Positions 1-64,000 of a stretch of DNA of 64,000 nt are shown one piece after another. How positions within the stretch are numbered: position 1 is the stretch's first letter; the number at the start of each line of letters is the position of its first letter. The stretch covers positions 40,486,001-40,550,000 of the forward strand of contig OX597831.1 in the NCBI GenBank assembly GCA_951406725.2, given 5' to 3'. Source of the stretch: Octopus vulgaris (Eukaryota). Position numbers and translations under genes: made by a program. Under the pieces are notes generated by a model that saw nothing but the letters and a program-made list of their open reading frames with translations, was not told where the DNA came from and did no database searches.

Positions 1-373
1 AAATAGGGTCGTAGCACTGCAGGAGATAAAACAGGTGATTAATGCTATAGAGTTACGCGACATAGGTGTTGCAGGTAAGGTGAGTGCTGATAGTGGTTGC
101 GGTGGTGTTGGTGGTTGCGCGAGTTACAGCGGCTGTGGCGGTTGTGGTCGTGGCTATAGTAGCCATTCTAGTGGTATTGGTAATATCGTTGATAAAAATC
201 TAAATGGTGTTGATGGATGTCGACGTCGTGGTAGCGGTGAGTGGTAGTGATTGTTGGCGGCGATGGCAGCATGGTGGTGATGGTGGTGATATACTGGACC
301 GACCACAGGCTTGTGAATGTATTCCGAAAACTAAAACTGAAAGAAGGCCGTCGTACATCTATCTATCTATCTG

Positions 374-432
<59 letters not shown>

Positions 433-749
433 GTATATGTATTTTTATATATACATATTTATGTATATTTATTTATATGTGTGGATGTATATATATATAT
501 ATGTCTATATCTATGTGTATATTTCTGTGTGCTAGGGGTTGGCGCTAACCACCGTTGGAGAACCGGTGTTGGTTTGTTTATGTCCCCGTGACTTTGCTGT
601 CCAGCAAGAAGATTCCGATAGAATAAGTAACGAGCTCAAACAAAATAAAGTACAGGGAGAGATTCAATCGATGAAAAAGTCCTTCAAGGAGGTACCCCAA
701 AATGGCCGCATCCCAATGATTGAAACAAGAAAACGATATAAAATATCCA

Positions 750-826
<77 letters not shown>

Positions 827-883
827 GGTGATGATGGTTAAATGACGGCAATGAGGCCTAAGCCTTGGTAATATGTCTTCTGA

Positions 884-1090
884 AGGCGGCGAGCTGGCAG
901 AAACGTTAGCATGCCGGGCGAAATGCTTAGCTGTATTTCGTCTCTCTTTACCTTCAAACATCGACTCTGCCTTTCATTCTTTCGGAGTCGATAAATTGAT
1001 TAATTACCATTTGCGTGCTGGGGTCGATCTAATTGACTGGCTCCCTTCCCCAAAATTTCGGGTCTTGTGCCTAGAGTTGAAAAGAATGTT
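884..1090 (+). mobile_element. SINE family S3 (Nin-domain-like)
   Basis: ggcggcgagctggcagaaacgttagc head and gcctttcat.ctttcgg.gtcgataaa domain. Copies near 6855-6990, 31563-31770, 46515-46730 and 36550-36970 (-, internally duplicated). Confidence 0.75.
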
Positions 1091-1683
1091 ATGTCTTCTG
1101 GTTAATATGAGTCAGGCTGAATTTCAATAAGAAAATACAAAGGTAAGTTAAAGTTGGCCGCGCTGCAACCTTTATTTTCGACGCTAAAGTGAAATACATC
1201 AATCGGCACAACAAGTAGAAGTCTCTTAAAAACATTACACATTGAAAACGTTTCTCGAAGTTGAGGATATATGTTAAAAGAAATGCAGAACATAGCGGCC
1301 AAAGATTCTGGTTATAAATCTCTCCTTGCTGAAGCTGCAAAATGGTATAAACTACTTTCATGACGAAGATCAAAACTCGCTCGTAACAAACTCACCTCCC
1401 TAAGGAATTAAGGGGGAAAACGTCCAGCCAATTGCACGTCGTTATATATATTATATATATATATAATATATAAGAGAGTTACCGTTAAGTGGTTAACTCT
1501 AGTGCTAAAAATAGCTCCTCATTCTGGTCCTATTTTTAGCACTAGAGTTAACCACTCAACGGTAACTCTCTTATATTTATGTATAGATTTGTATTGTCTC
1601 CCTGGTTTTTATGTGCTAAGCCACTTGGTGTTAAACTGATGGTATTATTAAATTAATATCTAATTTTTCACCCTTATTTATGA

Positions 1684-1726
<43 letters not shown>

Positions 1727-2916
1727 ACGGACTTCTATGCATTTACCATTTCTTTTCTTCATTTCTAAGACGTTAAGATATGATTTGAGGGAATATTGTG
1801 CGTTATCTCTTACAAGCCGAGTTACTTATTTTGGTCGGTGTTAACTTGTTGATCACCATGACAGAAATAGAAAAAGTGGAAAGAAACCGCAACAAAATGA
1901 AACAAAGCAGCCATTTTGAAATTCGTTCCCTCATTATCTCATTAGTGTACTATAAAATACGTCATTTATATACTCTATTATATCTATTAGAAGCGAAAAA
2001 TTAGATCACAATTCCGACATTAATTTACTACGACTGTCAATGAATTAGTAGCATTAAAAGTTAATCCATTAATTCTATATCGTTTTTACAGTTATATCTA
2101 TTTGTTATGCTGCATCATAGGTCGAACGTCCTTTACAAATTATCAGTTAACAATAAAAACCTTTTGTCTTCTGATTTTCACAGTAACGAATCTCTTAAGC
2201 AACGAAGGTTTTAAGCTAAATGGTTTCCACTGTATCATATCGTATCGTAAAGCAAGCGTAGTTACTTTCTGTTGTTACATCTGAATTGACGTCCATTCTC
2301 TTCTATTAAATTTGATTGAGGTGTCTATATTTTACTCTGTTGTTTATCGACAGACAATGGCTTTTGTTATTATTTGTTTTTGTTTTTTCCTTTATGTCTC
2401 TTCTATCCTACCACATCTTTTGTTAATGCTTCAAAACGAATGTGCTGACTCGTTTAAGACCGTTGATGCCTCTAACGGGGTAACAATTTGTTCATATTCC
2501 GTAGGGGGGAAATAAAAACGAACAACGATGGGAAAAAAAGCTATAACAATAAAGCTCGATATTATTTCTCCTTTGAGTATGAGACGTCCTGGCACAGCAG
2601 TTTTGGCGCCGTTTTGTCATCACTGAATCGACGTTGACTTATTTGACATTAGAGATTTTAATACTTCTTTCGCTCTCTCTTCTCCTTCTCTCTCTACCTC
2701 TACCTCGTCTCCCTCATGTACATATACTGTTTGCTGTTAAAAATGTTTAAATTTAATAGTAATTATTTTCAGATTTCGAAAATTTAAAGATGTAGGTACT
2801 TTAGCTTTAGTTTATTAATGACTCAAGTAAACGAAATTTATAGTTTCTCCAACTCATACAGCCACCAAACTTCGACAGAGACCCTTTATACGGCGTGCAT
2901 ATATATATATATATAC

Positions 2917-3112
2917 ACAAAATGGGAAAAGAATGCAAAACATCCAGAAGACGATACAAAAAACACGGACGGGTCATTCGAAGCCTTTAATCTTCAGTCA
3001 AGAACCGGATCATCCTCGCAATTTCGGCTGATTAATCTTGAGATTGCTCCAATCTGGCCAGCACCAAGGAAAAACTTAGCTAAGAGAATTAGATTCCTTG
3101 GAAAAAAGCTTC
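2917..3112 (-). mobile_element. R1 short repeat element, probably Penelope-like non-autonomous
   Basis: Homologous to 53930-54175, 54810-55070 and 56000-56115; 3' end abuts (TA)n. Confidence 0.75.
2982..3047 (-). ncRNA. Putative non-circularly rearranged hammerhead ribozyme (family R1, best copy)
   Basis: Minus strand reads GCAAU-C^UCAAGA-uuaauc-AGCC-GAA-AUUGC-N14-UCUUGA-CUGAAGA-uuaaa-GGCU. Stem III is GCAAU/AUUGC, stem I is UCAAGA/UCUUGA, stem II is GGCU/AGCC. Confidence 0.6.
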
Positions 3113-3228
3113 ACACACGTATACGTGTGTGTGTGTGAGTGTGCATATATATGTGTCTGTGCTTATGTGTATATGTGTCTGTCTATCTATCTTTGTATAC
3201 CATTTGTAACCTACATAGTTATTCATCT

Positions 3229-3297
<69 letters not shown>

Positions 3298-4160
3298 CAC
3301 GCACTAGTATATGTAGGTCTGCTCGTACTTTTTCCCTTGTTTATTCCAGTATGTGCGCACAAGAAGGTACGTATGTATGTATGTATGTATGTATGTATGT
3401 ATGTATGTATCTATGTGTGTGTACATCTATCTATCTATCTACCTATCCGACTGTGCATATATATATGATCGCAGATATACACATACATATATATTTCATA
3501 CACATATACATATACACACATGTGCGGGCGCATACACACACATGCACATACACACACATATACATGCACACATATATGAAAAAGATAGATAGATAGAGAG
3601 AGAGAGAAGGGGGAGCGAATGGCAGAAAGAAAGTGAGAGACACGTTGAAGAATGAAACAGATTCTTTGAAAATTCCAAATCAATTTACGTTTCTAGAGAG
3701 TTCTTATAAGACGTTTCTTCCGACTTTAACCTTTTTTTTGTCTCCTCTGTTAAAACTGTACAAGCAAGGAATACAACAAACCTAACAAAAGCAAAACAAC
3801 GACCATTTTCCCTCACATCAAATGTATGTGTACACATACATAGATACATACATACATATATATATATTGATTTATATATATGTGTGTTTGCGCGCGTGTG
3901 TGTAAATATATATGCATGTGTGCGTACATATGAAGCATACGTACATAGATACATACATACAGACATATATATTTATGTGTATGTATATATACATACATAC
4001 ATACATACACACGCACATATATTTGTATATATACATATATATGTATATATATATATATATGTATATATATGTGTATATATATGTGTATAGATATATATAT
4101 GTGTGTATAGATATATATATATGTGTATATATATGTATGTATATATATAAGTATATAATT

Positions 4161-4203
<43 letters not shown>

Positions 4204-4986
4204 GTATGTACATATATATGTATGTATGTATATACATGTATGTATATATATATACACATATGTATGTATATATATATATATATATATGTATGTGTATATA
4301 TATATATATATACAAACACACATATATATGCATATACACACACATATATGTTCCAACTGCTCAACTCGACCCTAGTTATTTACATCTATAAAATGTCGTC
4401 AAAACAATGTATTTCCGCCTATTTGCTTTAATGCAGTCTAAGCTGTTATTTTAACGTTAATGTATCAAATGCTTCGTTTTGCCCACACTTCATCGTCTAA
4501 AGAAAAAAGAAAATCAATTTCCGTAGTCGATTCTGCATCATGTCCTTCATCGCCAACGTCATCATCCACGTCGAATTTCCACCGAAGTCGTCATAGCCGT
4601 CGTCGCCATCGTATCAGTCGACGCCATCGTATCAGTCGTCGTCTACGTCGGCTTATTGTGTTTTCTTTTTATTTTGTTGTATATTGTATGTGCATCTTTT
4701 CTTTTTTCGTCACGATTTATTGTATTGCGTATTGCGTTATATTTTGTGTCGTACTGTTTGTTTCATTTGTAGCTATCAACGTTTATATGTTTCTTTCTTG
4801 AGTTGTGTGTAGTTGACCTACTCGTTTCTGAAACACGCATATGATTATATATATGTGTGTGTATGTGTGTGTATGTATACAGGCATCCAGCAACAGGACC
4901 TCCGTAATGCTATGATGGACCGTGAAGTCTGGCGTAACATAGTAAATTCCATTGTTTCGACCACGGTCGAACAATGATGATGATGA

Positions 4987-5130
<144 letters not shown>

Positions 5131-5162
5131 TTTATTTAAAAGCAGCAGAAATTCAACAAAAC

Positions 5163-5201
5163 CTGTTACTCGGGGTTTCACGTTCCCGTTCGTCGGACAG
5201 T
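5163..5201 (-). ncRNA. Type I hammerhead motif (U4C core)
   Basis: CUGU-CCGACGA-ACG GGAA CGU-GAAAC cccga GUA^ACAG; stem I is CUGU/ACAG. Confidence 0.6.
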
Positions 5202-5233
5202 TTTTGTTAAAATAGAACCGATATGCTCCTGCG

Positions 5234-5277
<44 letters not shown>

Positions 5278-5279
<2 letters not shown>

Positions 5280-5718
5280 CGCAGGAGCGGCTGAGTGGTG
5301 AGTAGCTTGCTTACTAACCACATGGTTCCGGGTTCAGTCCCACTGCGTGGCACTTTAGGCAAGTGAGTTCAACTATTGCCTCGGGCCGATCGAAGCCTTG
5401 TGAGCGGATTTGGTAGACGGAAACTGAAAGAAGCCCGTCGTATATTTATATATACATATATACATATATATATATGTGTGTGTGCGTGTGTGGGGGGTGT
5501 ATGTTTGTGTGTCTGTGTTTTTGTCCCCACCAACATTGCTGGACAACCGATACTGGTGTGTTTATCTCCCTGTACCTTAGCGGTTCGGCAAAAAGAGACC
5601 AATAGAATAAACACTGAGCTTACAAAGAATACTTCCTGGGTTCGTTTTGCTCGACTAAAGGCGGTACTCCAACATGGCCACGGTCAAATGACTGAAGCAA
5701 GTAAAAGAATAAAAGAAT
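5278..5718 (+). mobile_element. tRNA-derived SINE family S1 (internal microsatellite)
   Basis: A and B boxes (ggctgagtgg, ggttcagtccc), ggcaagtg core, tail gactgaa.caagtaaaaga. Other full or partial copies near 330-730, 30965-31545, 43380-43670, 44048-44180, 48633-48897, 50235-50390, 50960-51140, 55300-55445, 55685-55845, 56675-56930 and 63660-63865. Confidence 0.85.
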
Positions 5719-5796
5719 ATATATATACACACAATCACACGCATATAAGGACATATATACACACGCACATATAAATATATATACACAAATATATAC

Positions 5797-5853
<57 letters not shown>

Positions 5854-6054
5854 CTTATACATACACAGAAACACACACACATAAATGTAACGCTAGCAGG
5901 CCGAAACTTCGAGGTTACTATCACATCACGTGTGTATAATATGTTCTCTACAAATATAATATTGAATAATTCATCAGTTTAATGTTAAATTGCTTTTGTT
6001 ATAACTCGAGACAAACTTTAATACATACATACATACATGCATACATACATACAT

Positions 6055-6125
<71 letters not shown>

Positions 6126-6183
6126 CATACATATATCTTTATGTATATGTATGTGTATGTATATATATATATGTATGTGTATG

Positions 6184-6715
6184 TCAGGTCACTTTCGAGT
6201 GCTACTGGTAATATGTAACCCAGTAGAACCTGTTGCATGGTCGGGTTGTCGGCGATTAAACCGGCAACCCCACCAAGCTTGCTTGGTGAGGAGGGTGTTT
6301 ATTGGACAAAACCCGTCAAAGAGCGGAGGAACTCTTGAGAGTCAACGGCCATCCAATAAATGTCTTAAGACTGTATCATGCACGGGGACAGAAATAATCG
6401 GACTGAATACCCGATCGCACGGTTAAACCATTGGGAGTGAAGGACTCCTAGCCTTTGTTAGGGCATCCTTCTAGGAGAAAGTAACTCAGGTAACTAGGAT
6501 AACTCCGATATAAAACCTGCGGCTCAGTGGTTACCGATGATGTTGACTTGATTTTTTTTCGGATTATGACTGATGTTGCTTAGTGAGTGGGATTGACTCA
6601 GTGCACAGCTTTTCCTCACTTTAAAAAAAATCTTCTTGCACAGGCATTGCACGATAACATCATTGATTAAGCTTCGTGCAATGGCCATACTCGATAACGA
6701 GGGGGCAGCCACCAT
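6184..6715 (+). mobile_element. Unclassified structured repeat, possibly retroposon 5'-derived
   Basis: GC-richer island between microsatellites. Its first ~110 bp are homologous to 35917-36010. Confidence 0.5.
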
Positions 6716-6773
6716 GTATATATATACATGCATATATACACATATATATATGTATATATATATATGTATGTAT

Positions 6774-6832
<59 letters not shown>

Positions 6833-6999
6833 CTGTACTTCTGCTTGTTCTTTATGTTCTGAGTTCAAATGCTACCGGGGGGGGCGACCTTTCGGAGTCG
6901 ATAAAATAACTACAAGTTGGACACTCGGGTCAATGTAATCAACTTATAGACACCTCCGAAGCTGCTGGCCTTGTGCCAAAATTTAAGACAACAACAACA

Positions 7000-7071
<72 letters not shown>

Positions 7072-7406
7072 GCTACTACTACTGCAAATGGCCAACACTA
7101 TAACCAACAATATGGCATAGGTTTTCAAGCGAGGAGATATGATAAATGTTAATCTTCGATTTAGTGTTTCCTTATAAATCTCATCTGATGCTTATATTCT
7201 GCTGTTTGTTATCATTATCACGGCTTGTTAAATAGAAGATTTTTTTTTTTTTACTTTGATGCCTCTTGGCAAAGGTAGAGCGGTTCCTTATTTCATGACT
7301 AACAGATAATTCTAAGGAAAACATTTGTTTCGCTTTCAAACATCGCAGCATGCGAGCACGCTAGCAGAGAAGAGGCCGTCTGCATCTAGTTTAGTATATG
7401 ATATAT

Positions 7407-7447
<41 letters not shown>

Positions 7448-7647
7448 TGTATGTGTGTATGTATTATATGTATGTATCTATATATCTATATATATGTATA
7501 TAGTATATATATGTATATATATACATGTATATATACACATATATATGCATGTATGTATGTATGTATGTATGTATATACACACGTATATATACTGTGTTAT
7601 ATAATATTCGCATTCAATATTTATAATACAACGTTATGAGCATATAC

Positions 7648-7709
<62 letters not shown>

Positions 7710-8108
7710 ATATATATATGTATACATATATACGTATATATATGTATATATATATATATATGTATATATATGTATATATTTATATATACATGTGTAGATA
7801 TATATATATATATATATATACATGCATACAGATACAGACCTAGCAACATACGCACACACCTACATACACACATACACACACGCGTGCGCATATATATCTA
7901 AGCAACTCTCAGTTTAAGCATCTCGGTCAGTTACCTAACCACATCAAACATTTCTTACACCAAATCAATCGACCAATCAATCGATCAATCAGATCTGACA
8001 GAATTTCTCCGGTTTATCTCTTTCCCCATTCACACTTCAAAAACGTTCTGATTTTTAACACCAGTCCACATCAATCTGTCTATTCTCCCCCCCCCCTCAC
8101 TATCCCCT

Positions 8109-8156
<48 letters not shown>

Positions 8157-8433
8157 TCTCCTCCTGTCTCGTATGCTTTTTATCTCACTTTCTCTCTCCT
8201 TCCGACCTCTACCAATTACACATCGTATGTTTTTCCATAACCGTTTCCGATTTCCCACTTCACCATCTTTATTCGACCATACCATTTCCATGCCTGTTTC
8301 CGGCACTACTTAAATGATATGAAATCTGGCCTCTGGACGATATGTATGTTTTAAGAATATAGGGGTTACTAAAATGTTTGGATGGGAACAAAACTCAATT
8401 ATATACACACTCATATATATATATACATATATA

Positions 8434-8630
8434 GGGAGAGTTTACGAAAAAACACAAGACGAAGACAGGTGGTGTACAAAACAAACAGATGTATTAGTAT
8501 AACGCTCAGGAATAGAAAAAAGTCTTTTACGTTTCGAGCCTACGCTTTTTTACAGAAAGGGACACGAAAATACAAGGAGAGAAACAAGGAGAGAAAAATG
8601 TGTGTAGTGGCTAACGATCTATCTTGGCGA
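8434..8630 (-). mobile_element. Family B short element with degenerate HHR (8524-8559)
   Basis: Homologous to 21105-21265, 45117-45240 and 53730-53910; flanked by (TA)n. Confidence 0.7.
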
Positions 8631-8839
8631 TATATATGTATATGTTTGTATGTATGTATATGTATATATACATATGTCTGTATATGTATGTTTATATATA
8701 TATATGTGTGTGTGTTTGTGTGTGTGTACAGTTTAAATTTATAGAAAAACAAAAGACGAAAACAAGTGTAAGTATAGATATAAATCGTTGGCGATTTTTT
8801 TCCTCTGTCTTCCCTTCCTTGTATCTTTCCTTTTCCTAT

Positions 8840-8874
8840 GTTTCTGACGAAGAGCTCCGCTTGAAACGTTAAAT
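8840..8874 (+). ncRNA. Minimal hammerhead, family C (element about 8780-8976)
   Basis: GUUU-CUGACGA-a-GAGC ucc GCUU-GAAAC GUU^AAAU. A homologous degenerate copy lies at 62963-62997(-), in an element at about 62860-63070. Confidence 0.65.
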
Positions 8875-8973
8875 CCTCCTTGTTTCTTTCCTTTTCTGCG
8901 CGTCCAATAACACTACACCTGTTCCACGTCCTCGCGCTGTTGTGTCTTTTGTGTACGTTTTCTTGTTTGGATT

Positions 8974-9118
<145 letters not shown>

Positions 9119-9986
9119 TTTGTATATAAACGCAAACATACTTATGCGTGCACACACACAAACACACACATACATACATATATATACATATACATACACA
9201 AAATAAGAACAAACACAAGGAAGAAACCACAGGTCAGGTTCCTTTAGAGCGCGCGACTGTCTCTGTGCCAACGACTGGACATACTCGGGCTCAATGTACC
9301 GAAATAATGAACGTCTTTCACGTGGGATGCGACAGAACAGAAAATCATCCCACGTTCCGAAGCAACCTATCTTCGGATGGGCATAGAAATCATCAAGAAA
9401 TGCGCGCGCACACACACACAAACACGCACACTCTCTCACACACATACATACACATACATATAAATGCAAAACGAGGTGGACAAATAGTTCTCAAATACTA
9501 AAGTGCCATGCTTGTATTATTGCTTGGCTTTTTTCTTGAACGTCAGACCTGGTATAACCTTCGTCTAATAATGCATCGGGCTTGATATTCTCTTCACCCA
9601 TATTTGCACTATTTGGTTCACACGAGACGAGTTCATTGTTCAAATAACCGTGAAATTTATGTTGTCGTTTTCATCGTCGTTATCATAGTTGTCATCAGCC
9701 TAGACATCATCATCCTCGTCGTCCTTGTCATCGAAATGCTGGTCTTGTGTTTTAGTCGCTTCAGTATAGGTTTGCCCAACTTCAGCTGTGGTGTCATCTG
9801 AGTTACTGTAGTTTTTTGCGCTGATGAAACAGACATATAATCAGAAGAATACCCGCTTGGATAATTCTATTCTTATTCAAACATACGTGTATCTGGGATT
9901 ACGTTATCCTTATCTATCGTGAGAAGTTTGGTTATGAGTCAATTAAGCATAGCATCAGGGACAGATCACGACTATATCTAGAAGAC

Positions 9987-10125
9987 ATTATTTACATTAT
10001 TTACATTTGACGGATATTTGTCCTCATCTTGTTGTTTGTACAACGTTTCGGCTGATATACCCTCCAGTCTTCATCAGGTGTCTTGGGGAAATTTCGAACT
10101 TGGGTTCTCATTTCTAAGGTATTTT

Positions 10126-10210
<85 letters not shown>

Positions 10211-10327
10211 CCTTATTAGGGCCGCGCTCTATTAGGGCCCGCGCTCTTAACCACTACTCCATCTGGCGTAGTGGTTAAGAGCGCGGGCTACTAACCTCAC
10301 GATTCCGAGTTCGATTCCATGCAGTGA

Positions 10328-10411
<84 letters not shown>

Positions 10412-10566
10412 AAAATACCTTAGGAATGAGTACCCAGGTTCCAAATTTCCCCCAAGACACCTGATGAAGGCTGGAGGGTATATCAGCCGAAACGTTGTGT
10501 TAACAACAAACAAGATGAGGACAACTATCCGTCAAATGTAAATAATGTAAATAATGTACATAATTC
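9987..10566. mobile_element. Head-to-head pair of tRNA-headed, hammerhead-carrying SINE-like elements (family A)
   Basis: The plus copy 10263-10566 has A box tggcgtagtgg, B box gagttcgattcc, (TAA)n, an HHR and a tail. An inverted partial copy occupies 9987-10257. Confidence 0.8.
10455..10501 (+). ncRNA. Minimal type I hammerhead (family A)
   Basis: GACAC-CUGAUGA-a-GGCUG gaggguauau CAGCC-GAAAC GUU^GUGUU, with a palindromic ACGU stem III (dimer type). Further copies at 10038-10084(-), 39182-39228(-) and 42795-42842(+, degenerate). Confidence 0.75.
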
Positions 10567-10752
10567 TATCAGGAGTTACCGTGAATAATTCAGCACCCCT
10601 TTGTTTGGTTCATCATTCTTCATTGTAAGATACAGTAAGGAGGCAAGAGGGAAAAGATACCAAGAGTAAATGGAATGAAATATCTCCATAAGATATACAT
10701 GTATGTATATATATAATACATAGACACACACACACGCATGCATACACACATA

Positions 10753-11145
10753 TACTCTTTTACTCTTTTTCTTGTTTCAGTCATTTGACTGTGGCCATGC
10801 TGGAGCACCGCCTTTAGTCGAGCAAATCCACACCAGGACTTATTCTTTGTAAGCCCAGTAATTATTCTATAGGTCTCTTTTGTCGAACCGCTAAGTTGCG
10901 GGGACGTAAACACACCAGCATCGGTTGTCAAGCGATGTTGGTGGGGGACAAACACAGGCACACAAACATATACACACACATACATATATACGACGGGCTT
11001 CTTTTCAGTTTCCGTCTACCAAATCCACTCACAAGACTTTGGTCGGCCCGTGGCTATAGTAGAAGACACTTGCTCAAGGTGCCACGCAGTGGGACTGAAC
11101 CGGGAATCATGTGGTTGGTAAGCAAGCTACTTACCACACAGCCAC
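10753..11145 (-). mobile_element. SINE S1
   Basis: Near full-length reverse copy. Confidence 0.85.
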
Positions 11146-11307
11146 TCATACGAGTATATATACATACATACATATATATATATATATATCTTCGTAAATA
11201 TATTTGACTATGAGTGTTTGTTATATATGTACATAAGTGTGTGTGAGTGTGTGTATGTGTGTGTGGTTGTATGTGTGTATATATGTGTATACATATAAAT
11301 ACATGTG

Positions 11308-11346
<39 letters not shown>

Positions 11347-11700
11347 TCATACACACACATATCTTTATAAACATATTTTGCCCGTGAGCGATTCATAGGT
11401 TTGTGTGTGTGTGTGTTCGTGTGTGTGTTCGTGTGTGTGTATGTAACAGTTCAACGTCTGCAGAATTACCTATGATGTTGCGTTCAAAGAAAAAATAAAT
11501 CAGAACAAAAACACTTTGGCTGCAACCTCTCGGAGCCTCACCATTGTGAGGCGCAGTAGCGGATGTTTTAACTGAAGAATCACCCAGTGTTCATGTTAAT
11601 ACCATATCGTGCTGAGAACGAACAACCTTTAGGTATGTCAAAAGAAGGAATCCGGCGGGGATAAAAGAATATTTGGCTCCATTCGTATGTGTGTGTGTGC

Positions 11701-11737
<37 letters not shown>

Positions 11738-11812
11738 TGCGTGTGTGTGAATATGCGGGGTACTTGCTTGTATGAAAGTGTACGTGCGTGTTTGCTTGTG
11801 CGTGAGTGTATG

Positions 11813-11868
<56 letters not shown>

Positions 11869-11933
11869 ATATATATATATATGTATATATATTTCGTTTC
11901 TTTCCTCCAAGTAAGTTTATATATATATATATA

Positions 11934-12027
<94 letters not shown>

Positions 12028-12107
12028 TATATGGCTGCACAACCTACATATATGTAATTATATATGTATAGGTGTGTACGTACTCATACACACAAATATA
12101 GAGAGGA

Positions 12108-12161
<54 letters not shown>

Positions 12162-12229
12162 GGCTAGTTAGATAGAGAAACAGATAGCTAGACGGAGAGT
12201 CAGGCAGACAGACAGACAGACAGACAGAC

Positions 12230-12288
<59 letters not shown>

Positions 12289-12392
12289 GAGATAGATAGA
12301 GAGAGAGAGAGAGTGAGTGAGAGAGAGATACATGTAAAGGTATACACGTAGCTTTTTTAAGTATGCATTTTTCACGTACATATATTTTTAAA

Positions 12393-12438
<46 letters not shown>

Positions 12439-12546
12439 TGTACAATATATTTATACACACACATACACATACACATATACATGCATTCAGACGTACACAA
12501 ACATATATACGTCATATCTGTATTTGTACGTTTGTATTTGTATGTA

Positions 12547-12591
<45 letters not shown>

Positions 12592-12704
12592 ATTAGTGTG
12601 TGTGAGTACGTATGTGTGTGTGTATTAGTACGACAAAAATAGCAGTCACGAAATCCTGACCAGTGATTAATCAAAATTTTAATTTTGATAAAATTTTCAA
12701 ATTA

Positions 12705-13531
12705 TCTTACTTCCTTCCTTTCTTTCTTTCTTTCTTTCTTTCTTACTTCCTTCCTTCCATCCTTCCTTTCTTTCCTTCTTTCATTCTTTCTTCCACCCTT
12801 CCTTTCTTCCTTTCTTTCTTTCTTTCTTCCTTCCTTCCTTCCATCCTTCCTTTCTTTCCTTCTTTCATTCTTCCTTCCTTCCTTTCTTTTTATCTTTCTT
12901 TCTTCCACCCTTCCTTTCTTCCTTTCTTTCTTTCTTTCTTTCTTCCTTCCTTCCTTCCTTCCATCCTTCCTTTCTTTCCTTCTTTCATTCTTCCTTCCTT
13001 CCTTCCTTTCTTTTTATCTTTCTTTCTTCCACCCTTCCTGTCTTCCTTTCTTTCTTTCGTTCTTTCTTTCTTTCTTCCTTCCTTCCTTCCATCCTTCCTT
13101 TCTTTCCTTCTTTCATTCTTTCTTCCTTCCTTTATTTTTATCTTTCTTTCTTCCACCCTTCCTTTCTTCCTTTCTTTCTTTTTTTCTTTCTTTCCTTCTT
13201 TCTTTCTTTTTTCTTTATTTCTGTGTCTACCTTTCTTTCCTTATTTTCCCGCCTTCCTTTCTTCATCTATCCCTTCGTTCGTTCGTTCCTTTCTTTCTTC
13301 TTTCTTTCTTTCTTTCTTTCTTTTTTCTTTCTTTCTTTCTTTCTTTACTTCTTTCCTTCTTCCTCTTTCCCTTCGTTCATTATTCCGTTTTTTCTTTCTT
13401 TCTTCATCCTTTTTTCTTTCCTTCTTTCTTTCTTTCTTTCTTTCTTTCTCTCTTCCTTCCTTCCATCCTTCCTTTCTTTCCTTCTTTCATTCTTTCTTCC
13501 TTCCTTTCTTTTTATCTTTCTTCCACCCTTC

Positions 13532-13562
<31 letters not shown>

Positions 13563-14640
13563 TTTTTCTTCCTTCCTTCCATCCTTCCTTTCTTTCCTTC
13601 TTTCATTCTTTCTTCTTTCCTTTCTTTTTATCTTTCTTTCTTCCTTTCTTTCTTTCTTTCTTTCTTTTTTCTTTCTTTCCTTCTTTCTTTCTTTCTTTTT
13701 TCTTTATTTCTGTGTCTACCTTTCTTTCCTTATTTTCGCGCCTTCCTTTCTTCCTCCATCCCTTCGTTCGTTCGTTCGTTCCTTTCTTTCTTCTTTCTTT
13801 CTTTCTTTTTTCTTTCTTTCTTTCTTTCTTTACTTCTTTCCTTCTTCCTTTTTTCCCTTCGTTCATTGCTTCCGTTTTTTCTTTCTTTCTTCATCCTTTT
13901 TTCTTTTCTTCTTTCTTTCTTTCTTCTTTCTTTTTTCTTTGTGTCTTTCTTTCTTCCATTATTTCTTCCTTTCTTCCTTTCTTTCTTTACTGCATTTCTT
14001 TCTTGTTTCCTCCTTTTTTCTTTCTGTCTTCTTTCTCTCCCTTTCTTTTTGTCTTTTTCTCTCTCTCTACTTTTCTTTTTACTTTTTCCGCCTTCCCTCC
14101 TTCCTCTATTCCTTTCTTCCTTTCTTCCTTCCTTCCTTCCTTCCTCCCTCCCTTCTTTCCTTCTTTTCTTTCTTTCTTTCTTTCTTTCTTTCTTTGTCTC
14201 TGCCTCTTTTGTATTTCTTTCTTGTTTCCTTCTTTCCTTCTTTTCTTTCACTCCCTTTCTGTCTTTCTTTCCTTTTGTCTTTCTTTTTCTCTCTCTTCCG
14301 CCTTCCCTCCTTCCTCTATTCTTTCCTTCTTTCCTTTCTTCCTTCCTTCCTGCCTTCTCTTCCTGCCATCCCTCCTTCCTTCTTTCCTTCCTTCCTTCTT
14401 TCTTTCTTTCTCTTTCTCTCTGCCACTTCTGTATTTCTTTCCTGTTTCCTTTCTTTTTTCTTTCTCTCCTTTTCCTTTCTTTCTTTCTTTTACCGCCATC
14501 CCTCCTCACTCTATTCCTTCCTTCGTTCCTTCATTCCTGCCTACCCTCCTTCCTTCCGTCTTTCTTTCTTTCTTTCTTTCATTCCGTTTTCCTTCCTTTT
14601 CTTCTTTCTTTCTTTCTTTCTTCCTTTTCAATTTATTCTT
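12705..14640. repeat. About 1.9-kb polypyrimidine (CTTT/CCTT) low-complexity tract with higher-order duplications
   Basis: Recurrent unit ttccttccatccttcctttctttccttctttcattc and a larger repeated block (about 13210-13400 vs 13700-13900). Confidence 0.95.
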
Positions 14641-14998
14641 GTTCTTGCTGCTGATGTTTTCTTCATAGTCGTGTTAGTTATTAATTTCTTTGTTACTTTT
14701 GGTGCTTCTTCCCACTTCTCCTTTTCGTAGTTTCTTCGCAAACAAAATGAAGAAAATCTTCGTTACATTTTTGGATTTCATATTTTTCTTTCGTTTTTAA
14801 GGCTTACTTTTTATGTATTTATTCAGCTATTTAGTAATTTATTTATTTATTTATTTATTTATATATTTGTATATTTATTTTGCAGAAGATTGTTCCATCA
14901 TGAATTCAATTGTTGTCTAATATTGCTGCGAATTAAAATGTTCCACTCTCCTTCCACTTGTTTCAGATGGAAGTCAAAATAAATACAGAATTAATGAC

Positions 14999-15051
<53 letters not shown>

Positions 15052-15077
15052 CAACAACAACTATAATGATAATAATG

Positions 15078-15138
<61 letters not shown>

Positions 15139-15384
15139 CAGAATGCATATAAATAACATATAAATACATAACCAAAACATGAGGACTTACGAATATATAT
15201 AGCGTACCGAAAATAGCATGCTAGGCACCGCATACATTCTACTAAAGCACTTTCAATGCAGTAAAAATAATAACGCCAAAAACAAACCGCTGCACATACC
15301 GAAGCACCACAGAGCTGCGCTCGGTAATGCAATGAAAGAATGTAATTATTTTTTTAAAAATCGAACTACCGAACAATAATAATT

Positions 15385-15439
<55 letters not shown>

Positions 15440-15576
15440 TAATAATAATAATGATAATAATAATAATAATGATAATAGTAGTAATTATAATAATAATAAT
15501 AATAATGATAGTAATAATAATAATGATAGTAATAATAATGATAGTAATAATAATAATGATGATGATAATAATAATG

Positions 15577-15640
<64 letters not shown>

Positions 15641-15641
<1 letters not shown>

Positions 15642-16160
15642 TTCTGATCTTAACTGATTGGAAGTGTTATCATGTACATTGTTTTGTCTTGGTATAAAAG
15701 ATGGGCTACAGCAAATATTCTGCTCAATACCACAGATTTGCTTGTCAGTTGTTTGACCTTAACCAGTTGAGCATGTCCCTTAGTGGCTGACGATATGTGC
15801 ATCTCTGATCACGAGCAGAAGTAGTGGGGGAGCATCATAGCCATGTGTTGAGAGGGATTCTTTGGGGTTTGAATAATTCACCTCTGGAAACATGGGTGGT
15901 TCTTTCAACATCCTTAAACAATCCTTATTCAGGGACCTTTTGAGCGGGATGGGCTACTCAACCTGAAGAAAATTCTAACTGGGCCCCACCTGCAAGGTCA
16001 TGTGCTGTTTATCTTGATATGAGATCACCATGTCACGCACATATGGTTGTGATGCATGTGCCTGGTGTACCTTTATCAGACGGGTAGTCATGATGGGTAT
16101 ATTGGGCTTCGTATATTTTACCCCAGTGTCACTTTGATGGCATGCACTGCTCTCTCACTC
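15641..16160 (+). mobile_element. (TAA)n-embedded non-autonomous retroposon (family D)
   Basis: Copies at 17072-17597(+), 17948-18001(+) and 31934-32468(-) share the 3' end gcactgctctctcactc-(AAT)n and differ in 5' extent. Confidence 0.8.
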
Positions 16161-16215
<55 letters not shown>

Positions 16216-16216
16216 G

Positions 16217-17056
16217 GTGGATAAAGAAAAGAATGCATGGACAATTTCATAGGGATGTTGAAGATATGACAGAAAAAAGATGGCTATGGATGACTGAAAG
16301 TGATTTAAACCGGGAAACGGAGGCTCTAATCTGTGCTGCCCAAGAGCAAGCACTAAGAATCAATTACATCAAATACAGAATAGACAACACATCAGAAAGT
16401 GATAGGTGCTGAATGTGTGGACAAAATGGTGAAACCGTATGGCATATTACCAGTCAATGTATGCCACTAGCCCAGAAAGAATATAAGAGACGTCATGACA
16501 ATGTAGCAAGGATTATCCATCGCACACTATGCAACAAGTATGGACTTGACAGAGCAAAAGAAAGAACAACATAAACCCGAAGTCATCATCTAAAATGATA
16601 ATGCAAAGATCAAATGGGATGTTATGATTCGGTGGGACCATGAGATAGAGAATAGGAATTCAGACATAGTCTTAATTGTGAAAGAAAGCAAACAATCCTG
16701 GATCATAGATATAGCCCGTCCAGCTAACAACAAGATATGTGATAAGGAAGAAAGAAAAGTCGATAGGTATGACAGGTTAGCTTGGGAGGTAAAGCAGTTG
16801 TGGTCGATGAAAAAGGTAGCAGTAGTACCAATAATTGTCGGAGCCCTGGGAACAGTGAGTAAAATTTTGAGAAGTACATGGAACAAATAGGGGTTGCAAT
16901 AAGGGTGGCGCACTTGCAGAAAATAACACTGCTTAGAACCGCTCGAATACTCCGGATGGTGTTCGAAAAGTAAGGCGGGTGTTACCTTAGTTCACTGGTA
17001 GTGAACAGCAGATACCGTATACATCTCCAGCGTTAGAAGCTTGCAAAGATTATAAA
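16217..17056 (+). pseudogene. Decayed 3' fragment of an R4/Dong-like LINE
   Basis: Broken frames MHGQFHR..ETEALICAAQEQALRINY, RRHDNVA, SDIVLI..IIDIARP, PIIVGALG; flanked by (TAA)n. Confidence 0.85.
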
Positions 17057-17071
17057 ATAATAATAATGATA

Positions 17072-17597
17072 AAAGCCCTGATGCAGTACTAGGTACTGAC
17101 TCACATCACTTCTAGAAGTGTTATCATGTGCACGTTTTGTCTTGGTATAGAAGATGGGCTACAGCAAATATTCTGCTCAATACCACAGATTTTCTTGTCA
17201 GCTGTTTGACCATAACCATTTGAAAATGTCTCTTAGTGGCTGGAGATATGTGCATCTCTGATCACGACCAGAAGTAGTGGAGGAGCATCATAGCCATATG
17301 TTGAGAGGAATTCTCTGGATTTTGAACAACTCATTGCTAGAAACAGGGGTGTTTCTTTCAACCTTCTTAAACAATTCTTATTCAAGGAACGTTTGAGCAG
17401 GATGGGGTTACTCGACCTGAAGAAAATTCGAACTGGGTTCCACCTGCAAGGTCATGCACTGTTTATATTGTGATATGAGATCACCATGTCACACACATAT
17501 GGATGTGATGTATGTACCTGGTGTACCCTTATTAGACGGGTAGTCATGATGGGTATACTGGATTTCGTATATTTGTACCCCTGTATCACTTTGATGG
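17072..17597 (+). mobile_element. Family D copy
   Basis: Colinear with 15641-16160, flanked by (TAA)n. Confidence 0.8.
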
Positions 17598-17617
17598 CAT
17601 GCACTGCTCTCTTACTC

Positions 17618-17655
<38 letters not shown>

Positions 17656-17681
17656 TAATAATAATAATAATAATAATAATG

Positions 17682-17748
<67 letters not shown>

Positions 17749-17845
17749 TGATGATGATGATTGTGATATAATAATAATAATATAATGATGATGATGATGA
17801 TATAATAATAATAATAATGATGATGATGATGATGTTGATATTATG

Positions 17846-17934
<89 letters not shown>

Positions 17935-18909
17935 AAGAAGAAGAAGAATTCGTATATTTTACCACAGTGTCACTTTGATGGCATGCACTGCTCTCTCACT
18001 CAATAATAATAATAATTCCACCCAATACTGATTTTTTGTAGGTGTTATATCTTTACATTTGTACCAGTCTTTTTTTAGCACTCAGCTACCAACATGGCTC
18101 ATAAAGGTTGGTAGAAATGTAAAGATAGAACACCTACAAAAATACATCTATAATAATAAATGCCAACCCGAATTTCTGTGTCAGTGTGTCACACTTTGAC
18201 CTCTTCTCTCACTATTCAGTGACACTCCTACTATTCATCATGTAGGCATAGAGACGGTGACGGCGGTAGTAGATTGACGGTTGTGATGGTCATGGGGTGA
18301 TAGTAATAGTATGAACTGTAGTTGTGATGGAGGCGACGGTGATGATGGTGGTAACCGAGGCGGTCAGGGATGACGCTAATAGTAAGCGATGTGAAAGACA
18401 GTAGTGATGGTGGTGGAGAGGAAGGCGGCGAAGTCATTGGTATTGGTGGTGGTGGCGTCAGAAATCTGACTGATGTGCGTATGGCAGTTGTGGTGGCGAT
18501 GGTGGTGGTACTCGTGTTGGTTGAAAACAATCAACAGAATGAGAAAGAGGGTGAGAGAGAGAGAGAGAGAGAGAGATAGAAAGAGGTTAGACAAAAAATT
18601 GTACTGACCCCTAAATAGGAAGACAAATAATATCATTTATCATGCAACTTTCCAATAAGTTCCAAGTCGGCAAATTATATCATTGTTTTGATGAAAATTG
18701 TCCATTGCTTGACAAATATTGGTCAAGTTTAAAAAATTTAATATTTACTTAATGCATGAAGTGTCATTATTGGGTCAAAGGTTCAATGAAGAGCCCTCCA
18801 CAGGGTCTTCATTTTTAATTCATCTTTCAAACAAACACCATTTTATAGTATTACTTCAAATTTAAAAAAAAAAACTATCATTCGATATATTATACAAAAT
18901 TCAAATTTA

Positions 18910-19001
18910 TATCTCTGAAGAGCAGAAGAGTTGACTATAAATGCTTATCGATATAGGATTTCATTACAGGGACAACAATTCTGTGAAACTATCGTGAGAT
19001 G
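18910..19001 (+). ncRNA. Hammerhead with long stem II and mutated cleavage triplet
   Basis: AUCU-CUGAAGA-GCAGAA..GUUG..CAAC..UUCUGU-GAAAC uauc GUG AGAU. Confidence 0.55.
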
Positions 19002-19204
19002 CCGTAAATACTCAATTCAAAACTTTTAAACTGTCATATACATATTATATATTCTTACTTATACATATTTACATACATTTTTATACAAATTTATACTTAT
19101 TTATATTTATATTTTTAATACAACAATTATTTTTCATACGTGTATATCTTTCTGAGGAGTTTTTTGATATATATTGATTTCCTAATAGTAATAATATATT
19201 ATCA

Positions 19205-19230
<26 letters not shown>

Positions 19231-19236
<6 letters not shown>

Positions 19237-19312
19237 TATATAGGAGCTTCCTGAAGATTTCTCTTGAATGAAACAGTTCTAGTCCTGTAGAAGCTCCTTC
19301 TATATAATAAAT
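19231..19312 (+). ncRNA. Type I hammerhead ribozyme, well formed
   Basis: AGGAGCUUC-CUGAAGA-uUUC ucuu GAAu-GAA ACAG uucuaguc CUGU A^GAAGCUCCU. Stem I extends through AUUUAUUAUAUA/UAUAUAAUAAAU. Stem II has a U-U first pair. Confidence 0.75.
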
Positions 19313-19378
19313 TAATTTTACTCTGCTATGTATTGAGTACCTTATTTACTGTGGTTAACCCCGAATCAACCCGGGACC

Positions 19379-19513
<135 letters not shown>

Positions 19514-19591
19514 GTATGTATGTATGTATGTATATATATATAAGTATGCATCTATATATATGTATATTTTTGGGATATATATATGTATGTA

Positions 19592-19693
<102 letters not shown>

Positions 19694-19753
19694 CTCTTCT
19701 ATATAATAAATAATTTTATCTGCTATGTATTATACTTATTTACTGTATCACGA

Positions 19754-19855
<102 letters not shown>

Positions 19856-19941
19856 GTATGTATGTATGTATGTATATATATATAAGTATGCATCTATATA
19901 TATATATGTATATTTTGGATATATATATGTATGTATATATG

Positions 19942-19972
<31 letters not shown>

Positions 19973-20186
19973 ATATATGTATATGTACGTATGTACGTAT
20001 GTATATATATATATCTATATATATGTATATATATATACATGTATATATGTGTGTAACAGAGAGAGAGAGAGAGAGATAAATAGAGAGAGAAAGAAGGAGA
20101 GAGAAAAGAGAGAGGGAGGAGAGAAATAGATACAGAGTTGGTGATGCTGATCATAATATTTAATGTCTTCTCTTCTGTCATCGCAG

Positions 20187-20336
20187 GTTACATCTGATCC
20201 ACGCTTTCGTTTGGAAGAGAAGCTGCGGGACGCTGGACTTTTGACATCCGAGTACGCACGGACCGCACTGAAGAGCATGGCTCCGTCGCAGGCACCGCGT
20301 CCTGACATGCTATCAACACTGAATACACTGGATTAA
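20187..20336 (+). CDS. CCDC148: Terminal coding exon of a CCDC148-like coiled-coil protein gene (upstream exons not identified)
   Basis: Polypyrimidine tract and acceptor cttctcttctgtcatcgcag| precede a phase-0 frame [49 protein letters not shown]. This matches my recollection of the CCDC148 C-terminal motif (SDPRxRxExxLRxAGLxxxxYA...PxxxPRxDMxST). Not checked by search. Confidence 0.75.
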
Positions 20337-20422
20337 ACTTTCATTTTATCATCTCCTTCACTCTTTCTATTTCTATACTCACACCCTGTTCTTTGTTTGT
20401 TTCTCTCTCTCTCTCTCTCTCT

Positions 20423-20486
<64 letters not shown>

Positions 20487-20658
20487 GATAAATCTCAGAG
20501 CGAGTTATAAACAGTAGCGGTAACACATCGTGACGTATATTTGCCATTTGAATATGGCTAACCCCTAAGGGTGGATGCTACTGTAGTTTTTAGCCCTACA
20601 AACTACAGTAGCATCCACCCTTAGGGGTTAACCATATTCAAATGGCAAATATACGTCA

Positions 20659-20701
<43 letters not shown>

Positions 20702-20769
20702 ATGTGTGCTTGTGTATGTATACATTCATCTAAACAATCCAAATATGCATACACACGTAAGTACGCACA

Positions 20770-20817
<48 letters not shown>

Positions 20818-20864
20818 CATGTATAAGCGTGTGTTTGTGGATGTATATTTATACACACGCACAC

Positions 20865-20943
<79 letters not shown>

Positions 20944-21036
20944 CCTATGTACATGCACATATATATATATATACACACATGCAATAATATTTTGCGTAAT
21001 GAGATAAAAAACCAAGGCTGTGTGTTGTGTGTGTGT

Positions 21037-21071
<35 letters not shown>

Positions 21072-21139
21072 TGTGTGTGTGTATTTCATTGAACTCAACA
21101 CGTTCTTTTCATTCTCTCCCTATTTATTTTCTCTTATTC

Positions 21140-21175
21140 CTTTCTGTTGAAGAGCGTGGTCTCGAAACGTAAAAG
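21140..21175 (+). ncRNA. Minimal hammerhead-like motif, family B (CUGUUGA core)
   Basis: CUUU-CUGUUGA-a-GAG cguggu CUC-GAAAC GUA^AAAG. Confidence 0.6.
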
Positions 21176-21379
21176 ACTTTTCCATTTTTCCTGAGCGTGA
21201 AACTAATATACCTGCTTGTTGTCCCTGCACCTATCTTCGTCTTTTGTTTTTCTATAAATTTTAACTATATATATATGTGTGTGTGTTTGTGTGTGTTTGT
21301 GTGTACACACATTCATACATACATACATACATACATACATTCATACATACATACATACATACATACATACACACATACA

Positions 21380-21415
<36 letters not shown>

Positions 21416-21892
21416 TACATACATGCTTACAAACAAAAATACCCTGTTGTTGATGTTGAAATTCCAATGAAGAAGCCTTGGATCTAGGTTAGAAACTGGT
21501 TCTTACTCTATAGGCAAGAAATCTGGAAATAAACTGAATAATGACATAGCACACACACACACACGCACAAACACACAAGCACACTCTCACACAAACACAC
21601 ACAAACATACACACACACACACACATACACACACACACACACACGCACGCACACACACACATATATATATGTATGTATATGTATAAATTGTAATGGAAAG
21701 GTTGACAGTAACGCCTGATTTTCGGTTTGCCATCATCAGTGGTGTCAGGTCAAGCTCTGGAATCACTGCCAACTTTTTTTTTTTGTAAAGAATTAATAAA
21801 TATGTGCTCTGCTTTTTAGGATAGTAACCCTTCAGTTTAAACGTTATGTGTGTGTGTGTATGTGTGTATTTGTGTGTGCGTTTGTGTGTCTA

Positions 21893-21929
<37 letters not shown>

Positions 21930-21933
<4 letters not shown>

Positions 21934-22278
21934 GGTAAAAGGGTAAAGACCCCCTTCGGTCATGAATGACCATGGGATTGCACCTAGAAAGTTCCCCTCC
22001 CAGGCACAAGTCCGGGCAAGGTAGTTTATGGAAGACCAGCAGTCGCCCATGCATACCAGCCTCCCCTCTCCACACCACTGATGTTATCCAAGGGAAAGAC
22101 AAAGGTCGATACAGCTTGGCACCAGTGATGTCGCAACTCATTTCTACAGTTGAGTGAACTGGAGCAACGTGAAATAAAGTGCCTTGCTCAAGAACACAAC
22201 ACGCAGCCCGGTCTAGGATTCGAGCTCACAACCTGACGATCGTAAGCTCGACGCTCTAACCACTGACCCATGCGCCTT
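21930..22278 (-). mobile_element. tRNA-derived SINE family S2
   Basis: Head gaaggcgcatgg.tcagtggttagagcg..ctcgaatcc and cttgagcaaggcactt core. Copies at 27290-27593, 32608-32940 and 51420-51760, all on the minus strand. Confidence 0.85.
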
Positions 22279-22284
22279 CTATAA

Positions 22285-22471
<187 letters not shown>

Positions 22472-22631
22472 TATATTTCAGTAAAAACAATTAAGATTCA
22501 AGTGAGTTCTAATGAATTCACATGAATGCGGTACTTAAATTAGATGCACCAGAAATCTATATGGTATTAACCATAAAATAATGTGGGGTGATTATAAACA
22601 AAAGAAAAAAACAACAAGAATGGATTAGTTG

Positions 22632-22720
22632 TTCAGTACAATTGTTTCATACGAAGAACAGCTTTATTAAAAGCTGCAAATATTGCAGCAAATACAAGTG
22701 TCCCGTATTCATAAGCCAAA
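22632..22720 (-). ncRNA. Degenerate hammerhead with branched stem II
   Basis: UUUGG-CUUAUGA-AUACG..[GCUGCAA/UUGCAGC][AGCUUU/AAAGCU]..CGUAU-GAA ACAAUUGU A^CUGAA. Confidence 0.55.
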
Positions 22721-24307
22721 GCACATATGAGTTTTCCAAACATCCTAGGGGGTGAGGCTACATTCATGGAGTATCGAAGAGAGTTCTATGAAAAGCAAAG
22801 TTAGATTATAAGCAGACTTCAAAAGTTCTCTAATGATGCACAGTTTTATAAAAGGTTTTTAAAAAAGTTTGTTAGCTTCACAGAAAAGGTAAATCCATCC
22901 ATAATAATGCAGGTGTAATATCCGGAGATATGAGGAGATATTTCATACTCAGAGAAGATGAATGTATCCATAATAATGTTGATGTAATTTCCTGATATAT
23001 GAGAAGATGTTGATCACACTTCTATTCGTTTCACAAAACTACTATGTTGGAAGAAGAGATTGACTATATTGGCTAAAAGAAGTCGCAAAAAGAAGTCAGT
23101 GAAGCAGAAACCGCCCAAATAAGGACATTATTGGACATTATGGGAGGAAGGGGTGTAAGTACACAACCTACAAAGTTTAGTTTATTTCTGTGGTGACAGA
23201 AAATCTAGGTCAGTGTTGCAGGAACCTGAGATTTATAAGTTATAAAAGATAACATTACTTTTGACGATCATACAGCTATTAACTGCCACTCCTACAGGTA
23301 TAAGAATATAAAGAGAACAAAAGAAAGTATCAAAGGGGTCAAAGGCTTATCAGTAGAGGAAAATACATTACGAGATTTAAGTGCAACACTAGAACAGGAG
23401 GTTATTTATTTATTTATTTATTTATTATTGTTTCTATTTATACAAATGTTTATACATTGTAAGACAGAATTTAGGTCTATACCTAGAGGTCAATTAATTT
23501 CTATAGTAAAAAGTGTGAGAGTATTGTTTATTCAAAATATAGTGAAAATCATAGTCAAAATTCTTTATATTATTATTAAGGCAGTAGCATTACTTATTAA
23601 ACTTAGAATAGAATTAGGAAGTATTAGCAATTTATTTTATTTAAGTTGGGTTAATTAAATTAGATTAAATTAAATTAACTATATAGTCAATTACATTTTT
23701 GGCAACGTACAAATACCATTTGTTTCTTTGTGTTCTAAAACAAGTACAGTTAGAAAGAAAGAACACCAGTGGAAGAGCTCACAGATATCTATTTAAAATA
23801 TATATTAGAGTTTTGATTTTTTAGTAAACACAAGATAGACCTAGCTCTATACGATTATTCTATACGATTTTTATTTTAAATATTTAAGAGTCTTAATTTT
23901 TGAGTGAATACAAGATCGATATAATTCGATACGGTTATTTAACAAATTTTTATTTTTTCTATGCCTTAAAATTTCATGTCTCCATGGAGCAGAGTTGGCA
24001 ACCTACCCTGTTATTTCTATAAGGCATCGCTCTTCTAACTATTTCCCAATTAAGGTTATATTTAATATTATTATTTTTGAGTTCCCAGATCTTACTTGAA
24101 AGTGTGGTGCAACCAGCTTTATGATGTAACTTAAATGAGGAGATATGGTTGCTAACTCTTTGTTTAAATTTTATAGTACAACCTAAATAAAAAAATTGCT
24201 ATTCTCAGTAGTTGTGGTACATTTATAGATTACGTTATTTACCCCACACAGACCAGGTGCCGGGCATTTTGATTTAATTCTACAATTACACCTAGGGGGA
24301 TCATCTT

Positions 24308-24351
<44 letters not shown>

Positions 24352-24550
24352 TACAAAATTAGAGAATGGAGAAACATACTTAAATCAGTAAAACATCAAC
24401 TATCCGATGATACTCAATCCATACTTTAATACACCATTACATATGAGTAAAGGCAATATATAAAATGAAATGAGATATACAGTAATAGTAAAAGTAAAAA
24501 GATAAAGAGATATAAGTAAAAAATTTCAAATATAATATGCAAATAAATCA

Positions 24551-24666
24551 AAACTGACAGCTGTTTCGGCAGTGAGGACAGTCATACCTCATTTAACCTA
24601 TAAGCCATAAAGGCAGGTATAAATGAGGCATTAACAAGGATGCCCCACGGCCTCTTCAGAGAATTA
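24551..24666 (-). ncRNA. Hammerhead with about 85-nt stem II
   Basis: CU-CUGAAGA-GGC c GUGGGG..AUGCCUCAUUUA..ACCU..AGGU UAAAUGAGGUAU..CCUCAC u GCC-GAA ACAGCUGU C^AG. Confidence 0.65.
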
Positions 24667-25012
24667 AATTAAATTTGTTATAATAGTGAAAAATATTATA
24701 TAATCATATACATATAAATATAAAAATATAAAAATGCAAAATATAAAAACTTATACATCATAATGCTACACTTATATAATATAATACACATTTGTACAAA
24801 AAGGAAGGTAAACAGAACAAAATAAAACAAAATATATAACAGTGTATATATTAATATTAATAAGTACCGATATTATACATATTTGGCTAATAGTTTTTTT
24901 TATAAATAAAAAAAAAAAAGGGCTAACACATATGGAGATGAAAAATAATAATTATTAAATCCGTGGTACAGTTCATAAAATTCTAAAGCTATAAAAGTTA
25001 ATAAAAATTACT

Positions 25013-25059
<47 letters not shown>

Positions 25060-25158
25060 TAATAATAATAAAAAAATACTAAAAATAGATACCTATCTAG
25101 CAGTATATTGGATATATATTATCCCATGGTGGGTTGAATTTTCAACCCCTATCTCATT

Positions 25159-25255
<97 letters not shown>

Positions 25256-26487
25256 TGTATGTATATGTATCTACCTATATGTATGTATGTATGTATGTAT
25301 GTATATTATGTATGTATGTATGCATGTGATGAATGTATATGTATGTATGTATATATGTACAAAGCAATTAACAATGAGATATAATATCCTGGGACAACAG
25401 TAAATCACGTTTATAAAGAACTGCAGGAAAATATTAAAAAAAACTAAAGCAAAACATGAATATGTAAATATAATATTTTCTCGATGCGACTGTTACTGAT
25501 TAAAATATTTGCTGCATATATTTTTTTATCACTCTAAAATAGGACTTTGTTCATATGAATCGGCACGTTTATAGGAATGCATTGATTTAAGTTGGTCTAA
25601 ATACGTTTTGTCATTGTGTCTAATTTACTCTTTTTTTTTCAATACATTCCAGAAGGAAAATTTCTTGCTATCGTAACAATATTTTAGTTGGGAGTTATTT
25701 TTTTCATACCCATCAGATCAATTAAATTTGTTTCACAGCTAATTTTTACGATACATATTAATATTACAGATCATTTTTGATCATATGATCTTTGGGTGTT
25801 CTTTAAACTTTCCGTTTGGTTCATCTTTTGTGTTGTATGTATTTCGAAATATGCTCAGTTTTACTTCCAACATACAAAAATGAAAGCGAATTTAATTTTG
25901 CCAGCGCACTTCTGCCAGAAATGCACATGCGTCGGAACAAACAGCTCTATTTGTATAACTAAAACCCTATTTTAGTGTGCTAAATAAAACTGACTTCTGC
26001 ATTATTTGTTCATATATGTATATACCCTGAAAGATACTATATTTGGATTAAATTTTAAAAGAATAGATGGGACGTTCTATATATTTTACCAATTACATTC
26101 GTTTTGTTTTAACTCATCTGTTTTGTTGAATTCCTTCCAATTAAATTTCTCAGATGTATATGCTAAAAGGTATTCATTACGGTATATATCATAAGATGGA
26201 GGTAAACCTCGATAACATCATAACACAAACAGCAACGACAACACCACCACCAACAACAACAGCAACAATGGAAACAGCAATGATTACTGGGGAATATTTA
26301 TTTTGTTGCTCGACCTGTTAGTATTAGCAGCGAAATCTCGTCACATTTGAAAGAGAGAAAACATTCGATAATTTTATTGTATATACCCGTACAAGATGGC
26401 TGCCAAGCTGGAAATATTTCATCAGAGCTCAGATGAATCACCTTTAGCCTAGGGCTAAGCAAGAACAGCAACAACAAAGCTCTGTTG

Positions 26488-26875
26488 GTCGCACATTTTC
26501 CTATCCACGGAGAGAATGATAAATTGCAACTGTTTATAATATATAGAAACTTCGATATACTCTAAGTTGAATAACATTGCAATCGTTGGTAACATTTTCG
26601 GAAATTTTTAGATCCCTCGTCTTTCACAAGAGTAAGACAAGTATACATTTTCACTTTCTGTTTTTTTTTTTAAAAAATCTAACAAAGCCTTAATCAGAAT
26701 ACACAGAATGAGTACAAGCATTCTGGGGTCACCTTCGAAGTAAAGCGACTAACTCATCGAGCTCGGGCCATTAGATATGCATGTGGAAGCAAATTAGCAA
26801 GACCAGATCTTCCGAGGTACGAACCTTCACGCTTAATTCCACGCCTACTATGAAGCGTATGCATCTCCAAGTCTG
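26488..26875 (+). repeat. Local ~390-bp duplication (second copy 29097-29495)
   Basis: Colinear, moderately diverged unique sequence. Confidence 0.85.
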
Positions 26876-27832
26876 ATCAGTTACATTTGAAATTAAGGAA
26901 TAAGGAAAAGGATCCATTGAATACGCGTATTAATTTTGTTGTTGTTGCATATTATGAAATCATTAAAATCGCTAGTAACCCTGTATAACACTATTTCATT
27001 CTCTATAGAAGTCATCAGCATGATATAACCTTGGATATATTAATTAAACATTTTATGAAATGAGATATTCCTTCCAGATTAAAAATAATCACGGCCCGGA
27101 AGAAGTTCATGGAATGTGTGTTTTCTTCTTTATTTCTTCTTCTTCTTCTTCTTCTTCTTCTTCTTCTTCTTCTTCTTCTTCTTCTTCTTCTTCTTCTTCT
27201 TCTTCTTCTTCTTCTTCTTCTTCTACGTCTTCGTAGAGCATTTGGAAACTTGCAGTAAAAAGTAGGTAGTGTGGTTATAAATGGCAAAGAATGAACATGG
27301 GATTGCACCTAGAAAGTTACTCTTCGAGACACAACACCGGGTAAAGTTGTTTAGGGAAGACCAACAGTCTCCCATGCATACCAACCTCCCATCTCCACGC
27401 CACCGATATTATCTAAGGCTGATACATCTTGACATCAGTGACGTCACAACTCATTTCTACAGCTGAATGAACTGGAGCAACGTGAAACAATGTGTCTTGC
27501 TCAAGAACACAACACACAGCCCGGTCCGGGAATCGAACTTACAACTTCGTGATTGTGAGCCCGACGTTCTAACCACTGAGCCATGCGCCTTCACTGTAGT
27601 TATACAACACGGATTTCTCTTTGTGATAAGAGAAATGGACCTCGACTTGTCTAGTCATGGCCGGATATTTTACTGCTTCATCAGAGACCAGTTACTCATT
27701 TATATAACGACGAAGACAACAGCAACTTATTGCTATTTATAGTAGACACAAACTCGAATAAAACTAAACTGGTTTGAGTGACTCGAATAAAAAAATTAGA
27801 AACGAGGTATTAATAAATATATAAATCGTTTA

Positions 27833-28318
27833 CAGTGATCCCTCGCTACTTCACGACTTCGCGGATTTTTAGAATATATATATATATATATATATAAATG
27901 AACGCCTAAAATGTTTCATTAAATCCCTTAAAATATTAATAATAAATATTATTTCCTAGTCTAGGAACAACAAAACAAGCGTAAAATAGCAAAAAAGCAT
28001 ATACAGGGGTATTTGAACTTAAGATGGGCTGTGACTGGTGCAATAGAGATAGACGACGAATCACAGCTTTCTATTTTGCAATCTGGCCTGTGTAATAGTA
28101 ACAATCTCATTTTTTAAATCTAAAGTGTTATTGTTTAATAGTTGTCCTTGTTATTAATAGATTACTGTAATGGGCGGGTTGTTAACAGTACAGGGAGGGT
28201 TTTAAAAGTCCAAATACACGTTAAATAAATACTGTAAATATGGTGTCCCTGCTTCGCGGAAATTCAGTTTCGCGGCCGGTCTCGGAACCATTGTACCCCG
28301 ATAAACTAGGGATCACTG
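27833..28318. mobile_element. pogo/Tigger-like MITE
   Basis: TIRs cagtgatccct / agggatcactg with flanking TA duplication; non-coding interior. Confidence 0.8.
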
Positions 28319-28342
28319 TATTCATTAATAGAATTACTATGT

Positions 28343-28398
28343 AGCGTCTTTTGATGAGGATGTAACGAAGACATCGAAATTTAATAAACAAATACGCT
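28343..28398 (+). ncRNA. Possible degenerate hammerhead
   Basis: AGCGUcuu-UUGAUGA-g-GAUGU aacgaag ACAUC-GAA AUU u AAU A^aacaaau ACGCU. Confidence 0.35.
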
Positions 28399-29560
28399 TG
28401 GAAATAAGCATGAAGTTAGACACTTTCTAATCACGAACTGCGGACAACAACTCTGTACACATGTTTTCTATCTTGAATTCGTGCTTATAAAATGTATAGT
28501 TAAATTTAATGCTTCTTTATAATCGAAAACTCTGAACTGTTTACTTTTAATGTATACTGCTACTAATATTTGTTTGCTTGAAATAGTTTCAATCATAATA
28601 AAATGGCGAATTTCATGATGAAAACAGTATTAAATGGTAAATAGAAATAATCAAATGAGATAAATCACGAACGTACCCTTCTATAACGTAAAGGTTAGTA
28701 GCTATGATACATCGAAAATTCTCGGGTGAGAGGCGAAATAAATGAAATTTTCAGAAAATCAAAGAAACATATTTTAAGCTTCACTGAAAAAAAAAAAATA
28801 GTTGGCACTATTTATGCACAGTATCTACGTTTTGCAGAGAGGCTAAAAATGCAAAACTTTATCTCTTCCTTAAACATAAAAAGAACACTGCTGTATACTT
28901 GTATGCTACATTTATTACGAAATCGATACACGTTACCAAGACTTGAACTGTTATGCAAATTAGGGCAGACCAATTCAGTTCTATCAAAATTGTGTATATT
29001 ATAAAAAGCATATTTTCTCTTTTGACGAGAAAAAAAAAAAGGAAATCGACTAGATTAGTTTCAGCGGTTTTTAAAGTTTCATCCGAGATTGATTACATAT
29101 TTTCCTGTCCACGAAGAGCATGACAAATTACAGCTGTTTGTAATATATAGAAACTTCGATAGAGCTAAATGACCCTACTCTAGGTTGAATAACATTGCAA
29201 TCGTTGGTAACATTTTAGGAGAGTTTTATATCCCTTATTTTTCACGGGGGTAAGGCAAGTATCCCTTCTCGCTTTCTGTTTGTTTTTTTTTTATATATTT
29301 AACAAAGCCTTAATCAGAATACACAGTATGATTACAAGCAGTTTGGGGGTCACCTTCGAAGCAAAGCCACTGACTCAACGGACACGGATCATTAGATATA
29401 GATGTGGAAGCAAATTAGCAAGACCAGATCTTTCGAGGTACGACCCCTCACGTTTAATTCCACGCCTACTATGAAGCGTACGCATCTCCAAATCTGCCAC
29501 GAGCGGGATGCGCAATCAATGTGCCGTTTCGGAAGGGTCTGGATCTCATGATACGTATTA

Positions 29561-30003
29561 CAAGGAAAGTTCATTAAATATTTCCCCTGACCCACTTCCC
29601 AAGGTCTGAGTTAAATGAAACTTGGCATAATTATTAGTCCTTCTCTGCATGGCCACCACCAAATGGTGACACACTTCTCCCATCGCTTTATGCAGCTATA
29701 AAGACCTCATCTGTAGAAGTCGGTAGGATGCGTCTGGAGCCAAACTTTACCTCGGAAATAAGTTCATCATCATCCGAAAAGTGTTTCCTCTTCAAAAAAG
29801 ATTTCATGGTTGGAAAGAGATGGAAGTCCATTATAACACTTTAGTCCACTTCAGTAGTCGTAAAAGACAAACGAACACTTGTGGAAAGCTACAATTTACA
29901 ACGTACCATGTAGCGACAGGTATGATTATACCTGTACAAGTTGCGTTTCCTACAATAACCGGAAGTGGCTCAGGGAAAAAAAAACTTGAATGAACACTCC
30001 TCG
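29561..30003 (-). mobile_element. Internally deleted mariner-like DNA transposon
   Basis: Imperfect TIRs (caaggaaagttcattaaata..ccctgacccacttcc / ggaagtggctcaggg..aacttgaatgaacactcctcg) with TA at both ends. The minus strand encodes decayed FY..G...IKRWEKCV, like a mariner transposase C-terminus. Confidence 0.75.
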
Positions 30004-30139
30004 TATCTTCATGGTCTCGGAGGGTATGTTGATGGTGCTGGACGTAACCAGCAGCAGATGGTCATATCTTCAGACTAGTAGCTGCTCCTTTGAAATTTAT
30101 TCTTAAATCGTACTTGTGGAAAATTACGTGGCTGTTAAA

Positions 30140-30257
30140 TCACCGTCGTCGTCGTCGCCTTCCTCCTCCCCCTCCTCCTCTTCCTCCTCCTCCTCCTCCT
30201 CCTCATCATCATCATCATCGTTGTCGTCGTCGTCGTCGTCGTCATCATCGTCATCAC

Positions 30258-30318
<61 letters not shown>

Positions 30319-30502
30319 GTCATCATCATCGTCATCATCATCATCGTCATCATCATCGTCATCATCATCGTCATCATCATCGTCATCATCATCGTCATCA
30401 TCGTCATCATCGTCATCATCGTCATCATCGTCATCAACATCATCGTCATCATCATCGTCGTCATCATCGTCATCATCATTGTCGTCATCATCAACATCAT
30501 CA

Positions 30503-30533
<31 letters not shown>

Positions 30534-30582
30534 GTCGTCGTCATCATCGTCATCATCATCACCATCATCATCATCGTCATCG

Positions 30583-30653
<71 letters not shown>

Positions 30654-30675
30654 GTCATCATCGTCATCGTCGTTC
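30140..30675. repeat. (CAT/CGT/CCT)n compound microsatellite
   Basis: Seen directly. Confidence 0.95.
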
Positions 30676-31140
30676 TGACTTCTTCACATAAAAATTTCAT
30701 TTACCCTGGTGATCAAAATGTTCCTCATTCTTTCTGATCATAGTTTCTTTGTCGTTGCTATTGATGATGGCATTTATATTGGTACGGTTGCTTTGGTTGT
30801 TGTTGTTGTTGTTGTTATTGTTGTTGTTGATGTTGTTGTTCTTGTTCTTCTTCTTGCTCTTATTGTTGTTGTTGTTCTTCTTCTTCTTCTTTGATGTTGT
30901 TGCTGATGATGATGATGTCCATGTCGCTGTAATTGTTTTTGCTGCTGCTGCTGTTGTTTTTACTGTCTGTTTTATCCTTTTACTTGTTTCACTCATTCGA
31001 CTACGGCCATGCTGGAGTACCACCTTGAAGAATTTTAGGCAGACAAGACGATCCAACATTAATTTGTTTCTATGTCTGGAGTCGATACAATCAATTTAAC
31101 CCTACACCCGAAATTGCTAGCCTTGTGCTAAAATTTTAAA

Positions 31141-31283
<143 letters not shown>

Positions 31284-31770
31284 AATCATCATTATTCTAT
31301 CAATCTATTTCTTCCGAACCGCTAAGTTATGGGGACGTAAACATACCAGCACCGGTTGTAAAGCGGAGAAGAAAGAGAGACACACACACATACACACATA
31401 AAACGGGCTTCTTTCAGTTTCTGTTTATCAAATCCATCCGCAAGGTCGGCTTTAAGTTATAGTAAGAAGACGTTTGTCAAACGTACCACGTAGTCGAATT
31501 GAAAGCGGAACCAGGTTGTTGGGAAGAAAACTTCTCAACACACTATTATTAAAGTTGTTATTAAGGCGGCAAGCTGGCCGAATCGTTAAGCACGCCGGAC
31601 AAAATGTTTTCTAGCATCTCGTCCGAGTTTTACTTTTATTCCTTTATTTCTTTTTATTTCACCCTAGCAATTCGATGTCGATGAAGCATGTACCAGTTGA
31701 ATACTGGGGTCGATACAATCAATTTAACCGCACACCCGAAATCGCTGGCCTTGTGCTAAAATTTTAAACA

Positions 31771-31828
<58 letters not shown>

Positions 31829-31864
31829 ATTATTAATTATTATTATTATTATTTATTATTATTA

Positions 31865-31933
<69 letters not shown>

Positions 31934-32468
31934 GAGTGAGAAAGCAGCACATGCCATCAAAGTGGCACTGGGGTGCAAATATACGAAGTCCAGTAACCCA
32001 TCATGCCTACCTGCCTGATAAGGGTATACCGAGCACATGCATCACAATGATATGTGCGTGACATGTTGATCTCATATGAAGATAAACAGCACATGATCTT
32101 GCGGCGGTGGGTAGCGGAGTTCGAATTTTCTTCAGGTTGAGTAGCCCATTCCGCTCAAATGTTCCTTGAATAAGGGTTGTTTAAGGATATTGAACGAAAC
32201 ACTCGTTTCCAGCAGTGAGTTATTCAAACACCAGAGAATTCCTCTGAACACATGGCTATGGTGCTCCCCTATTACTTCTGGTCGTGATCAGAGATGCACA
32301 TATCGTCGGGCACTAAGAGACACGTTCAACTGGTTAAGGTCAAACAACTGACAAGAAAATCTGTAGTCCATCTTTTATTCCGAGACAAAACATGCACATG
32401 ATAACACTTCCAATCATTTCAGATCAGAAGCCATGAGAGCCAGTACCTGGTTCTGCATCAGGGCATTT
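31934..32468 (-). mobile_element. Family D copy
   Basis: Reverse complement of family D, adjacent to (TTA)n. Confidence 0.8.
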
Positions 32469-32552
32469 ATCATCATCATCATCATCATCATCACCATCAC
32501 CATCACTATCACTATCTCCATCATCACCACTACTAATACTACTACAACTACA

Positions 32553-32603
<51 letters not shown>

Positions 32604-32607
32604 GGTG

Positions 32608-32940
32608 GTGACCCCCTTCGGTCAGACACTGACCATGGGTTTGCACTTAGAGAGTTACCCTCCGAGGCACAAGTCTGGGCAAGGTTGTTTTTTATGGAAG
32701 ACCAGCAGTCGCCCATGCATACCGGCCTCCCTTCTCCACGTCACTGATGTTGTCCAAGGGAAAGGCAAAGGGACCGATACAGCTTGGCACCAGTGACGTC
32801 GCAACTCATTTCTACAACTGGAGCAACATGAAATAAAGTGTCTTGCTCAAGAACACAACACGCAGCCCGGTCCGGGATTCGAGCTCACAACCTCACGATC
32901 GTAAGCTCGACGCTCTAACCACTGAGCCACGCGCCTTCAC
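32608..32940 (-). mobile_element. SINE S2
   Basis: Colinear with 21930-22278. Confidence 0.85.
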
Positions 32941-32984
32941 TACTTCTACTACTACTATTATTATTATTATCATTATTATTTTAG

Positions 32985-33778
<794 letters not shown>

Positions 33779-34257
33779 TATCATCATTATTATTATTATT
33801 ATTTTCATCATCATTATTAACATCATTATTGTTATTATTATTATTATTATTATTAACATTATTATTGTTATTATTATTATAATTATTAGTATTATTATCA
33901 TTATTATTATTATTATTGTTTTCTTCCTGGCTTTTATTGCTTCTGCACATATTGTTTTTCTTGTTGTTGCTTTTGTTGTTGCTACTGTTGTTCTTTTTTT
34001 GTTGTTGCTCTTTTGTTGTTGTTGTTGTTGCTGGTTTTTGCCTTTGCTTCTTTTGCAGTAATTGTTTTTTGCTGATATTGCACTCGTTATGGTTGTGTGT
34101 GTGTGTTTGTGTTTTTTTTTTCTCGCTGTTCTTCTTCTTAACATTGTCGTCGCTTTTCTTGTAGTTCATGATTTGCCTTTACTGTATTCGTTTTTACTGT
34201 TGCTGCAACTTTTACACCAACAGTAGCAGCAGCAACAGCAACAACAAAAATAGTAGC

Positions 34258-34328
<71 letters not shown>

Positions 34329-34469
34329 CTGGTGGTCCTGTTGTTGCCAACACATTTCAAAGGAGAGGAACCTGTGTTCGTAATAACTAACACCTCATTG
34401 TTCAAATACTTTAATGACTCTAATGATTTCCTTTGACAACATATGCAAGTTGTTTCATAGGCATACACA

Positions 34470-34513
<44 letters not shown>

Positions 34514-34816
34514 TAAACAGACATAGATACATACATACAGATATACACACATATATATGTGTGTGCGTATGTATATAAATATATACATACATATATATAT
34601 GTACATATGTTCATATATATATACACACATTCATACACAAACACACACATTTATATGTATAACTATGTATATATATATATATATATGTATATATATGTAT
34701 ATATATGCACACATACATACCTTGGTAGATGCAAATATATATAAATATGTATGTATATATATATACATATATATATATGCATGCACCAAGGTATGTATGT
34801 GTGCATATATATAAAC

Positions 34817-34866
<50 letters not shown>

Positions 34867-34891
34867 GCACACGTACATACCTTGATACATG

Positions 34892-34959
<68 letters not shown>

Positions 34960-35537
34960 GTATACATACATAGATACAAGCATGAGTATACCAATACATG
35001 CATGCACACATGCTTACATACATACACGCATACATGTGTACATAACTATATGCATATATATATACATACACACACTTATATACACACAGTCATACATTCA
35101 TATATATATATATACACGCCTACTTATACATACACATGTACGCACGTACATACATACATACGTGCATACATACATACATACATACATACATACATACATA
35201 CATACATACATACATACATACATACATACATACATACATACATACATACATACGTACATACATACATACATACATACAATTTTGTCCAACGACTTCTGTT
35301 GATACTTTATTTTATGACTGTATCTCTCGGCAACCGTTCCAATTCAACTGTTTTTACTAAATTATTATTATTATTGATATTATTATTATTACTATTATTT
35401 TTATTGTTGTTGTTGGTTTTATGGACATCGTTACCACCATCAACACCAACATCATTTCAGGAATTACCTGCATCTTACAAAACAGCCATAAAAGTGTATT
35501 TAACAAACTGCCTTCAATTTAGTAATATTGTATATGT

Positions 35538-35676
35538 TTAACAAAACCTGTTTAAGTTTAACAAACATTGTTCAAGGTTAACATATATTGTGTGAAGTTT
35601 ACAAAAATTTTCAAGGTTAACAAAATGTGTTCAAGGTTAACCAAAATCGCTCAAGGTTAACAGATTGTTCAGGGTG
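35538..35676. repeat. Degenerate ~20-bp minisatellite
   Basis: About 7 units like aacaaa..tgttcaaggtt. Confidence 0.7.
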
Positions 35677-35889
35677 ACGAAAGATACTCTCAAAGTCAGC
35701 AGCGTGAGCTTCGCCGAAATTACTCAAAATAGTTGTCAGTAGCGTTAAGTTATTGGCTGATGTCTTACGACAACTGCTTATGCAGTTCAGAATGCAAATA
35801 TCCTGAACAAATTCCTGCAATACATCTTGTTGAACGTTCTTGTGTACTGTTTAGTTATCCCATCTATATCTATTTCATACCCAGAAGGT

Positions 35890-36470
35890 AAGGCTATTTG
35901 TGAAGTGCTCATGAACGCTACTGGTAATATGGGATCCGGTACAACCTGTTGCATAGTCGGGTGGTCTGCGACTAAAACAGCGCCTTCACTAGGCTTGCCT
36001 GGTGAGGAGGATTGGCAAAACTCCAGCAAAATTAGAAACAGGACATGTCAAAAGGACAGACGAACCTAGTGCAAGTCCAACTACTATCTAGCAACAACAT
36101 GGGCCCTTACAAGTTCCAGATTGGTGTTCGGCGTGCTGGAAGACCTCTGCGAGTGAGGCACCTCTTAGTTACTGTTAAAGCATGTCTCTAGAACCCGCTT
36201 CAAGCCCTGGCTCTGTGTTGTCCGATAATCGTCGGCGACTTGGTCAGCGAATCCTCCGTGACGGTCCACAATCGACGGTGAGATAAGCTGTTACGGATCA
36301 CATTATCCCAAAGTGTGTATGCATGTGACTGGGGACTACATATGAACTTGTATTCCCACTAAAACTCTGGAAATGAACTCTACACTTCAACAGAGAATGA
36401 CGGCTAGGGCTATCACATCCGCGCTATCTGGATGTGGCTAGTATTCGTGAAGGACGTGATGAACTCGCTG
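35890..36470 (+). mobile_element. Unclassified retroposon-like island ending in (GTA)n
   Basis: Shares the structured 5' motif with 6201-6292 and has a microsatellite tail. Confidence 0.45.
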
Positions 36471-36543
<73 letters not shown>

Positions 36544-37274
36544 CGGTGCTGCAGACGAAATACCTATTTCTTTACTACCCACAAGGAGCTAAACACAGAC
36601 GAGACAAACAAGGACAGGCAGACGGATTAAGTCGATCATATCGACCCCAGTGCGTAACTGGTACTTACTTAATCGACCCCGAAAGGATGAAAGACAAAGT
36701 TGACCTCGGCGGAATTTGAAGTCAGAACGTAGCAGCAGACGAAATACCTATTTCTTTACTACCCACAAGGGGCTAAACACAGACGAGACAAACAAGGACA
36801 GGCAGACGGATTAAGTCGGTTATATCGACCCCAGTGCGTAACTGCCACTTAATTTATTGATCCCGAAAGGATGAAAGGCAAAGTCGACCTCGGCGTAATT
36901 TGAACTCAGAACGTAGCGGCAGACGAAATACCACTAAGCATTTCGCCCGGCGTGCTAACGTTTCTGCCAACATTACCACTATCCACCACCATCACCACCA
37001 TCAACACCAATAGCTCCACTAACACCAACACCTTTGCAGTGCTAGACCACCAACACCAGCACCACCGCTACCGCTCTTTCACACACGATAAAAAAAAAAA
37101 AATTCCAGAAATGTATACAATATACTTCTTATTTCAAATTTTGGTATTTATATTCTTTCTTTACTTCTGTTTCTTTTTTGCAATTTTCTTTACGCTAAAT
37201 GTTCTTTGATAAACAAAAAAAAAATTTTTTAAATAAACATATAAAATTTAAAAAAAAACCCAACTAAAATCTAA

Positions 37275-37309
<35 letters not shown>

Positions 37310-37537
37310 GACTCAGCACCCATGAAATTAGATTCAGGTTTGCAGCCAATTCTGTAGATTCTGTTTTTAGAGTGGTACCACTATTAACCAAAAAAAAAAA
37401 AATAATGATAACCGCAGAAGAATCAATATGTTATACATCATCTTTACCAAATTTATTAATTCTTTCTTGCTTCATTCTTCGATTCTAAGCACGTATGTAT
37501 ATATATATGTGCATGTCTTTTGTATATGAACACACAC

Positions 37538-37588
<51 letters not shown>

Positions 37589-37834
37589 CACATATATATA
37601 TACGTGTGTGTGTCTGTGGGTCTGTGTGTGTGTGCGTGTATACACACATATATAAATATATATATGTATATCTGTGTGTATATATGTGAGGGTTTGTGTG
37701 TGTGTAGAGAGAGAGTGAGAGAGAGAGAAATGGATATTGTGTGTGTATGTGAACAGCGGTTGAGAAGTCATATACTCACAGACATGCATACAAACACACG
37801 TCGTCAAACACCTATTACTTTATATATATATATG

Positions 37835-37886
<52 letters not shown>

Positions 37887-38044
37887 CATGCATGCATACA
37901 TGTATGTATGGATATAAGGATGTGTATGTATGTGTGTATATGTGCGTGTGCGTGTGTGTAAATATAGGTATGTAGGAATGTAGGTTAGTATTTTAGAAAT
38001 GTCACACACACATATATGTATATATATATGTATGTATATATATA

Positions 38045-38085
<41 letters not shown>

Positions 38086-38201
38086 ACCTAAGTATATATG
38101 CATATATGTATGTATCAAAATCAGATTTCCCATCACAAGAGTTTTATTAAATGAAATTATTGCACACATGTATACATTGATGTATATGTGTGTGCGCGCG
38201 T

Positions 38202-38298
<97 letters not shown>

Positions 38299-38320
38299 AA
38301 CACATATACACACATACAAG

Positions 38321-38354
<34 letters not shown>

Positions 38355-39309
38355 CATTGGGAGAAAGTGACGGAAAAAAGCGAGAAAGAGAAAATTTTAA
38401 CATAATCTATGTTTACGGCATTTAGTATATCGCATTTTGATTTACTTATCAAAGTTCACGTTGCTGCTCGATTTGTGTTTTTCTCCTTGGCCCATCTTAT
38501 TTTTAATTAGGTAAATTATTCTGGCTAAAAGTATGAACTCCATATCTATATGTAAATATCTACCCACTGATCCGAAACCTATGACTGTATTACGTTGATG
38601 AAGTGATGTTGACCAAAACGTATGTACACATACACGCCGAGTTCAGTCTCCATTTTTATCACTTATCCATTTTATATACCCCTTTTATCTTTTACATGTA
38701 GTGCCCTCTAGATTTGACTGTTGACACAAAGGAGATAATCATCCTCTCACAACACAAACTGAGATTCTATATTTCAATTCAAAAAGTAGGGACGCGAGGA
38801 AGAAAATGTATAAAGTTCACATATATAATTGTTTTCTATTACAAAGTTCACAACTTCTAGTTGGTGGCAATATCATCTATAGCGTTGTTTCATTCGTTTT
38901 AGAAATCTCCAACATGACGTAGCCTGTAAATTATTAATAAGATATATTACGAAGACACACATTTTATCTTTATCTCTTCACTTCTCGATTCTTCTTCTGT
39001 ATCGTTCCTTTCACTCTCTTTTCTCAACTTTCTTTGTTACTTATTCCTATCTTTGTTTCCTCCTCGGTTCGCAATCTACCTACTGTTTTCCTTTCCGTTT
39101 CTCAATCCCCAAAAATGGCTGATTTACATTATTTACATTATTTACATTTGACGGATATTTGTCCTCCTCTTGTCTGTTGTTAACACAACGTTTCGGCTGA
39201 TATACCTTCAAGCCTTCATCAGGTGTCTTGGGAAAATTTCGAACCAGGGTTCTCATTCCTCAGGTATTTTTCGATGTTGTTATTATTATTGTTATTATTA
39301 TTATTATTA

Positions 39310-42300
39310 TTGTTATTACTTTTTTTTTCTTCTTTCAAATTTTCTTCCATTTCTTGCCGAGTGTCTTCCCGACTCCTAGGGCAAAGAAACTCATAGTGTA
39401 TATTGGTAGGCCATTAAAGCAAACTCAGTAGTTCGTTCATTTTTTTTTTTTTTTTTTTTTAAAGTTAAATTAAAATACATGAGCAGCAACAGTTCTCACA
39501 TCGACAATGCTCTTCTCAATACGTGTGATGTACCAGTTAAGACAATCTTTTGCACTTCTTGCAGGGATGGTAAGCCAGGGATCATTCTCATATAATTTTC
39601 GGTTCCCTTCTTGATCATTCCTAGTGCTCCTACGATCACTGGTATTGTAACCGCCTTGAGATGCCACATTTTCTCAATTTCAATGAGTAGGTCTTTATAT
39701 TTTCTGAGCTTGTCAAACTCTTTCGCTGAGATATTATGATCACAGGGGATGCTCATGTCGATCAATAAGCAAACTTTATTGTTTTGGTCTTTCACAACAA
39801 TATCTGGTTTATTGGCCTTGATGGTTCGGTCTGTATGTACTGGAAAGTCCCACAGAATGGTTACATTTTCTCCTTCAGTTACAGCCTCAGGGTGGTGATT
39901 ATACCACTTGTCGGCAGTTTTGATATTGTAATGCCGACTTATTAGCCAGTGGAGATATTGGCCAACTCTGTCATGTCTTAATTTATACTCCACTGGTGCT
40001 AAGACTTTACATCCAGAGATTAGGTGGTCCACTGTTTCAATCATGTCGTTGCAGAATCGGCATTTTGGGTCTGCTCCATTTTTCATCACATTGGCCTGGT
40101 AGTTCCGGGTTAATAGGCTTTGGTCTTGAGCAGCCAGGATGAAACCTTCGCTCTCTGCTTTTAGCCCTGAGCTCCGCAGCCACTGATGGGTTTGCTTCTG
40201 GTCAACATCAGCTTGTTTGCTGCGGGTCACATATTTGCCGTGCAGAGGTTTCTCCTCCCACCTATCAGCCAATTGCTCGTGCGCTTTTTTCATTGCCATC
40301 ATTTTCACCTTCTTTGCAACAATAGTTGCCGTACTTCCCTCGGGTTGTTCAGTTTGGGTATCCTGCACGAGATCAATAGCAAATTTTTTGCTTTCCTTGA
40401 TGATAGAATGAAGCTTCTTTCGTCTCTCGTGATTTTCCACGAGCTTTAGCATCCAGTCATTCGATATTTCGAGATATTTGGCCAGTCCAATTGTGGTTGT
40501 TTTGTAAGCTAGTTCAAATTGGATCAGGCCTCGACCTCCTTGGGCTCTGGGAAGGTAAAGGCGATCTACGTCTGCCTTTGGGTGGTGCATCCTATTACAA
40601 CTCAGCAGCTTGCGTATTTTTCTATCTATATTCTTTACTTCACTCATATTCCAGTTCAACACATTGTAGCTATAAGTAACAACTGGAACTGCTAAGGAAT
40701 TTATAGCTAACACCTTGTTACGTGCATTTAGTTCAGATTTCAGGACTGCACGAACTCTCCTATAACATTCCTTCCTGATTTTCTCTTTCATGCTTGCATG
40801 CTGAATACCAGAGCCTTCATTTATCCCTAAATATTTGTATGTCTGTTCTTGCTCAAGCTCTCTTATGACTGTGTCAACATCTAACACGACTGAATTTGTG
40901 GTCTTCACTTTCCCTTTCTGGAAAGTGGCCTTGGCACACTTCTCAAGTCCAAACTCCATCCCGATGTCATCGCTGAATGCTTTCACGGTGCGCAATAGGC
41001 CTTCAAGTTCATTATTGTCTTTACCATAAAGTTTTAAGTCATCCATATAAAATAAATGGCTTATTTTTTTATTGGCAATTTTATACCCATACCCTGTTCT
41101 GTTTAATTCACTTGTAAGGGGTATTAGGGCTATGCAGAATATTAAAGGTGAAAGTGAGTCACCTTGAAAAATTCCACAGTTGATGTTTATATTTTCTGAG
41201 GCAAGTACTCCATTAGAGTGGTATAATTGGAGATTCGTATTCCACAACGACATATTGTGCTTCAGGAAGTTTGAAATCACAGGGGAAATTTTAAAGATGT
41301 CCAGCGATCTCAAGATCCATGGATGCGGTATACTGTCGAAGGCCTTTTTATAGTCAATCCATGCGGTGCTGAGATTTCTGCGCTTGTTGTGACAGTTCTC
41401 AAGGATCATACGATTGATTAGCAGTTGATCTTTGCATCCGTAAGAGCCTCGGCGGCACCCTTTTTGTTCAATGGGGAAAATATCGTTCTTCTCCATGAAT
41501 GCATATGTTTTCTCCGCCAGGATAGATGTTAGGATTTTATACGTGGTGGATAGACAGGTTATAGGCCGATAGTTTTTTGGAAGGTTGGTTTCGTTATTCT
41601 TTGGGAGTAGGTAAGTAATGCCACTTGCTAACCATTCAGGTGTTTTCTTTGGGTCTCTCAAAATTCCATTGAGCAGCTGAACTAGCTTGCCGTGTGCGCA
41701 CGGGAGCGATGCGAGCCAGAAATTCGGCACCCTATCTTTACCGGGGGATTTCCAATTATGGGCCTTCGTGAGTGCCTTTCTTAGGTCTGCTATTGTGATG
41801 TCTTCCCATGCTTGTTGTTGTAAATTTTGGTAGGATCCTTCAGTTTGTATAATCCAGTCTGCATTTATGTTGTACGTCTTCTTGTCACTCCAAATCCTTT
41901 CCCAAAAGTTTTGAACTTCTTCCATGGGAGGGGGGTCTTTAACAGTTACTTTCTCCTTCCCTATTTCTCTGTAGAATTTTTTGGCATTGGATGTGAACAG
42001 CTTATTTTGCTTGTAAAACTTGTTTCTCTTCTCAAATCTTCGTATTCTTTGGGCTTTTGCTTGGACTTTTTGTTTCAGCGTTTCTTTTATTGATATCAGT
42101 TCTTCTCTTGGTGAGGATCCAAATTTTCTCTTCATCTTTCTTCCTGTTCTGGATCTTACATCATTTCCACATATTAGTTCATTTAATATTGATATTTCCC
42201 CTCTCATAAATTCAATCTCTTTTTCAATTTTACTTCTCCAGGTTTGATTTCTTCCCAGGTTTTGTTTTCTTTGTTTTTTCGGGGGCATACAGCTGGTTTC

Positions 42301-42480
42301 AATTGCCCTAGCAGAAGCGTAAATAATTTCATTTAACTCAGTAAAATCAGGTTTTAATTCTCGTATTATTTCATTTGTTACATAGTTGCCAATTTGGATT
42401 TGTTTTTTATTTTGGTTTGTATTTGAGAGTTTATGAAGCGGTTCTCTATCATTCATACTTGTATGTCTTACAACTTCAAC
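39310..42480 (-). mobile_element. R4/Dong-like LINE inserted in a (TAA)n tract
   Basis: ORF plus about 180 bp 3' UTR ending in A-rich/TAA sequence, with (TAA)n on both sides. Dong elements are known to target TAA repeats. Confidence 0.85.
39496..42480 (-). CDS. Non-LTR retrotransposon ORF: reverse transcriptase, CCHC zinc knuckle and restriction-like endonuclease (R4/Dong clade), 5'-truncated
   Basis: 986-aa ORF with RT motifs YRPITCL..YK, QKG, WIDYKKAFDS, GIFQGDSLSP, FYMDDLKL and YKYLG; CRFC..H..C knuckle; RLE motifs RHD, KPDIVV, IDMSIP, K..KY. The frame stays open 8 codons upstream of the ATG to the (TAA)n junction at 42480. Confidence 0.95.
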   Translation of the reverse strand, partial: VEVVRHTSMNDREPLHKLSNTNQNKKQIQIGNYVTNEIIRELKPDFTELNEIIYASARAIETSCMPPKKQRKQNLGRNQTWRSKIEKEIEFMRGEISILNELICGNDVRSRTGRKMKRKFGSSPREELISIKETLKQKVQAKAQRIRRFEKRNKFYKQNKLFTSNAKKFYREIGKEKVTVKDPPPMEEVQNFWERIWSDKKTYNINADWIIQTEGSYQNLQQQAWEDITIADLRKALTKAHNWKSPGKDRVPNFWLASLPCAHGKLVQLLNGILRDPKKTPEWLASGITYLLPKNNETNLPKNYRPITCLSTTYKILTSILAEKTYAFMEKNDIFPIEQKGCRRGSYGCKDQLLINRMILENCHNKRRNLSTAWIDYKKAFDSIPHPWILRSLDIFKISPVISNFLKHNMSLWNTNLQLYHSNGVLASENININCGIFQGDSLSPLIFCIALIPLTSELNRTGYGYKIANKKISHLFYMDDLKLYGKDNNELEGLLRTVKAFSDDIGMEFGLEKCAKATFQKGKVKTTNSVVLDVDTVIRELEQEQTYKYLGINEGSGIQHASMKEKIRKECYRRVRAVLKSELNARNKVLAINSLAVPVVTYSYNVLNWNMSEVKNIDRKIRKLLSCNRMHHPKADVDRLYLPRAQGGRGLIQFELAYKTTTIGLAKYLEISNDWMLKLVENHERRKKLHSIIKESKKFAIDLVQDTQTEQPEGSTATIVAKKVKMMAMKKAHEQLADRWEEKPLHGKYVTRSKQADVDQKQTHQWLRSSGLKAESEGFILAAQDQSLLTRNYQANVMKNGADPKCRFCNDMIETVDHLISGCKVLAPVEYKLRHDRVGQYLHWLISRHYNIKTADKWYNHHPEAVTEGENVTILWDFPVHTDRTIKANKPDIVVKDQNNKVCLLIDMSIPCDHNISAKEFDKLRKYKDLLIEIEKMWHLKAVTIPVIVGALGMIKKGTENYMRMIPGLPSLQEVQKIVLTGTSHVLRRALSM

Positions 42481-42540
<60 letters not shown>

Positions 42541-42552
42541 GTCTTCTTCTTC

Positions 42553-42675
<123 letters not shown>

Positions 42676-43291
42676 TCACTGCATGGAATCGAACTCGGAA
42701 TCATGGGGTTAGTAACCTGCACTTAACCACTATAATAATAATGATAACATCGAAAAATAACTTAGGAATGAGAACTCAGGTTCGAAATTTCCCCAAGACA
42801 CCCGATGAAGGCTGGAGGGTATATCAGCCGAAAAGTTGTGTTAACAATAAACAAGAGGAGGACAAATATCCGTCAAATGTAAATAATGTACATAATTCCT
42901 CATCTCCTAAATATCGAATTGTAATGCTGATTTATAAATGTTTACATGAATGTGTATGACACTATAGCAAATATTCATACGTGCTAGCTTATCGCTTCCC
43001 AATTCACTCTATGTTCTTCCTCAAGTGACCACATTCAAAATCCGGCGTGTAAATTTAACCATCCATGTGAGTCGGCTGTTCAGTCAGTCTTGATAAAAAT
43101 TTTGTTGTCCTCCTTCTTTCCAGTCTACTTCCCTTTGAAGAACCACTTAACCACAGAACTAAAAGTGCCTGTGATCACCCTAAATAAACTGCGATATTCA
43201 TTCCGTTTTCTCTCATTCATCAAGCCAACACACACACGCATATATGACCATAATAACTTTATACATGTACATACATACACTTACTTTATAT

Positions 43292-43323
<32 letters not shown>

Positions 43324-43521
43324 ATAATATATAATATATATAATATATAATATATAATAATATTTAAATATCTAATATTGGAGTGCCTGTGTTGTAAGTA
43401 GCTTGCTTATCAATCACATGGTTCAAGGTTCAGTCCTTCAGCAAGTGTCATCTACAATAGCCTCGGGCAGACCAAAGCCTTGTGACTGGATTTGGTAGAC
43501 GGAAACTGAAAGAAGCACGTC

Positions 43522-43611
<90 letters not shown>

Positions 43612-43977
43612 ATGTCTGTGTTTGTTCTCCCAACAAATGCTGGTGTGTTTACGTATCCGTAACTTACCGGTTATATATATATATATATAAAGGGCAGCCA
43701 AACCCAAACCAAGAAAAAATGTAATTCTAAAGAGAATGATACAAAAAATATTTATAGTTAATCCCAAACTCGAGTTTTTGTTTTAATGAACAAATAAACT
43801 AAATTATCATCCGTACTACGTCAGCAGGATCGCTAACGCAAGCATAATTATATAGCTAATAGGTACCGAAATCACACGTGCGTGCTGAAAATTTAGACAT
43901 GTTTTCAAATCAACCGCGCAAGTGCAGTTACATAATCAGCATCAAATAATTACTACCCTTATAATTTTCACAGTATA

Positions 43978-44045
<68 letters not shown>

Positions 44046-45116
44046 AATCAACTCACAAAGCTTTGGTCGGTCCAAGGCTATAGTAGAAGCCATTTGCCCT
44101 TGGTGCCACGCAGTGGGAATGAACCCGGAACCATGCGGCTGGGAATCAGGCTTCTTACCGCAAAATGATGACCGCGCCTTTATATACTCATAGTGTATGT
44201 ATGTATGTATGTATGTATGTATGTATGTATGTATGTATGTATGTATGTATGTATGTATGTACGTATGTATTTATGTATGTATGTATGTATGTAAGTAGGT
44301 ATGTGTATATATAGAATTTAATGTGTGTATATTCGTATATACATACATATATGCGGTGTTGAGAGGGAATGTACACAAACAATAAATACACAAGAATTGT
44401 ATTAGAAACGAAAGTTGAGCAAAGATGATGTATCATCACTTTCACTAAGGAGTATATCGGTTTCAACACTTCAGACAGAACTGCATAATTTTGGAGTTAA
44501 GAACCGTTATATACAGTTGGTAAGCAATATGTATCAGGGGACTGACATGGAAAGATATGATTAACTGTGCAATAAAACCTGGATATATAAGTTTCTGTTC
44601 TCCTAATTTTTATTAATTTATATATATATATATATATATGCACACACATACTTATACATACACGCACGGACGCACACAGTCACGCACACGCCGCGCACAC
44701 TGACACACACACATATATTTGCCTGTCTGAATATCTATCTACAATTTATCTCTAGTTCTGTTCTGATCATTGATTTCTCATTCATTTTGCAACACATGAC
44801 AAGCAGACATATCAGTGTCTTTCCCGGTATTTATCTAGTGTAATCGTTCCTCTTTTATCCGTAATTTCCTCCTCATTGCACGCACACTACTATTTTGTGT
44901 TGGTCACTTTTGTTGTATTTTTGTTGTAATCGATCCATGTTTTGTTTCTTATCGTAAAATGATATAGTGTTCTAATCAACCAGTGATTACCTTTTCAGCT
45001 CTAACCCTAACCATACATACGACCTTCTCTCTGCTTTTATGCTCTCTCTTTTTCACCTGTACAGTTTTCTTTTTCTTATTTTTTTGTGCCACTTCTCCAC
45101 TATATATATATATATA

Positions 45117-45150
45117 TTCTGTTGAAGAGCGTAGGCTCGAAACGTAAAAG
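45117..45150 (+). ncRNA. Minimal hammerhead-like motif, family B
   Basis: UU-CUGUUGA-a-GAGC guag GCUC-GAAAC GUA^AAAG. Confidence 0.6.
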
Positions 45151-45402
45151 ACATGTTCATTTTCTTGAGCGTCAAACTAATACACTTGCTTTTTGTTCAT
45201 ACATCTGTCATCGTCTTTTGTTTTTCTATAAATTTCAAATATATATACGAATGCGTAGAAAAGCGAAAGAAGATCAGGCAACAAATTTATTGGCAATTTC
45301 ATGTATGGATCAAAACAGTTTATTTCAAATTCGTTGGTGCTCTTGAGTTTCAAGCGTGATGCTAGTTGTCAGCCATTTTGAATTGGCCGAGGACTATCAT
45401 CA

Positions 45403-45450
<48 letters not shown>

Positions 45451-47534
45451 GGATTATGTGTGCGTGTGTGTAGTTCACAGATGTGACCCAGAGATTCTCC
45501 ATATAGAAGACACATAGGCGACTCATCTTATCCAATGTTAATTGCATCCATACGGCCGCTAAAAACCTACCATATATACTGCTAGTCTCACGATCCTGTT
45601 GTCTGCTAGAGAACGGTAGGGATTCGCTCCCCTGCTAGCAATACATATCTATGTACATGGTGGAGCGCTGCACCGATTACAATTAGCTACTTTGCTTCTT
45701 GCAAATCAGTGACCAATGGTCGCTTTGTTTACAATACATTACTGACTGGAGCGGACTTTGACTATATTTCTGGCGACCAGGTGCTCGCCAATGAAACTGA
45801 GTCAGTTACGAGATCCTGTTATCTTCTTGAGCATGGTAGAGGTTCACTCCTTTGCAAGTACTCTAGTATAATCAAGGTTCTGGCTAACCTGTGGTTCTCT
45901 TCAAAACCCATCGAGGTCACCCTTTGAATAAGTTGCATGGATACGTATATCCTGGATGAACTGAGAATGCAATTGAACCAAAAGGATACAACTTGATGCT
46001 ATGTCTTGAGATAACTATGCACATATCGGATAGGAATTTTAAGAGAATATCTTGTATTACTTCAGCAATTTTCTGCTTGCAGAACCCGCCATTATATATA
46101 TATATAGATTAGAAAAAAACACCTTTTATCAATTCAAGATGAACAATTAATTTACACCATCTAGAAAATTACATATAATAGAAATATTAAAATTAAAATA
46201 ACAATAATATACCGATGATTAAGTAAATTGCAAAAAAATATACGTTTTTATTATTTTGTTGCAATTTACTTAATCATCGGTATGTTATTTTTATTTTAAT
46301 TCTAATATTTCTATTATATGTAATTTTCTAGATGGTATAATTTAATTGTTCATTTTGAATTGATAAAAGGTGTTTTTATTCTAATTTATATATATATATA
46401 TATATATATATTATATTGTATGAAATTTGATTTAGTATTTCTAAATTGAATTTTTCCCTGTAATTTAGGATTGATATTCACTCAAATATATATATATATA
46501 TATGAATATATGGGAGTTGACCTGGCTGGTTCGCTAGCGCGTCGAACAAAATGCTTAGCAACATTTCGTCTGTCTTTTACGTTCTTAGCTTAAATTCCAC
46601 CCTGATCGCCTTTGCTTTTCGTCCTTTCGGAGTATATAAAATAAGTACCAGTTGCGTACTCGGGTCGATGCAGTTGACCTAGCCCCTTCCTCTCAAAAAA
46701 GTTGCCCTTGTTGCAAAAATTGAAACCATTATAACTGAACATGAAAAGAACATTAACATATATATGTGTGTGTGCGCGTGTGTGTGTTTATATGCATAGC
46801 CTGCGCGCCTTGTCGGTCGTGTGGCATCATTCGAAAGCTGCAAGAGCAACGGCAATGCGAGGAAGTGCATCGTGACAAGCGGTGTATAACAACATTTGGT
46901 AGTCTGGTCGATAGAATGATAAAATGATATATATATATATATATATATATGTGTATATGAGAGAGAGAGGGGTGATAGAAATCAGGAGAAAGTAGAAGGA
47001 GAGAGACAAAAAGAGGAAGAGATAGAACTTTTTAGGAGAAGCAATTAAAACAGGCCAAGAATACTGCATATACACCATCATTCTGCAGGCTAGAAATGGC
47101 AGCAAAATTTTGCTTCCAATCACACAGCACTGGTTTTCATTAAACATAATTTACATCGAATAATATGCTCCGAGACAAACTGCGTCTAAATATCAAATAT
47201 GTATAAATAAATAAATAAATAAATAAAAATACTGGTGTATTTGCGACTGAAACACAGTCGATGGTATATTTTTTGGATCAGGTTTACTTGCAGCTAACCA
47301 TCATTATCATCATCATCATCATCAACATCATCGTCGTCGTCGTCGTCATCAATAACAAGAATTATAAACGAAAGACAGGATGTGAGACGATGTTTAGCGA
47401 AATTATTTCCGGGAGAACGAAATGTTTCACGGAAGCAATTAGAAAACAAAAATGATCGAATTGACAATGCTTATTTATATCCGAAACCAAATTATTTACA
47501 AACCAAAACAATGCAACTATTACATAGCCGCTTA

Positions 47535-47927
47535 ATACGAGGCGGAGGCTGAACAGTATCACGGAAGCCTGTTTGGCGGCCCAACCTTCAGATTTCTTTT
47601 ACAGGGATGAGCAAAACTGAAGGACCGTTGCCATAAATGTGGGAGTCTGAGAGAGGAATACGTTGAATAAAATCATAATTAAGTGATCCTCCAGGATATT
47701 TTTTACCCAAAGCTGTCATAGATATATATATACTAGGGGTATGCTGAAAAGTTCCTGGCTTTAAGGGTATAGCGAAAGGCCTGGCTGGAGGCTCAAACTT
47801 CCGAGCTTTTTAACAGGGCTTAAAAAACTGAAGGATTGCTGCAATGGGTGTGTGAATCTGAGAGGGGAAATATGTTGAACAAAATCATAATTAACTGGTT
47901 CTTCTGTATTTTCTTTACCCAAAGCCA
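47535..47927 (+). mobile_element. Two tandem mariner-derived short elements
   Basis: Each unit starts with a tacgagg/tactagggg..gctgaa TIR-like end and carries a KLKDRCHKC.SLR.EYVE*-like transposase tail, ending in tttacccaaagc. Confidence 0.55.
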
Positions 47928-48559
47928 GCAGCTAAGCCCGGTTTCACCCGGGCGGGTTGGATAATGTGGCTGTAAAACCTGCTCTGTGTAAGCATTCGAC
48001 TTGTTTGGGCACGCTTACATTAAAAAGCAATTTTAGAATGACCTTTTTCTGTCAAAACGCTAGAAATAACCGATCAACAAAAAAGGCCAGCCAAGATACA
48101 ACCAAATCAATGAATAAACCCAAATACTAAGCGAACAAGGATGAACCATCCCACTTCCATTGCGCGCGCACACGTACACACGAACACACAAACACACACG
48201 CACGCACACACACACACACACACACATTCACATAACCCCCTTTTACATACACACACATATATTCACACAGAGTTGAAACACTGTTTGATTTATTTTTTAC
48301 AATTTTCATCCTCCCACTACTAATTATGACATCACCCCATCCTCCCTTATTTATCTATCACCCCTTCCTTTCTCATTCATAAACACAAGAATATCATAAT
48401 AGTAGATTATCTCGAGAACCATGGGAGCTATGAAAAAAGATACAAAGCCCAGCATCACCACCGGATCATTCTACACATCTGCGTAATTTTTCGTGCAATT
48501 CCACCCAGCCGTTTGACCGTGAATCCCAAGACACGAATCGACCATGTCAAATTTATATG

Positions 48560-48604
<45 letters not shown>

Positions 48605-48787
48605 ATACATACATATATATAAGTATATATATAGGTGTAGGAGTGGCTGAATGGTAAGTAGCTTGCTTACCAACCACATGGTTCCGAGTTCAGTCCCACT
48701 GCGGGGCACCTTGGGCAAGTGTCTTAAAGCCTTGTGAGTGGATTTGGTAGACGGAAACTGAAAGAAGTCCGTCGTATATATGTATAT

Positions 48788-48818
<31 letters not shown>

Positions 48819-48899
48819 CTGTTAGTCTGTGTTTGTCCTCCTAACATCGCTTGACAACCGATGCTGGTGTGTTTACGTCCCCGTGACTTAGCAGTTCTG

Positions 48900-49260
48900 T
48901 TTTGGAAATCAGCCGTCCTCTGGACACAAATGTGGTTAGAAACATACAAGAGAAAGAGGACATCTATGAACCATTGATAAGGGGTTTGCAAATCCTGTAC
49001 TTAAGATACACTTTCAGCTTCATATCTATTATTATTGGGGCAATGGGACAATACTTAGCCGTCTGGTGCAAAGTATGGCTGAACATAGGTTCTTGGGAAG
49101 AGAATGTATATCCTTAATTCATATGCTACGAATGATTACGATATTTGTGACTCTAAAGATCTCCAAGACATTTTTAGGATTTAAATGACGATGAACGAAA
49201 CGAAATGTCTCTTTTCATAACCTTGCAAGCAAGTGGGTGGCCGGTGAAGATTTTCTCTAA
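48900..49260 (+). pseudogene. 3' RLE-domain fragment of another non-LTR element
   Basis: LEISRPLDTNVVRNIQEKEDIYEPLIRGLQILY..FSFISIIIGAMG resembles the RLE C-terminal pattern ExSxP..K..Y..L...IIIGA.G. Confidence 0.6.
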
Positions 49261-50170
49261 ATTAAAAACAGAAAAAGAAGAACACACGCACACACACACA
49301 CACAACACACACACACGCACACATACATATATACAACATATGGGGATTTAGTTCATAGGTGATCTAAACGACTAGGTACGGTAGGTAAGTACTGTAACGG
49401 ATTACTAGGCTTCCAAGGTTATAGCCGAGACGGTAATTATGGAGCCATTGTAGATTTCCGATATATCGGATATATAATTGTTAAAGAGGTCAACAAATGT
49501 TAAAGCAAGGCAAACAGCTCAAGTCATACATTATTATTATTGGGAAAAAAATTCAGTCTTACAGCCGTTTCCGGGATATCCCAGAATATGGAGTATCCCA
49601 TACTCCGAGATATCCCAGAAACAGCTGTAAGACTTTGGATTTTTTCCAATAATAATAATGTATATGACTTGAGATGTTTGCCTTGCTTTAACGTTTGTTG
49701 TCCTCTTTAACACTTTTACATGCATACATACATATATATTCATCTATATATGTGTATATATATATATAATTTTTCGCCACCAGCGGTCCCTGATATTGAT
49801 TAATTAATGATTTTTTGGCTAATTCTGAAATTAAATCAGCAGTTTATATTTGTTGCTGAGAAGTTGGCGAGGTGACGGTAGATTTTGAAAATTTAGAATA
49901 TATATTCTCGAGGCGTCGATGCTGTCGCCTCGTGGATATATATTTCCCTGGCTTCTTTGCTGACGAGACAGGCCAGTGGCAAATAGATTTAATTTAATTT
50001 AATTAAATCGGCTTGCCAATATGTATGTCGAAACTATGTATAGTCCAAAGATGATAAGGGTAAATGTTTTTATTTTCCTTTGGTTTCTGAATTACAACTA
50101 TTTAGCGGTTTGAGTTTAGCTGCTCTTTCTAGTGGGTCGAATGGCCTATCAAGGCCATTCCTCAATATTG

Positions 50171-50205
<35 letters not shown>

Positions 50206-51180
50206 TAGATAGATAGATAGATATACACGACAATATTCTCATAATTTCCATCAATGAAATCTATTCATAAGTCTTTGGTCGACCCGAGGCTAGGGTAGAA
50301 GACATTTTCCCAAGGTGCTGAGCAATGGGACTGAAACCAGAACCATGCGGTTGGGAATCAAACTTCTTTACCACACAGCCGCGCCGGCACCAATCAGCGT
50401 ATTTCTCTTTCAGAATGATTTTGGTGACGCTTTTGAAAAAGTAAAAGTTATGAAAAGTGAACTATAGACAAACAACAACCGGCGAGTGTATTAATAAATT
50501 TTATCAATTAGGACTCTTCATAAACACAACAATATTGGTTTCAACACGTGGTAGTTTCTAATTAAAATTCAAAATTCATGCGAAACAAATTCAGAATCGA
50601 ATTATTATAAATTAATTTGATTTTCTTTTTAATATTACGATACTTTTGATTTATGAATGCGATCTCTGTGTGCAATTTTGCATTATATCATGACAATAAA
50701 TCTATTGTATTCATTATCTTGGCTTTCGTCGCTCTAATCTTCTTCACGTTGGTCTATTAACATTTTAAAATAAACATCCGTTATAAAAACTAGCGCTGGC
50801 CTTTGATCCACTTTATTTTCTTTAAGCAGCGTCACTTTTGAAAAGGAGAATTTAAATGATACACTCGCTGCGTAGCCACGTGGCTTCAATATGATGGCGC
50901 CACTGAAACGCACTGTACTATCTTTTTGTCCTTTATCTTTCTTTTATTAATTTTTTTATTATTTGTTTCAGCTCATTTGGACAGCGGTCCTGCTGGAGCA
51001 CTGCACCTTCCTTGAAGAGTATCTTTTTTTTATTATTATAAAGTACGTTACTTATTTTATCAAGATTTATTTTTTATCAACGAACCGCTAAGTTTCGGAG
51101 GACGTAAACCAGTACCGGTCGTCAAGCAGTGGTGGAAAGCACAAATATTACGAAAACATAAGCACAAACACGCACACATG

Positions 51181-51222
<42 letters not shown>

Positions 51223-51356
51223 TACACACATATGCGTCTCGTCTCTCTCTTTATATATATATATACATAATAATAAATAATAATAATGAAATTATTGTAT
51301 ACAGTGCTCAGGTGCACCACAACATGTATATGTATATACATATATATATATATGTA

Positions 51357-51400
<44 letters not shown>

Positions 51401-51419
51401 TATATATATATATATATAA

Positions 51420-51760
51420 AGGGTAAAGACCCCCTTCGGTCATGAATGACCATGGGATTGCACCTAGAAAGTTACCCTCCTAGACACAAGTCCGGGCAAG
51501 GTTGTTTATGGAAGACCAGCAGTCGCCCATGCATACCAGACTCCCCTCCTCACGCCACCAGTGTTATCCAAGGGAAAGACAAAGGTCGATACAGCTTGGC
51601 ACCAATGACGTCGCAACTCATTTCTACAGCTGAGTGAACTGGAGCAACGTGAAATAAAGTGCCTTGCTCAAGAACACAACACGCAGCCCGGTCCGGGATT
51701 CGAGCTCACAACCTCACGATCGTAAGCTCGACGCTCTAAGCACTGAGCCATGCGCCTTCA
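51420..51760 (-). mobile_element. SINE S2
   Basis: Colinear with 21930-22278. Confidence 0.85.
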
Positions 51761-51882
51761 TATATATATACAAATATACATACATATGTATATATATATG
51801 TATATATATATATATATATGTATGTATATATATATATATATATATATGCGTGTGTGTATATGTGTATATATGCAGGTACATC

Positions 51883-51924
<42 letters not shown>

Positions 51925-51961
51925 CACATGTATCTCTCCCTCTCGATACATATATATATAT

Positions 51962-52342
51962 ATTCTTTTATTCTTTTACTTGTTTCAGTCATTTATTTGA
52001 CTACGGTCATGCTGGGGTACCGCCATTAGTCGAGCAAATCGATCCCAAGACTTATTCTTTGTAAGCCCAGTACTTATTCTATCGGTCACTTTTACCGAAC
52101 CGCTAAGTTACGGGACGTAAACACAGCAGCATCGGTTGTCAGGCGATAGGACAAACATACACACAAACATATACATATAGATATACATATACATATATAT
52201 ATACACGACGGGCTTCTTTCAGTTTCCGTCTACCAAATCCACTCACAAGGCTTTGGTCGGCCCAAGACTATAGTAGAAAACTTTTGCCCAAGATGCCACG
52301 CAGTGGGACTGAACCCGGAACAATGTGTAAGCAAGCTACTTA
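51962..52342 (-). mobile_element. SINE S1
   Basis: Full-length reverse copy. Confidence 0.85.
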
Positions 52343-52901
52343 CCAAACAGCTACTCCTGCGCTCAGTTGAATTAGGTACTTAGGTTGAGTCACCTCGTTA
52401 GGTCTGAGTAACATGGTTACTCAACAGTATTAAGTGACTATAAGACTTGGTACATAAGTACCGTCCACATGATATTCATGCAGTGTATGCAGGTAATAAG
52501 ACCCAGCTGCGTGAACATATCCGCCCTTATCTAATAGTAAAAACGCTATAATATTTACGAAGCGTAGACTCCCGGGCAGGTGAATAACATATGAGTCACA
52601 AAGAGGTGCGGCTGTCAATTGCGAGATTATTAATGTTTATAGTAGGGGGAGAAGGTAATTGACACAGGTGACCTAGTTATCTAAACTTCTAACAATAGAG
52701 GAAGGATCGGCTCCGCTCGTCTAGATTTTATCTTAAAGAAGTCATTTAGGTGTGCTGGTCAGTGGCGTCCTAAATTCTTCTTTGTTCTGACCAAATATAC
52801 ACACTTCTGATAAGTTCATTCTGCCAACTAAACGGTTGCAGGATAAATGTAAATATTTGTACTCTGTGAATCTGTTAGCTATGTTGAATAAGTTGATCTG
52901 T

Positions 52902-52955
52902 CCTTTATAACGGTTTCTTTACAGTGATGTAATGTTCTCATCAATCAAATAAAGG
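52902..52955 (-). ncRNA. Possible degenerate hammerhead
   Basis: CCUUUAU uuga UUGAUGA gaaca UUACA ucac UGUAA a GAAAC c GUU^AUAAAGG. Confidence 0.3.
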
Positions 52956-53003
52956 GGTCGTTGGAAACGGGTGTAACGGTTTGACACCTGTAACTCTTTG
53001 TTA

Positions 53004-53141
<138 letters not shown>

Positions 53142-53150
53142 ATATATATG

Positions 53151-53197
<47 letters not shown>

Positions 53198-53217
53198 GTA
53201 TGTATATATGTATATAT

Positions 53218-53276
<59 letters not shown>

Positions 53277-53665
53277 GGCGCAGGAGTGGCTGTGTGGTAA
53301 GTAGCTTGCTAACCAACCACATGGTTCTGGGTTCAGTCCCACTGCGTGGCATCTTGGGCAAGTGTCTTCTGCTATAGCCCCGGGCCGACCAATGCCTTGT
53401 GAGTGGATTTGGTAGACGGAAACTGAAAGAAGCCTGTCGTATATACGTATATATATATATGTGTCTGTGTTTGTCCCCCAAGCATTGCCTGACAACCGAT
53501 GCTGGTGTGTTTACGTCCCCGTCACTTAGCGGTTCGGCAAAAGAGACCGATAGAATAAGTACTGGGCTTACAAAGAATAAGTCCCGGGATCGATTTGCTC
53601 GACTAAAGGCGGTGCTCCAGCATGGCCGCAGTCAAATGACTGAAACAAGTAAAAGAGAGAGAGAG
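53277..53665 (+). mobile_element. SINE S1
   Basis: Full-length copy, ggcgcaggagtggctgtgtgg..gactgaaacaagtaaaaga. Confidence 0.85.
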
Positions 53666-53683
53666 TATATGTACATATATATT

Positions 53684-53729
<46 letters not shown>

Positions 53730-53910
53730 TAACATGATAGATCGCTAGCCACTACACATTCTTTATTTTCTCTCCTTGTTCCTTTCTGTGGAAGAGCGTA
53801 GGCTCGAAAAGTTTAAGAATTTTTCGCTTCCCGAGCGTTAAATTATTACATCTGTTTGTTGTCTACACCACCTGTCCTCGTTTTTTGCTTTTTTGTGAAT
53901 TCTCTCCTAT
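53730..53910 (+). mobile_element. Family B element; degenerate HHR at 53782-53817
   Basis: cttt CTGTGGA a GAGC gtag GCTC GAAAA GTT. Confidence 0.65.
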
Positions 53911-53929
53911 ATATATATATTCGTATTAT

Positions 53930-54173
53930 TTATGTATATATGTCCGTTTTTCCGTCCTTGTTTCGTATACATTCGAAGCTTTTTTCCAAGGAATCTAATG
54001 CTCTTAGCTTAGTTTTTCTTTGGGGCTGGCCAGATTGGAGCAATCACAAGATTAATCAGCTGAAATTTCGAGGATGATCTGGTTCTTGACTGAAGATTGA
54101 AGGCTTCGAATGACCCATCCGTTTTTTTTTTTTGTAACGTCTTCTGAATGTTTTGCGTTCTTGTCCCATTTTG

Positions 54174-54175
<2 letters not shown>
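53930..54175 (+). mobile_element. R1 element copy; degenerate rearranged HHR at 54040-54105
   Basis: Same sequence family: GCAATC ACAAGA..AGCT GAA ATTTC..TCTTGA CTGAAGA TTGAA GGCT. Confidence 0.75.
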
Positions 54176-54207
<32 letters not shown>

Positions 54208-54809
54208 ATTCTCTAAAAGGGATATAGACAGTAACTGCTCGATAACATAAGGGACTAAAGCCATCTGAATATGGCTAGGGACAGGGCAGGGTGGTGGGGG
54301 TGTTACTGTTGCATTTAGCCCCAGGCGAACATCGACGTCACCAGAAAGGCTCGCGTACGGTGCCCTTAACCTGCACCCTTTGTTCTCTTATATGTAAGTA
54401 TACATTTCACTAAAGTTGGTACGACTCTACAACACTCTTTCTCTCCCCCCTCTCCTACATTTCTTTGTCTTTCTTTCTTTGCACGTCACTTTGCCCCCGT
54501 CTCTTTTTCTCGCTCTCTCTTTTCTCCTCCTCTTTAATTCCTTGTTCCTCTTTTCTCTCTCTTCTCCCCCTCCTTAATTCCTCTGTCCCTCTTTTCCTCT
54601 CTCTTCTCTTCACACGTGACCGACTGGCCGACTACTGGCCTTTTGGGTCTGGCAGCGGTCGTGGTAACATCAACATTTTTTCTCTGCTCCGAGGCACATT
54701 CCTAACACGCCAGCTGAGTTCAATTCGTCTAAGTCGAAAGACGCCTTTTGTGATGTCCTGTTATTGTTATTAATATTATTATTATTGTTGTTGTTTTTTC
54801 ATATTATTT

Positions 54810-55067
54810 ATGTATTCATATTCGTGTAACATCGTCTGTTTTTCCGTCCTTGTTTCGTATACATTCGAAGCTTTTTCTTTTTTCTAAGGAATCTAATGCT
54901 CTTAGCTTAGTTTTTCCTTGGGGCTGGCCAGATTGGAGCAATCTCAATATTAATCATCCGAAATTTTGCGGATGATCCGGTTCTTGACTGAAGATTCAAG
55001 GCTTCGAATGAATCGACCGTGTTTTTTGTAACGTCTTCTGAATGTTTTGCGTTCTTGTCCCATTTTG

Positions 55068-55070
<3 letters not shown>
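54810..55070 (+). mobile_element. R1 element copy; degenerate rearranged HHR at 54938-55003
   Basis: Same family, more substitutions; ends in (TA)n. Confidence 0.75.
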
Positions 55071-55123
<53 letters not shown>

Positions 55124-55154
55124 CATATATACATACATATATATATATATCATA

Positions 55155-55200
<46 letters not shown>

Positions 55201-55232
55201 AAATATATATAATATATATTCATGTGTGTGTG

Positions 55233-55276
<44 letters not shown>

Positions 55277-56467
55277 TGCGTAGGTATAGGAGGGGATTCT
55301 TTCATTTTCCTACCTCCAAATCCACTCACAAAGCTCTATCGGTCCCGCTCTATAGTAAAAGACACTTGCTAAAGGTGGCACGTAGTGGGACTGAACCCAA
55401 AAACCACATGATTGAGAAACAACCTCCTTAACCACATAACCATGCTAAGGCCTATTACAGCAACAACAAAAAAAGAATAACATAACAAGAGATAGAGAGA
55501 GAGAACCAGATGCAAGAATTAAACATTTAGTTAGAAGCACAAGTCTTTTCTCTGTACAGTATACCAGAAAAATAGACAAATTACTTGGAGTTAGTTGAAA
55601 TTGCTAAATACCCTTGAAAGAATTGGCGGGTACGCAAGAGATGTTTCTTATAGAATCAACCTCACCACTCTCATCTCTGTCTCACCTATGTGGTAAGAAG
55701 TTTGCTTCTTAATTACATGGGTCGAGGTTCAATGCCACTGTCCTACAGTCCCATTCTCCCACTGCCTGGCACTTTTGGTGCGTGTTTGAGCTGACCAAAG
55801 CCTGGTGAGTTGATTTTTCAGACGAAAACTGAAGGAAGCTTCTCATATATATTGTTTGTTCCTTCTCGAGCCATGCCTGGCTCATAAGGTCCAGTTTCCC
55901 GGTTTCCTTGGCGTATAGGTTCCCCACCTGGACGGGACGCCGGTCCGTCGCAGGTGAGCTGCAAAATGCAGGAGGAAAGAGTGTTTATTTACCATACATT
56001 TTTGTATTCATATTCGTGTAACATCGTCCGTTTTTCCGTCCTTGTTTCGTATACATTCGAAGCTTTTTTCCAAGGAATCTAATGCTCTTAGCTTAGTTTT
56101 TCCTTGGGGCTGGCCATATACATATTTTATTTATCATATATATACTTGGCCACAGCTCATGTGCTGAAACTAGATAGAATAAATAAAAAATAATATATAT
56201 ATATTATTTTACTCTTTATCTTTTATTAAACTTTTAATACTTTTGATATATATTTAAAATAATATTAATTAAATTAATTTTATGTATTGGCTTATGTTTT
56301 TCATAGTTTGATTTGCCTAATAGTGGTTTTATCTCTAATTTATTATAATATAATATAATATATTTATACTATAAAATTGGATTTAATCCTAAATCTGATT
56401 TTTCCCTGTAAGTTTGGATTTATTCCCTAATATTTTATTATATATATATATATATGATAGATAAAAA

Positions 56468-56502
<35 letters not shown>

Positions 56503-56564
56503 AAATTAAAAAATGTATGGAAAATAAACAAACGACGTAAAAACGAACGGGAGACAAACAGAAG

Positions 56565-56634
56565 GTTCTTAATTCTTCATCAGTTATCGACCAATTGGTA
56601 ATACTCAGTTTCGGACTATTACCAATAACGATAA
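56565..56634 (-). ncRNA. Putative rearranged hammerhead, second sequence family (R2), lacking the region 5' of the cleavage site
   Basis: Minus strand reads UUAUCG-uuAUUGGUAAUA-GUCC-GAA-ACUGAG-UAUUACCAAU-uggu-CGAUAA-CUGAUGA-agaauuaa-GAAC. Confidence 0.5.
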
Positions 56635-57059
56635 TATATGTATGTGTGTGCGCGCGCGTGTGCGTGCGTGTGTGTGTCTTTGTGTCAGTGTTTATCCTTC
56701 ACTACCGCTTGACAATTGGTGCTGGTGTGTTTGTCTTTCCGTAACCTAGCGGTTCGTCATTAAGCAACCAGTAGAATAAATACCAGTATAAAAAAAACAA
56801 AAAATAAGAGAATAGAATAGAATAAAACAAGTATCAGGGTTGAGCCGTTCGACTAAAATTCTTCAGGGTGGTGTCCCAGCATGGCCGCAGTCTAATGACT
56901 CGCCAAGCTAAACATAAGAGGTAAAAGATACACGTAATTGCAATATTCTACAGAGTAATTAAGACACACAGACACGCTCGGTCGGTCGGTCGGTCGGCCG
57001 GGGACGGTCGCTTAGGTTCTAACATATACACTCAATGTGTATATTGTAATTATGTCGTT

Positions 57060-59930
<2,871 letters not shown>

Positions 59931-60064
59931 AGGTGTATGTGTTGGTGTGTAGGTGTATGTGTTGGTGTGTGTGATGTATGATGTACGTGTGTGTGTGTGT
60001 GCGCGCGCATTAACATTTGAGTAGAACAAGAAAACGGTGAACAGAGGTAAAAATCTGTCAATTG

Positions 60065-60770
60065 AGGAGGGGAGAGAAATATAGAAGAAAGATAAAGACA
60101 GGAAGAGAGAGAAAGGAAACTGAGAGAGGGAGAAAGAGGGGGAGAGAGAAGTGGGGAGTGAGGGAGGGACAATGAGAGAAAGATAAAGAGAGAAAGGGAA
60201 GAGAAAAAGAGAGAAAGGAAGAAAGAGAGAGAGAGAATGAGTGAGAGGGAGAAAAAAGAGAAACTGAGAAGGGGAGAGAGAGAGTAAGAGAAAATGAAAG
60301 AGGAGAGTGAGAGAGAGAGAGGGGAAGATAAAGAGAGAGGGTAGAGTAAAGGTAAGATACAGAAAGAGAGAGGAGAAAGGGGAGGAGTGAGTGGGAGAGA
60401 GAAAAAAAGAGTGAGGAAGATAGGGAGAAAAAGAGTAAGAGAGAGGAGAGAGTAAAAGAAAGAAAGAGAAAGAGAGAGAAGGAGAGAGAAACAATGAGAG
60501 TGAGGAAAAGAGGGGAGGGGGGAGGGAGAGAGAAAAGGACGGAAAGAGTGAAAAACAGAGGAGAGAGAGAGTAGAAAGGGAGAGGGAGAGAATGAGAGAG
60601 AAAGAGAGAGACAGATAGAGAAAGAGATGGGTGAGATTGAGTGAGAGAGAAAGAGAAAGAAACATTGAGTGCGGAAGAAAGATAGCGAGAGCGAAAGAGA
60701 CAGGAAAAAGATACTTATAGGATGACAGCAAACAAAGAAGAAGAAAAAAAAAAAGAAGGAAAAGAAGATA
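60065..60770. repeat. Polypurine (GA-rich) tract
   Basis: Seen directly. Confidence 0.9.
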
Positions 60771-61164
60771 ATGGTCAGCACCGGCAGACGAATATAAATA
60801 GATGTTTAAGAAGCTTTGCGAAGTGTGTTGCAGAAAATGCGAAGAAATAATGCCGCTTAAAAGGTATTTTCCCCCTGACTCATCTAACGAAAACATGCAG
60901 ATATATCGACATTTGATCACATAGAAGCTCCTACAAGCACCAACACACGGGCACCACACGCATATATATATGTGTGTGTGTGTGTGTATTATATATATAT
61001 ATATATATATATGGGGGGGGGGATGTATTTATGCCAATGTTGAGTGGGTGCTTTAGTTCTATGTCTGCATGAAAATTACTTTGCATACTTAAAGCTTCTT
61101 AAGTATAAATTCATATTCGTTGACCTGTCTTGCTATGTCGTAAAGTAAATGAATCCATCTATCC

Positions 61165-61295
<131 letters not shown>

Positions 61296-61651
61296 AATCT
61301 ATCTATTAATATATATATATATATCAATATATATATATATGCATGTATGTGCATGTACAGATACATATACATATATATATACACACACACACACACATAT
61401 ATGTATTTGTATGTATGTGTATAAATATGTAAGTAGGTATATATATATGTGTGTGTGTGTGTGTGTATTGTATATATGTATATATATATATAGAGAGAGA
61501 GAGAGATAGATTCATATACATACACAGACACATATATGTATACTTACATATGTATACACATGCATACAAACGATATATATATATTACATATACATATGTA
61601 TATATGTATGTTTGCATGCATGAATGCATGCATGTATGTATGTATGTATGC

Positions 61652-61682
<31 letters not shown>

Positions 61683-62632
61683 CATGTATGTATGTGTGTA
61701 CGTATGCACGCATGCATGTATGTATGCATGTATGTATGTATGCATGCATGCATGTATGTATGCATATATGTATATGTATGTATGTATGCACATATGTTTG
61801 TATATGGCCTTAAAATGCTATTATAATTGCGTAGTTAATCATTTATAACGTAAGAAACACATACCAAGAATATTTCGAAATATGAATTTCAAAATTCAAA
61901 ATTGTTCTTCAAGAGGAAAAACGAAAATTACAAAAAGGAAACTGGATGATTATACTGATAAAGAGTGATAAGGAAGAAATATAAAAACAATACTATAAAT
62001 ATAAAATATAATAATGTTGGCTCAAGAATCATTCGTTCGAGCGAGTGTGAATTTTGTAATTCATATTTCAAATGTCGCTGATGACGTGTTTCTTATTCAC
62101 CATATAATTATTATTATTATATAATCGTAATAGGAGTATTACGTAAGAATTATTGAAACAGGCGTAAGAATGATTATTTTGAAATATCACTGATATTGTT
62201 TGTTTTTGTTTTAATTTTAAATGCACTTTGTACTGTTCATACATTGAAGCTTATTCCACCAGTATATTCAACATAACGCTCATATATGCACTTTACATGC
62301 AAAGTTTTTGCGATGTACTACGTGTTTCAATATATCTGCTCATTTATTGAACTTACTAAATCATAAAACTATAAGATATATTATAAAACTGCTTCCTTGC
62401 AGTTCGAAGGTTTTTAGCTCTTATTTCCAGCAATATAGGTGATACCCAACATCCTCCGTCACAATGAGTCACGAATAAATTTTTCCTTCTTGGTTTTATA
62501 TTGTGTGTAGCTGCCTACGTTATTTTGTAATTTTCATATTAGCATTTCGCTTATCCACCCATAAACTTATATGGTAAATATATATATACTGGCAGTTTGG
62601 ATTTAGCTAAGCCATTCGATTATGGAGTAGTC

Positions 62633-62675
62633 ACTACTGATGTGCCTGCAATTTTACAGACGAAACAAGTCTAGT
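62633..62675 (+). ncRNA. Degenerate type I hammerhead
   Basis: ACUA-CUGAUGU-GCCUG caauuuua CAGAC-GAAAC aa GUC^UAGU; stem I extends through AUGGA/UCCAU. Confidence 0.55.
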
Positions 62676-64000
62676 CCATTGATCTAGCTTCGCTTATGAG
62701 ACAATTATCTCCCCTGTCAGTATATGAAAACTTGCTTCCTTGCGGTCCTAAGGGTTTTAACTCTTATTTCTAGCGATATAGGTGCTACCCAGCACTCTCA
62801 GTCAACGCGTTACTGACAATTGGATCTTTTCTCTCTGTCTCTTTACATATTATATATATAAAGTTAATCCAAACAAGAAAACAAAAACAAAAAAACAACA
62901 ACGCAAGGACGTGGAACAAATAAAGTATTATTGGACGCTCAGGAAAAAAGGGAAGAAGGAGGGTTTGACATTTTGAGCAGAGCTCTTCGTCGGAAACATA
63001 GGAGAAGGAAAGATCCCGAAAGGGAAGACAGGGGAAAACAATCGCTAGTGATACAGACGAGGTCACATATATATACATTTGATGCTCAAGCTACGATCAA
63101 TTTTATGCCTTGAATGTATTGAAGGTGTAGTCTAGACATGTTTTAATAACACGCTTTGTGTCACCAAACAATCTTCAAGCTCTGAGAACACGGTCTATAC
63201 AATTTACGAATCACGACGCTAAAACAAGAGAAATCACAACAAAAAAGAGAAAAAAATAAGATGAAGGTGGATGCAGAATGTGAAAGGGTAAAAAAAAAAT
63301 GCAAAATGAAAAGAAAAAAGAAAATTATGTCCCCTTTGACCCTCAAGCCACAATAAAGTTAGATGTTGTGGAATGAATCAACGGAGAGGGGTCAAAAATC
63401 TGCAATACAGCTACTCAGCCCGGGGAGGGTAGTGTCCTCCAATTCTCCATAAAAAAATTGTCTTTATTCTTTTATTCTTTTATTCTTTCATTCTTTTATT
63501 CTTTTATTCTTTTATTCTTTCATACTTTTATTCTTTTATTCTTTTATTCTTTCATTCTTTCATACTTTTATTCTTTTATTCTTTCATTCTTTCTTTCTTT
63601 CATTCTTTTACCCTTTCATTCTTTCATTTTTATTCTTGTATTCTTTTATTGTCTTATTCATGTACTTGTTTCAGTTATTTGACTGCGACCATGCTGGAGC
63701 ACCGGCTTAAAGGGTGTTAGTCGAAGAAATCGACGCCATGACTTATTCTTCGTAAGCTTAGTACTTATTCTATCGACCTCTTTTGCTGAATTGCTGAGTT
63801 ACGTTGACATAAACACACAGGCATCGGTTGCCAAGCGATGGCGGTGGGGAGCGGACAAACACAGTGACACACGCATGCACACGTGCACACATATACACAC
63901 ACATATAAACACATAGATAGTTAAATAAAAGAAAGCGGAAAAAGAACAAAAGAAAAAACAACAACGCGACGACGTAGTACATGCAAAGTATTATACATAT

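Follow-up and report, generated by a model that had tools for sequence, protein, structure and literature searches.

The window, by which we mean the whole 64-kb (64,000-nucleotide) stretch of Octopus vulgaris DNA analyzed here (contig OX597831.1, positions 40,486,001 to 40,550,000), contains on its minus strand, from 3047 to 2982, a complete set of hammerhead ribozyme parts, each of which was located in the sequence where an earlier note, made from the sequence alone, had placed it. The blocks read on that strand in the order cut site, GAAA, CUGANGA, or S-G-C. They are carried by a copy of a repeat that we call family A, and three more pieces of the same family lie between 53927 and 56115. 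The features are as follows, in window positions.

2899..3112, minus strand: family A repeat copy, 5'-truncated, its 5' end 71 nt upstream of the cut and its 3' end running into (TA)n
3043..3047, minus strand: S block, stem III strand (16.x) GCAAU, from sequence and covariation
3042, minus strand: C17, from sequence
3041..3042, minus strand: predicted cut between C17 (3042) and U+1 (3041), by hammerhead analogy and as the most frequent 5' junction of truncated copies (29/98)
3036..3041, minus strand: stem I, 3' strand (1.x) UCAAGA, from sequence and covariation
3030..3035, minus strand: S-to-G link UUAAUC, of which one U and one A are invariant in 29 aligned copies
3026..3029, minus strand: stem II strand 11.x, AGCC, with two candidate partners, from pairing statistics
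3018..3025, minus strand: G block, GAA (3025-3023) and stem III strand (15.x) AUUGC (3022-3018), from sequence and covariation
3004..3017, minus strand: G-to-C linker, whose GG (3006-3005) is an alternative partner of CC 3027-3026 (stem II*), from pairing in the alignment
2998..3003, minus strand: stem I, 5' strand (2.x) UCUUGA, from sequence and covariation
2991..2997, minus strand: C block, CUGAAGA, with position 7 A, G, U or C across subfamilies
2982..2990, minus strand: 5-nt insert (2990-2986) and GGCU (2985-2982), the stem II strand of the earlier note, which shows no covariation
3041..3055, minus strand: competing hairpin of 6 bp that spans the cut site (-2.7 kcal/mol), missing from subfamily A'
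53927..54197, plus strand: second family A copy, motif at 54040-54105, with substitutions that break stems I and III
54375..55092, plus strand: near unit-length copy (about 720 bp) sharing 80% identity with a long family copy, with a decayed motif at 54938-55003
55998..56115, plus strand: family A fragment ending 14 nt before the cut site, with no ribozyme

The layout had been said to recur, with decay, at 54040-54105 and 54938-55003; both copies are present and decayed, but their strand is the plus strand, and stems I and III are interrupted in each of them. The pairing GGCUG/CAGCC that had been ascribed to these two copies is not theirs, as they read CAGCU and CAUCC, and it belongs instead to family-typical copies. 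The other proposed competitor, AGAUUG/CAAUCU, is a real hairpin; it is weak and absent from A', so a conserved switch is not established. An Rfam scan of the 64-kb window gave no match, and the S-G-C order corresponds to none of types I, II and III (CGS, GSC and SCG). A type I reading of the second half of the motif (CUGAAGA ... CGAAUG ... GUC) was rejected by inspection for want of a valid A15.1-U16.1 pair and of a stem I, and a plus-strand hammerhead was rejected since its core has no G8. Nested folding with ViennaRNA, which cannot model pseudoknots, gave a probability of 0.05-0.07 for stem I and of 0.002 for stem III. The copy in the window is an insertion that retains an intact motif and is probably silent.

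Searches of the genome (2.8 Gb in 227 contigs) recovered at least 2,305 candidates for family A, with copies 94-98% identical to that in the window. Among the 30 best copies the 3' end is constant and mostly lies beside (TA)n, the 5' end is variable, and in five the start of the element follows directly on its tail. Head-to-tail units were also found as eight same-strand pairs 699-859 bp apart among the 100 matches listed. A (TA)n target, 5' truncation and partial tandems are thus all present, features that are not specific to the Naiad group of Penelope-like elements (PLEs), as Neptune PLEs have them too. Around the loci of families A to E, no open reading frame (ORF) was found joined to the repeat among the matches listed. 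The anatomy of family A is that of a non-autonomous Penelope-like element. The repeat was also present in contigs of four sequencing runs, among which there were no informative ends. Several long inverted repeats elsewhere in the window (9985-10557, 20527-20662, 38181-38310, 46093-46400 and 49470-49721) would fit inverted tandem insertions of PLEs or MITEs.

The ribozyme motif extends well beyond family A. A pattern fixing the core and three stem I pairs had 10,877 genomic matches, compared with 12 for the reversed pattern. In 400 kb sampled at fixed intervals, the SGC order gave three matches against 0.1 in shuffled sequence, a control that is weak on its own because in the same sample CGS (four matches) and GCS (one match) also exceeded their shuffles (0.05 each). 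Examination of flanks and pattern searches together distinguished sister families that keep the layout and differ in stem sequence, designated B, C, D, E, F, G, H, I, J, K, N and A'; in C, E, K and N the stems are unrelated in sequence and the layout is identical. In families E and J a 1-nt insert precedes a stem II of 4 bp, and family K has a 5-bp stem II following a 1-nt insert in the majority of four copies. Family H was rejected as a canonical example, its sole copy with a 1-nt insert being a deletion variant and the other five matches differing, mostly in ways incompatible with stem II*. The family K motif (L048, L051, L060 and L033; six matches of this type) is close in sequence to that of the acanthocephalan Naiad_Plae, and is flanked by a second CUGAUGA-like and a second CCGAAA-like segment.

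Two other kinds of hammerhead-like repeat were seen. A separate family (L031, L034, L038, L039, L042, L053 and L054) has the S-C-G order, its stem II being a hairpin of 6 bp and its stem III 4 bp long; only four bases lie between its cut and CUGAUGA, so that stem I cannot close as a hairpin. At G000:C25:33647344-33647824 there are tandem 33-bp units, each with CUGAUGA, a short hairpin and GAAA, which make up a minimal hammerhead repeat.

We examined covariation in an alignment of 29 of the first 30 core-pattern matches, one family-E row of different length being left out; neither stem III nor the outer half of stem I had served to select the rows. Of the cells in stems I and III, 93.9% were paired, compared with at most 57.6% when partners were slid. 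Two-sided changes occurred in 8 of 11 pairs (four of six in stem I and four of five in stem III; 28 cells, a count that overstates independent events because the aligned copies are related), and shuffles gave 3.4 pairs with none of 500 reaching eight. The three invariant pairs were all fixed by the pattern, the compensatory changes sort by subfamily, and the score is depressed by two family-F rows whose stem III is out of register. The earlier note had proposed covariation of all three stems as a check: stems I and III show it and stem II does not. An arrangement that arose by chance in one repeat and was then amplified by copying has in its favor that a single founder can yield thousands of matches and that a free insert makes for a loose descriptor. 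Against it stand the compensatory changes across subfamilies, the recurrence of the layout with unrelated stems in families C, E, K and N and in cnidarian, squid and acanthocephalan Naiads, and a step in 5' junctions at the predicted base (see below). Covariation and junction step refute chance unless both are artefacts, and we regard this explanation as highly improbable. We conclude that the motif is a real, selected homolog of the hammerhead with a non-circular block order; in the source elements it is probably active, and its stem II may be of a new kind.

The earlier note had proposed 5' truncations at UCAAGA as a check. We used a junction pattern that allowed only A/T in a flank 11-18 nt upstream of the cut; it had 682 loci, of which the first 100 were tallied by hand and two unrelated rows dropped (n = 98). 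Of these junctions 85 fell at +1 to +9 and 13 at -12 to -1, a ninefold step per base, and this under a pattern whose design favors upstream junctions because these need a shorter A/T run. Exactly at +1 there were 29 of the 98, three of them ambiguous. Positions -4 to -2 have microhomology to (TA)n equal to that of +1, yet account for seven junctions. An earlier junction pattern, which overlaps the same set, put the junction at +1 to +9 in 20 of its 23 distinct loci. All ten of the +1 loci that were fetched proved to be complete small insertions that start at the cut and reach the family's 3' end. Three of the ten belong to subfamily A', which does not have the competing hairpin and in which +1 is unpaired (P 0.01). 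The expected truncations are thus present, and we take the step as indirect evidence of cleavage in vivo, read from genomic copies. Most copies run across the cut site; cleavage would therefore be partial, or the templates tandem or circular.

The same observations bear on the possibility that the motif is an inactive or barely active relic, in which stem II no longer exists, a PLE protein recognizes the retained stems I and III, and the junction peak marks a transcription start or a stall of reverse transcriptase at +1. Such a relic would explain why most copies extend upstream past the site and why classical stem II is 2 bp or shorter in 11 of 26 subfamily representatives, and in subfamily A the 6-bp hairpin ends exactly at +1. 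However, natural hammerheads with a stem II of 1-2 bp are active (PMC3088659; PMC11300833, in the parts consulted), the hairpin is weak at -2.7 kcal/mol, and +1 junctions occur in A' as well; a transcription start at +1 is a possible source of the step. Among the 26 representatives, moreover, any of the four bases (A, G, U, C) can stand at N7 and the triplet is AUC, GUC, AUA or GUA, all of them NUH, with the catalytic bases unchanged; the search patterns themselves had fixed the core letters. We consider a relic unlikely.

A further alternative is that activity arises only in dimers or tandems, blocks from two units combining, for example, into a type III arrangement across neighboring repeats. 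Minimal PLE hammerheads function as dimers (PMC4209133, as far as consulted), the head-to-tail units described above would provide the neighbors, and the S-to-G link of families A and C has short palindromes. Unlike that of the dimer-dependent forms, stem III here is a full 5-7 bp and non-palindromic. Nor could a dimer make up for the stem II partner that B2 and D lack, since the pairing would still have to be between the same strands. This alternative appears quite improbable, less so than chance and more so than a relic. The central proposal of the earlier note, that the repeat family encodes a non-circularly permuted hammerhead, is upheld by the S-G-C order, the covarying stems I and III and the 5' truncations at the predicted cut.

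The identity of stem II is a separate question. The version in the earlier note, with a 5-nt insert after the C block, was paired in 77.8% of cells and received no support from covariation (291 of 500 shuffles were equally high); its G10.1-C11.1 pair is kept in 16 of 27 rows. Inserts next to CUGAnGA are known only up to 1-2 nt in the consulted parts of PMC10085705. With some insert allowed, 15 of the 26 representatives reach a classical stem II of at least 3 bp, five of these with an insert of 0-1 nt. An alternative partner is the linker GG just 5' of the stem I strand, whose two pairs with the CC before GAAA form in 27/27 and 25/27 rows; the pairing is invariant, and covariation therefore cannot speak for this stem II*. 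Read by eye, Naiad motifs from coral, hydrozoan, box jelly and squid that have no classical stem II carry the same GG at a distance of 1-3 nt from stem I, and Naiad_Plae has a different, 7-bp stem II with the CC bulged. A helix between the bases following A9 and the linker was rejected as a general feature, its 70% pairing being equaled by slid controls. Given activity, the linker would be the best candidate for the stem II partner, at somewhat under an even chance; the insert model is a less probable choice, and little or no stem II slightly less probable again.

We next consider what the linker pairing would imply. It would mean that CUGANGA and the stem II strand are not one block: the CC before GAAA would pair with the GG 5' of stem I, stem II* and stem III would together form what we take to be an H-type pseudoknot, and the backbone would be open between A9 and G10.1. 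Such a hammerhead would have four blocks and fit none of the six known orders; it would be active in vivo and common to octopus, squid and cnidarian Naiads. With the CSG motifs of nematodes (see below), non-circularly permuted hammerheads would then be standard in much of the Naiad clade. We put this forward tentatively, as a proposal that is rather more apt to fail than to hold.

The 3' ends of Naiads provide a further set of comparisons. Naiads have been reported to target (TA)n and to have no canonical hammerheads, and eight of their families, the octopus one included, were flagged 'HHR_half_core'; the passages on hammerheads in the same paper propose no permuted form (PMC8557442). We surveyed by eye the last 330-450 nt of 53 of the 54 consensus records in the supplement consulted, with one further search. 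SGC motifs with stems I and III of at least 4 bp were found at nine 3' ends (Amil, Aacu, Anas, 3_Chem, 2_Movir, Plae, Obim, Ovul and Esco), including near-duplicates in the three Acropora and the two Octopus records, and Bfor has a partial SGC. A complete CSG with three stems and a 5-bp stem II is present in seven nematode records (Hcon, Hpol, 1/2/3_Nbra, Asuum and one in supplement part 13). Neither arrangement was seen within the last 330-450 nt of the bivalve and hemichordate records consulted. Another conserved motif of about 60 nt occupies the same place in Naiads that have no hammerhead core (CGi, Sglo, Olur, Tgra, Pmar, Skow and Pfla, with a similar one in 1/2_Chem); it may be a different structured RNA or ribozyme.

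In the octopus genome, one sister family matches the published 3' end of the octopus Naiad. The Naiad_Ovul-type motif had 316 genomic matches and none in the control, and at nine loci, from a comparison with the 100 motif matches listed, it lies 0.8-1.9 kb downstream of the end of a Naiad ORF on the same strand. A protein search with the Naiad C-terminus gave 124 matches, the longest open frame being 263 amino acids, with no intact element among the matches listed. The octopus Naiad copies examined are old and broken, and family A is young. In the loci examined, family A was not joined to an ORF with an N-terminal GIY-YIG, a CxC motif and a reverse transcriptase (RT), and only ORF ends of family N were seen. 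Family A and the curated Naiad 3' motifs share the layout and differ in stem sequences; from this shared architecture, family A is most likely Naiad-derived. A GIY-YIG search led to four examined loci of Neptune type, with a C-terminal endonuclease and 3' ends unrelated to family A. Neptune-type elements with 781-amino-acid open frames are abundant, and a Neptune-type PLE is a candidate supplier of protein in trans. One such element (L201, 445-2787) has intact ORFs with RT, zinc-finger linker and C-terminal GIY-YIG and appears recently active. The 3' UTRs of a second Neptune-type family (L202-L204) end in a conventional type I hammerhead-like motif.

The earlier note had placed the order outside types I-III and taken it for a new instance. 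It is indeed none of types I-III, but it has already been named and experimentally supported as type SGC, for which the measured rates are 0.007-0.19 per minute (Eckert et al. 2023, PMC10085705, consulted in part); the known non-circular permutations there are 583 SGC sequences and two CSG. The earlier note had such hammerheads reported from Xenopus; the order is that of type SGC, described from metatranscriptomes, and the word 'Xenopus' does not occur in the main text of that paper. Like HRIMA-1 and its variants in the consulted text of PMC10085705, family A has the S-G-C order, CUGANGA, GAAA, NUH, covarying stems I and III, and a short stretch joining stem I to the strand that precedes GAAA. 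The type SGC sequences came from metatranscriptome, metagenome and RefSeq searches, whereas family A is an animal retroelement with more than 10,000 copies; 'Octopus', 'Metazoa' and 'Eukaryota' have no occurrence in the supplement text. Stem II of family A is furthermore not adjacent to A9, and the candidate helices that would join the free sides of stems I and II are weak or invariant. Type SGC allows an insert of at most 1-2 nt before stem II and family A needs 5 nt, so that we class it as a variant working like SGC rather than a strict member; in sister families E, J and, by majority, K, stem II lies within the allowed distance.

Other systems share some of these features. The octopus repeats resemble Naiad PLEs (Craig et al. 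2021, PMC8557442, as consulted) in (TA)n targets, 5' truncation, partial tandems and the SGC layout at the octopus Naiad 3' end, and differ in that family A had no ORF in any locus examined. As in type I PLE hammerheads, the ribozyme sits in a PLE terminal repeat with short non-coding tandem units, and the 1-nt insert before stem II of that type is seen here in families E, J and K; the type I forms, however, are circular in order and dimer-dependent with a minimal stem III, whereas family A is non-circular with a full one. In the pseudoknot-containing hammerhead (PMC11300833, consulted in part), helix II can be as short as G10.1-C11.1, its structural role passing to another helix, but there G10.1 follows A9, where family A has a U. 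Non-LTR retrozymes carry a type I hammerhead per tandem unit, and family A has tandem units with an SGC ribozyme. In our literature search, which mostly covered journals outside subscription so that an earlier report is possible, PMC10085705 alone described type-SGC, type-CSG or permuted hammerheads, and neither the consulted parts of PMC8557442 nor those of a 2026 retrozyme preprint connect Naiads or cephalopods with hammerheads.

These results can be joined in the following scheme, which taken as a whole we think likely to be correct. The stretch would come from a non-autonomous Penelope-like retroelement, most likely of Naiad descent, whose 3' end it copies. The transcript of the source element would fold an S-G-C hammerhead core with stems I and III as pseudoknots and would cut itself after AUC; this cleavage would trim transcripts that are tandem or read through. 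Another element would presumably provide, in trans, the PLE reverse transcriptase and GIY-YIG endonuclease that prime at (TA)n and copy the RNA from its 3' end. Copying of cleaved RNA would stop at or just before +1; copying of uncleaved, tandem or circular RNA would pass the site.

With more than 10,000 core matches and many subfamilies, one animal genome offers a natural mutagenesis set for a fold that has no solved structure in the literature compared. If stem II* is true, the hammerhead core tolerates a strand break where continuity was assumed. The junction step at the cut would be a genomic record of cleaved RNA as template, and the role of PLE ribozymes therefore becomes testable by counting. 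That Naiads thrive with no canonical hammerheads was taken as a hint that the ribozymes may merely parasitise PLEs (PMC8557442, as consulted); the SGC and CSG motifs at Naiad ends are a possible answer to this puzzle.
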